Assembly (NCBI GenBank): GCA_964589125.1
Contig: CAZPSM010000002.1
Span: 1-52,803 of the forward strand
Direction: 5' to 3'
Length of the DNA: 52,803 nucleotides
Origin: an uncultured Hyphomicrobiales bacterium
Lineage (GTDB): Bacteria > Bacteroidota > Ignavibacteria > Kapaibacteriales > UBA2268
How positions within the stretch are numbered: position 1 is the stretch's first letter; each line of letters begins with the position of its first letter. The notes below the pieces were generated by a model. The model saw only the letters and a list, made by a program, of their open reading frames with translations, searched no databases and was not told the origin of the DNA. This document shows positions 1 through 52,803 of the stretch, piece by piece. The position numbers and the translations under genes are program-made.

Positions 1-53
1 AGAGCACTTCCTTGGTAAGGAAGAGGTCACCGGTTCAATCCCGGTCATCAGCT
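1..53 (+). tRNA. tRNA-Thr (anticodon GGT), 5' part cut by window edge
   Basis: Anticodon stem CTTCC/GGAAG with loop TTGGTAA (GGT). T-arm ACCGG-TTCAATC-CCGGT. Acceptor 3' strand CATCAGC plus discriminator T. Confidence 0.8.
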
Positions 54-60
54 CGATGGA

Positions 61-133
<73 letters not shown>

Positions 134-157
134 CGATGTTTTTTATTTAGTTGTGTT

Positions 158-340
158 ATGATTGGTAAAATTAAAACATATTTCGGTGAAGTTGCGAAAG
201 AAATGAAGAAGGTCTCGTGGCCTACTCGCCAGCAACTTCGAGAATCGACTTACATCGTTATTATTACTACTTTGCTGTTCACTATCTTTGTCTATGCTAT
301 CGATTTTCTTATGGTTAAAATTATGGAATTTATCTTTTAA
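158..340 (+). CDS. secE: preprotein translocase subunit SecE
   Basis: 60 aa with a single C-terminal TM helix and the motif EMKKVSWPTRQQL. Located directly upstream of nusG; its stop overlaps the nusG ATG (TAATG). Confidence 0.85.
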   Translation: MIGKIKTYFGEVAKEMKKVSWPTRQQLRESTYIVIITTLLFTIFVYAIDFLMVKIMEFIF

Positions 341-924
341 TGAGTATGGATGAACCCAATCGCATAGAAGGCAATCCGCAAGAGAAATTGGAGCATAAGT
401 GGTATGCTTTGCGAACCTATACTGGGCACGAGCAACGTGTGAAATTAACGCTCGAATCCGAAATCAAACGACTAGGGTTGCAAAATAGAATCACAGATAT
501 TATAATACCACAAGAAACAGTTTTCGAGGTTCGGCAAGGCAAAAGAAAGACCAAAATTAAAAATTTCTTGCCGGGGTATATAATCGTTCGTGTTGCGCTC
601 GATAAAAAACTAAAAGACTATATCAATGCTTTACCTTCGGTAGTAAGTTTTGTTGGGACAAAAAATACACCTGTTCCACTAACGGAAAGCGAAATTCAAC
701 GTATTATTGGGCGTGTCGAAGAACGCAAAAATATTGAAACAATCGGAACCGAGTTTCAAGTAGGTGACCCCGTTAAGGTAATCGATGGTCCTTTCTCCGG
801 TTTTAATGGAACGGTAAAAGAAGTAAACTATGAAAAACAAAAACTTAAAGTCGAAGTGGGAATACTTGGTCGAAAGACACCCGTTGAATTAGATTTCCGC
901 CAAGTAGAAATTGGCAGTATTTAA
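340..924 (+). CDS. nusG: transcription termination/antitermination factor NusG
   Basis: N-terminal NGN motif WYALRTYTGHE and C-terminal KOW motif (GDPVKVIDGPFSGFNGTV). Conserved position between secE and rplK. Confidence 0.95.
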   Translation: MSMDEPNRIEGNPQEKLEHKWYALRTYTGHEQRVKLTLESEIKRLGLQNRITDIIIPQETVFEVRQGKRKTKIKNFLPGYIIVRVALDKKLKDYINALPSVVSFVGTKNTPVPLTESEIQRIIGRVEERKNIETIGTEFQVGDPVKVIDGPFSGFNGTVKEVNYEKQKLKVEVGILGRKTPVELDFRQVEIGSI

Positions 925-964
925 TTTGTTAGATAATTTTTAGTAAATATAGAGTTAAGTAAAT

Positions 965-1390
965 ATGGCGAAAAAAGTATTAGGCTCGTTTAAGTTGCAA
1001 TTGCAAGCTGGGGAAGCGACAATGGCTCCTCCCGTCGGTCCTGCATTCGGACAACGTGGGCTCAACGGTGTTGAATTTGTCAAGCAATTTAATGCACGCA
1101 CAGCGAAGCAAAAAGGAACAATTCTGCCGGTTGTTGTAACATTTTATTCCGATAAAAGTTTTACTTTCATCGTCAAATCTCCGCCGGCTGCTGTTCTTAT
1201 TCTTCAAGCAGCAAATATACAAAAAGGTTCGGGACAACCACATAAAGTTAAAGTTGGGCAAATTACAAAAGCCCAATGCGAAGAAATAGCAAAAATCAAA
1301 ATGGAAGATTTGAACTGCGATACACTGGAATCGGCTGTTTCAATGATTAAAGGAACGGCTCGAAGTATGGGCGTTAATGTTGTCGATTAA
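965..1390 (+). CDS. rplK: 50S ribosomal protein L11
   Basis: [28 protein letters not shown] is the L11 signature. 141 aa. Confidence 0.97.
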
Positions 1391-1412
1391 AAACTTTGAG
1401 AGGGAATTTTTT

Positions 1413-2111
1413 ATGAAAAAACACGGAAAACGCTTTGTTCAATTGCTTAAAAATTTTAATTCAAAAGAGGTATATCCTTTCGTCCAAGCAGTTGAGATAG
1501 TTAAAAATAATGCTAATGCCAAATTCGATGAATCTTTCGAGGTCGCAATTCGTTTAGGGGTGGACCCAAGAAAAGCAGACCAGTTGGTTCGCGGCACAGT
1601 TACGTTACCACACGGAACCGGACGCAAAGTGCGTGTCCTTGTTCTTTGTAAGCCTCCACACGATAAGGAAGCACTCGAGGCCGGAGCAGATTACGCCGGG
1701 TTGGATGAATACGTCGAAAAAATTAAAGGGGGTTGGACCGATGTTGATGTTATTATTGCGACCCCCGATGTTATGGGCGAAGTAGGGAAACTCGGCAAAA
1801 TACTTGGGCCTCGTGGCTTAATGCCTAATCCCAAAAGTGGAACGGTAACGATGGATGTTGTTAAAGCGGTAAACGAAGTTAAAGCGGGGAAAATCGAATA
1901 TCGCGTAGATAAAACGGGGAATGTTCATGCTGCGGTCGGCAAATGTTCTTTCGAAGTTAACCAACTCGCAGAGAATATTTCTGCCCTTTATCAAAGTATT
2001 ATCAAGGCTAAGCCCTCGACCGCAAAAGGTAAATATGTGAAAAGCATACACTTTTCTTCTACTATGGGACCGGGTGTAAAAGTTAATGAATCTACTATTA
2101 TTCAGGCTTGA
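1413..2111 (+). CDS. rplA: 50S ribosomal protein L1
   Basis: The ORF 1377-2111 contains L1 motifs ([32 protein letters not shown]). I place the start at ATG 1413, preceded by GAGAGGGA. Confidence 0.95.
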
Positions 2112-2207
2112 AACAGTGAGTAATACGCACTCATAAATCGATGAAAGCGGCTTGCTTCTCATACTTCTTGTATGTAGTCGCTTTGCAAAAATAGAAAGGT
2201 AGGAAAT

Positions 2208-2735
2208 ATGATAACAAAGGAACAAAAGAAGGAAAAAGTTGCCGAACTCGTTGAAAAGTTCAAAAAGGCAAATAGCTACTATTTTATTGACTTCACCGGG
2301 ATGAATGTCGAAACGACAATCCAGTTTCGGAGGGAATTAAAGAAAAACGAAATGGAGTAAAAAAAAGAAAAAAATTCTTTAATTAGCCGTGCTTTGAGCG
2401 AATCGGGTGGTTTACAGGGTTTGAAGAAGGATATTTCCGGGCCGACAGGTATTATTTTCGGTTATGGCGACCCCGTCCGACCCGCGAAGCTAATTAATGA
2501 GCGCTACGAAAAGGAACAACGCCCCGTTTTCAAGGGAGCAGTTGTCGAAGGTGTGGTTTACGAAGCAGATAAATTGAAGACTTTGGCATCGTTACCATCG
2601 AAAACCGACATTATCGCAAGCATACTCGGAAGTTTGAATGCTCCTATTTCTGGTATTGTTGGGGCAATCAATTCTATTATGCGAGATGTTGCTTCGGTAA
2701 TTGAAGAAGTTGCAAAGAAAAATTCATCAAATTAA
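2208..2735 (+). pseudogene. rplJ: 50S ribosomal protein L10, frame interrupted by in-frame TAA at 2358-2360
   Basis: ATG 2208 (SD AAAGGTAGGA) gives MITKEQKKEKVAELVEKFKKANSYYFIDFTGMNVETTIQFRRELKKNEME, then TAA. The same frame continues KKEKNSLISRALSESGG... to TAA 2733-2735. The two halves together make a normal-length L10 between rplA and rplL. Confidence 0.85.
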
Positions 2736-2768
2736 AATAATTGTGTATAATTAATTGGAGTTTTTGAA

Positions 2769-3155
2769 ATGTCAACAAAAGTTGAAGAATTAGTTGAGCA
2801 AATATCAAGCCTAACATTAGTCGAAGCTGCTGAATTGAAAAAGGCTTTGGAAGATAAGTTTGGAGTTACTGCCTCTGCACCTGTTATGGTTGCGGGTGGA
2901 ATGGTTGCCGCATCTGCTGCCGAAGCACCCAAGGAAGAAGAAAAAACTGAATTTGATGTCGAACTGACCGAAACCGGCGCAAATAAACTTAACGTTATTA
3001 AGGTAATTCGTGAAATTACCGGCTTAGGTTTGAAAGAAGCAAAGGAGCTTGTTGAAAGTGCTCCAAAGATGGTAAAGGAAGGCGTCAATAAAGAAGAAGC
3101 AGAGGACATAAAGAAAAAGCTCGAAGCCCAAGGTGCAAAAGTTACTTTGAAGTAG
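2769..3155 (+). CDS. rplL: 50S ribosomal protein L7/L12
   Basis: Ala-rich hinge, and C-terminal domain [39 protein letters not shown]. Confidence 0.97.
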
Positions 3156-3161
3156 TTTCAA

Positions 3162-3203
3162 AAGGATGGAGCGGGGGAATGCCTCCGCACCGTTCCTTTT
3201 TTT
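3162..3203 (+). terminator. intrinsic terminator/attenuator between rplL and rpoB
   Basis: Outer stem AAGGA/TCCTT and inner stem GGAGCGG/CCGCACC (one A-A mismatch), followed by a T run at 3197-3203. This is the position of the known partial terminator in the rplJL-rpoBC unit. Confidence 0.6.
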
Positions 3204-3347
3204 GTTTAATAAAGTCGTAAGGATGGGATTAAACTTTTGATTAATCAGTCTTTAGTTAAGGCTTATCTTTTGGTAAAGCCATTTTTAGGTTTTACCCAAA
3301 CGTATTTTTTGAGTTTAATTAAAAACAATTTATAGATAGGGTTTCCT

Positions 3348-6300
3348 ATGAAAAAAAATATTGAGAAAATTGCAGCCGAACAAGGGCTATCGATTCTTCG
3401 GGGCGAAGAGTCTGGCGTTACCCGACTAATTGAAAGGCTAAATTTCGGGAAAACGCGTCGCTTTACGGAATATCCCGACCTTCTTGGTGTTCAACTTCAA
3501 TCTTATGCTGAATTTCTGCAAGAGGATGTTCCCCCCGAAGAACGTCGCAACATTGGTTTGCAATATGCCTTCAATTCGAACTTTCCTATCGAGGATAATT
3601 CTGGTATCTATCAGTTAGAATTTATAGGTTATTCACTTGAAAGGCCTAAATATACCGAAGAGGAATGCCGGGCGCGCGAGTTAACCTACTCGAAGGCTTT
3701 GAAAGTGAGACTGCGACTTTCGAGTAAAGCCGACCCCAGTTCCGAAGATTACATAGAAGCGGTTGAGCAAGATGTTTATTTCGGAAATATCCCAGCAATG
3801 ACCTCCCGAGGCACTTTTATTATAAACGGTGCCGAACGGGTAATTGTCTCCCAATTACATCGCTCGCCGGGAGTCTTTTTCGATGTTACTGTTCATCCAA
3901 ATGGAACTCGCATTTATTCTGCCCGTATTATTCCGTTCAAAGGTTCTTGGCTTGAATTTATTACCGATATACATGAAGTTCTTACTACCTATGTTGACCG
4001 TAAGAAAAAATTTCTTACAACTACATTCCTTCGAGCACTTGGGTTTTCTTCGGATAACGATATTATTCAACTCTTTGAATTAGACGAGGCAGTAAAAGGT
4101 GCCAAGTTACGTGAAGAACATATCGGTAGAAAGCTTTCCGGCGATGTCGTCGATTTGCAAACTGGCGAAATTATTGCAACTCGCGATATGTTATTGACAA
4201 ATGACTTAATCGAAAAGATTAAGAAGACCCAAGTTCACGAGATAAGATTGTATAAGCCTTTCGACCCGAGCGAAGAACCAGTAATTGCTAGGACGCTTTC
4301 GAAAGACCCTACTCGCAATAAAGAAGAAGCTCTTGAATATATTTATAGGCAACTACGAACAACCGACCCACCCGATTTAAGTGCCGCCGAAGGCTTGCTC
4401 AAAAAACTATTCTTCGATGGTAAACGATACGACCTTGGAGCAGTAGGGCGATTCAAAATCAATAAAAAACTTAATATAGACGAGGACCCCGAGAACACAG
4501 TTCTTACCATCAACGATATTATTGTTACTATTAAACATCTGTTGAAACTTCACGATAGTAAGTCCAGTGGCGACGATATTGACCACCTTGGGAACCGCAG
4601 GGTACGAACCGTTGGCGAGCAACTTACTTCTCAAATTAATATAGGATTGACTCGAATGGCTCGAACCATCAGAGAGCGTTTGAGTGTTCGAGAAGCAGAA
4701 AATTATACTCCACAAGACCTTGTTAATGCAAGAACGATTAACTCGGTTATAAACCAATTTTTTGGGACCAATCAACTGTCCCAATTTATGGACCAAACCA
4801 ATCCTCTTGCTGAATTGACCCATAAGCGTAGGACTTCGGCTTTAGGTCCCGGTGGTTTAACCCGTGAACGTGCTGGTTTCGAAGTCCGCGACGTTCATTA
4901 CACTCATTATGGCCGACTTTGTCCAATCGAAACACCCGAAGGACCCAACATTGGGTTAATATCGTCTTTGGCTATATATTCTCGAATCAATGAGCGAGGA
5001 TTTATCGAGACCCCATACCGTAAAGTTGTTAATGGTGTCGTTACCAACGAAATTGAATATATTACCGCCGAAGACGAAGACGACAAAGTCATTGCTACTG
5101 TTCACACTCCAATAGATAAAAATGGGAAAATAATTGGCGATAAAATAAAGGCGAGGGTATCGGGCGATTTTGTTATTGTTTCACCCGAAGAGGTGGACTA
5201 TCTCGATGTCTCTACCGAGCAAATTGTCAGTGCCGCTGCCGCATTGATACCATTTCTTGAACACGACGATGCTAACCGTGCGCTGATGGGTTCTAATATG
5301 CAGCGGCAATCTGTTCCACTGGTACGCCCGGAAGCACCAATTGTTGGAACTGGGATGGAAGCAAAAGTTGCCCGTGATTCTCGTACTCTTCTTCTTGCTG
5401 AAGGCGACGGAGTTGTAACCTACGTAGATTCCGAGACGATTCGGATACATTACGAGGATAATAGAACTGAAGCAGAAAAGTTGTCCGATTTTAAATTCAA
5501 AGAAGAAAAAGAATATAAGCTAATAAAATTTTTCCGAACTAATCAAGATACTTGTGTTAATCAAAAACCGATTGTTAGGGTAGGCCAACGGGTTCATAAA
5601 GGTATGCCTATTGCCGATGGTGCCTCGACCGACCAAGGTGAACTTGCTCTTGGGCGTAATGTTCTGGTTGCCTTTATGCCTTGGCGGGGTTACAACTTTG
5701 AAGATGCTATTGTGGTTTCCGAGCGTCTTGTTGCTCGGGATATTTTTACTTCTGTTCATATCGAAGAGTATTCGCTTCAGGTCCGCGATACAAAGCGGGG
5801 CGAAGAGGAATTTACACGCGACATTCCCAATGTTTCCGAAGAAGCCACCAAAGATTTGGACGAAGATGGTTTGGTCCGCGTTGGAGCAAAAGTTCGCGAA
5901 GGTGATATTCTGATCGGGAAAATTACACCGAAAGGCGAAACCGACCCGACTCCCGAAGAAAAACTGCTCAGAGCTATATTTGGCGACAAAGCAGGCGACG
6001 TCAAGGATGCTTCCTTGAAGGCTCCACCGGGTTTGAAAGGAGTTGTTATAAATACGCGACTATTCACCAGACGAGTTGTTAGGGTAGATTCTGAAATAGA
6101 AGAAAAACGAAGGATTGAGCAACTTTCCAAAAGAGAACAAGAGAAAATGGCTGAGTTAGCAAAGAAAGCAGTTGAAAAACTTGCTAAAATTGTTGATGGG
6201 TATAAAACTTATGGCTTGAGACTGACAAACGGGGAAGTTATCTTTCGTAGCGGCCAAACTATAAAAGAAGAAGATGTGTTAAATTACTTTGGCAAATCTA

Positions 6301-7196
6301 TCACTTATATTGACCATATTGATTTAAATGGTCCAATTATAGCAGACGAGGAGCGGGAGCGAATTCTTCGCCAAATGTTGCGAAATTATACCGAAGAGAA
6401 AGAACAAATTACTGCCCAATTTCGTGCATTACGGAATAAGGCAATAATCGGCGATGAACTCCAGCCCGGAATAATGAAAATGGCTAAGGTTTATGTAGCA
6501 AAGAAACGGAAATTAATGGTTGGCGATAAAATGGCTGGGAGGCATGGGAACAAGGGTATTGTTTCTATTATTGTTCCGCCAGAAGATATGCCATTCCTTC
6601 CCGATGGTACACCGGTAGATATAGTCTTGAATCCCTTGGGCGTTCCATCTCGTATGAACCTTGGACAGTTGTTCGAAACTGCTCTTGGTTGGGCTGGGCA
6701 AAAACTTGGTGTTCGATTTGCAACACCAGTGTTCGATGGAGCAACTTGGGAACAAGTTTCTGAATTTCTAAAAATGGCAGGATTGCCTCCCGATGGCAAA
6801 ACCGTTCTCTACGATGGACGAACAGGTGAGCCGTTCCACGAAAAAGTTACCGTTGGTGTTATCTATATGATGAAACTTGCGCATATGGTCGAAGATAAAA
6901 TCCATGCTCGCTCGATAGGACCTTATTCCTTGATTACTCAACAACCATTAGGAGGTAAAGCCCAATTTGGTGGGCAGCGTCTCGGTGAAATGGAGGTATG
7001 GGCGCTCGAAGCCTACGGTGCAGCCCATACACTTCAAGAGATGCTTACAATTAAATCCGATGATGTCGTTGGACGTGCAAAAGCATACGAAGCAATAGTC
7101 AAAGGCGACAATATGCCGGAACCAAACGTTCCAGAATCATTTAATGTTCTTATTCGTGAACTCCAGGGACTGTGCCTGGATGTTGAAATTGAGTAA
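3348..7196 (+). CDS. rpoB: DNA-directed RNA polymerase subunit beta
   Basis: 1282 aa with hallmark beta motifs (GNRRVR, FFGTNQLSQFMDQTNPL, RHGNKGIVS, GGQRLGEMEVWALEAYGAA). Confidence 0.98.
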   Translation: MKKNIEKIAAEQGLSILRGEESGVTRLIERLNFGKTRRFTEYPDLLGVQLQSYAEFLQEDVPPEERRNIGLQYAFNSNFPIEDNSGIYQLEFIGYSLERPKYTEEECRARELTYSKALKVRLRLSSKADPSSEDYIEAVEQDVYFGNIPAMTSRGTFIINGAERVIVSQLHRSPGVFFDVTVHPNGTRIYSARIIPFKGSWLEFITDIHEVLTTYVDRKKKFLTTTFLRALGFSSDNDIIQLFELDEAVKGAKLREEHIGRKLSGDVVDLQTGEIIATRDMLLTNDLIEKIKKTQVHEIRLYKPFDPSEEPVIARTLSKDPTRNKEEALEYIYRQLRTTDPPDLSAAEGLLKKLFFDGKRYDLGAVGRFKINKKLNIDEDPENTVLTINDIIVTIKHLLKLHDSKSSGDDIDHLGNRRVRTVGEQLTSQINIGLTRMARTIRERLSVREAENYTPQDLVNARTINSVINQFFGTNQLSQFMDQTNPLAELTHKRRTSALGPGGLTRERAGFEVRDVHYTHYGRLCPIETPEGPNIGLISSLAIYSRINERGFIETPYRKVVNGVVTNEIEYITAEDEDDKVIATVHTPIDKNGKIIGDKIKARVSGDFVIVSPEEVDYLDVSTEQIVSAAAALIPFLEHDDANRALMGSNMQRQSVPLVRPEAPIVGTGMEAKVARDSRTLLLAEGDGVVTYVDSETIRIHYEDNRTEAEKLSDFKFKEEKEYKLIKFFRTNQDTCVNQKPIVRVGQRVHKGMPIADGASTDQGELALGRNVLVAFMPWRGYNFEDAIVVSERLVARDIFTSVHIEEYSLQVRDTKRGEEEFTRDIPNVSEEATKDLDEDGLVRVGAKVREGDILIGKITPKGETDPTPEEKLLRAIFGDKAGDVKDASLKAPPGLKGVVINTRLFTRRVVRVDSEIEEKRRIEQLSKREQEKMAELAKKAVEKLAKIVDGYKTYGLRLTNGEVIFRSGQTIKEEDVLNYFGKSITYIDHIDLNGPIIADEERERILRQMLRNYTEEKEQITAQFRALRNKAIIGDELQPGIMKMAKVYVAKKRKLMVGDKMAGRHGNKGIVSIIVPPEDMPFLPDGTPVDIVLNPLGVPSRMNLGQLFETALGWAGQKLGVRFATPVFDGATWEQVSEFLKMAGLPPDGKTVLYDGRTGEPFHEKVTVGVIYMMKLAHMVEDKIHARSIGPYSLITQQPLGGKAQFGGQRLGEMEVWALEAYGAAHTLQEMLTIKSDDVVGRAKAYEAIVKGDNMPEPNVPESFNVLIRELQGLCLDVEIE

Positions 7197-7225
7197 AAGT
7201 ATTATAAATAAATTTGGGTGGTAAA

Positions 7226-10200
7226 ATGCAACCAAGGTCTATTCCAAGAAAGGGGTTTCGTAGGGTTACTATAAAGTTAGCTTCTCCGGATGCTATATTA
7301 GAGCGTTCTCATGGAGAAGTTACTAAACCCGAAACCATAAACTATCGTTCTTATCGACCCGAAAAAGATGGGCTTTTCTGTGAAAAGATATTCGGACCAG
7401 TTCGCGATTGGGAATGCGCTTGTGGCAAATATAAGAGAATTAGGTATAAAGGGATTGTTTGCGACCGCTGTGGAGTTGAAGTTACCAATAAAACTGTTCG
7501 TCGCGAAAGAATGGGGCATATTATGCTTGCCTCTCCGGTGGTGCATATCTGGTTTTTAAGAAGTTTACCGAGCAAAATAGCTGCTGTATTGGGGATTCCA
7601 GCAAAAGATTTAGAAAAAATAACTTATTTCGAAACTTATGTTGTTGTAAACCCAGGGCGTTTATCGGACTCCTTCAAAAAGTATGATTTAATTTCGGATG
7701 AAGAATATAATAAAGTAATGCAGCAAATCCCGGAGGAAGAAAAATATCTCGACGACGACGACCCCAATAAATTTATTGCCCTAATGGGGGGCGAAGCAGT
7801 AAAAGAGTTGCTCCGTCGCCTCGATGTAGAATCGGAATACTTTAATTTGCGTCAGCAAATGCGCGAGGAAACTTCTGCCCAAAAGAAACAAGAACTTTTA
7901 AAGAGGTTAAAAATTCTTGAGGCATTTCTCCCCGATGAACGCACCGGTGAACCAAGAAATAAACCCGAATGGATGGTGTTGGATATTATTCCTGTAATTC
8001 CACCCGACCTGCGTCCGTTGGTTCCGCTCGAAGGAGGTCGTTTCGCAACATCAGATTTAAACGACTTATACCGAAGATTAATTATTCGTAATAACAGATT
8101 AAAGAGACTGCTCGATATTAAAGCACCTATGGTAATCGTTCGCAACGAACAAAGAATGCTGCAAGAAAGCGTCGATGCTTTGTTCGATAGCACAAGAAAA
8201 GTAACAAAGGCTGAACCACAAAGACCATTGAAATCTCTTGCCGATTCTTTAAAGGGCAAGCAAGGTCGTTTCCGACAAAACTTGCTTGGTAAACGAGTCG
8301 ATTATTCGGGTCGCTCGGTAATTGTTGTTGGTCCCGAGTTGAAGATTTATGAGTGTGGTTTGCCAAAAGATATGGCTGTTGAATTGTTTAAGCCGTTTAT
8401 AATCCGTAAACTTATTGAACGAGGGCATGTTAAAACCGTCAAAAGTGCTAAAAAGATGGTTGAACGCAAAGTTACCGAGGTATGGGACATTCTGGAAAAA
8501 GTAATTGAAAATCATCCTGTACTTTTGAACCGTGCTCCGACACTGCATCGGCTTGGTATTCAGGCTTTCCAACCACGCTTGATTGAAGGAAAGGCTATCC
8601 AATTGCATCCGCTTGTATGTACCGCATTCAATGCAGACTTCGATGGCGACCAGATGGCTGTTCACGTTCCTTTAAGTTTCGAGGCTCAATTGGAAGCCCT
8701 GCTCCTTATGCTTGCACCCCACAATATTATGCATACACAAAATGGCGACCCAATTGCCGTTCCTTCACAAGATATGGTGCTTGGAGTTTATTATATTACC
8801 AAAGCGAAGTCCGGTGCCAAGGGTGAAGGTAAGTATTTTGCATCGCGAGATGAAGTGATAATTGCTTATAACAATGGTTCCATTGACTTACACGCAAAAA
8901 TCAAAGTTCGGCTCGATGGTAAACTTGTTGAAACTACAACCGGAAGAATTATTTTCAACCAAATTGTTCCCAAAGAAATTGGATTCTTAAACGAGTTGCT
9001 CACTAAAAAACGCTTGCGTCAAATTATAGGAACTTGCTTCCGCACAGCTGGGTTAGCTGTAACGGTCGAGTTTCTCGACAATTTGAAGCAAATCGGGTTC
9101 GAATTTGCAACGCGTGGTGGCTTATCTGTGAGTATTTCCGATGTTGTGGTTCCTCGGGAAAAATACGAGATAATTGAGGCAGCACAGAAACGAGTCGATG
9201 AAATTGAAAATGCTTATGTCAACGGAGTTATTAGTTTTGGCGAACGATACAACAAAATTATTGATACTTGGTCAAATGCTACCAATCGTGTTGCCGATAA
9301 ACTTTACAACGAAATTTCGAAAGTTTCCCAAGGTTTCAACACATTTTGGATGATGCTGGATTCACAAGCAAGGGGTTCAAAGGAACAGATTCGGCAGTTG
9401 GCTGGTATGCGTGGTCTGATGGCGAAACCAAGAAAATCGGTTTCGGGCTCTGCCGGCGAGTTAATCGAAAATCCAATCCTTGCAAATTTTAAAGAAGGGC
9501 TTTCGATTCTCGAATACTTTATTTCGACTCATGGTGCTCGGAAAGGTCTTGCCGATACCGCTTTAAAAACTGCCGATGCCGGATATCTAACACGTCGTTT
9601 GCACGATGTTGCACAAGATGTCATAGTAACTGAACAAGACTGTGGAACAATTCGTGGTGTTATGATGACTGCTTTGAAAGAGGGTGAAGAGGTTAAAGAA
9701 GAACTTTCCGAACGAATTCTTGGTCGTGTTGCTTTGTGGGATGTAATTGACCCGAGAACCGAAGAGGTTCTTTGCAAGGCAGGTGAAATTATCGACGAAG
9801 ACATTGCCAAGAGAATCGGCGATTCGCCAGTCGAAGAAGTTATGATTCGAAGCGTATTAACTTGTGAGTCGCGGCACGGGGTTTGTGCAAAATGCTATGG
9901 TCGAAATCTTGCAACGGGCAAATTAGTCGATGTTGGTGAAGCGGTTGGAACGATTGCCTCCCAATCGATTGGAGAGCCGGGAACTCAGCTAACGCTTCGT
10001 ACTTTCCATACTGGTGGAACTGCTTTGCTAATTGCTTCCCAGTCCTCGGTTACAGCAAAATTCGATGGAATTGTGAAATTTGAGAACGTTCGTACTGTCA
10101 AGTACGAAGAAGATGGGAACGAAGTCCAAGTTGTTGTAAGCCGAAGTGGAACCATTATTATCGTTGACCCCGAAAGCAATCGTGACTTAACTAAATATGA

Positions 10201-11506
10201 TGCTATGTATGGTGCTGTCTTGAAAGTTAAAGAAGGTGATAGGGTTGCAAAAGGTGAATTAATTTATGAGTGGGACCCATACAACGCAACCATTATTACC
10301 GAAGTTAGTGGACGTGTCCGATTTAAAGATTTGATTTACAATATTACTTATAGGGAAATCAACGACGAACAAACCGGGCATATTACAAAGGTGGTTATTG
10401 AATCAAAAGACAAGACTAAACAACCATCGATAGAAATACTGGACGACAGCGGGAAAGTAATTCGTACCTATTCTATCCCCGTTAAAGCACAATTACGTGT
10501 GGATGAAGACGAATTCATCGGGGTTGGGACGCCACTGGTTAAAATTCCTCGCGACCTTGGAAGGATGCGCGATATTACCGGCGGTTTGCCTCGCGTTACC
10601 GAACTTTTCGAAGCCAGAGCACCACAAAACCCCGCATTTGTTTCGGATATCGATGGGGTTGTTACTTTCGATAAGGTTAAACGTGGCCAAAGAACCCTTT
10701 ATGTTACTTCGAACGATGGCAAGACCCGAATAGAATACAATATTCCTTTCGGAAAGTATATTCTTGTGCAGGATGGTGATTTCGTTCGTGCCGGTGAGCG
10801 TCTTACCGATGGCGATATCAACCCGCACGATATTTTGCGTATTAAAGGACCAAATGCTGTCCAAGAATATCTTGTGAACGAAATTCAGGAAGTTTACAGA
10901 ATGCAGGGTGTGAAAATCAACGATAAACATATAGAAATTATCGTTCGACAAATGCTGCAAAAGAATAGAATCGTTGATTCTGGCGATTCCCGTTTCCTTG
11001 AAAATGACTATGTTGACCGAATAAGAGTGCTCGACGAAAATGAAAAATTAAAGAAACAAGTTGTTATTACCGATAAAGGTGATTCCAAGTTCAAAGTTGG
11101 TCAGATTGTTATGAAAGATAAATTTAGAGAAGTCAACCAAGATTTGAGGAAGAAGGGGAAGAAGGTCGCGCAATCCCGACCTGCCGAGCCTGCTATCGCC
11201 GAACCAGTTTTACTTGGAATTACCCAAGCTTCGCTTACAACAGAAAGTTGGCTTTCGGCAGCCTCTTTCCAAGAAACAACTCGTGTTCTTTCCGAAGCAG
11301 CTGTCGAAGCCAAAGACGATTTCCTTTATGGGTTGAAAGAAAACATTATTCTCGGGCAATTGGTACCCGCTGGAACTGGTTTACGCCATTACCAAGATAT
11401 GGTGGTTACAAGCCAGGTAGGGAATATCTTCGGCGGGGAAATTTCCTTGCCAGAGCATAAGAAGGAGGAATTTATCGTCCAAAAAGAAAGCGAAGCAGTT
11501 AAATAA
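7226..11506 (+). CDS. rpoC: DNA-directed RNA polymerase subunit beta'
   Basis: Zn-finger CxCGKY..C..CGVEV and catalytic [12 protein letters not shown]. Start placed at ATG 7226 after GGGTGG; the ORF track begins at an upstream TTG (7214). Confidence 0.98.
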
Positions 11507-11685
11507 TTTTTGGTTTTAATGTTGTTTTTGGGCTGTTCAAAGAGAAAAATGCTCGGTGGATTGTTCTGAATTCTTGCTAATGTAGAAAAATTGTTGCCAA
11601 TTCGCTCGAAGGGTAACTTGCTTTTATGATTTTGTCTGGGGACAGCCCAATTTTTTGACTTTTGTTGAAAAAAATAGGTTCGTTA

Positions 11686-13772
11686 ATGTTCGATATAAAA
11701 AAAGTAAGAAATATAGGCATTGCCGCACACATTGATTCGGGGAAAACAACCCTAAGCGAAAGAATCCTTTTTTATACCGGTAAAATCCATCAAATCGTCG
11801 AAGTTCGTGATAAGTCGGGAGCTGGTCCAACACTCGATTCAATGGCTCTGGAACGCGAAAAAGGAATAACTATTCAATCTGCCTCGACTTTTTTCGAGTG
11901 GAAAAATTACCATATAAACCTCATTGATACTCCCGGACACATTGATTTTACCGTCGAAGTCGAAAGAGCTTTGCGTGTGCTCGACGGGGCAATCCTTGTC
12001 CTTTGCGGTGTATCGGGTGTTCAAAGCCAAACAATTACTGTCGATAGGCAAATTCGCCGTTACAATGTTCCGCGTCTTGTATCAATAAAGTTGACCGTTC
12101 GGGTGCAAACCCCGATAAAGTTCTTCAACAAATGAAGGAAAAACTTTCGCTCCGCCCTATTTTGCTTACAATGCCAATTGGACTCGAAGACCAATTCGAA
12201 GGGGTTGTTGATTTAATTAATAGAAAAGCAATTTATTTCGAAGGTGCAAATGGAGAATTCGTTGTCGAACGGGATATTCCTCAAGATTTAATCGACGAGG
12301 CTGAATATCGTCGCTTGCAGATTATCGAAACACTTGCAGATTTCGATGACGAAATAGCCGAAAAATTCCTTTCGGACGAAGAAGTTGAACACGATAAACT
12401 TCTTCGAACGATTCGAAGATTGACTATTGCACAGATGGTAACACCGGTTTATGTTGGAACTGCAAAGAAAAATAAGGGAGTCCAGCCTTTGCTCGATGGG
12501 GTAACTCTTTTCTTGCCCGACCCTACCGAAAGAATTAACGAAGCGCTGGACCTCGATAACAACGAAGAACGGGTACCGTTAGATTGTAGTCCTAATAAAC
12601 CTTTCGTGGGATTAGCATTTAAACTCGAAGACGGTCGCTACGGGCAATTAACTTATATGCGAATATATCAAGGAAAAGTTCGCAAAGGGGATTTTATTTA
12701 CAACATCAAATCTAAAAAGAAGATAAAAGTTCCACGTATAGTTCGGATGCATGCACAAGAAATGCATGATATAGAAGAGGCTTATGCTGGCGATATCGTT
12801 GCTATGTTTGGTGTCGAATGTTATTCGGGCGATACATTTACCGATGGAAGCGTCAACCTATCGATGACTTCAATGTATGTTCCAACACCGGTGATTGAAC
12901 TTTCGGTTGCTCCGAAAGAAAAAACTGCCTTACCAAATTTTTCGAAAGCGCTGAACAGATTTCAAAAGGAGGACCCGACATTCCAAGTGACCCGCGACGA
13001 AGAGAGCGGTGAAACAATAATTAAAGGAATGGGAGAACTCCATCTCGAGATATATATTGAGCGAATAAAACGAGAATACAATTGCGAAGTTGTTATTGGT
13101 AAGCCAAAAGTTGCCTACCGGGAAACGATTCTTCGCCTTTCGGAATTTAATTATACTCATAAGAAACAAACCGGTGGAGCAGGGCAGTTCGCTCGGGTAG
13201 CCGGATACATCGAACCTATCGAGCCACACGAAGGCAAAGAATATGAATTTGTCGATAAAATTGTTGGCGGAGTGATACCAAAGGAGTATATCCCAGCGTG
13301 CGATAAAGGTTTCCACGAACAATTACTCGAAGGAATCTTGATTGGGCAACCAATTGTGAATGTCCGAGTTGTTCTTAACGATGGGCAAACCCATCCGGTG
13401 GATTCTTCGGAAATGGCATTTAAGTTGGCTTCGAAATATGCTATAAAAGAAGCATTGGCAAAGGCTTCGCCAGTTATTTTAGAACCTATTATGAAATTGG
13501 AAGTAACTGCACCCGAGGAGTTCCAAGGTAATATAATTGGACAAATTAACCAACGGCGGGGAATTATACACAACACACGAATAGAAAATGCTTTCGTTGT
13601 TGTAGAAGCCGAAGTCCCGCTGAAAGAAATGTTCGGTTATTCATCGGAACTGAGAAGTGCGACGCAAGGAAAAGGAGAATTTACGATGGAATTCTTGCGT
13701 TATGCACAAGTTCCTAAATCGGTTCAAGATGAGATAATCGAAGAGTACAAGAAAAACAAAGCGAAGAAATAA
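11686..13772 (+). pseudogene. EF-G paralogue (mitochondrial EF-G1 / spd-EFG1-like), frameshifted near 12079-12083
   Basis: Two ORFs (11662-12135 and 12132-13772) together make one EF-G. G1 is AHIDSGKT and G3 is DTPGH. The frame changes just before [11 protein letters not shown], which reads on the second frame from 12081. The domain IV tip HKKQTGGAGQF and HPVDSSE are intact. Confidence 0.85.
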
Positions 13773-13860
13773 AATATTTGAAAGTATATAAAACCTTTGT
13801 AGTAAGTGAAAACAATAATTCCCCGTTTTTTTATAATTTGCTTATTTGGTTTGCTTAAAA

Positions 13861-14757
13861 ATGGACGAGTTGTTCGAAAATAGAGAAGAGAAATTCCAAA
13901 AGAATCCCAACGAAGCGGCAAAAACTGAAAATGGTGATGTAAATGATTTAGAGCCGGGGAAGTGGCGCGAATACGAAGAAACACTAAATCTGCAATATTT
14001 CACTATTTGGGATACACCCGAACGTGACCCATATAATTGGACAAAGCATACAATACATGGTAATTCCCCCGTCGAAATTCCTCGTCAATGTATGCTACGT
14101 TTTTCGAAAGAAGGGGATTTGCTGCTCGACCCATTTTGTGGCTCTGGAACAACGTTGGTTGTTGCAGCACACCTGAAACGAAAGTGTATCGGTATCGAAA
14201 TAAACCCCAACATCGCTCAACTTGCAAAACTTAACTTGGAACAACAGACACTTGAGTTCGACAATGGGGAATTATCTTCTTGGTTAAGACAACAAGAAAT
14301 TATTATTGGCGATTCTACAAAATTACTCGATATGGGGTTTCAACCAGAAAGTTTCGATTTTTCCTTTGCTCATCCTCCATATTGGGAACTTGTTAATTAT
14401 AGCGAAGAATATGGCAATGTTGATGGGGACTTGTCGAACGAAACTTCTCTGGAAGGTTTCTTACAAAAATTAGGGGTGGTTTTCTCGGGGGTGTTCCATA
14501 TGTTAAAAAAGGGGCGATTCTTTTGTGTATTAATTGGAGAAGATTTTAAAAAAGGAGGTAAAACGATACCATTAGATTTCTACGCAATGCAAGTTGGAAT
14601 GGAAATTGGCTTCGAGTTTTACTCCAAAGTGATTAAGGTTACTCGATTTGCGAGTTCAAGGCAAGGAAAAATTAATATCAACAAATATCGCTCGCTTCGT
14701 TCTAATTATTTCATTTGCAACCACGATTATGTTATTATTTTCAAGAAACCAAAATGA
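13861..14757 (+). CDS. type II DNA methyltransferase (N6-A or N4-C class), motif I upstream of motif IV
   Basis: SAM-binding motif LLLDPFCGSGTT followed by CIGIEINPNIAQLAKLNL, then catalytic FDFSFAHPPYW about 80 aa downstream. ATG 13861. The stop overlaps the downstream nuclease ATG (ATGA). Confidence 0.8.
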   Translation: MDELFENREEKFQKNPNEAAKTENGDVNDLEPGKWREYEETLNLQYFTIWDTPERDPYNWTKHTIHGNSPVEIPRQCMLRFSKEGDLLLDPFCGSGTTLVVAAHLKRKCIGIEINPNIAQLAKLNLEQQTLEFDNGELSSWLRQQEIIIGDSTKLLDMGFQPESFDFSFAHPPYWELVNYSEEYGNVDGDLSNETSLEGFLQKLGVVFSGVFHMLKKGRFFCVLIGEDFKKGGKTIPLDFYAMQVGMEIGFEFYSKVIKVTRFASSRQGKININKYRSLRSNYFICNHDYVIIFKKPK

Positions 14758-15722
14758 CCCACTCCGAAGTTATTCAAGTTGTTTCTAATTGATTTAAACA
14801 AAAATCCGAGGTTGAAATTGTAACTCGATTTAGTTATGCTTTTCCGGTACCGGACATTCAGGTTCAGTTTACCGATGGGACATTAGCCCAAATAGAGTGT
14901 AAGCCAAGCAATGCAAATAGAAGAGAATATCTTACAGGATTAGGGCAAGCAATAGCATTCTGTCGTCACTCCGATAAAGCATACTTAGCATTGCCGACGA
15001 ATGAGTATAACTTGATGAAAGAATGGATCTGGACAAATTTTATCGGTATAATTCGTGTTGAACCGAATAGTGTAGTTGTCGAACGGGAACCAGAGCCTCC
15101 CCTAAATGTATTAATTTCGAAAGAACCTATTAAAAGAGGATATGCATACTATCGTGACCTTAAGTTTTTCGAAATTTACCGGGTATTACAATCGATTTAC
15201 AATGCTTTGAGTAGAACAAAAGATAGAAAGGCGATAGACCAAGAAATATGGAAGAGTGTAACCGAACTAAGGGATTGGCATTCATCGAAACAATCGCATT
15301 TGTTGAACATTAAATTGTTGCTACGAGACCTCAAGCTTTTTGATATTCATTCATATGATATATTGCCTTTGGGTATCGAACTTTTGTCAATTGAACCCGA
15401 GAATAAAAATAAAATAAAAGAGCTAATCCGAAAAATATTCTTGATTGAAGGAAACTATATCGATATAGTTGGATTAATTCAGGAAGTTAATGATGCTTAT
15501 GAGTCTTTTGAAAATAGGGCAATTTTTAATAAACATCTAGAAGAAGCAATTTTATTGGATAAATTAGCTAGCAAAGATACCAATGTAAAAAGAGATTTGA
15601 AGGACATTTTAGGAATCTTGAAAGAATTGGAAATAATTGGTGGTTGGAAAAAGGTAGGTGTTCAAGGCGGCAAATATCCAGTGATATGGAAAAATATTAT
15701 TCATTTTGTAAAGTTTAGGTAA
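14754..15722 (+). pseudogene. PD-(D/E)xK restriction endonuclease candidate with in-frame TGA at 14790-14792
   Basis: ATG 14754 is coupled to the methyltransferase stop. After the TGA at codon 13, the same frame reads ..FPVPD(14850-14855)IQVQFTDGTLAQIECK(14895-14903).., a PD...ExK motif. The track ORF (14991-15722, TTG start) begins downstream of this motif. Confidence 0.6.
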
Positions 15723-15917
15723 ATTTATTGTGATTGCTTCGTTTTGAGTTTTTCTGCTGGCTTGAATTTGCGAAAAAACTCTTGTTAGAATGATTCCGAC
15801 TTTATTGTGTTTAAAATAAAATTTTTTTGAATTTGCTTTTGTATTTAATTTTTTTGTAATTTTGTAGTCTCTTTATTTTGATTTTTGTTAAAAGTAGGTA
15901 TTTAAGGGAGATATTGA

Positions 15918-16304
15918 GTGCCAACAATAAGTCAATTGATTAGGAAACCAAGGAGGAAGGTAACTCGCAAGAGCAAGTCGCCAGCGTTATCGAGTTGTCC
16001 ACAGCGGCGTGGTGTTTGTACACGTGTTTATACAACGACGCCGAAGAAGCCAAATTCAGCCTTGCGGAAAGTTGCCCGTGTTCGTTTAAGTTCTGGATAT
16101 GAAGTTACAGCATATATTCCGGGCGAAGGACATAATTTGCAGGAGCACTCAATTGTATATGTGCGTGGAGGTCGTGTTAAGGATTTGCCCGGTGTTCGTT
16201 ACCATATCGTTCGTGGTGTTGCCGATACCCAAGGTGTCGATGGCAGAAAACAAGGACGTTCGAAATATGGTTCTAAACGACCTAAACAAGCAGCATCGAA
16301 ATAA
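15918..16304 (+). CDS. rpsL: 30S ribosomal protein S12
   Basis: GTG start after [18 protein letters not shown]..., [10 protein letters not shown], and [17 protein letters not shown]. Confidence 0.97.
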
Positions 16305-16339
16305 AAAATTAAGATGTTAATTAAAAAATAATTTATAGA

Positions 16340-16807
16340 ATGAGAAAGAAGAGAGCGGAAAAAAGAACAATTGAAGTTGACCCAAGGTATCACGATTTAG
16401 TTGTGGCACGCTTTATTAATACTATATTGAGAAAAGGGAAAAAGAGTCTTGCCCGAAAAATTGTTTACGATGCTTTCGAAATTATTAGCCAAAAATCGAA
16501 ACAGGACCCATTAGAAGTTTTTAGAAAGGCAATATCGAACGTAGCTCCAGTTATTGAAGTTCGCTCTCGTCGTATTGGTGGAGCTACCTATCAAGTGCCA
16601 GTAGATGTTCGCGAAGACAGAAGAATTTCGTTAGCCTTACGGTGGCTAAGGTTATATGCAAAGTCAAGAAAAGAAAAGTCGATGAGCGCGCGTTTAGCAT
16701 CTGAAATTCTCGCAGCAGCCAACGGAGAAGGTGCCTCTGTCAAAAAGCGCGAAGATACGCACCGAATGGCAGAAGCTAACAAAGCTTTTGCTCATTTCAA
16801 GTGGTAA
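16340..16807 (+). CDS. rpsG: 30S ribosomal protein S7
   Basis: S7 motifs ([27 protein letters not shown]). Located after rpsL. Confidence 0.97.
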
Positions 16808-16852
16808 AAAAATGCGTCTGTTCTTTGTCAATTGATATGCTGGAAGTGTGTT

Positions 16853-18907
16853 ATGCCTCGCACGGTTGAAATATCGAAAGTCCGGAATATCGGAATAATG
16901 GCACATATCGATGCGGGGAAAACAACCACTACAGAAAGATTTTTGTTCTACACTGGCTTTCTTCATCGCCCCGGGGAAGTTGACGAAGGAACTGCTTTTA
17001 TGGATTATATGGAGCAGGAGAAAGAACGTGGAATTACTATTACTTCGGCAGCCACAACTTTTTTCTGGAATGAACATCAAATTAATCTTATAGATACTCC
17101 GGGCCACGTGGATTTCACTGCCGAAGTTCAACGTTCTCTAAGAGTTCTCGACGGTGCTATTGCTATCTTTTGTGCCGTTGGTGGTGTCGAACCGCAGTCG
17201 GAAACAGTATGGCACCAAGCGGAATTATACAATGTTCCGCGTATTGCCTATGTAAACAAGATGGACCGATTAGGCGCCGATTTTTTCCATGTTCTTGATA
17301 TGATGAAAACAAAGCTAAACGCAAATCCCGTTCCAGTAGTACTTCCAATTGGTTCGGAAGATACTTTTTCCGGTGTGATTGATTTAATTTCCGAAAAAGC
17401 AATATTTTTCGATGACGAAACCAAAGGCTTGAAATTCTCATATACCGATATTCCAGATGATTATAAAGAAATTTCTTTGGAGTGGCGGGAAAAGTTGATT
17501 GAATCGGTAGCAGAAATCGATGATTTTCTACTCGAAAAGTACTTGAAAGAAGGGGTATTATCCGAAAGTGAAATTAAGTCGGGGTTGCGAAAAGGAACGC
17601 TTTCGAATAGGTTGGTTCCTGTTCTATGTGGGTCGTCGAAAAAATATATTGGAATTCAGCCTTTGCTCAATGCTATTCTGGACTATTTGCCATCCCCAGC
17701 CGATATTGGCGAATTCTTTGGTTTCGATGTCAATCGTTACGACAAAAAGGTAGTGAGGAAGGCAAACGATTCGGAGCCGTTTTCTGGGATTGCATTCAAG
17801 ATACTTTCCGACCCTTATCTAAAGAAACTGACCTTTGTTAGAATATATTCTGGCTCGCTGAAAGTAGGGCAATCTGTTCTAAATGCAAGTGTTGGCAAAA
17901 GGGAACGGATTCAAAAAATATTGCGACTCTATGCAAACCGCAAGGAGGAAATTTCCGAAGTTTTTAGCGGTGAAATAGTCGCTTTCCCAGACCTTAGAGT
18001 AACAAAGACCGGCGATACTCTTTGCGAGGAAAAGCATCCTATTCTGTTTGAACGTATTCTGTTTGCCGAACCCGTAATTAATCAGAGAATCGAGGCAAAA
18101 ACACTTGCCGATAGAGACAAATTGATTGATTGCTTGAACAAGTTTCTCGACGAAGACCCAACCTTCAAATATAAATTCGATGAGGAAAGTGGCGAAATTA
18201 TCATTAGCGGAGTTGGGGAATTGCATCTTGAAATACTTGTTGACCGTTTGAAACGGGAAAATAATTTGGATGTTCGAATCGGTAAACCGCAGGTTGCTTA
18301 TCGCGAGACAATTCTCGAGCCGTTCGAGCAAGAATATAGTTTCGAGCGGCAGATTTCTGGAAAAAACAATTTCGGATTTGTAAAAATACTTATTAAACCA
18401 ATGCATCAAGGCTCGGGAAATACAATTAAGTTTAGCATCGATGACAAAGAGCTTCCCCGCTCGTTCTGGCCTGTTATTGAAGAAGGAATTAGGGAAGGTC
18501 TTCAAATAGGCTTCCTTGGGTATCCCGTAACCGACGTCGAAGTAGAAGTCGTAGGTTCTAAGTATGAAAGAGAAAATTATACAGAATTGGGATATAAAAT
18601 TGCTTCTTCAATAGCAGTTCGTGAAGCATTAAGAAAAGCAAAATCAGTGTTGCTCGAACCTGTTTTTAAGGTGGAAATAGTTTTACCGGAAGAATACGTT
18701 GGCGATGTAATTTCCGATTTCAATTCGAGAAAAGGAAAGATAGAACAAATAGACCAGAGAGGGAATATCCAAGTTGTCAAAGGAGTTGCTCCGCTTTCGG
18801 AAATGTTCGGCTATGTAACTTCTCTTCGCTCCTTGACCCAAGGGCGTGCATCATACACGATGGAATTTTCGCACTACGAGCCTGTAGAACAGAAATCGTT
18901 CAATTGA
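16853..18907 (+). CDS. fusA: elongation factor G, str-operon copy with divergent domain IV tip
   Basis: ATG 16853 ([25 protein letters not shown]). G motifs are intact (DTPGH, NKMD), and the [20 protein letters not shown] tail is present. The domain IV loops read [10 protein letters not shown] and [11 protein letters not shown] instead of the canonical sequences. Confidence 0.93.
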
Positions 18908-18974
18908 CATTGAATTATGAAGATTTTATTTTTATTTTTTGTAATAAATGTTTGTTAATTAAAGGAGTTAAGAA

Positions 18975-20186
18975 ATGGCGAAAGAAAAATTTGACCGTTC
19001 AAAACCACATATTAATGTTGGAACAATCGGTCACGTCGATCATGGTAAGACTACTCTTACCGCTGCAATTACTATGGCTTTGCATAAGAAAGGAACGTCG
19101 TCGCAAATTCGAACATTCGATTCAATTGACAATGCACCCGAAGAACGCGCACGTGGAATCACAATTGCAACAGCACACGTTGAATACACAACGGAGAAAC
19201 GGCATTATGCACACGTCGATTGCCCCGGACACGCCGATTACATCAAGAATATGATTACCGGCGCAGCACAAATGGATGGTGCAATACTTGTTGTTGCTGC
19301 CGATGATGGTCCGATGCCTCAAACTCGCGAGCACGTGCTTCTTGCTCATCAGGTTAATGTGCCCTACATTGTGGTGTTTATGAACAAAGTTGATATTGCC
19401 GACCCCGAACTCCTCGACTTAATTGAAATGGAAGTCCGTGAACTTTTAACAAAATATGATTTTCCCGGCGATGAAATTCCAATTATCAGAGGTTCCGCAC
19501 TTCTTGCTATGCAAGCAGGAGCAGACCCGAACGTCGGACCCGACGACCCACGGCTCCAATGCATTTATGAATTAATGGATGCTGTCGATAATTATATCCC
19601 AACGCCTCAACGCGATATTGAAAAACCATTCTTGATGCCAGTTGAAGACGTGTTCTCGATTACTGGTCGTGGAACCGTCGGGACCGGAAGAATTGAACGA
19701 GGAATCGTTCGCCTAAACGATGAAGTCGAGATTGTAGGGTTTGGATTACATAAAAAGACTACTGTTACTGGTATCGAAATGTTCAGAAAAATTTTGGACG
19801 AAGGTGTTGCTGGCGACAACGTTGGGTTATTGCTTCGTGGTATAGATAAAAACGAGTTGGAACGCGGAATGGTTATTGCAAAGCCCGGCTCGATTACACC
19901 ACATCATAAGTTTAATGCGCAGGTTTATGTTCTGACTAAAGAGGAAGGTGGACGCCATACTCCGTTCTTCCCTGGCTATCGGCCACAATTTTATTTCCGA
20001 ACGACAGATGTTACCGGTGTGATTCAACTTCCCGCTGGTGTCGATATGGTTATGCCCGGCGACAATCTTGACAACATTACGATTGAGTTGATTACAACTG
20101 TTGCTATGGAAGAGGGCTTGCGTTTCGCTATCCGCGAAGGTGGCAGAACAGTCGGGGCTGGCGTTGTAACAAAAATTATTGAATAA
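18975..20186 (+). CDS. tuf: elongation factor Tu
   Basis: [40 protein letters not shown]. 403 aa. Confidence 0.98.
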
Positions 20187-20213
20187 TTAAAAATTAAACA
20201 AAAAATGATTATA

Positions 20214-20230
20214 ATTGCTCGCGTCGAGCA
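20214..20230 (+). other. 7-bp hairpin in the tuf-rpsJ spacer
   Basis: TTGCTCG-cgt-CGAGCAA is a perfect inverted repeat. No T run follows, so it is not a clear terminator. It could be a processing or attenuation element ahead of the S10 operon. Confidence 0.3.
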
Positions 20231-20255
20231 AAGGTAAATTTTAAGGGAGAAAGAA

Positions 20256-20567
20256 GTGGCAACAACACAGAGAATTAGGATTAAACTGAAGTCGTATGAC
20301 CATTATTTGATTGATAAGTCGGCAGAACGAATTGTTCGGACTGTGAAGCAAACGGGTGCGATGGTCTCCGGTCCGATTCCATTGCCAACACGTAGAACAG
20401 TTTATACAGTGTTGCGTTCTCCCCATGTGGACAAGAAATCCCGAGAGCAATTCGAGATGCGTGTCCATAAAAGGTTAATCGACATTTTTAGTTCATCGCA
20501 AAGAACAATCGATGCATTGATGAAGTTGGAACTTCCCGCTGGTGTCGATGTTGAAGTAAAAGTTTAA
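20256..20567 (+). CDS. rpsJ: 30S ribosomal protein S10
   Basis: GTG start after [34 protein letters not shown]. Confidence 0.96.
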
Positions 20568-20575
20568 ATAAGGTA

Positions 20576-21208
20576 ATGAATATGGGAGCAGCATTGTTAG
20601 GAAAAAAGTTAGGAATGACGAGTTTCTTTACCGACAAAGGCGAACAGATACCTTGCACTGTAATAGAAGCTGGACCATGTTCTGTTGTAAATATAAGAAC
20701 AACACAGAAAGATGGTTACGATGCAGTCCAATTAGGCTATGGCAATCGTTCGCACAAGCGGGTAAATAAGCCTCTTAGCAAGTATTTTGAAAAGCGTAAT
20801 CTAAAGCCTACGCGATGGCTCCGTGAGTTTCGGAATTTCGACATCGCCGTCGAGCCGGGAACTATTCTTTACGTTGGAGAACTCTTTAAGAAAGGCGATA
20901 AAATTAAGATTTCTGGGACGAGCAAAGGACGCGGTTTCCAGGGTGTTGTTAAACGTCATCATTTCGGTGGCGTTGGTATGACAACCCACGGGCAATCCGA
21001 TAGAGTTCGAGCGCCCGGTTCAATCGGCTCATCGTCGTATCCTTCGAGAGTTTTCAAGGGTTTACGAATGGCTGGCAGAATGGGTGGCAAACGCTCTTCA
21101 ATCAGAAATCTCGAAGTTATAGAGGTGATACCCGAACAAAATTTATTGCTCGTTAAAGGTGGTGTTCCGGGCCCAGTTAACGGTTTATTGGAAATAGTAA
21201 AGTTATAG
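20576..21208 (+). CDS. rplC: 50S ribosomal protein L3
   Basis: LLGKKLGMTSFF, GTSKGRGFQGVVKRHHF. The start may instead be the third codon (ATG 20582). Confidence 0.95.
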   Translation: MNMGAALLGKKLGMTSFFTDKGEQIPCTVIEAGPCSVVNIRTTQKDGYDAVQLGYGNRSHKRVNKPLSKYFEKRNLKPTRWLREFRNFDIAVEPGTILYVGELFKKGDKIKISGTSKGRGFQGVVKRHHFGGVGMTTHGQSDRVRAPGSIGSSSYPSRVFKGLRMAGRMGGKRSSIRNLEVIEVIPEQNLLLVKGGVPGPVNGLLEIVKL

Positions 21209-21216
21209 GCAAAAAA

Positions 21217-21843
21217 ATGCAAGTAGATGTATATTCGAAAGAAGGACAAGTTGTAGGCACAATTGATTTGAGCGATGATGTTTTTTGCATCGAGCCAAAT
21301 GAACATGCTATGCATCTTGCTGTTGTGGCATACCTTGCCAACCAACGACAAGGGACTCACAAAACGAAAGTTCGCTCCGAAGTTAGAGGGGGCGGTAAAA
21401 AGCCTTGGCGGCAAAAGGGACGAGGAACCGCTCGCGCCGGTTCAACGCGTTCGCCTCTTTGGGTACACGGCGGCACTATCCACGGACCGCAACCGCGCTC
21501 CTATACTATGAAACTTACAAAGAAACTTAAATCGCTCGCTCGAAAATCTGCTCTTTCTCTTCGGTTGCAAGAAGGAAATATTTTAGTGTTAGAAGATTTT
21601 GCTATTGAAACACCAAAAACCAAAGAGTTTTACCAAGTTTTGAAAAACTTGAATCTCGATGGTGAAAAAACGTTAGTATTATTGCCCGAAAAAGCCGAAA
21701 ATCATTATCTTTCGTCGAGAAATATAGAACGCGTTTCAGTTTATTATGCCGATAAAATCTCGACTTATCATATTTTAAGTCATAAGAAATTGTTGATTTT
21801 CAAAAGTGCAGTTGAACAACTGCAATCAACTTTTAAGAATTAG
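21217..21843 (+). CDS. rplD: 50S ribosomal protein L4
   Basis: RGGGKKPWRQKGRGTARAGS motif. Conserved position in the S10 operon. Confidence 0.95.
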   Translation: MQVDVYSKEGQVVGTIDLSDDVFCIEPNEHAMHLAVVAYLANQRQGTHKTKVRSEVRGGGKKPWRQKGRGTARAGSTRSPLWVHGGTIHGPQPRSYTMKLTKKLKSLARKSALSLRLQEGNILVLEDFAIETPKTKEFYQVLKNLNLDGEKTLVLLPEKAENHYLSSRNIERVSVYYADKISTYHILSHKKLLIFKSAVEQLQSTFKN

Positions 21844-21864
21844 TTTGACAAGGGGGTTTGCACG

Positions 21865-22161
21865 ATGATAGAAATAATCAAAAAACCAGTTATTACCGAA
21901 AAGGCTATGAAGCTTGGTGAACAAAGGCAATATGTTTTCGAAGTCGAACCAAAGGCAAATAAAATTCAAATTAGAAAGGCAATCGAAGAAATGTTCGAAG
22001 TCAATGTGGTTTCGATTCGAACAGCAAGAGTGAAAGGCAAAGTTCGGAGTCGGTTCACACGTCGCGGCCATACGGAAGGGCGAACTCCTTTGCGAAAAAA
22101 AGCCTACGTAACTTTAAAAGAAGGCCAATCGATTGAACTTGTATCGGGTGCCGGAACTTAA
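21865..22161 (+). CDS. rplW: 50S ribosomal protein L23
   Basis: KPVITEKA....YVFEV...ANKIQIRKAIEEMFEV. 98 aa. Confidence 0.95.
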   Translation: MIEIIKKPVITEKAMKLGEQRQYVFEVEPKANKIQIRKAIEEMFEVNVVSIRTARVKGKVRSRFTRRGHTEGRTPLRKKAYVTLKEGQSIELVSGAGT

Positions 22162-22180
22162 TTGAAAGGAGAAATTTAAA

Positions 22181-23017
22181 ATGGGAATCAGAATATTAAA
22201 ACCGATAACACCAGGAACCAGGCATTATTCAGTCGATATGTTCGAAGACATAACGACCGATAAGCCTTTTGCACCCTTGGTTGTGGCTCTTAAAAGTTCG
22301 GGTGGTCGCAACAACACAGGACGAATAACTTCACGGCATCGCGGCGGTGGACATAAGAGACGTTATAGAATAATCGATTTTAAACGCGATAAACGAGAAA
22401 TGTATGCCACAGTCGAGACAATTGAATATGACCCGAATCGTAGTGCTCGAATTGCACTTGTGAAATACGAAGATGGTGAATATCGATACATTCTTGCCCC
22501 CGATGGGTTAAAGGTTGGTGAAAAAATTTATGCAGGAGCAAACGCTGAATACAAAAATGGTAATGCTCTGCCTTTGAAAAATATCCCAATCGGGTTATTT
22601 ATTCACAACATAGAAATGAAGCCGGGAAAAGGTGGGCAACTGGCTCGTTCGGCAGGTGTATTTGCTCAATTGGTTGGATTGGACGAAAAGTATGCGCAAG
22701 TTAAACTACCATCGGGCGAAATTCGCCACGTTCTAAATTCTTGCTATGCCACCATTGGAAAGGTGAGTAATCCAGACCACGAGAATATCTTACTTGGTAA
22801 AGCAGGACGCTCTCGCTGGTTAGGGATTCGTCCGCAAACACGAGGTATGGCAATGAACCCGATTGACCATCCTAATGGTGGGGGCGAAGGGCGTTCTAAA
22901 TCCGGGGGTGGACGCCAACATCCTCGTTCACCATGGGGACAACTTGCTAAAGGTTTGAAAACAAGGAAACGCAATAAACTTTCGAATAAATACATTATTA
23001 GAAGAAGAAAAAGTTAA
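22181..23017 (+). CDS. rplB: 50S ribosomal protein L2
   Basis: [19 protein letters not shown] and [14 protein letters not shown] motifs. Confidence 0.97.
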
Positions 23018-23036
23018 TAATGAGGTAGCATAAACT

Positions 23037-23330
23037 ATGTCGAGGTCATTAAAAAAAGGTGCTTATGTGTATTACAAGCTTCTGAAGAAAGTCGAGGCAT
23101 TGAACGAAAGTCGCAAGAAGCAAGTAATCAAAACTTGGTCGCGTGCCTCTATGATTATACCGGAGTTTGTTGGGCACACTTTTGCAGTTCACAATGGGAA
23201 TAAGTTTATCCCTGTTTATATAACGGAAAATATGGTAGGCCATAGATTAGGTGAATTTTCTCCGACGCGAACCTATCGAGGTCATGCGGGCCATCGTAAA
23301 GAACAAAAAGCTGTTGCAAAGAAGAAATAG
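23037..23330 (+). CDS. rpsS: 30S ribosomal protein S19
   Basis: MSRSLKKG..., [27 protein letters not shown]. Confidence 0.96.
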
Positions 23331-23341
23331 GAGAATTTGAT

Positions 23342-23755
23342 ATGGAAGCACTTGCAATTAAAAGATTTATAAGAACATCGCCAAGGAAAATTCGGTTGGT
23401 AGTAGATTTGATCCGAGGTAAACGTGTACCCGAAGCATTCAGTATATTGAAGTTTTCGACCAAGGGAGCTGCTAAAGATGTTGAATATGTGCTTCGCTCC
23501 GCAATTTCAAACCTTGAGAATAAAAAGGAACGTGGGCGCATAGAACCCGAAGATGTTGTTGTCAAACGCGCATTTGTTGACCAGAGTGTTACCTTGAAAA
23601 GGATATTGCCTGCGCCAATGGGTCGCGCATATCGCGTACGTAAAAGAATGGCTCACATTACAATTGTAGTCGAAGAAGTTCCTTCGAAGAAGAAAGAAGT
23701 TGTCAAGCAAATTAAGAAAACTAAGAAAGGAGAAGAAGTTGGGACAGAAAACTAA
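23342..23755 (+). CDS. rplV: 50S ribosomal protein L22 (with about 27-aa K/E-rich C-terminal tail)
   Basis: [17 protein letters not shown] and [21 protein letters not shown]. The tail overlaps the rpsC start by 17 nt. Confidence 0.95.
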
Positions 23756-24380
23756 TCCAATCGGTTTGCGTTTAGGTATTATTCGGGGTTGGGATGCCAA
23801 CTGGTTCGAAGAAGACGCTTTTGCTGAAAAGTTAAGCGAAGACTTGCAAGTTCGAACCTATATTAAGAATCGTTTGAAGAAATCGGGGGTCTCGCGAATA
23901 GTAATTGAGCGAACGGCTAAACTTCTCCGACTAACGATTCATTCATCGCGTCCCGGAATGATTATAGGACGCTCTGGTCAGGAAATTACAAAAATAGAAG
24001 AGGAAATTCGTAGGCTTACAAATAAAGAAGTTAAAATATTGATTAGTGAAATCAAGAAACCCGAACTCGATGCTCTACTTGTTGCCGAAAATATTGCATT
24101 GCAAATCGAAGGTAGAGTATCGTTCCGCAGGGCTATGAAACAGGCTGTTGCCAACGCTATGCGGATGGGGGCAGTTGGTATTAAAGTGATGTGTTCGGGT
24201 CGTCTTGCTGGTGCCGAAATGGCTCGTTCCGAACAGTATAAAGATGGGCGTATTCCGTTGCATACATTAAGAGCCGATATTGACTACGGTTATGCAGTTG
24301 CTCAAACAATTTACGGTAGTATAGGAATAAAAGTTTGGATTTGCCGAGGCGAAATCTTTGGTAAACCACAATTAGGTTAA
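23739..24380 (+). CDS. rpsC: 30S ribosomal protein S3
   Basis: TTG 23739 after AAGGAGAAG gives (M)[13 protein letters not shown], the conserved S3 N-terminus. A KH domain is present. The track ORF starts upstream, inside rplV. Confidence 0.93.
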
Positions 24381-24402
24381 TAATTTATAAGGAATAGGAA
24401 AT

Positions 24403-24822
24403 ATGTTATTGCCAAAAAGAGTAAAGCATCGTAAAACACAGCGGGGTCGGGTCCGGGGAAAAGCAAACCGAGGCACAACCGTTGCATTCGGAAGTTTTGG
24501 GCTGAAGGCACTCGAAGGTGCTTGGATTACTAATCGTCAAATCGAAGCCGCCCGAGTTGCAATAAATCGATACTTGAAACGTGAAGGTAAACTCTGGATT
24601 CGAATTTTCCCCGATAAGCCGGTGAGCAAAAAACCATTGGAAACAAGAATGGGTAGCGGGAAAGGTGCCCCGGAATTTTGGGTTGCGGTCGTTAAACGTG
24701 GGAAAATTCTTTTCGAAGTTGGAGGAGTATCAAAAGAATTAGCAGAAGAGGCGCTTCGGCTTGCCTCTCATAAATTACCTATAAAAACTAAATTTGTGCA
24801 ACGAGTGGATATCGAGGAATGA
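24403..24822 (+). CDS. rplP: 50S ribosomal protein L16
   Basis: [13 protein letters not shown]; [19 protein letters not shown]. Confidence 0.97.
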
Positions 24823-25022
24823 AACCAAGAAAACCCAAAGACCTTCGGGAACTTACCAACGAAGAATTGAACCATATTCTTAATGAATCGGTCGAAACAC
24901 TTGCACGGCTGCGTTTCCAAAAATCTTTAAGTCAGTTACAAGATATTTCTTCAATTAGAATCTTGCGCAAGGATATTGCAAGAATTAAAACAATTATTAG
25001 TGAACGCCAAAAGACAAAATAA
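24819..25022 (+). CDS. rpmC: 50S ribosomal protein L29
   Basis: 67 aa with ATGA overlap with rpl[10 protein letters not shown]......L..LRFQ pattern. Confidence 0.93.
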
Positions 25023-25023
25023 T

Positions 25024-25386
25024 ATGGAAAAGGAATTGGAAATAACAAATCAGGACAACGAAGGTAAAGAACCTGAAAGCCAAGTGGTAGAGAACCCTGT
25101 AATCAATGCTCAAAAAGAAAGTGGGCAAGTTACGAAAACTGGGCACAGAAGAATACTCGAAGGTAGAGTCGTTTCGAACAAAGCCAACAAAACGATTGTT
25201 GTAAAGATTGAACGATACGTTCAACATCCTTTGTATAAAAAGTATTATAAAAGGTCGAAAAAAATTATGGCACACGACGAGGCTAACGAGTGCAATATTG
25301 GGGATGTTGTGCGTGTGATGGAATACCGTCCTTTGAGCCGACGAAAGCGGTGGATTTTAAAAGAAATAGTAGAACGAGCAAAATAA
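25024..25386 (+). CDS. rpsQ: 30S ribosomal protein S17 with about 38-aa acidic N-terminal extension
   Basis: ATG 25024 lies directly after the rpmC stop. Core reads [30 protein letters not shown]. Confidence 0.9.
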
Positions 25387-25397
25387 GGAGGGAAGTG

Positions 25398-25766
25398 ATG
25401 ATACAAGAAGAAACAAATTTAGTTGTAGCCGACAATTCTGGAGCAAAACGCGTTCGATGTATTCGTGTCCTTGGAGGTCACAAAAAGCGATATGCTACGC
25501 TTGGGGACATCGTGGTCGTCTCTGTTAAGTCTGCTATTCCAAATTCAGCCGTAAAGAAAGGTGAGGTTTGTCGTGCTGTTATTGTTCGCACTAAAAAAGA
25601 AGTTAAACGTAAGGATGGCTCTTTTATACGTTTCGACGATAATGCAGTAGTTATTTTGAATAATCAAGGTGAACCTCGAGGCACTCGTGTATTGGGTCCT
25701 GTTGCTCGGGAATTGCGAGAAAAGAATTTTATGAAAATTATATCACAGACCGAAGAAGTATTGTAA
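25398..25766 (+). CDS. rplN: 50S ribosomal protein L14
   Basis: ATG 25398 after TAAGGAGGGAAG gives [17 protein letters not shown]. 122 aa. Confidence 0.96.
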
Positions 25767-25776
25767 GGGGTGGAAA

Positions 25777-26097
25777 ATGAAACTGAAATTAAAGAAAGGG
25801 GATATTGTTCAGGTTATAGCTGGAAACGACAAAGGAGCTGTCGGAAGAATATTAGAAGTTTACCCCGATAAAATGAAGGTTCTTGTCGAGGGTGTAAATG
25901 TTCGCAAGAAACATACGCGTCCGACCCAGCAAAATCCAAAAGGTGGGATTGTTAGCAAGGAGATGCCAATTCACTATTCCAATGTGCTGATTCTTGATTC
26001 CGACAAGAATCCAACGCGGATAGGTATTAGGATTGAAGAAAAGGATGGTAAACGAGTTTCTATCCGCTATTCGAAAAAGAACGGTAAAGATTTGTAA
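25777..26097 (+). CDS. rplX: 50S ribosomal protein L24
   Basis: KOW motif [25 protein letters not shown]. Confidence 0.95.
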
Positions 26098-26117
26098 GAG
26101 AAAGGTGTAGATAGATT

Positions 26118-26777
26118 ATGGCAACAGCAACAAATAAAAAGGTGATACCCCCGGCAGCGGGTGGCTCGAAAAAAGTGGAATTTAAACCTGAAGGTAAACG
26201 GCTCGAAGACGTTAAGGATAAGGAGATTCCGAAACCAAGGCTGTATGAGTATTATAAGACGACTATTGTTCCTAACTTGGTTAAAAAGTTTGGTTATAGG
26301 TCCCCAATGGAAGTTCCGCGCCTTGAAAAAATTGTTTTGAATATGGGTGTTGGTGGAGCCACACAAGACCCGAGATTACTTTTAAATGCAATCAACGAAT
26401 TGGAACTTATTGCTGGACAGCGTCCGGCTATTTCGAAATCTAAAAAATCGATTTCTAATTTTAAATTGCGTAATGGAGTTCCTATCGGTTGTTTTGTAAC
26501 TTTACGTCGAGCAAGGATGTATGAATTTCTGGATAGATTTATCAACATTGCTGCTCCGCGTATTCGCGACTTTCGAGGCTTTTCCGATAAAAGCTTCGAT
26601 GGGCACGGAAACTACTCGGTTGGAATCAAGGAGCAAATTATTTTCCCGGAGATAGACGTCGATAAAGTCTCGAGGATTAGTGGTTTAGATATAACTTTTG
26701 TAGTGCGTTCCAAATCCGATGAGGAATCGTATGCGCTACTTTCGGAATTTGGTTTTCCATTTCAAAGAAAGGATTGA
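26118..26777 (+). CDS. rplE: 50S ribosomal protein L5 with about 38-aa N-terminal extension
   Basis: The L5 core starts at [31 protein letters not shown] and [16 protein letters not shown] are present. There is no in-frame ATG closer to the core. Confidence 0.93.
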
Positions 26778-26779
26778 TT

Positions 26780-27049
26780 ATGTCAACGAAAGCTGTTGTT
26801 GCAAGAAATTTGAAAAGAATTAAACTAAGTAAAAAATATCAAACGCAGCGACAAGAGTTAAAAGAAGCGGGCGATTGGTTAAATTTGCAAAAGTTGCCGA
26901 AAAATAGTTCTCCGGTGCGAGTTCGCAATCGCTGTTCGGTAACCGGGCGAGGTCGCGGAGTATATCGGAAATTTATGCTTTGCCGTAATGTATTTCGACA
27001 GATGTCGCTCGAAGGAAAAATACCAGGAATTAGGAAAGCAAGTTGGTAA
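26780..27049 (+). CDS. rpsN: 30S ribosomal protein S14 (long form)
   Basis: ATG 26780. 89 aa ending ..[23 protein letters not shown]. Confidence 0.92.
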
Positions 27050-27075
27050 TTAGTAACAAAGTGATAGATTATAGT

Positions 27076-27471
27076 ATGCCAGTAACAGATGCAATATCAG
27101 ATTTTCTTACCCGACTTCGGAACGGTGGGGCTGCGCACCACAAAACAGTCGATGTTCCTTTTTCGAAGATGAAATGGGCTATTTGCGAGATTTTGAAGGA
27201 CCAAGGCTATATCGAAGATTTCGAGAAAATCGAAGAAAATGTGCAAGGAACAATTCGTGTTAGGTTACGTTATTATAACCGCCAGCCAGCCATTCGAGAG
27301 GTAAAGCGAATTAGTTCACCCGGGCGCAGGGTTTATGTTGGGATAAACGAATTACCTCGCGTTAAGAATGGACTTGGAATTGCTGTTATTTCTACCTCGC
27401 GTGGTTTGATGACCGATAAAATGGCTCGGAAATTGAATATTGGTGGTGAACTTCTTTTTACAGTTTGGTAA
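27076..27471 (+). CDS. rpsH: 30S ribosomal protein S8
   Basis: ATG 27076 gives MPVTDAISDFLTRLRNG. Ends GGELLFTVW. Confidence 0.95.
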   Translation: MPVTDAISDFLTRLRNGGAAHHKTVDVPFSKMKWAICEILKDQGYIEDFEKIEENVQGTIRVRLRYYNRQPAIREVKRISSPGRRVYVGINELPRVKNGLGIAVISTSRGLMTDKMARKLNIGGELLFTVW

Positions 27472-27489
27472 AATTTTTGGAGCTTTGCT

Positions 27490-28029
27490 ATGTCCAGAAT
27501 TGGAAAAAAACCGATAGTGATACCCAGTAACGTTAAGGTTAACTTCGAAGATAATAAAGTTGTTGTAACCGGTCCGAAAGGCTCTTTATCTTTCCATCTT
27601 CCTAAATCAATTAGTTATAAAGTGGATGGTAATCAGTTAACATTTTTTAGGGAAAGCGACAACAAGGAAGTCCGTGCCGCACATGGACTTTCGCGTGCAA
27701 TTGTGAACAATATGATTGTTGGAGTAACCGAAGGTTTCACAAAAACGCTTCAAATCGAAGGCGTCGGGTATAAAGCCGAGATGAAGAATCAAAATCTTAT
27801 GCTTTCATTAGGATATTCCCATCAGATTTTGTTTATTCCCCCGGAAGGTATTAAATTCGAGACCCCAAGTGCAACAATGATAAATGTAATTGGGATAGAT
27901 AAACAGGCTGTCGGCGAAGTCGCTGCTAAAATTCGAAAACTTCGTCCGCCCGAGCCATACAAAGGTAAAGGTATTCGATATAAAGATGAATTCATTCGAC
28001 GAAAAGCAGGAAAGAGTGCAGCCAAATAG
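27490..28029 (+). CDS. rplF: 50S ribosomal protein L6
   Basis: MSRIGKKPIVIPSNVKV...; PEPYKGKGIRYKDE. Confidence 0.96.
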   Translation: MSRIGKKPIVIPSNVKVNFEDNKVVVTGPKGSLSFHLPKSISYKVDGNQLTFFRESDNKEVRAAHGLSRAIVNNMIVGVTEGFTKTLQIEGVGYKAEMKNQNLMLSLGYSHQILFIPPEGIKFETPSATMINVIGIDKQAVGEVAAKIRKLRPPEPYKGKGIRYKDEFIRRKAGKSAAK

Positions 28030-28059
28030 AAATAGGTTTAACAATTATAACAAACTACA

Positions 28060-28431
28060 ATGGAAAGATTAGAATTAAAGAAAGTTCGTAGGCAAAGAAG
28101 AAAATACAGAATCCGAAAGAAAATCGTTGGCACAAACGATGTTCCAAGGTTAAGCGTCTATCGAAGCTTAAAGCATATTTATGCCCAAATCATAGATGAT
28201 GAACGTGGTAATACACTTGTGGCTTGTTCTACTATGGATAAAGAAGTTAGCGAGGCTATCAAAGATAGAATTCGGAAAGTCGAACAAGCAAAATTAGTTG
28301 GTAAAATTTTAGCAAAACGTGCCCTCGAAAAAGGGATTAAACGAATTGCGTTCGACCGTAATGGCTTCCTTTACCACGGACGTATTCGGGCACTTGCCGA
28401 TTCTGCTCGCGAAAATGGATTAGTTTTTTGA
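28060..28431 (+). CDS. rplR: 50S ribosomal protein L18
   Basis: [19 protein letters not shown]; [24 protein letters not shown]. Confidence 0.95.
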
Positions 28432-28453
28432 GAAAATGTTAAGGTAAAAATAT

Positions 28454-28957
28454 ATGGGAAAAATTAAAGCATCCGAACTTGAACTTAAAGAAAAACTTGT
28501 TTATGTTGGGCGGACAGCAAAGGTTGTCAAAGGTGGGCGCCGCTTTGGTTTTACTGCGATTGTAGTAGTTGGGGATTACGCCGGGCACGTCGGAGTAGGG
28601 CTGGGTAAAGCCGCAGAAGTAGTCGATGCTGTAACGAAAGCAACAGAATCAGCAAAAAAAGCCATAGTTAAAGTAAACCTTTCGGAAAATACTGTCCCAC
28701 ACGAAGTTTTTAGCAAGTATGGTGCCTCGAAGGTTCTTATTAGACCTGCTTCGCCGGGAACGGGGGTTATTGCCGCCGGAGGTGTTCGGGCAGTTCTTGA
28801 ATTGGCAGGGGTCAAAGACGTATTGACTAAAAGTTTGGGCTCTTCGAACCCGCATAACACGGTCAAGGCTGCGCTCGAAGCATTGCTTTCGATGGAAGAC
28901 ATTGGGACAGTTGCTGCCCGACGTGGCATTCCTACACAAAAGGTTCTTTTTGGTTGA
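28454..28957 (+). CDS. rpsE: 30S ribosomal protein S5
   Basis: [22 protein letters not shown]; [19 protein letters not shown]-type motif. Confidence 0.96.
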
Positions 28958-28973
28958 CAATGGAGATTTCGCA

Positions 28974-29165
28974 ATGAAGAAACTTAAAGTTACACAGATT
29001 AAAAGCATAATAAAAACGAACAAGAAACAGAAAAGGACAATAGAGGCTCTTGGTTTGGGTCGCCCGAATTATTCAAATATTTTGCCCGACAATCCCCAAA
29101 CCTGGGGAATGTTGAAAGTTGTAAAGCATTTAGTTAAAGTTGAAGAAATTAATGTTAGTGAATAG
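28974..29165 (+). CDS. rpmD: 50S ribosomal protein L30
   Basis: ATG 28974 gives [30 protein letters not shown]. 63 aa. The track ORF starts upstream, inside rpsE. Confidence 0.9.
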
Positions 29166-29173
29166 GGGTCGAA

Positions 29174-29635
29174 ATGAAACACATCGGTAATTTATATCCA
29201 GCAGAAGGTTCAACCGGGAAAAAGAAAAGGGTAGGGCGTGGGCCCGGCTCGGGGCACGGCGGGACTTCAACACGAGGCCATAAAGGTGCACAATCCCGTA
29301 GTGGATACCGCCGCAAACTTGCATTCGAAGGTGGGCAAATGCCTCTTGTTCGTCGCGTCCCTAAATTTGGTTTTAATAACCGTAATCGAATTGAATATCA
29401 AGTTGTCAATGTTTCTGATATTCAAAGACTAATAGAGGAAAAAAGGATTGATGTAAACGAGATAGACAAAGATGTGCTTTTTAATGTCGGATTAATTGGG
29501 AAAAAGAATCAACCAATCAAAATTTTGGGGGATGGTGAAATCAAAGTTCCCGTTGTTGTTAAAGCACATAAATTTTCGAAATCGGCGATACAGAAAATCG
29601 AGTCAGTTGGAGGCAAGGTAGCAATTTATGAGTAA
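29174..29635 (+). CDS. rplO: 50S ribosomal protein L15
   Basis: [29 protein letters not shown] motif. Confidence 0.95.
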
Positions 29636-30974
29636 AGTTGTTCAAACGTTCCAAAATATTTGGAAAATCGAGGAGCTTAGGCAGCGCCTGCTGTTTACTC
29701 TATTTGCAATTATTGTTGCAAGAATAGGTGCTCATATTACTTTGCCCGGGGTCGATATTCATCTGCTGAGTGCATTTAACAAAGGAGCAGCAAACGACCT
29801 TTTTGGTTTGTTCGACTTTTTTGTTGGTGGCGCCTTTTCCAACGCTGCTATTTTTGCTCTGGGGGTAATGCCATACATTACAGCCTCGATTATTATGCAA
29901 CTTGCTGGAATTGTTATTCCGGAAATTCAGAAAATGCAAAAGGAAGGTGAAGAAGGCAGAAGGAAAATCAACCAATACACAAGAATACTAACTGTTCCAA
30001 TTTCTGCTTTCCAAAGTTGGGGGATGAGTGTGCGGTTGGTTAATATGGAAGCAAATGGATTGCCGGTGGTACCCCATTCCGGCTTTTTCTTTGTTATAAC
30101 AACAGTGATTCTGCTTACTGCTGGAACTATGTTTCTTATGTGGCTTGGCGAAAAAATCACTGAACGAGGCATCGGAAATGGAATTTCACTTTTAATCTTT
30201 ATTGGAATTGTTGCTCGATTGCCAGCCGCTCTATACCAAGAGTTTAGTCAGATAACCCAGTTGGGCGAACGCCCTTGGCCAGTTGAAGTTATCATATTGA
30301 CATTTTGGGTTGCAATAATTGCCTCTATTGTTTTCATTTCGCAAGGTGCAAGAAGAATCCCCGTTCAATATGCGAAACGCCAGGTAGGGCGGAAAATAAT
30401 GGGGGGACAAACCCAATATATTCCTCTGCGCGTGATAACCGCTGGGGTGATGCCAATTATTTTTGCTCAATCTATAATCTTTATTCCTCAAACCTTCTTG
30501 AATTTCTTTCCGACAAGTGGATGGCTTTATTCTCTTGTTGTTGCATTTAGCGAACGTTCGTTTATCTATGCTATTATTTATGCAACATTAGTTATCTTGT
30601 TTACGTACTTCTATACTGCGGTAATATTTAATCCACGCGATATAGCCGATAATATGAAAAAACAAGGTGGCTTTATACCCGGTATTCGACCCGGACAGCA
30701 AACTTCGGAGTACATTGATAATGTATTAACAAAAATTACTCTACCCGGTTCCCTTTTCCTCGCTTTAATTGCTGTGATGCCAACGTTCGCAATGAATGTC
30801 CTTGGTGTTACTACTTCGTTTGCTTCATTTTTTGGTGGCACATCAATATTGATTGTGGTTGGTGTTGCTCTCGACACACTTCAACAAATTGAATCTTTCT
30901 TGCTGATGCGCCATTACGATGGATTTATGAAGAGTGGTAGAATACGAGGTCGTGCAGGAGTCGGAGGAATATAA
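29628..30974 (+). CDS. secY: preprotein translocase subunit SecY
   Basis: 448 aa and multi-[19 protein letters not shown] and [13 protein letters not shown] motifs. Overlaps the end of rplO by 8 nt. Confidence 0.97.
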
Positions 30975-30977
30975 GCG

Positions 30978-31790
30978 ATGAGAAAACAGGCTCAAAATAT
31001 GAAGATTAATTGGACTCCTTACGCAAAGAAAGAGGAGGAATTGCGATTAATCGAACGAGCCTGTCGAGTTGTTGCCGATGTCCTTGCTTTACTCGAAAAA
31101 TACATAAAACCGGGCACTACAACACTTGAATTAGACAAAATAGCAGAAGATTTTATCCTTTCACAAGGCGCTACCCCGGCATTCAAAGGATATGTTGTCG
31201 ATGGTAAAGCATACCCTTCAACACTTTGTGTATCTATTGACGAAGAGGTCGTTCACGGGATTCCAAGTTCGAGGGCACTTCGTGAAGGGGAAATCGTTTC
31301 TATCGATTGTGGTGCGAAAAAAGATGGCTACTACGGCGATAGTGCTGTAACTTATCCAGTTGGGGCAATTAGCCCCGAAAAGGAAAAGTTGCTTCAAGTT
31401 ACGAAAGAAGCACTCGAAAAAGGTATCGAAATGGCAGTCGAAGGAAACAATGTCTATTCGATTTCGCGTGCTATTCAAACCCACGTGGAATCTAATGGCT
31501 TTAGTGTTACACGCGAGTTGGTAGGGCATGGAATTGGAAAGCGATTGCACGAAGAACCCCCGATTCCCAATTTTGTTCCTCCACTTTTGGCAAGGAAACA
31601 ATATCCCAATGTTAAACTCGTCTCCCGAATGACTTTGGCAATTGAGCCAATGGTACATTTAGGAGATTACAAAGTTATTACGAAAAGCGATGGTTGGACG
31701 ATTTGCACAGCCGATGGTTCTCCGGCTGCGCATTTCGAACATACCATTATTGTAACTAAAGATAAGCCAATAATTTTAACGTATAGATAG
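30978..31790 (+). CDS. map: type I methionine aminopeptidase
   Basis: Metal ligands in SIDCGAKKDGYYGDSA, GHGIG, LAIEPM and AHFEHT. Confidence 0.95.
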   Translation: MRKQAQNMKINWTPYAKKEEELRLIERACRVVADVLALLEKYIKPGTTTLELDKIAEDFILSQGATPAFKGYVVDGKAYPSTLCVSIDEEVVHGIPSSRALREGEIVSIDCGAKKDGYYGDSAVTYPVGAISPEKEKLLQVTKEALEKGIEMAVEGNNVYSISRAIQTHVESNGFSVTRELVGHGIGKRLHEEPPIPNFVPPLLARKQYPNVKLVSRMTLAIEPMVHLGDYKVITKSDGWTICTADGSPAAHFEHTIIVTKDKPIILTYR

Positions 31791-31796
31791 GAACGT

Positions 31797-32015
31797 ATGC
31801 CGAAACAAGGGATGATACAGATGGACGGAACAATTGAGGAAGCACTTCCCAATACTCAGTTCATTGTTCGATTAGAAAATGGACACAAGGTTTTGGCACA
31901 CGTGGCTGGAAAAATGCGGATGCATTATATCAAGATTCTACAAGGGGACAAAGTTCGGGTTGAAATGTCTCCTTATGATTTAACAAAGGGAAGAATTATT
32001 TATAGGTATAAATAA
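31797..32015 (+). CDS. infA: translation initiation factor IF-1
   Basis: 72 aa S1-fold. [43 protein letters not shown]. Confidence 0.96.
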
Positions 32016-32031
32016 AATTTAGGGTAATGTT

Positions 32032-32148
32032 ATGAAAGTTAGAGCTTCAGTTAAAAAGCGTTCCCCGGAAGATAAGATAGTGCGTCGGAAGGGTAGGGTC
32101 TATATTATTAATAAAAAGAACCCAAGATTTAAGCAACGTCAAGGTTAA
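32032..32148 (+). CDS. rpmJ: 50S ribosomal protein L36
   Basis: Read by hand; it is below the ORF-track length cutoff. [38 protein letters not shown], 38 aa, between infA and rpsM. This is the form without the Cys/His Zn-ribbon residues. Confidence 0.9.
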
Positions 32149-32162
32149 GCTAAGGAGGTAAA

Positions 32163-32543
32163 GTGGCACGAATTGCAGGAATTGATTTACCAAAAAATAA
32201 AAGAGGCTTTGTAGGATTAACCTATATTTACGGTGTTGGAAGAACTACTGCCAAAGAGATTCTTTCCAAAGCGAACGTCGATGAATTCAAAAAAGTGGGG
32301 GAATGGAGCGATGAAGAAATCGCTCGAATACGCCAAGCTATCCAAGATTATAAAGTCGAAGGCCAACTACGTGGCGAAGTCCAAATGAATATTAAACGAT
32401 TGATGGATATTGGCTGTTATCGTGGTATTAGGCATCGACGTGGTCTTCCAGTGCGTGGACAAAGAACTCGTACGAACGCCCGGAGTCGAAAGGGTCGAAG
32501 AAAAACGATTGCTGGAAAGAAGAAAGCTACTGGCAAGAAGTAA
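32163..32543 (+). CDS. rpsM: 30S ribosomal protein S13
   Basis: GTG start after [22 protein letters not shown]; [18 protein letters not shown]. Confidence 0.96.
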
Positions 32544-32580
32544 TTTTTTTTCAATTTTGTTAATTAATTTATATTGAAGT

Positions 32581-32967
32581 ATGGCAGCACCAAAAAGAAG
32601 AACGAAAAAGAAAACGGTAACCGAAATTCACGGTAAGGCTTATATCCTTGCTTCTTTCAATAATGTGATTGTAACAATAACGGATATGTATGGCAATGCA
32701 TTGTGTTGGTCCTCTGCTGGAAGAAATGGTTTCCGTGGTTCAAAGAAAAGCACACCATACGTTGCTCAAATAGCTGCGGAGCGAGCAGGCAAAGAAGCAT
32801 ACGATATGGGTTTAAGAAAAGTCGACGTGGTTGTAAAAGGGCCCGGAAGTGGCCGCGAAGCAGCGATTCGTGCACTTGCACAAGCCGGATTGGAAATCCA
32901 TAGTATTATCGATAAAACTCCAATCCCGCATAATGGCTGCCGTCCACCAAAGCGTCGAAGAGTTTAG
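32581..32967 (+). CDS. rpsK: 30S ribosomal protein S11
   Basis: [14 protein letters not shown]; [14 protein letters not shown]; [13 protein letters not shown]. Confidence 0.96.
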
Positions 32968-33003
32968 TTGAAAAATATGTAAGTTAAATATTCTTGGTTT
33001 AAA

Positions 33004-34041
33004 ATGTTTGATATCGATTTAAATTCACTTTTGCAGATGCCGGATTCCGTAATTGTCGAAGAAACCGAGGACTCCAATCGCACGCGGTTTATATTTCAAC
33101 CGCTCGAGAAAGGTTACGGTGTAACAATTGGGAATTCCCTACGGCGGGTTTTGATTTCCTCTATCCCGGGTTCGGCTATTATTGGTGTGAAATTCACGGA
33201 TGTTCTTCACGAATTCCAAAGTATTCACGGAGTTCTCGAAGATGTAACCGATATAATCCTAAATTTAAAAGAAGTGCGAATTAAAACAGAAGAAAGGAAA
33301 CCTTTTAAGGTGAACCTTCATTTTAAGGGTCCACATACTTGGACAGCACACGATATTCAAAGAGCCTCGGCTTTGTTGGAAGTTGTAAATCCCGACCATT
33401 ATATTGCTACTCTTTCCAAAGAAGCCGAGTTTGACGTCGAACTTCGCATTGGGTTTGGAAAAGGCTACGTTCCCGCCGAAGAACAGCAGTTAATTGACTA
33501 TCCGATTGGAATGTTACCCGTCGATGCTATTTATACCCCAATCAAAAATGTAATCTATACAATTGAACCGCACCGAGTCGGTCAAAAGACTGATTACGAA
33601 CGGCTTATACTCGATGTTACTACCGATGGGACTATTTCCCCAATAGATGCTGTTAAGCTCGCTGCCCATATTATTGGAGAACACATAATGTATTTTGTCA
33701 ACTTCGAGCGGGAAGAAAAGCCTACAATCGTTACCGATACAGCTATCGATGGCGGCGAGGAAGGTGAACACATTCGATTACGAAAGATTTTGCTTACCCC
33801 CATCGAAGAACTCGAAATAAGTGTTCGCGCTTATAATTGCGTAAAAATGAACAATATAAAGACACTTGGAGAATTGGTCTCTTATAGCGAAAATGAGTTA
33901 TTGAAATTTAGGAACTTCGGTCGTAAGTCCCTACAAGAACTTGCCGAAATAGTGAGACAAATGGGTTTAGAATTTGGAATGAATGTAGATAAATATATTC
34001 GAGGTAACTCCAAAAGTTCAAAAATGTATAACGACTTTTAA
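33004..34041 (+). CDS. rpoA: DNA-directed RNA polymerase subunit alpha
   Basis: GYGVTIGNSLRRVLISSIPG in the N-terminal domain. The C-terminal domain has LEISVRAYNCVKMNNIKTLGELV. Confidence 0.96.
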   Translation: MFDIDLNSLLQMPDSVIVEETEDSNRTRFIFQPLEKGYGVTIGNSLRRVLISSIPGSAIIGVKFTDVLHEFQSIHGVLEDVTDIILNLKEVRIKTEERKPFKVNLHFKGPHTWTAHDIQRASALLEVVNPDHYIATLSKEAEFDVELRIGFGKGYVPAEEQQLIDYPIGMLPVDAIYTPIKNVIYTIEPHRVGQKTDYERLILDVTTDGTISPIDAVKLAAHIIGEHIMYFVNFEREEKPTIVTDTAIDGGEEGEHIRLRKILLTPIEELEISVRAYNCVKMNNIKTLGELVSYSENELLKFRNFGRKSLQELAEIVRQMGLEFGMNVDKYIRGNSKSSKMYNDF

Positions 34042-34077
34042 TTCAAATAGTTTCAGAATAATTCGAGAGAAGTTTGT

Positions 34078-34806
34078 ATGAGGCATTTAAAATCGGGATG
34101 GAAACTGAAAAGGACAAGTAGTCATCGTAAAGCTTTGTTGCGAAATCTCGCCACAGCACTGCTTGAACATAAAAGGATTGAAACTACACTTGCCAAAGCC
34201 AAGGCTCTACGTCCTTTTGTCGAAAAATTGATTACAAAAGCGAAACGTGCAGTTTTGCGCGAACGCCAAAACCTTCTTCCCGAAGGACATAAAATCGACA
34301 TCCACGCTCGGCGCATTGTTGGACGTTTAATCACCAATAAAGCAGTTCTGCAAGAACTATTCGATACCATTGCACCAGTTGTTGTTGAGCGTCCCGGTGG
34401 GTATGTTCGAATTGTAAAAACCGGATTTCGTCGCGGAGACGCCGCCGAAATGGCTGTGGTAGAGTTAGTCGATTGGGGGGCTCCACAAGATGGTGCTATA
34501 TCGAAGCGCACGAAGGCAAAATCAAAATCACGAGCCAAAGCCCGAAGCCAATCCAAAACACAGAAAACCTCTAAAAAAGCAGTAAAGGAAACTACAAAGG
34601 AACTGGAAACCGAAACAGTTGAAGAGGCAAAAGAACCCACTGTTTCAGAAACTGCCGTTGCCAAGCAACCCGTTGAACCAGAAGTTACCTCTGCCCAACC
34701 TCCTGCGGATGTAGAAGAAGAAACATCGGAAGTTGCTGGGGACAAAATTGAGCCGAGTGACTCTAATTCAAATCAAACCGATGAAACCACAGAAGAAAAG
34801 CAGTAG
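34078..34806 (+). CDS. rplQ: 50S ribosomal protein L17 with about 108-aa low-complexity C-terminal tail
   Basis: MRHLKSGWKLKRTSSHRKALLRNLA and GGYVRIVKTGFRRGDAAEMAVVEL form the core. A K/S-rich then E/T/P-rich tail follows from about 34480. Confidence 0.93.
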   Translation: MRHLKSGWKLKRTSSHRKALLRNLATALLEHKRIETTLAKAKALRPFVEKLITKAKRAVLRERQNLLPEGHKIDIHARRIVGRLITNKAVLQELFDTIAPVVVERPGGYVRIVKTGFRRGDAAEMAVVELVDWGAPQDGAISKRTKAKSKSRAKARSQSKTQKTSKKAVKETTKELETETVEEAKEPTVSETAVAKQPVEPEVTSAQPPADVEEETSEVAGDKIEPSDSNSNQTDETTEEKQ

Positions 34807-34832
34807 TATTGTTTAAAATATTTAGTTTGACA

Positions 34833-34861
34833 AAAGCGTCTCCAATCAAGACGCTTTTTTT
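34833..34861 (+). terminator. intrinsic terminator after rplQ
   Basis: AAAGCGTCT-ccaatca-AGACGCTTT is a perfect 9-bp stem, followed by a T run. Confidence 0.75.
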
Positions 34862-34867
34862 ATTTTT

Positions 34868-35938
34868 ATGAAGTGCATCAAGGATTATACTTTAGTTGAA
34901 CTTGAAAATTATTTTCTTGAACTTGGATACGAAAAGTATCGAGCGCGCCAGGTATTTCATTCCATTTACTTAAATAGGATTACCGATTTTGCCGATGCTT
35001 CGGCACTTCCCAACAAGTTACGTCGAATTCTGAAAGACACCTTTACATTGGATGCGATTTCGGGTGTGAAAACGCAAAAGGCAAGCGACGGGACAATTAA
35101 ATTTTTGTTTAACCTGACTAAAGGCTCAGCAATTGAAAGTGTTTTTATTCCTTGGGATAAAGGGGTAAGAGAAAGGCGAACGTTGTGTGTGTCTTCCCAA
35201 GTGGGCTGTGCGTTGGACTGCTCGTTCTGTGCGACTGGCAAACTTGGGCTAACTCGCAATCTTTCTGTTGGGGAAATCATTGACCAAGTTCTTTGGGCAG
35301 AAAAAATTATCGGAGAGCGGTTGACAAATGTAGTTTTTATGGGTATGGGTGAACCGCTGCAGAATTTTCAAAACGTTGTCGATGCAATTTCGATTATGAC
35401 AACCGAAAAGGTTGGTTTATTTCGCCGCAAGAACATTACGGTTTCGACTTCCGGGGTGGTTCCTAAAATTTACGATTTGGCGAACATCGAAAAACCAGTT
35501 AAATTAGCAATTTCGTTGCATTCAACGTTGGATAATGTTAGAGAAATGATAATGCCCATTGCCAAAAAATGGAAAATTAAAGAGCTTCGCCAATCTGCAA
35601 TTGATTATTATCGAAAGGTTCAATTGCCTATTACTTATGAATATATTCTTTTCGATGGATTGAACGATAGCGAACTCGATGCTCGCCGTCTCGCTCGTTT
35701 TGTGCGGAGTGTTCCTTCGAAAGTAAATATTATTCCGTTCCATAGGATAGATTTTATGCCACTCGATGGAATTTCAAAAGAACTGAAACCTTCGCCTATG
35801 GAGAAAATCTTCCAATTCAAGCAATGGCTACAATCTTTTGGGGTGAAGGTGTTTGTTCGCTCTTCGAGTGGTTACGAAATCAATGGTGCCTGTGGGCAAC
35901 TGGCGTTTTCTAATAGCAATTCTGTAAATTCATTATGA
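34868..35938 (+). CDS. rlmN: 23S rRNA/tRNA adenine-C2 methyltransferase RlmN (radical SAM)
   Basis: CALDCSFCATG (CxxxCxxC), GMGEPL, and C-terminal GACGQL. Confidence 0.9.
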   Translation: MKCIKDYTLVELENYFLELGYEKYRARQVFHSIYLNRITDFADASALPNKLRRILKDTFTLDAISGVKTQKASDGTIKFLFNLTKGSAIESVFIPWDKGVRERRTLCVSSQVGCALDCSFCATGKLGLTRNLSVGEIIDQVLWAEKIIGERLTNVVFMGMGEPLQNFQNVVDAISIMTTEKVGLFRRKNITVSTSGVVPKIYDLANIEKPVKLAISLHSTLDNVREMIMPIAKKWKIKELRQSAIDYYRKVQLPITYEYILFDGLNDSELDARRLARFVRSVPSKVNIIPFHRIDFMPLDGISKELKPSPMEKIFQFKQWLQSFGVKVFVRSSSGYEINGACGQLAFSNSNSVNSL

Positions 35939-36834
35939 AACATTTATTCTTTCTATTCCTTCTTCTTTTTCTCACCTCGCTCGCGGCTTTTTCTTCTCTG
36001 CAAAGTGAACTTAAGCCCGGGCAAGACTATATCCTTCGATTAAAAAATGGGGATATTATTACAGGGGAAATCATTTCCTTCGTCGAAGATAAAGAAGATG
36101 GCAAGGGGATTAAGTTTGACACCGAATTCGGAATTGCTACGATTTATTTCTCTCAGATTGCCGAAGTAAAGCCAATCGAATCGTATTATCGCCAAAACCA
36201 TAAATATTTCTTGCTTCCAACTGCAATTGGAATTGGAAATGACCATTTCGTTGGTGCAATGGAATTATTCTTTTTTTACGGGGGATTTGGAATTACAGAC
36301 CACTTCTCTCTCGTTGCCGGGCGTTCGTTTTTACCCACACTTTACTCGAATCAACAATTGACCTTGCTCAACGTGAAAGGGAGTTTACCGAAGTTAGTAT
36401 TGGACGACGTTGTTCGGGAAATACATTTCGCTTTTGGTGGCAATCTGGCTTTTGCTAACAATAACAATCGCTTTGTTCATCTTTATGGGGTTGCCACAGC
36501 CCTATTCTATAAAACTAGTCTTTCGGTTTCTTTGTTCTACAAGATGGGAAGCGGAGACATTTATCTTGTTAGATTTGCTAATAGTGTTCAAGATGTTATT
36601 TATCAAGACGGTTCATTTGGTATCTCCGCTGGGTTCGATACCAAGTTACCTAACTTTAAAGATGTTCATATCGTTGGAGAATTATGGAATATCGACATTG
36701 CCAAGCCAACAAAAACTGGGATTTTTCTTGGGGTTCGCCTTGCGAACGATAAGTTTTCTTCGGATTTTGGGTTCGCTTTCTTCACTCAACCATTTTTCGC
36801 ACCTTTTGTAAATTTTGTATGGAACCCTTTTTAG
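35935..36834 (+). CDS. hypothetical secreted protein, possibly an outer-membrane beta-barrel
   Basis: Signal-like N-terminus MKHLFFLFLLLFLTSLAAFS, alternating aromatic/Gly-rich segments, and a C-terminal ...VWNPF. ATGA overlap with rlmN. No family recognised. Confidence 0.6.
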   Translation: MKHLFFLFLLLFLTSLAAFSSLQSELKPGQDYILRLKNGDIITGEIISFVEDKEDGKGIKFDTEFGIATIYFSQIAEVKPIESYYRQNHKYFLLPTAIGIGNDHFVGAMELFFFYGGFGITDHFSLVAGRSFLPTLYSNQQLTLLNVKGSLPKLVLDDVVREIHFAFGGNLAFANNNNRFVHLYGVATALFYKTSLSVSLFYKMGSGDIYLVRFANSVQDVIYQDGSFGISAGFDTKLPNFKDVHIVGELWNIDIAKPTKTGIFLGVRLANDKFSSDFGFAFFTQPFFAPFVNFVWNPF

Positions 36835-37602
36835 ATGAATACTATTAAAGCAATAGGGATTATTCCTGCTCGGTACGAATCGACACGTTTGCCGGGGAAA
36901 TTGCTCGAGGATTTAGGAGGCAAGCCTGTTCTGCAATGGGTTTGGCAAGGTGCTTCTCGGTCTCAACTTCTCAATCGTTTAATTGTTGCAACCGATTCAG
37001 AAAGAATAGCCGATTTGTGCCAATCTATGGGTGCTGAATTTATCATTACGCCGAAAGACATTGCAAGCGGGAGCGACCGTGTGCTTTACGCCTACGAACA
37101 GTTGAAGATAAATGCTAATATTGTTGTAAATATTCAAGGGGATGAGCCTTTTATCGATGGAAATTTGCTCGATATCCTCGTTGCCGAACTTGATTCTTCT
37201 TCGGCGGATGTCGCAACATTGATTAAGAAAATCGATAGCGAAAGGGAAATCTTCGACCCTTCTGTGGTTAAAGTTGTGTGCGATAATGCTGGGTTTGCAT
37301 TGTATTTTTCCCGGAATGCGATTCCGTTTGCCCGCGATAAAGCAAACAACGAATGGCATAAATTAAATTGCTTCTTTAGGCATATTGGAATTTATGCCTT
37401 CAAAAGCGATGTTCTTCGCTCGTTTGCTTCGCTTCACCAATCCGAACTCGAACAGATTGAAAAACTGGAGCAACTTCGGCTTCTTCAGAATGGATACAAA
37501 ATCCGCTGTGTCGAAACAGATGCAAACTTAATAGGTATCGATACTTTCGAAGATTTGGAAAAAGCAAGAGAATTCGTCAAGAGCCTTCCTTCTCTTGAAT
37601 AA
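36835..37602 (+). CDS. kdsB: 3-deoxy-manno-octulosonate cytidylyltransferase (CMP-KDO synthetase)
   Basis: IGIIPARYESTRLPGKLL, NIQGDEPF, GIYAF motifs. Confidence 0.9.
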   Translation: MNTIKAIGIIPARYESTRLPGKLLEDLGGKPVLQWVWQGASRSQLLNRLIVATDSERIADLCQSMGAEFIITPKDIASGSDRVLYAYEQLKINANIVVNIQGDEPFIDGNLLDILVAELDSSSADVATLIKKIDSEREIFDPSVVKVVCDNAGFALYFSRNAIPFARDKANNEWHKLNCFFRHIGIYAFKSDVLRSFASLHQSELEQIEKLEQLRLLQNGYKIRCVETDANLIGIDTFEDLEKAREFVKSLPSLE

Positions 37603-38623
37603 CCCTTGTCAATTCTTGATAAACCAAACTTACTGGAATGAGCGACATATCGTCCATCCTTTCGGGTTCCGTTGTCAACGGCGAAAGCGATGTTGAATAT
37701 CTTCCTATCGGACCCCATCGATGTGCCGAAAGGTGAGGAGTATTGGGGAATAAACCAACTACGGGAATATCCATTGCCGAGGCTATATGGAGGATTCCAG
37801 TAGAGTTCGCAACAAGACCCTTTGCCAATGAAACCAATGCAATTGTTTCGTAGAGATTCAAACGTCCAACGAAACTGATAACATTCGGACAAATCGATTG
37901 GATTAATTGCGAAAGAGGTATTTCGTTCTTCCCTCCGGTAATAACCACCGATTTTCCGGCACTGGTGAGCATTTGTGCGAGTTCGCCAAACTTTACCGGT
38001 TCCCAGTTTAATGCAGAACCACCACTCCCCGGGTGCAGAACAATAAACTCATACGGCTTTAAGTTGAGTGTATCGAACATTTCTTGAATCTTGTTCAATG
38101 CCGTTGGCTCCACCTTGATGGGAACTACTTTCGTTTCTAATTCGACCCCGAAGAAACTCGAAACAAGCCGAACATTGTAATCCGATTCATGGTGCTCCGC
38201 TGTCCGTCGGTGGTCTTTTACTTTATGCGTAAATAGAAAGGAATACCAACGATAGGCGGAACCAATACGATGTTCAATTTGTGATTTGTATGCATAATAC
38301 ACTTCGTTGAATCGTGGACGAGGGAAAAACACAGCATCAAATTGAAATCTCCGATATATCCCTTGAATTTCGTTCCTATATTTTTCGAGGTATGCAATTT
38401 GGTCAACTACTTCGCAATCGTAGAGTAATGGCTTAACATATTGCCGTGCTATCAAAGTTAATGTGCAACTCGGCTGGACTTCTTTAATGGCTCGGCACAT
38501 TGGCAAAGTAAGAACCATATCGCCAAGTCGGTCGGTTCTAACCACAGCAATATTGGTTAATTCATCTTCGTTATCATTGTTTTTCATAATTTGCATTTTG
38601 TTTTGAAACATTTTAGTATGCAA
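37577..38623 (-). CDS. glycosyltransferase family 9 (LPS heptosyltransferase-like)
   Basis: VVRTDRLGDMVLTLP and HPGSGGSALNWEP motifs. The first codon of the ORF is TTG; in-frame ATGs at 38611, 38596 and 38587 are more likely starts. The 3' end overlaps kdsB by 26 nt (convergent). Confidence 0.8.
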   Translation of the reverse strand: MHTKMFQNKMQIMKNNDNEDELTNIAVVRTDRLGDMVLTLPMCRAIKEVQPSCTLTLIARQYVKPLLYDCEVVDQIAYLEKYRNEIQGIYRRFQFDAVFFPRPRFNEVYYAYKSQIEHRIGSAYRWYSFLFTHKVKDHRRTAEHHESDYNVRLVSSFFGVELETKVVPIKVEPTALNKIQEMFDTLNLKPYEFIVLHPGSGGSALNWEPVKFGELAQMLTSAGKSVVITGGKNEIPLSQLIQSICPNVISFVGRLNLYETIALVSLAKGLVANSTGILHIASAMDIPVVGLFPNTPHLSAHRWGPIGRYSTSLSPLTTEPERMDDMSLIPVSLVYQELTRVIQEKEGS

Positions 38624-38628
38624 TATAA

Positions 38629-39537
38629 TTGTTTCTAAGTGATTTGAAAAATAAAAACATCATTTGGTTGTTCTTGCCTTCGATTTTGGCATTTCAACTT
38701 ACATTGGCTGGATTCGATTCTCTGTTCTTTCCTTCGAAACCGAACTTCACAAGGCGACCCAATCTGACAATTGCCAACTCTTTCTTATATTATCTGCCAT
38801 TGAAAGATACACTCTATTACTTGGGCAACGAATACATAGAAGTTAATTTGAGCAAACAGTTGGCTTTTTATGTTACAAGGGACGGGGAAGTGGATACAGT
38901 CAGAATTTCTTCGGGTAACAAGTTTATCAAGGAAGCGATTGCTACACCGGTGGGCTTGTATGCAGTTCAAAACAAAGCGCCAGTGCAGATTTCTCGTCAG
39001 TTCGAAAACACCGAAATGCTGAATTGGATAGGCTTCAATGGAAATATCGGATTCCACGCTTTGAAAAAAACGGGCTATTATGCACATTTGGGGCGACGCC
39101 CTTCGTCCCACGGCTGTATCCGAATTTCTAATGAGGATGGAGAAAGGCTCTACAAAAAAGTCCGCATCGGTATCCCCGTGCTTGTTTACTATAAAGAACC
39201 AATTTGCATAGTTCGTTTTGCGAGTTGGAAAGAGTTTAATCCCAACGAGGATATTCTTGTAAATAGACTCGATAGACCTACATCTTTTTTCCTTAACGAA
39301 CGAGTAACTCGCTTGAAAAAGGGAGATTTCTTCCGTTTTGGATATACACGAATATTTATAGATAAAAAGTTGAAAGTAAAATTTCCCTATTCCTCTGTTG
39401 AAAAACAAGATGCATTTGCCACTTGGCAAAAGCCAAGCCTTTGGTTCAAAAAACATTATGCCTTCGAAAACATTACTCTTAAATTTACCGAAAGATGCTT
39501 TTATTATTCCGATACCTGTAGTGTTCAATTGCAATGA
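38629..39537 (+). CDS. L,D-transpeptidase (YkuD domain) protein
   Basis: Active-site motif RPSSHGCIRISNEDGERLY and an N-terminal hydrophobic segment. TTG at 38629 is the only canonical (ATG/GTG/TTG) start codon upstream of the N-terminal hydrophobic segment. Confidence 0.75.
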   Translation: MFLSDLKNKNIIWLFLPSILAFQLTLAGFDSLFFPSKPNFTRRPNLTIANSFLYYLPLKDTLYYLGNEYIEVNLSKQLAFYVTRDGEVDTVRISSGNKFIKEAIATPVGLYAVQNKAPVQISRQFENTEMLNWIGFNGNIGFHALKKTGYYAHLGRRPSSHGCIRISNEDGERLYKKVRIGIPVLVYYKEPICIVRFASWKEFNPNEDILVNRLDRPTSFFLNERVTRLKKGDFFRFGYTRIFIDKKLKVKFPYSSVEKQDAFATWQKPSLWFKKHYAFENITLKFTERCFYYSDTCSVQLQ

Positions 39538-39595
39538 AGTTACAGAGGCAATTTTGTAAGGGCTTAGATGTTAAAGCAATGCAAACATTAAGTGA

Positions 39596-39616
39596 GTAAG
39601 AATTCTTGCCTTTTTT
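39596..39616 (+). terminator. weak terminator candidate after the L,D-transpeptidase gene
   Basis: GTAAG-aatt-CTTGC (5 bp including one G-T pair), then C and TTTTTT. Confidence 0.3.
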
Positions 39617-39672
39617 CCGATGTTTTTTAGATTCACTGCAAATATTTTTGACTCGCAATGACAAAGAACATT

Positions 39673-39698
39673 AAACAAAGGGTTGCAACCCCTTGTTT
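39673..39698. terminator. hairpin in convergent spacer, possibly a bidirectional terminator
   Basis: AAACAAAGGGTT-gc-AACCCCTTGTTT gives 11 of 12 pairs (innermost T-A pairs probably open) with A/T-rich flanks on both strands. It lies between the two convergent gene ends at 39537 and 39818. Confidence 0.4.
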
Positions 39699-39817
39699 AC
39701 TCCCGGTAATAGGGGTATATTGCTATATGCTTCCAAGGTTTGTGGGCACATAGCAACGTCCCTCTACACTTCTCATTGTTGTAGGGCAATACTACTGATT
39801 TAGCCAGATGTGTTTTC

Positions 39818-40639
39818 CTACTTCGGGTTGTTTTTTAGAACCGGGGGAAGAACGTAATATTTTGGGGGAACGTTGACTGTGGTATCGGTGGTGCGGGATT
39901 TTTGCTTCGGCGTCCCTTGCATTTTTTCACTACTGCCTTTGTAAGGTTCGTTTTTATTGTTTGTAGTGGATGGTTGAGGTCCTCCAGCAAGCCTTTCGTT
40001 TAGTGTGAGATTTATTCTGGGCAGTGGCGAAATTACCTTTGCTGGCTGGTCGCTTCTATCGAAAGTCTGTTGAGTTTTATTCTCTTTGACCCGATTAGTC
40101 TTGGATGTTGTTACCTCGTTTTTCCTTTCGAGCGAAGGCTTGGTTGGTTTTTCCCTTTTTGTATTGAAGACTATCGAGTTTCCTGCAAGCGAGTGTTCGA
40201 ATAGTGGAATTGAAGTAAGGCAATTAGTAAATGTTTTGAAAGGTATCCAGAGTTCGCCATTTAGGTTGATTGCTGGGGAAGAGATTTGCAATATTCGTTC
40301 GCTTCCTTGCCTTAAATCCCTTAAAATGAAGTAGATTGAGCCAGGGAAGAAAGAAAATTGGTAGTTTCCACATTGAACTGAAAAAATCTCTTGTTGGTTC
40401 TTGCCGTGCCTGCTTTGTGGTTGCGAGAAATTTGAAAGAGCAAAGTAGTCTTTCCCATTGAAAGTAGTAATTTTTAAAGTTTTTTGAAAGTTATCTATTT
40501 TTAAAGTTATTGTATTATTAATTTGTTGTGTGTAAAGGAATTGTGGAATTAAAAGCAAGAGCGAAAGCGAAAGACTTTTTAGAAGGTGGAGCGAGCAAGT
40601 TGCTCGCTCCGAATTTATGTTTAAGCCCCATCTTTTCAT
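39818..40639 (-). CDS. hypothetical secreted protein with low-complexity C-terminal half
   Basis: Hydrophobic N-terminus (LLKSLSLSLLLLIPQFLY), a folded region of about 130 aa, then a K/T/N/P/Q-rich tail. Its start overlaps the FKBP stop by 4 nt. Confidence 0.6.
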   Translation of the reverse strand: MKRWGLNINSERATCSLHLLKSLSLSLLLLIPQFLYTQQINNTITLKIDNFQKTLKITTFNGKDYFALSNFSQPQSRHGKNQQEIFSVQCGNYQFSFFPGSIYFILRDLRQGSERILQISSPAINLNGELWIPFKTFTNCLTSIPLFEHSLAGNSIVFNTKREKPTKPSLERKNEVTTSKTNRVKENKTQQTFDRSDQPAKVISPLPRINLTLNERLAGGPQPSTTNNKNEPYKGSSEKMQGTPKQKSRTTDTTVNVPPKYYVLPPVLKNNPK

Positions 40640-41373
40640 TGGTTATTAGGTTGTTTTTCAATCGAGAGTAGTTCAATTTCGAAGATTAGAGTTGCGTTAG
40701 GTGGAATGGTTGGCGGCGCACCTCTTTCACCCCAGCCAAGATGTGGTGGCAGAAATATTCGCCATTTAGAGCCTTCCTTCATATGAGTAAGTGCTTCTTG
40801 CCAACCGGGGACTTGTTGGCTTAACGGTAATGTAACAGGTTGCCGAGTGTAGGTATTGTCGAACTCTTTTCCATCGAGATAATAAGCCCTTAGGTGAATT
40901 TTAACCATATCCTCCATTTTGGGAATCCTACCAGTTCCTTCTTTTAGAACTGTATATTGTAACCCCGAGGAGGTTGTAACGACGCCGGGTTTATTTTTGT
41001 TCCCTTCGAGAAACTTCTTGCCTTCTTCTAAGTTTTTAGGGGCTTGTTCCATCAACTTTTGTTCTTGTTCTTTCATCCTTTTGTTTTGTTGTTCAATCAT
41101 AACTGCTTGGAATTGCTTGCGGAAAGTATCCAATTCGACACTCGTTACAAAAGTCGAATCACCTTTGAAAGCATTCCGAAACCCAAGAATAAGATAATCC
41201 ATATTAACTTTCAAAGAGTCGCGAACCATATTCCGACCAATATCGTAGCCAATAAGATAACTTACTTTGTCGTCGAATTCCTTTGGTTTAGGCAGATTGG
41301 TTTTGATTGTTTCACCTTGTTGGCAAGCAAGCAAAGTCAAACTAAGAATAAAAGAAAAAACTACTTTTCTCAT
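40636..41373 (-). CDS. FKBP-type peptidyl-prolyl cis-trans isomerase (FkpA/Mip-like lipoprotein)
   Basis: Lipobox-like LTLLAC, an N-terminal dimerisation-type helix region, and a C-terminal FKBP domain (GKEFDNTY, VPGWQEAL, IPPNATLIFEIELLSI). Confidence 0.9.
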   Translation of the reverse strand: MRKVVFSFILSLTLLACQQGETIKTNLPKPKEFDDKVSYLIGYDIGRNMVRDSLKVNMDYLILGFRNAFKGDSTFVTSVELDTFRKQFQAVMIEQQNKRMKEQEQKLMEQAPKNLEEGKKFLEGNKNKPGVVTTSSGLQYTVLKEGTGRIPKMEDMVKIHLRAYYLDGKEFDNTYTRQPVTLPLSQQVPGWQEALTHMKEGSKWRIFLPPHLGWGERGAPPTIPPNATLIFEIELLSIEKQPNNQ

Positions 41374-41476
41374 TACAACACCATTAATTAAAAAAGCAAA
41401 ATTACAATATTTTTATGTAAATTGATTGAAATATATTAACTTGCTATTTCACTTGGTGTTAGAACAAAGATTCTCT

Positions 41477-42709
41477 ATGGTGGACGATTTTAAATTTCCA
41501 AGCGAGATAACTCCACTCGGCGAAAATCCAAATCGCTTTTTGGATACGCAGAGAAGTCCAACCACATCCCATAGACAAATTAATCTTCGATTGGGTGAAA
41601 TTGTCAAGGGATTAATAATAGACGTTATTTCCCCTAAACAAGCAATAATTAGTCTTCCGAATGGTACATTTACTGCGGAAATACAAGGTAATTTTCGCCG
41701 GGGCGACGAGTTATTCTTTCGAGTCCATTCGCTCGAACCAGCGCTTGTCCTAAAAATTTACAGCGTTTTTGCAAAAACACAGAACGAAGAGCTGCCTACC
41801 CCCGAAATCCTTCGAATACTGGATTTACCGGTGAACAAAGTTTTTACCAAGGTTATCGATTATATGAAATCGCAAGGAAATGTTATTATTCGCGACGAGG
41901 CATTGCAATTTGTCAGTTTTATGGATACAATTTTACAGTCGAACCCCAAAATTGATTTAGACACATTGATAAGCTCGATTAGATTTGCTTTACTATTGAA
42001 AATCGAGCCAACGGAATTATTTTACGATATATACAGAAGTTTGAAGGCTTTACCTTCTTTGCTCGATTTTGCCTTATCTCGAACTGTTGATAATGCTGAA
42101 TTGTTTCCGCGCGACATACGCGAAAGGCTTTTGCAACTACGAACTGCAATCTTTCGGGGTAGAGATTTCCCCTTGTCGGTAAGACTATTAAGCCCTAATT
42201 TTTATACCAACGAAGGCAATTTATTTAACATATTTTCAAAAATTTTTGCTAGTGGAGATTTCCTTTCGCTGCCTTCTAATTTAGGCATTCCTTTCAACGA
42301 AATTATGCAAGGTTATGAATCGTTACTTGTTGTAAATAGTTTGCTATTATCAAGTAATTTGAATTACTTGCTTTTTCTTTTCCCTTTCATTTATGCGGGG
42401 AATCACAGATTTGTTTATACCCGAACCCGTTTCCGTAAAACGAAATATGAAAAAAATCAAAAATTATTTGACTTCGACGACGAAGAACTTATTCGTCCGA
42501 TAAAGGAAAGTATTGAAGAGAACTTGGATAATTTCTTTTCGGATGAGCGGAATTTTCGCGCAGTGGAAGAATATGCAGTTGGTTGTGGAAAACTCGCTCG
42601 AAAGTTGAGCGATAAAATTGTTGTTAAACTTATCGATAGTAAAGTTTTTTCGTTCAAATTGCTACCCCGTGAACCCAACTCGAACCAAAAGATTTCGGTT
42701 GTAATTTAA
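41477..42709 (+). CDS. hypothetical protein, no recognised domain
   Basis: Long ORF with ordinary composition. ATG 41477 is my preferred start; TTG 41426 is the track start. No motif that I can assign. Confidence 0.6.
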   Translation: MVDDFKFPSEITPLGENPNRFLDTQRSPTTSHRQINLRLGEIVKGLIIDVISPKQAIISLPNGTFTAEIQGNFRRGDELFFRVHSLEPALVLKIYSVFAKTQNEELPTPEILRILDLPVNKVFTKVIDYMKSQGNVIIRDEALQFVSFMDTILQSNPKIDLDTLISSIRFALLLKIEPTELFYDIYRSLKALPSLLDFALSRTVDNAELFPRDIRERLLQLRTAIFRGRDFPLSVRLLSPNFYTNEGNLFNIFSKIFASGDFLSLPSNLGIPFNEIMQGYESLLVVNSLLLSSNLNYLLFLFPFIYAGNHRFVYTRTRFRKTKYEKNQKLFDFDDEELIRPIKESIEENLDNFFSDERNFRAVEEYAVGCGKLARKLSDKIVVKLIDSKVFSFKLLPREPNSNQKISVVI

Positions 42710-42760
42710 CCCAATTTATTAAATTTGCTGATTGTGATTGTTCAATAATGATTGGAATAT

Positions 42761-44230
42761 ATGGCATATCCGATTTTTCTTTTCAATTCGTTGACCCGTA
42801 AGATTGAAAAATTTGAACCTTTAGAGGATAAATTGGTTCGTATGTATTCCTGTGGGCCAACTGTTTACAATTATGCTCACATTGGGAATATGCGTTCCTT
42901 CCTTTTTGCGGATTTGCTCCAGCGTGTGTTAAAGGTTGTTGGGGGCTACAAAGTTCGTTGGGTAATGAATATAACCAACATCGATGATAAAACAATACGA
43001 GATAGTGCTGTTGGAAGCGATGCTTGGTTACCAGAAATGGGGCGACAAACCAACAGCCCGATGGATAACCTTAAAAAGTTCACCGAGTATTACAGGAAAG
43101 CGTTTCTCGAAGACATAAAAAAATTAGGAATCAATCTTAAAGACTTTTACAAGATGCCAAAGGCTACGGAATATATCGTTCAAATGCAGGATTTGGTTCG
43201 GAAAATTGTCGAAAGGGGTTTCGGATATATCGCCAATGGTTCTGTTTATTTCGATATTAGTAAATGGCGACAGGTCGATATTTATGGGAAATTATACAGA
43301 ATAGATTTCGATAAATTTAAAGAAGGCTCTCGTATAGATGCCGATAGCTACGAACGAGAAGAGGCAAGCGACTTTGCCCTTTGGAAATCGCGTAAACCCG
43401 GGGAACCTTACTGGGAATTTCGTCTCGATGGTATTAATTGCGATGGACGGCCAGGCTGGCATCTTGAATGCTCGGTGATGGAGCGCGAGATACTTGGTTT
43501 GCCGTTCGATATTCATACCGGCGGGGTCGATTTGAAGTTTCCCCACCACGAAGACGAAATCGCACAAAGCAAGGCCGGCTATGGGGTAGAACCAACTGCC
43601 TTTTGGTGCCATAACGAGTTCTTGCTTGTCGAAGGGAAAAAAATGAGCAAATCGTTAGGAAACTTTTTTACACTTCGAGATTTAATTGCTCGTGGAATTG
43701 ACCCGCTCGATATCCGTTATCTGATGTTCTCCACTCACTATTCTACGCAATTGAACTTTACTTTCGATGGGCTCAATGCTGCTCGAAAGGCAAGGGCAAG
43801 AATACAAGATTATATCTACGATTTGTTCGAAATTTCGAACCCCAAACCATCGTTTGTAGATATTGAAGCCTTGAAGGACTCCATATTTACAGATTTAGGT
43901 TACGATTTGCAGGTTCCGAAAGCGTTGGCTACTTTGTTCGAGTTTATCAACGAGCATCCTGCGAATGAGTTTGGCAAAGAAAATGCGAATAATCTACTTA
44001 AACTATTCCGACAATTGAATAAGATTTTTGGGGTGTGGAAACTCACCCCACGCCCGAAAGAGTCAATCGAAATACCCGAAGAGGTAACTAAACTTGCCCG
44101 TGAAAGGTTCGAAGCGCGCAAAGCGAAAGACTTTGAAAAGGCAGACTTACTGAGAGAAAAAATAAATCAGCTTGGTTTTAATGTGCTCGACACAAAGGAA
44201 AGTTATATGCTTGAACCAAAGAAGAAGTAA
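42761..44230 (+). CDS. cysS: cysteine--tRNA ligase
   Basis: CGPTVYNYAHIGNMR (HIGH) and KMSKSLGN (KMSKS). ATG 42761 lies within the track ORF. Confidence 0.95.
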   Translation: MAYPIFLFNSLTRKIEKFEPLEDKLVRMYSCGPTVYNYAHIGNMRSFLFADLLQRVLKVVGGYKVRWVMNITNIDDKTIRDSAVGSDAWLPEMGRQTNSPMDNLKKFTEYYRKAFLEDIKKLGINLKDFYKMPKATEYIVQMQDLVRKIVERGFGYIANGSVYFDISKWRQVDIYGKLYRIDFDKFKEGSRIDADSYEREEASDFALWKSRKPGEPYWEFRLDGINCDGRPGWHLECSVMEREILGLPFDIHTGGVDLKFPHHEDEIAQSKAGYGVEPTAFWCHNEFLLVEGKKMSKSLGNFFTLRDLIARGIDPLDIRYLMFSTHYSTQLNFTFDGLNAARKARARIQDYIYDLFEISNPKPSFVDIEALKDSIFTDLGYDLQVPKALATLFEFINEHPANEFGKENANNLLKLFRQLNKIFGVWKLTPRPKESIEIPEEVTKLARERFEARKAKDFEKADLLREKINQLGFNVLDTKESYMLEPKKK

Positions 44231-44415
44231 GCAAAGGATTTGTTATTTTTGTTTTAAGTTTTAAATTATATATCGGTAAAGATGATGAAAGATGAGCAAG
44301 AGGATAAATGGAGGTGTTATATTATAAGTTGTATTCAAACAATGTGGGCTTTAAACAAATCAGAGATATATACGAATTTCAAGGCATACGCCATCGCCTT
44401 GGGGAGCAATAAGCA

Positions 44416-45049
44416 GTGTCGAAACGATTGATAGAAATCTTCGATGATGAAAAGACTGTAGAAAAAATCACAAAACGATTGCCTTATCTATTCCAACTCG
44501 CGGAATTAGAAAGTTCAAGGGCAGGCAAAACAGGGATGGAAGTCGGTTCACTTCGAGAAAAGATAATTGTAGCTTTGCTCATTTATAAATTCGGTGAAGC
44601 AAATGTAGAGACAGAAATTCCTATTACTGAGTCAGAAGTAGATGTGAAATTATTTGGTGAACCAGTATCAATTAAAACTATTACCGGAAAAGGTTTTGCT
44701 GGTGTTAAATTAATTTGGACTGTTGATGCTCAAAAGGGCAGAAGACTTTCATAAAACTTATTATCCCCGTTGTGATATTTTGCTTGTGCAAATCAACTGG
44801 AACGATATAGGAGGTTTTTATTACATCCCATTAGCAACTCAAAAACGGCTTTTTGATAAAATAGGCAGAGAAAGTTATATTAAACTTCCAAAACCCGGAA
44901 CAAATCCAAGAGGTGTTGAAATTACTAAAGAGGCATTGTCGAGTTTAGTTGAGGATAGTATGGCCAGAAGAATCGTAGTAAATTGGCAAAAAACAAAGAT
45001 TGAGTTTAATTCCTATAAAAGATGGGTTGATCTCTGGAGGGAGGACTAA
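44416..45049 (+). pseudogene. type II restriction endonuclease candidate, frameshifted in the A4G3 run at 44732-44738
   Basis: ORFs 44416-44754 and 44723-45049 join as ..IWTVDAQK|AEDFHKTYYP.. if one nt is removed from CAAAAGGGC. GTG start after GGGGAG. A D...SxK-like motif (SEVDVKLFGEPVSIKT) is present. The stop abuts the methyltransferase ATG. Confidence 0.6.
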
Positions 45050-46015
45050 ATGGGAAACTATAAGAAAAAAGATGGGACGAAAACGAGTGCATTCGGCTCT
45101 CCTGGAAGAATCAATCACGATTCTACCCCTTTTTATACGAGCAGACTATATGAAGGGTTGCCCAAAGAAGAATTTGTAAAATATACGGAAAACCCAATTC
45201 TGTCTCAGTATCTGGATAAAGTTTTTTGTAAGTCAAGCGAAAAGATGGAAGAACTACCAGATAATAGCGTTCATCTAATGGTTACTTCGCCGCCATATAA
45301 CGTAGGAAAGGAGTATGATGAGAACCTTACCTTAAATGAGTATAGGGTATTTTTAAAAAGAGTATTGAGTGAAGTTAAAAGAGTTCTTGTCCCCGGCGGA
45401 AGAGTGTGTATTAATATCGCCAATCTTGGAAGGAAACCGTACATTCCTCTCCATGCATTTATCGTTGAAGATATGCTTGATTTAGGATTTTTAATGCGAG
45501 GTGAAATCATTTGGAATAAAGCTTCAAGTGGTAGTCCTTCAACTGCATGGGGTAGCTGGCTTTCCGCTAAAAATCCGACATTAAGAGACATTCATGAATA
45601 TATTTTGGTCTTTTCTAAAGGGATGTTCGCAAGGGAAAATCTCGGAAGAAAAAGCACAATTTCTAAAGAGGAGTTTTTGGAGTTTACTAAAAGTGTTTGG
45701 ACATTTGCCGCAGAGCCAGCAGGAAAAGTTGGGCACCCGGCACCGTTCCCTGTTGAATTACCCTATAGGTTGATTCAACTTTACACCTTTGAGGGAGAAA
45801 TTGTTCTGGACCCATTTATAGGAAGCGGACAAACAGCAATCGCAGCAATAAAAAGCAGACGGTACTATGTTGGATATGATATAAATGAGGAGTATGTAAA
45901 ATTAGCAGAAAGGCGAACTAAAGAGTTTGTTCTAACTTTTTATGCTTCAAAGTTATTTGAATTTGAAGAAAAAAGGAATGATAAAGATGGCGGAACTTCC
46001 GACAACACAACATAA
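45050..46015 (+). CDS. beta-class DNA methyltransferase (N4-cytosine/N6-adenine family; SPPY suggests N4-C)
   Basis: Motif IV LMVTSPPYN lies near the N-terminus. HPAPFPVELPYRLI followed by VLDPFIGSGQT and YVGYDINEEYVKLAERR lie near the C-terminus. Confidence 0.88.
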   Translation: MGNYKKKDGTKTSAFGSPGRINHDSTPFYTSRLYEGLPKEEFVKYTENPILSQYLDKVFCKSSEKMEELPDNSVHLMVTSPPYNVGKEYDENLTLNEYRVFLKRVLSEVKRVLVPGGRVCINIANLGRKPYIPLHAFIVEDMLDLGFLMRGEIIWNKASSGSPSTAWGSWLSAKNPTLRDIHEYILVFSKGMFARENLGRKSTISKEEFLEFTKSVWTFAAEPAGKVGHPAPFPVELPYRLIQLYTFEGEIVLDPFIGSGQTAIAAIKSRRYYVGYDINEEYVKLAERRTKEFVLTFYASKLFEFEEKRNDKDGGTSDNTT

Positions 46016-46039
46016 AAAGTTCACCTCGATAATCTCACA

Positions 46040-46064
46040 ATTCCGCCAAAGGCGGAACTCCTTT
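46040..46064 (+). terminator. terminator candidate after the methyltransferase
   Basis: TTCCGCC-aaa-GGCGGAA (7 bp), followed by CTCCTTTT. Confidence 0.45.
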
Positions 46065-46098
46065 TATGCTGGGAACAATAAGTTAGATTTTATTATAT

Positions 46099-47355
46099 TT
46101 GTATGGCATGGAAGTCGATTTTTACAAAAAACTAATCTTGGGGGCACCAATCGGGTTTGCTCATCATAAAGTTATTTTAGATGAATCGGGACAGCCGAAT
46201 AATTTTATTTACCTCGAAGTCAACCACGCATTTGAGCAAATTACAGGCTTAAGAGCCGAAATGCTGGTCGGACGTAAGTTCAGCGAAATTCGTCGAAGGG
46301 TCGAGCGAAAAAAATTAAATTTGCTCGATTTATATAGCGAAATTGCTCTTAATGGTGGTTGTAAAACTTTCGACTACTTTTCTGAATCTTCGCAGCAGTG
46401 GTCGAAAGCAGTTGTTTTTTCCAACGAAAAGTATTTTTTTACAATCTTTTTTATTGATATAACAGACGAAAAAAAACAATTAAGCGAATTAGCGAAAAGT
46501 TTAGAAAGTATTAGCCGATATAACGAGGAACTTCAGCAAGTTCATGAGGAAATGGCTTTTATGATGGAAATGCTCGACAATGTCGTAAACGAGAGAAACG
46601 ACTTAATTGAGGAACTTTCGATAGTAAAAGAAAAACTGGATTTACTAAATCTTCAAAAAGATAAGGTATGTTCGATTATTGCCCACGACCTTCGAAGCCC
46701 TTTTTCTGGTTTACTTGGGATGTCGAAAATCCTTTACGAAAATCTTCAGAGTTTAACACAGGAGGAGGTTCAGGATTTTGTGAAAACATTGAAAGAATCA
46801 ATAGAAAGCACATATAAATTGCTTGAGAATTTACTCGAGTGGTCAAGATTGCAGCGCGGGATGATACCCTTCAAGCCCGACTATTTCGATTTTGGTGAGT
46901 TAGTAGCAGTAGTAGTTGCCGTTCAAGCAATAAAAGCGAGAGAGAAAGAAATTGCTATTATCAATAATGTTCCCAACGATTTAGTAGTTTATGGGGACTA
47001 TAATATGTTGGGTACGGTTTTGCGTAACCTTGTTTCTAATGCGATTAAATTCACACCGAGAGGTGGTAAAGTAGAAATTACTTCGAAAAATAATGGAGAG
47101 TTTATAGAAGTAAGTGTAAAAGATACTGGAATTGGAATTCCCGAGGAAATGATACTAGACCTTTTTCGAATAGGAGCAAAAACATCGCGTTCTGGAACGG
47201 AAGGTGAAGTAAGCTCGGGTTTTGGACTTATTCTATGCAAGGAACTGATTGATAAACATCTTGGTAAAATTTGGGTCGAAAGCCAAGTAGGAAAAGGAAC
47301 TACGTTCTATTTCACTATTCCACAAAATAATGTGGCTAATGAAACGGAAAAATAG
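46099..47355 (+). CDS. cytoplasmic PAS-domain sensor histidine kinase
   Basis: PAS-like N-terminus, coiled coil, H-box IIAHDLRSPF, N-box NLVSNAIKFTP, G1 DTGIGIP, G2 GFGLILCKE. No TM segment and no adjacent response regulator. Confidence 0.85.
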   Translation: MYGMEVDFYKKLILGAPIGFAHHKVILDESGQPNNFIYLEVNHAFEQITGLRAEMLVGRKFSEIRRRVERKKLNLLDLYSEIALNGGCKTFDYFSESSQQWSKAVVFSNEKYFFTIFFIDITDEKKQLSELAKSLESISRYNEELQQVHEEMAFMMEMLDNVVNERNDLIEELSIVKEKLDLLNLQKDKVCSIIAHDLRSPFSGLLGMSKILYENLQSLTQEEVQDFVKTLKESIESTYKLLENLLEWSRLQRGMIPFKPDYFDFGELVAVVVAVQAIKAREKEIAIINNVPNDLVVYGDYNMLGTVLRNLVSNAIKFTPRGGKVEITSKNNGEFIEVSVKDTGIGIPEEMILDLFRIGAKTSRSGTEGEVSSGFGLILCKELIDKHLGKIWVESQVGKGTTFYFTIPQNNVANETEK

Positions 47356-47442
47356 TAGTATTTTTTGGATATTTCCTAAAAAGATAGTAATTTGCTTTTC
47401 TTAATTTTACAGAAAGAAAAAATATATTAGGAGTTTCTGGAA

Positions 47443-47889
47443 GTGAAAATAACAGATAAGATTACGCGTTCTATCAAACAGGACGAGGTGCAACGGGACT
47501 GGTGGCTTATCGACGCCACGGGACAAACGCTTGGACGGCTAGCTAGCCAAATAGCCAAAATCCTTCGTGGTAAGCACAAACCAATTTTTACCCCCCATGT
47601 CGATACCGGCGACTTCGTTATCGTTATCAATGCCGATAAAATTAACATAGAAGGCAAACGCTACGAAATGAAAGAATATTTTCGCTATACGGGTTATCCC
47701 GGGGGTGCGGTTTTCGAAAAATTCAAAGATTTGGTATCGAAGAAGCCAGAATTTGTTATACAGCATGCTGTTTGGGGTATGCTTCCCAAGAACCGACTGG
47801 GACGGAAAATCATAAAAAAACTTAAAGTTTATCGGGGTAGCGAGCATCCTCATTCAGCACAAAAACCTAAATTGTTGTCTTTCAACTAG
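47443..47889 (+). CDS. rplM: 50S ribosomal protein L13
   Basis: GTG start after AGGAG. RDWWLIDATGQTLGRLAS..LRGKHKP. Confidence 0.96.
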   Translation: MKITDKITRSIKQDEVQRDWWLIDATGQTLGRLASQIAKILRGKHKPIFTPHVDTGDFVIVINADKINIEGKRYEMKEYFRYTGYPGGAVFEKFKDLVSKKPEFVIQHAVWGMLPKNRLGRKIIKKLKVYRGSEHPHSAQKPKLLSFN

Positions 47890-47912
47890 TAAAAATTTGT
47901 GGAGAAGAATAG

Positions 47913-48299
47913 ATGAAAACTGTAACTGCAACTGGACGACGAAAAACAGCCGTAGCAAAGGTGTGGTTAATCCCAGGTTCGGGGCGAATAACGATTAACG
48001 GGCGTCCATTTGAAGAATATTTCCCAATCGAAAGTCAACGAGTCAAAATCCTTTGGCCATTCGAGGTAACGAAAACAATAGGGAAATTTGATGTTATTGC
48101 AAAAACGAATGGTGGTGGAATTAGCGGTCAAATGGGTGCAGTTCAATTGGGAATCGCTCGCTCTTTGGTTGAATATGAAGAATCGTTCAAATCTGTATTG
48201 AAAGATTTCGGTTTGCTGACCCGCGACCCTCGGATGGTTGAACGAAAGAAATATGGGCAAAAGAAAGCGCGCAAACGCTTCCAGTTTTCAAAACGATAA
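47913..48299 (+). CDS. rpsI: 30S ribosomal protein S9
   Basis: [23 protein letters not shown]; ends [11 protein letters not shown]. Confidence 0.96.
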
Positions 48300-48314
48300 T
48301 TTTTAAATTACCAT

Positions 48315-48379
48315 GTTTCGGGATTGCTTGTGTGTGGCGCCATATTAATCGAGCGTTGAGCAAGCAAGATGAACGAAAC
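48315..48379 (+). promoter_or_regulatory. extended stem-loop in the rpsB 5' leader
   Basis: GTTTCG(48315-20)/CGAAAC(48374-79) closes an inner stem TTGCTTG(48324-30)/CAAGCAA(48361-67) around a 30-nt loop. It ends 28 nt upstream of the rpsB ATG. Confidence 0.35.
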
Positions 48380-48407
48380 AGATGTTTAACACAATTAGGA
48401 GTATTTA

Positions 48408-49286
48408 ATGTCACATTCTGTAACAATTGAACAACTTCTCGAAGCAGGTGCTCATTTTGGGCATCTCACTCGTCGATGGAATCCTAAGATGGGGAAATTC
48501 ATTTTTACCGAAAAGAACGGGATTCACATCATCGATTTACGAATAACCCAAATCCTTCTCGATTATGCTCGAAACGCCGCCTTCAACATTGCCTCGCAAG
48601 GGAAAAAAATTCTATTTGTTGGAACGAAACCACAGGCTAAAGAAACTATTCAAAACGAGGCACTTCGATGCGATACTTTTTATGTTTCTGAGCGCTGGCT
48701 CGGTGGGATGTTGACCAACTTTACAACGATTCGTCGTAGTATTAAACGACTAAAAACAATTACCAATTGGGAAACTGATGGTACTTTCGACAAAATGACT
48801 AAGAAAGAGCGCCTTCTTTTAGTTCGCGAACGTGAACGTCTTCGCAAGGTCTTCGGTGGCATCGAAGAAATGACATCTTTGCCAGGAGGATTGTTCATTG
48901 TAGATATTAAAAAGGAACACATTGCTGTGAAAGAAGCGCGGACTCTTGGGATTCCGGTCATTGCAATTTTGGATACTAATTGCGACCCCGAACTTGTTGA
49001 CCATCCGATTCCAGCAAACGATGATTCAGCGATGACTATACAATTAATTACCAAGGTGATTGCCGATGCTGTCATCGAAGGAAGGCAAGTTTGGGAAGAA
49101 AAATCTCGTGAACCACTGTTAGAAGGCAAGGTTTTAGGAACAGAAGAAATCCCCGCGGGGATGTCGTCTGTTAAAACTAAAATCCGAAGGCGAAAGCCAA
49201 GAAAATCGGATGTAGGAGTGGGCACCGGTGGCATAAAGCCCAAAATTGAAAAATTGGATACCGAAGAAAGCGAAAGAAATGAATAA
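48408..49286 (+). CDS. rpsB: 30S ribosomal protein S2 (with about 50-aa C-terminal tail)
   Basis: LLEAGAHFGH..RRWNPKM; ERWLGGMLTNF; IPVIAILDTNCDP. Confidence 0.96.
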   Translation: MSHSVTIEQLLEAGAHFGHLTRRWNPKMGKFIFTEKNGIHIIDLRITQILLDYARNAAFNIASQGKKILFVGTKPQAKETIQNEALRCDTFYVSERWLGGMLTNFTTIRRSIKRLKTITNWETDGTFDKMTKKERLLLVRERERLRKVFGGIEEMTSLPGGLFIVDIKKEHIAVKEARTLGIPVIAILDTNCDPELVDHPIPANDDSAMTIQLITKVIADAVIEGRQVWEEKSREPLLEGKVLGTEEIPAGMSSVKTKIRRRKPRKSDVGVGTGGIKPKIEKLDTEESERNE

Positions 49287-49319
49287 AATTCTTTAATTTA
49301 AAATGATAGGAACGTTCAA

Positions 49320-50192
49320 ATGACTCAAATAACACCACAAATGGTAAAGGAACTCCGCGAGAAAACTGGTGCGGGGATGGGTGATTGCAAAAATGCGCTC
49401 GTCGAATCGAACGGCGATATGAAATTGGCAATAGAAATTCTTCGACGCAAAGGAGCCGCTTCGGCAGCAAAACGCGCCGAACGCGAGGCAAAAGAAGGAA
49501 TAATCGCCATCGCTGTTGCTCCTAATCACAAAAAGGCTTCGATTGTCGAAATTAACTGCGAAACCGATTTCGTCGCTCGCAACGAAAATTTCGTTAACTA
49601 TGCAAATATCGTTGTAAATGCTTTGCTCAACAACAATGTTGCTACTCTCGATGACTTAATGAATTGCAAATACGATGACGACACAATTCGAGGGATGCAC
49701 AACGAAATTTTAGCAAAATTCCAAGAGAACATTCAAATCCGTCGTTTCGAAACCATCGAAACCGATGGCTACATTTCCGATTATGTCCATGCTGGAAGTA
49801 AATTGGGTGTACTTGTTGTGTTTGAGTTTGATAAACAGGTGGACAATTTTACCGACCAAGCCAAGCAGAATTTTCGCGATATCGCTATGCAAATTGCGGC
49901 TATGAACCCTATGTATATTGACCGCAATTCTATTAGCCCCGAAGTTATTCAGAAGGAATTGGCAATTTATACAGAACAAGCAATCAACGAGGGTAAGAAA
50001 CCAGAAATTGCCGAACGTATTGCAAAAGGCAAACTCGAAAAATTCTTCCAAGAACAATGCCTTGTCGAGCAAACTTTTATTAAGGACGGAAATCTTTCGG
50101 TGAAAGATTATCTTGGAAATATCGAAAAATCGCTTGGAATTCAGATAAAAATTCAGCAATTTAGAAGATATTATCTGGGTGAAGTAGAATAA
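49320..50192 (+). CDS. tsf: elongation factor Ts
   Basis: VKELREKTGAGMGDCKNAL (UBA-like N-terminus); INCETDFVARNENF. Confidence 0.95.
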   Translation: MTQITPQMVKELREKTGAGMGDCKNALVESNGDMKLAIEILRRKGAASAAKRAEREAKEGIIAIAVAPNHKKASIVEINCETDFVARNENFVNYANIVVNALLNNNVATLDDLMNCKYDDDTIRGMHNEILAKFQENIQIRRFETIETDGYISDYVHAGSKLGVLVVFEFDKQVDNFTDQAKQNFRDIAMQIAAMNPMYIDRNSISPEVIQKELAIYTEQAINEGKKPEIAERIAKGKLEKFFQEQCLVEQTFIKDGNLSVKDYLGNIEKSLGIQIKIQQFRRYYLGEVE

Positions 50193-50195
50193 TTT

Positions 50196-50915
50196 ATGGG
50201 CATTGTTCCAAAATATAAGCGAATCCTGCTGAAGCTCAGTGGAGAAGCTTTAATGGGCGAAGGGGATTTTGGTATTGACCCCGTCGCCCTTAAATTTTTT
50301 GCCGAAGAAATTAATGCGGTTCACCAACTTGGTGTCGAAATTGGAATCGTAATCGGTGGAGGTAATATTTTTCGCGGGATACAAGCGGCAGCAAAAGGAA
50401 TCGACAAAGTTTCGGGCGATTATATGGGAATGCTCGCTACTATCATTAATTGTCTTGCTTTCCAAAATGCACTCGAAGATTTAGGAATAGAAACCCGTCT
50501 GCAAACTGCAATTACAATGACCAGTGTTGCCGAGCCTTACATTCGCCGCAAAGCAATTCGCCATCTGGAAAAAGGCAGAATTGTGCTCTTCGGCGGTGGA
50601 ACTGGGCTACCAAACTTTACAACCGACACGACTGCTGTCCTTCGCGCAATAGACATTGGAGCCAATGCCATTGTCAAAGGCACAAGGGTCGAAGGTGTTT
50701 TCGATTCCGACCCATTGAAGAACCCGGAAGCCAAACTTTTGAAACTTTTGACCTACAACGAGGCTATATCCCATAATCTTGCAATTATGGACCAAACTGC
50801 TTTCACATTGAGCCGTGAACATAATATCCCTATTATTGTTTTAAATATAAACAGAAAAGACAATCTCCTTCGCCTTATACAAGGGGAACCAATCGGCTCT
50901 CTTGTAACTAATTAG
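50196..50915 (+). CDS. pyrH: UMP kinase
   Basis: YKRILLKLSGEAL; VIGGGNIFRG; GTGLPNFTTDTTA. Confidence 0.96.
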   Translation: MGIVPKYKRILLKLSGEALMGEGDFGIDPVALKFFAEEINAVHQLGVEIGIVIGGGNIFRGIQAAAKGIDKVSGDYMGMLATIINCLAFQNALEDLGIETRLQTAITMTSVAEPYIRRKAIRHLEKGRIVLFGGGTGLPNFTTDTTAVLRAIDIGANAIVKGTRVEGVFDSDPLKNPEAKLLKLLTYNEAISHNLAIMDQTAFTLSREHNIPIIVLNINRKDNLLRLIQGEPIGSLVTN

Positions 50916-51003
50916 ATTTAATATCCGATGACAATGGGAAATTGGATTTATTCTCAAAAGAATTTATTAAGTTGCTTGCTGGGAAGGAACGAAGAGGCTA
51001 CAA

Positions 51004-51354
51004 ATGTTTAAGATTAAGCGGATTTATTCGGAGCCGCTTGCCGACGATGGTTTTCGGGTTCTTATCGATAGGCTTTGGCCCAGAGGAATATCGAAGGACA
51101 AAGCCCATATTGATTTATGGCTAAAAGATATTGCACCAAGCGCACCTTTAAGAATTTGGTTCGGGCACAGACACGAGAATTGGGAAGAGTTTGTTGAATT
51201 GTATAGGAAAGAACTCGAAAACAATGAGGAAGGAATTAAATATTTGATGAGATTAGAAGAAGAGAAGGGGGTAGTTACCTTACTTTACGCAGCAAAGGAC
51301 GAGCAGCATAATCACGCTCTCGTCCTTTTAGATTTTCTTAATAATTATAAGTGA
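51004..51354 (+). CDS. DUF488 (YeaO-like) family protein
   Basis: KRIYSEP...DGFRVLIDRLWPRGISKDKA..DLWLKDIAPS..LR.WFGH....W.EF...Y..EL pattern. Confidence 0.8.
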   Translation: MFKIKRIYSEPLADDGFRVLIDRLWPRGISKDKAHIDLWLKDIAPSAPLRIWFGHRHENWEEFVELYRKELENNEEGIKYLMRLEEEKGVVTLLYAAKDEQHNHALVLLDFLNNYK

Positions 51355-51359
51355 ACCGA

Positions 51360-52803
51360 TTACTTTGCTAAAGCAACGCTACGGCGTTCACGGATAACGG
51401 TTACCTTTATTTGACCGGGATATTCCATCTCTTGCTCAATTTTTTTGGCAATTTCGTATGCAAGTTGGTCGGATGTAACGTCGTCAACTCGGTCGGGTTC
51501 GACAATAACTCGGACTTCGCGTCCCGCCTGTATAGCGAAAGTTTTTTGAACCCCCTCGAAACTTTGAGCAAGTGTTTCAAGTTTTTCGAGGCGTTTAATA
51601 TAGTTTTCGAGCGATTCACGGCGTGCACCGGGGCGTGCTCCACTGATGCTATCGGCAGCTTGAACAAGGACAGCATAAGGAGTTTCCATTTCAATATCCT
51701 CGTGGTGGGCACCGATTGCATTTGCTACCGCCGGATTTTCCTTGTACTTTTTGGCAAGTTCGTATCCAATTAGTGCGTGGGGTCCTTCGGTGTTTTGGTC
51801 AACGCATTTACCAACATCGTGGAGTAAACCGGCACGTTTTGCAAGATGTGGGTCTAATCCCAGTTCAGCAGCCATAATGCCACAAAGGTAAGCAACTTCA
51901 ATTGAATGATTCAAAAGATTTTGCCCGTAGCTCGAACGGTACTTCATCTTTCCTATTAAACGAACCAAATCGCGGTGCATATTGTGGATTCCAAGTTCGA
52001 GCACAGCATTTTCGCCAACTTTAACAATTTCTTCTTCGAGTTCGACTCGAACTTTTTCGACCACTTCTTCGATACGTGCAGGGTGAATTCGACCGTCAGC
52101 CATAAGCCGTTCGAGTGCAATTTTAGCAACTTCACGACGGAAGGGGTCGAAACCAGATATTACAACTGCCTCCGGGGTGTCATCGATAATTAAATCAACC
52201 CCAGTAGCAGACTCGAAGGAGCGTATATTTCTACCTTCACGGCCAATGATACGGCCCTTCATTTCGTCGCTTTCGAGTGTAACAACCGAAACTGTGCTCT
52301 CGATACTGTGGTCCGACGCTGTTCGTTGGATTGCTTCGATTATTATGTTGCGTGCTTCCTTTTGAGCGTTGATTTTTGCTTCATCTCGAACTTGTTTGAT
52401 GTATTGGGCTGCTTCGGCTTTGGCTTCGCTAATAAGGCTTTCCATTAAGACTTTTTTGGCTTCATCTTGACTTAGTCCACTAATTTCTTCGAGTTTTCGG
52501 AGTTGCTCGATTCTAATTGCTTCAATCTCTTCGAATTTTTTCTTAATCAATGCTTCTTTTTGCCGTAATTCTTGTTCGGCAAATTCAATGGCTTTTTCCT
52601 TCTTGTCTATAAGGTTCAGTTTAGACTCGATGACTTCTTCGCGCGATTTGATCTGTTTTTCTATCGAGGCGATTTTTGCTTTTCTTTGTTGGTATTCGTT
52701 TTCAAATTCCTGTTTACGACGATGCCATTCCTCTTTGACTTCGAGTAGTTTTTCCTTTTTTAAATTATTTGCTTCTTTTTCGGCTTCTTTAATTATGCTC
52801 GCA
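51360..52803 (-). CDS. rny: ribonuclease Y, N-terminus beyond window edge
   Basis: KH domain ([15 protein letters not shown]) and HD domain ([10 protein letters not shown]...LLHDVGK). The frame stays open upstream of the track's TTG (52550) through a Lys/Glu coiled coil to position 52802, so the gene is 5'-truncated by the window. Confidence 0.9.

Follow-up and report, generated by a model that had tools for sequence, protein, structure and literature searches.

What is a Type II restriction–modification (R-M) cassette doing between rpoC and rpsL, and does it still defend the cell that carries it? The locus lies in a stretch of 52,803 nt, which we call the window. Here rpoC ends at 11506, rpsL starts at 15918 and everything between them is on the + strand. 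The initial annotation described three co-directional genes. Co-directional they are; three intact genes they are not, the EF-G gene being split and the frame of the nuclease interrupted (Table 1). Two parts that differ in history make up the 4.4-kb block: the EF-G gene, which is native, and a Type II R-M pair of ~1.9 to 2.0 kb, which was inserted. The explanation we favor, with reasonable confidence, is that the EF-G gene belongs where it is and that the pair is an old cassette whose nuclease has died, leaving a solitary methyltransferase. A chimeric contig, one of the concerns raised at the outset, does not account for the arrangement, because the same gene order is found in G115 (a complete single-contig genome), G117, G123 and several independent assemblies. 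An Rfam search of 11000-16500 at E <= 1 returned zero matches.

Table 1. Features of the rpoC–rpsL block, in window coordinates.
Feature	Position	Strand	Basis
Long hairpin (closing stem GGGCUGUUC.../...GACAGCCC) then T6, just 3' of rpoC	11528..11656	+	Fold
EF-G, N-terminal GTPase piece	11686..12135	+	PF00009, E = 2.7e-47; TIGR00484 positions 5-135
EF-G frameshift, 4 nt missing in comparison with the same-genus ortholog (cttgCCTTCatc vs cttg----tatc)	12079..12083	+	DNA alignment with G001
EF-G remainder, G4 motif to domain V	12081..13772	+	TIGR00484, 693.6 bits; 546-aa piece
Segment without BLAST counterpart in same-genus G001	13782..15817 (2,036 nt)		G001 has 240 nt here
Promoter-like motif TTTTTTTATAATTTG	13827..13843	+	18-34 nt 5' of the methyltransferase start
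DNA N6-adenine or N4-cytosine methyltransferase, 298 aa, intact	13861..14757	+	PF01555, E = 2.8e-27, two stretches in swapped order
Restriction endonuclease gene, 322 codons, TGA at codon 13	14754..15722	+	Homologs of 320-335 aa align across the whole frame
In-frame TGA in place of invariant Trp (VSNWFK)	14790..14792	+	Homolog comparison
Conserved rpsL upstream element TTTTTTTGTAATTTTGTAGTCTCTTTATTTTGATTTTT	15850..15886	+	~55-70 nt 5' of rpsL in all genomes compared, whether or not they carry the cassette

The EF-G gene is the simpler component. Of 40 relatives from across the order, 19 have an ortholog directly upstream of rpsL, with gaps of 76 to 353 nt (the gap here is 2,145 nt), which bears out the earlier view of the gene as native; judged by this comparison, EF-G normally sits between rpoC and rpsL in this order of Ignavibacteria. 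The start at ATG 11686 agrees with that of the ortholog in G001, a member of the same genus. The frame is lost at ~12079 and continues to a TGA at 12133-12135, the 4-nt deletion falling two codons 5' of the NKVD G4 motif in non-repetitive sequence. With the frame broken in this way there is no full-length EF-G by the TIGR00484 equivalog model, only pieces of 219 and 693.6 bits (cut-off 659.4); the unbroken ortholog of G001 reaches 946. In every relative searched the frame is open over ~695 to 730 aa, as against 574 aa here. Programmed frameshifting was considered and rejected: 12070-12085 holds no slippery heptamer, and the product of a -1 slip would lack one residue in the strand that precedes NKVD.

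The first gene of the cassette encodes the methyltransferase. Its SAM motif, DPFCGSG, lies ~80 residues ahead of a catalytic HPPY, the permuted order known as 'topology E', and its alignment to 2zie is correspondingly swapped (query residues 67-129 on 2zie 218-280, 134-228 on 2zie 12-100). Both motifs of a Type II methyltransferase, FxGxG for SAM and (D/N/S)PP(Y/F) for catalysis, are thus recognizable, the His in the first catalytic position being atypical. Topology E methyltransferases, for example M1.BcnI and M4.BstF5I, match beta/D-type profiles and have the SAM motif before the catalytic one by <100 aa (bioRxiv 10.1101/2023.12.13.571470). The enzyme here fits that definition in its beta-type family and its spacing, and it too is free from any large inserted recognition domain. 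Its catalytic tetrapeptide differs, HPPY standing where (D/N/S)PPY is usual.

The ATG of the nuclease gene overlaps the methyltransferase stop codon (ATGA), which suggests translational coupling, and the pairing of the two genes is conserved across bacteria and archaea. Searches of Pfam and NCBIfam assigned the nuclease to no family. It nevertheless carries PD (33-34) and ECK (48-50), a PD-x13-ECK arrangement that is invariant in 29 homologs. The AlphaFold model (pLDDT 92.5) finds its best PDB match in the Type IIS enzyme PaqCI (8em1; E = 2e-10, probability 1.00, TMq 0.65) and matches other PD-(D/E)XK nucleases too; an adjacent endonuclease gene with a catalytic nuclease fold is therefore present, as a Type II system demands. 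In PaqCI, a nuclease domain of the PD-(D/E)XK type is linked to DNA-recognition modules that are helical. Our nuclease, in the model, likewise has a PD-(D/E)XK domain and, linked to it, a helical one at the C terminus, and the match to PaqCI makes it probable that this second domain binds DNA. The resemblance is one of fold: sequence identity is 9-10%, the PaqCI target has 482-491 aa against 322 aa here (TMt 0.46), and a profile of the nuclease family found no match among PDB sequences, PaqCI emerging only from the fold search.

How long has the pair been there? Alignment with G001 narrows the indel to ~13815-15721, and that genome keeps an exact 14-mer, AATTTATTGTGATT, whose first base is the final one of the nuclease stop codon. 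The cassette occupies the short AT-rich spacer between the EF-G stop codon and the conserved element upstream of rpsL. To judge from its conservation, that element probably serves the rpsL operon as promoter and leader, and it is intact 3' of the cassette. The methyltransferase gene is present in only 7 of 130 family genomes, in five of them intact. Among sister-genus species, at exactly this site, the cassette is intact in two (G115 and G117), fully eroded in one (G123, with stops and frameshifts throughout both genes), reduced to fragments in one (the relic of G121) and cleanly absent from five. In L049 the methyltransferase is intact and the nuclease frameshifted. Identity to the G115 and G117 copies is 76-78% for the methyltransferase (a range that includes L049), 56% for the nuclease, 80-82% for EF-G and 76-77% for FusA.

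The idea that the R-M pair was acquired holds in so far as it is an accessory insertion, missing from the 240 nt of G001 and from most of the family. It does not hold as a claim of recent arrival: the cassette has the same site in the sister genus, its methyltransferase has diverged about as much as housekeeping genes have and its composition is host-like. The initial annotation had itself proposed that shared, host-like junction content in relatives would count against acquisition. Because G115, G117, G123, G121 (as a relic) and further assemblies do share that content, this objection applies in part.

Composition was the original argument for foreignness, and the five 60-nt GC counts on which it rested are exact (0.433, 0.433, 0.317, 0.300 and 0.283). 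The cassette is AT-rich, however, only against its GC-rich neighbors. The genome as a whole has 38.15% GC and its long ORFs a mean of 38.8% (sd 3.0), against which the methyltransferase is host-typical at 38.4% (44th percentile). The nuclease is lower at 34.3% (6th percentile), its C-terminal half lower still at 31.2% (0.8th), and low GC is a trait of every nuclease copy in the family. Codon usage is typical for both genes. A contrast drawn against ribosomal and RNA-polymerase genes exaggerates foreignness.

We suggest that the cassette has long occupied this site in a clade made up of this genus and its sister, passing by inheritance and now and then by exchange, and that it has also been worn down and lost, every stage being represented from intact to clean empty site. 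Clean loss does occur, since the site is empty in G013, whose sister G115 has the cassette intact. Descent has not been purely vertical, since the cassette and species trees disagree: the nuclease here groups with that of L049 (G123-like) and with an ectopic copy in G118 rather than as outgroup to all sister-genus copies, and the methyltransferases of G115 and G117 are 72% identical, less than either is to the copy here. This incongruence invites the stronger proposal that the EF-G/rpsL spacer is a recombination docking site, alleles entering and leaving through the conserved flanking genes by lateral exchange instead of descending from one ancestral insertion. The ectopic G118 copy and the clean, relic-free empty sites of G013, G116, G119 and G122 would suit such traffic, as would a comparison within one species, where the nuclease shows 16 changed codons (9 synonymous) and an indel, while the 4-kb flanks differ at three positions and the methyltransferase at one. 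We nevertheless think it doubtful. The copies of this clade are monophyletic (support 99/98 for the nuclease), the relics of G123 and G121 speak of decay in place, G001 retains the sequence directly 3' of the nuclease stop and flank DNA identity between the genera is only ~80%.

Whatever its route, the cassette as assembled does not have both genes intact, as a working Type II system would: the nuclease carries its TGA at codon 13. The nuclease would have been knocked out by a TGG -> TGA change at invariant Trp13, 5' of the catalytic motif. No ATG, GTG or TTG follows that could restart translation until 14991, already 3' of PD...ECK. Recoding of TGA was also considered and rejected: the codon ends 258 of 1249 long ORFs and the sole tRNA-Trp is tRNA-Trp(CCA), as in the standard code. 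Independent nuclease lesions are found in at least six other lineages (G068, G118, G123, L049, L023/L024 and G121), among them stops in G068 (TAG at E58) and G118 (TGA at G98) and 1-nt deletions in L049 (near codon 46) and L023/L024 (near codon 203). Because the TGA replaces an invariant Trp ahead of the catalytic motif, and because such lesions recur in other lineages, what remains is, on sequence grounds, most likely a solitary methyltransferase beside a young nuclease pseudogene and not an active defense.

Could the lesions instead be assembly or consensus errors, with EF-G and nuclease intact in the organism and a Type II R-M system at work? The source genome is a 144-contig MAG. It has an in-frame TAA in the essential rplJ, within a substitution cluster that makes an A-rich run (GTAAAAAAAAGAAAAAAA, where G001 has AATCAAAGTTGCTAAAAA) and looks artefactual; given this stop and the EF-G frameshift in such an assembly, the nuclease TGA could be an error as well. 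EF-G is intact in all relatives searched, and the nuclease frame is otherwise clean for 309 codons with all invariant residues present. Against this, TGG -> TGA is a single transition and no homopolymer error, EF-G has lost 4 nt from a stretch that is not repetitive, and nuclease knock-outs are common in the cassette family across independent assemblies. We take the chance of such errors seriously and still judge it unlikely.

Real lesions would place the locus on a familiar path. Solitary, or orphan, methyltransferases arise through decay of R-M systems. Here, too, the nuclease would have been lost first and the methyltransferase retained, and relatives run from intact cassette through pseudogene to empty site; that the methyltransferase may persist as a functional orphan is suggested by its intact ORF. 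PMC6471742 discusses how patchily R-M systems are distributed and treats conserved orphan methyltransferases as well. A more speculative reading, and to our minds a rather unlikely one, would make the spacer a long-lived docking locus for one R-M family, its alleles swapped through the conserved flanks, the nuclease repeatedly sacrificed and the methyltransferase retained on its own as an epigenetic enzyme, expressed together with the translation machinery.

Type II R-M complexes are known to act as mobile units without linked mobility genes, entering operon-like structures as well (Furuta, Abe and Kobayashi 2010, PMC2853133). The cassette resembles those units in pairing one M with one R gene and having neither integrase nor transposase close by, in lying in an intergenic spacer beside a stop codon within a co-directional housekeeping cluster and in having an empty site in a close relative. 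It differs from them in that the insertion is old and common to two genera, not a strain-level polymorphism, and in that neither a target duplication nor inverted repeats were found to flank it at a significant level. A duplication was worth considering, namely that insertion duplicated the rpsL promoter core and that the duplicate drives the methyltransferase: TTTTTTT[A/G]TAATTT flanks the cassette here in direct orientation, as do an exact 14-mer in G117 and an 11-mer in G115. Local alignments of left and right spacers are no better than those of shuffles, however (p = 0.09 to 0.92), and the core motif TTTTT[AG]TAATTT has 40 occurrences in the genome, most of them 11-150 nt 5' of an ORF, as expected of a general promoter-like consensus. 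We consider the duplication improbable.

That leaves transcription. The initial annotation saw no convincing intrinsic terminator between rpoC and rpsL and pictured a defense module fed by read-through from rpoBC. A consensus scan of 11507-15917 on the + strand does indeed give no terminator-like site. There is, however, the hairpin and T6 just after rpoC, with an 11-bp closing stem and a fold of -38.7 kcal/mol (z = -2.5) that 0 of 200 shuffles equalled. At the matching position a canonical terminator, with GC-rich hairpin and T-run, is present in G019 and in all ten relatives from the sister genus. The hairpin thus probably sets rpoBC apart from EF-G as a terminator or attenuator, at which rpoBC transcription would mostly halt. 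The methyltransferase has a promoter-like motif of host type 5' of its start, as do its counterparts in G115 and G117. It may be transcribed from this motif and by read-through from EF-G, given that no terminator lies between the two genes; read-through from EF-G alone is plausible for the cassette, whose transcripts would continue into the rpsL region. With the nuclease truncated before its catalytic motif as well, the picture of a module fed from rpoBC finds no support in its original form. That the pair is a recently acquired, active defense in the rpoBC-to-str stream, expressed by read-through, is very improbable: its absence from a same-genus relative, its rarity in the family (7 of 130), its low-GC nuclease and the terminator-free scan favor the idea, but the same cassette occupies the same sister-genus site with a methyltransferase that has diverged like housekeeping genes and is host-typical in GC and codon usage, the nuclease stops 5' of its catalytic motif, rpoC is followed by a terminator-like hairpin at the place of the canonical terminators of relatives, and a promoter-like motif precedes the methyltransferase.

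The cassette, then, is an ordinary decaying R-M system in an unusual spot, and it leaves the current understanding of R-M biology unchanged. Its interest lies in the natural series that its relatives provide of a cassette ageing at one fixed site (intact, nuclease dead, both dead, fragments, empty), the stages being easily ordered as the site lies in the cell's most conserved gene neighborhood. It also carries a caution, that the label 'defense module' needs a check for an intact nuclease. The NmeBI R-M system of Neisseria meningitidis lies between pheS and pheT. Like NmeBI, the pair here is a Type II system wedged within an essential, translation-related cluster, although enzyme family and phylum differ. 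Related copies of the cassette elsewhere in the class are also found within housekeeping clusters, at rseP/dnaX and downstream of rnhB.

The spacer between an EF-G gene and rpsL holds a Type II restriction–modification (R-M) pair, a methyltransferase followed by a nuclease, with the methyltransferase TGA overlapping the nuclease ATG. The rpoC-to-rpsL interval reads on the + strand throughout.

Features of the interval from rpoC to rpsL
Feature	Position	Strand	Remark
rpoC, end	11506	+	gene map
EF-G, upstream copy	ATG 11686; frame breaks 12079-12083; other frame to 13772	+	
methyltransferase, 298 aa	13861-14757	+	PF01555, E = 2.8e-27
nuclease frame, 322 codons	ATG 14754 to 15722	+	TGA at codon 13
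rpsL, start	15918	+	gene map

Judged by alignment, the pair is an insertion. The same-genus relative G001 (protein identities of 90% for EF-G and 94% for RpoC) aligns to the window at 10001-13781 and 15818-17000, with 240 nt in place of the 2,036 nt between; a finer alignment puts the indel at ~13815-15721. G001 retains a perfect match to the 14-mer AATTTATTGTGATT, whose first nucleotide is the final base of the nuclease stop codon; this hints, if weakly, at a deletion in G001 rather than an insertion in the window. On synteny the upstream EF-G is native to its position, as the initial annotation had proposed: among 41 genomes of the order, 19 relatives have its ortholog 76-353 nt 5′ of rpsL, against a gap of 2,145 nt in the window.

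In other Ignavibacteria, the contigs that carry the nearest nuclease homologs have their genes in this same order (rpoC, EF-G, methyltransferase, nuclease, rpsL, rpsG, fusA, tuf). A family-wide search found the methyltransferase in 7 of 130 genomes, spanning 55 genera. Among 10 sister-genus species the junction gave a divided picture, some sharing the cassette and others being empty or holding a relic. It is intact in G117 and in G115, whose genome is a single contig, carries stops and frameshifts throughout both genes in G123, and is reduced in G121 to methyltransferase residues 20-59 and 270-297 and nuclease residues 1-32, followed by a rearrangement; G013, G116, G118, G119 and G122 have an empty site of 95-139 nt. 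The earlier idea that the pair was acquired survives as an insertion relative to G001 but not as a recent entry, since relatives share the site. In both G121 (L043, 5894-8942) and G120 (L042, 1-1007), EF-G is followed by a convergent gene for a secreted subtilase, and rpsL lies on another contig; cassette relics are seen between EF-G and the subtilase gene in G121. The arrangement looks like a genome rearrangement with its breakpoint at the old cassette.

A concatenated housekeeping tree places the source genus as sister to that of G115 and G123, and empty G013 as sister to intact G115, so clean loss of the cassette occurs. Between the source genome and G115 and G117, the methyltransferase is 77.5% and 76% identical, respectively, EF-G 80-82% and FusA 76-77%; the methyltransferase has thus diverged about as far as housekeeping genes. 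The nuclease stands at 56%. The cassette is not a recent arrival. Nuclease copies from both genera form a single clade (support 99/98), in which the source-genome copy groups with L049, from a G123-like organism, and an ectopic G118 copy. Branching order within this clade conflicts with the species tree, so cassette alleles have probably been exchanged laterally to some extent. In a G115-like species, loci L018-L020 and L023/L024 (6001-6972) differ at 16 nuclease codons (nine synonymous, seven non-synonymous) and by a 1-nt deletion. EF-G, the spacer and rpsL, ~4 kb together, show three differences and the methyltransferase one, which would point to recombination with a divergent allele of the nuclease.

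The pair had also been described as AT-rich, from five 60-nt GC counts that proved exact on recomputation. The source genome has a GC content of 38.15%, and the mean for ORFs of 250 aa or more is 38.8% (sd 3.0). Among long ORFs the methyltransferase (38.4%) falls at the 44th percentile, the nuclease (34.3%) at the 6th and its C-terminal half (31.2%) at the 0.8th; rpoC, EF-G, tuf and rpsL (41-46%) occupy the 78th-99th, and in codon usage both cassette genes sit nearer the genome mean than most genes do. The contrast was therefore mainly with unusually GC-rich neighbours: the description holds for the nuclease but not for the host-typical methyltransferase. At both chromosomal sites, the compared Ignavibacterial copies share a drop in GC below the flanks, of a few points in the methyltransferase and 8-10 points in the nuclease. 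The gradient is a trait of the cassette family and no sign of recent entry.

Searches of Pfam and NCBIfam matched the nuclease frame to no family. Its 44 homologs (~320-335 aa) align end to end, and W13, P33-D34, E48-C49-K50 and R57-E58-Y59 are invariant across 29 aligned sequences. For the AlphaFold model (mean pLDDT 92.5, pTM 0.88), the nearest PDB fold is Type IIS PaqCI (8em1; E = 2e-10, TMq 0.65), followed by small PD-(D/E)XK nucleases, for example 3dnx and NucS/EndoMS. The TGA at 14790-14792, a single transition from TGG, thus stands in place of an invariant tryptophan. The source genome uses the standard code (TGA terminates 258 of 1249 long ORFs), and its sole tRNA-Trp has the anticodon CCA. 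No ATG, GTG or TTG follows the stop before 14991, which is 3′ of the PD...ECK motif.

A real knock-out in the source genome is plausible, because nuclease lesions recur in separate lineages. G123 shares the TGA at W13 along with many other lesions; L049 keeps W13 and has lost 1 nt near codon 46, and G068, another relative, has TAG at invariant E58, both with an intact methyltransferase. The ectopic G118 copy has TGA at G98 and a frameshifted methyltransferase, G121 has deletions, and the G115-like species has a 1-nt deletion near codon 203 in two assemblies, three others being intact. Those two are long metagenome contigs; tuf is split in one (L024 10164-11376; 267 + 135 aa) and rpsL is called truncated in the other (L023 7232-7510; 92 aa), so both assemblies carry indel errors and their nuclease frameshift calls for equal caution. 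Of the seven cassette-bearing genomes of the family, five have an intact methyltransferase and three an intact nuclease. R-M systems are well known to decay into orphan methyltransferases, and the pattern fits that route; the decay series among these relatives is unusually complete.

Sequence error has to be weighed. The source genome is a 144-contig metagenome assembly (94% complete), and comparison of all conserved window genes with G001 gave two lesions outside the cassette. One is an in-frame TAA at 2358-2360 (window 2340-2380) in essential rplJ, inside a substitution cluster leaving an A-rich run (GTAAAAAAAAGAAAAAAA versus AATCAAAGTTGCTAAAAA in G001). This resembles an assembly artefact, so other single lesions of the contig deserve less trust. 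The other, a 4-nt deletion in the upstream EF-G (cttgCCTTCatc versus cttg----tatc) two codons 5′ of the NKVD G4 motif, may likewise be an error; for the nuclease TGA, error seems clearly the less probable reading. Both EF-G genes of the window (11686-13772, 16832-18907) clear the TIGR00484 cut-off: the str-operon copy scores 882 bits, and for the upstream copy the intact G001 ortholog scores 946 bits. A third, EF-G2-like paralog (30-34% identity), present in most relatives, was not found in the source genome.

Read-through from rpoBC into the cassette, as first envisaged, is made less likely by a terminator-like hairpin at 11528-11656, directly 3′ of rpoC (an 11-bp closing stem, then T6), that outfolds 200 of 200 shuffles (z = -2.5). 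A consensus scan of 11507-15917 did find no + strand terminator-like site, in keeping with the original reading, which the hairpin nonetheless qualifies. All 10 sister-genus relatives and G019, a further relative, have a canonical GC-rich hairpin and T-run there. Given this hairpin and those textbook terminators, rpoBC is probably a separate transcription unit. Neither the gap from EF-G to the methyltransferase nor that from the nuclease to rpsL contains a terminator-like structure. The motif TTTTTTTATAATTTG occurs 18-34 nt 5′ of the methyltransferase start, and a near-identical one within a conserved element ~60 nt 5′ of rpsL in every genome compared. A target duplication is not supported: the spacers on either side of the cassette match each other no more closely than shuffled sequences do, and TTTTT[AG]TAATTT(T)G has 40 copies genome-wide (13827 and 15850 included), most of them 11-150 nt ahead of a co-oriented ORF. 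That distribution makes it a candidate general promoter element of the organism, and it resembles the Bacteroidetes TAnnTTTG -7 box. The cassette is likely to be transcribed from its own promoter, ahead of the methyltransferase, and by read-through from EF-G, with the predicted rpsL promoter left intact downstream.

Against the Thermus enzyme 2zie, the halves of the methyltransferase align in swapped order (residues 67-129 with 218-280, and 134-228 with 12-100), and its SAM motif DPFCGSG lies ~80 residues ahead of the catalytic HPPY. This order, as in M1.BcnI and M4.BstF5I, fits the ‘topology E’ class to which they belong (bioRxiv 10.1101/2023.12.13.571470). Either N6-adenine or N4-cytosine would be a compatible target. 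A second PF01555-like methyltransferase lies at ~45743-45955, in a 321-aa open frame with 34% identity over the SAM-motif region.

Type II R-M pairs can move without linked mobility genes and insert beside stop codons and into operon-like structures (PMC2853133), and the cassette, next to a stop codon in an operon-like cluster, resembles them. The system is thus of a known kind; its location is uncommon and well conserved. In other Ignavibacteriales (L025-L028), the cassette family shares the direction of its neighbours, with rseP and a 112-116 aa ORF on one side and dnaX on the other; just 7-13 nt separate nuclease from dnaX, and no mobility genes were found nearby. One other Ignavibacteriales copy is downstream of folE-rnhB, and an archaeal copy adjoins an integrase.
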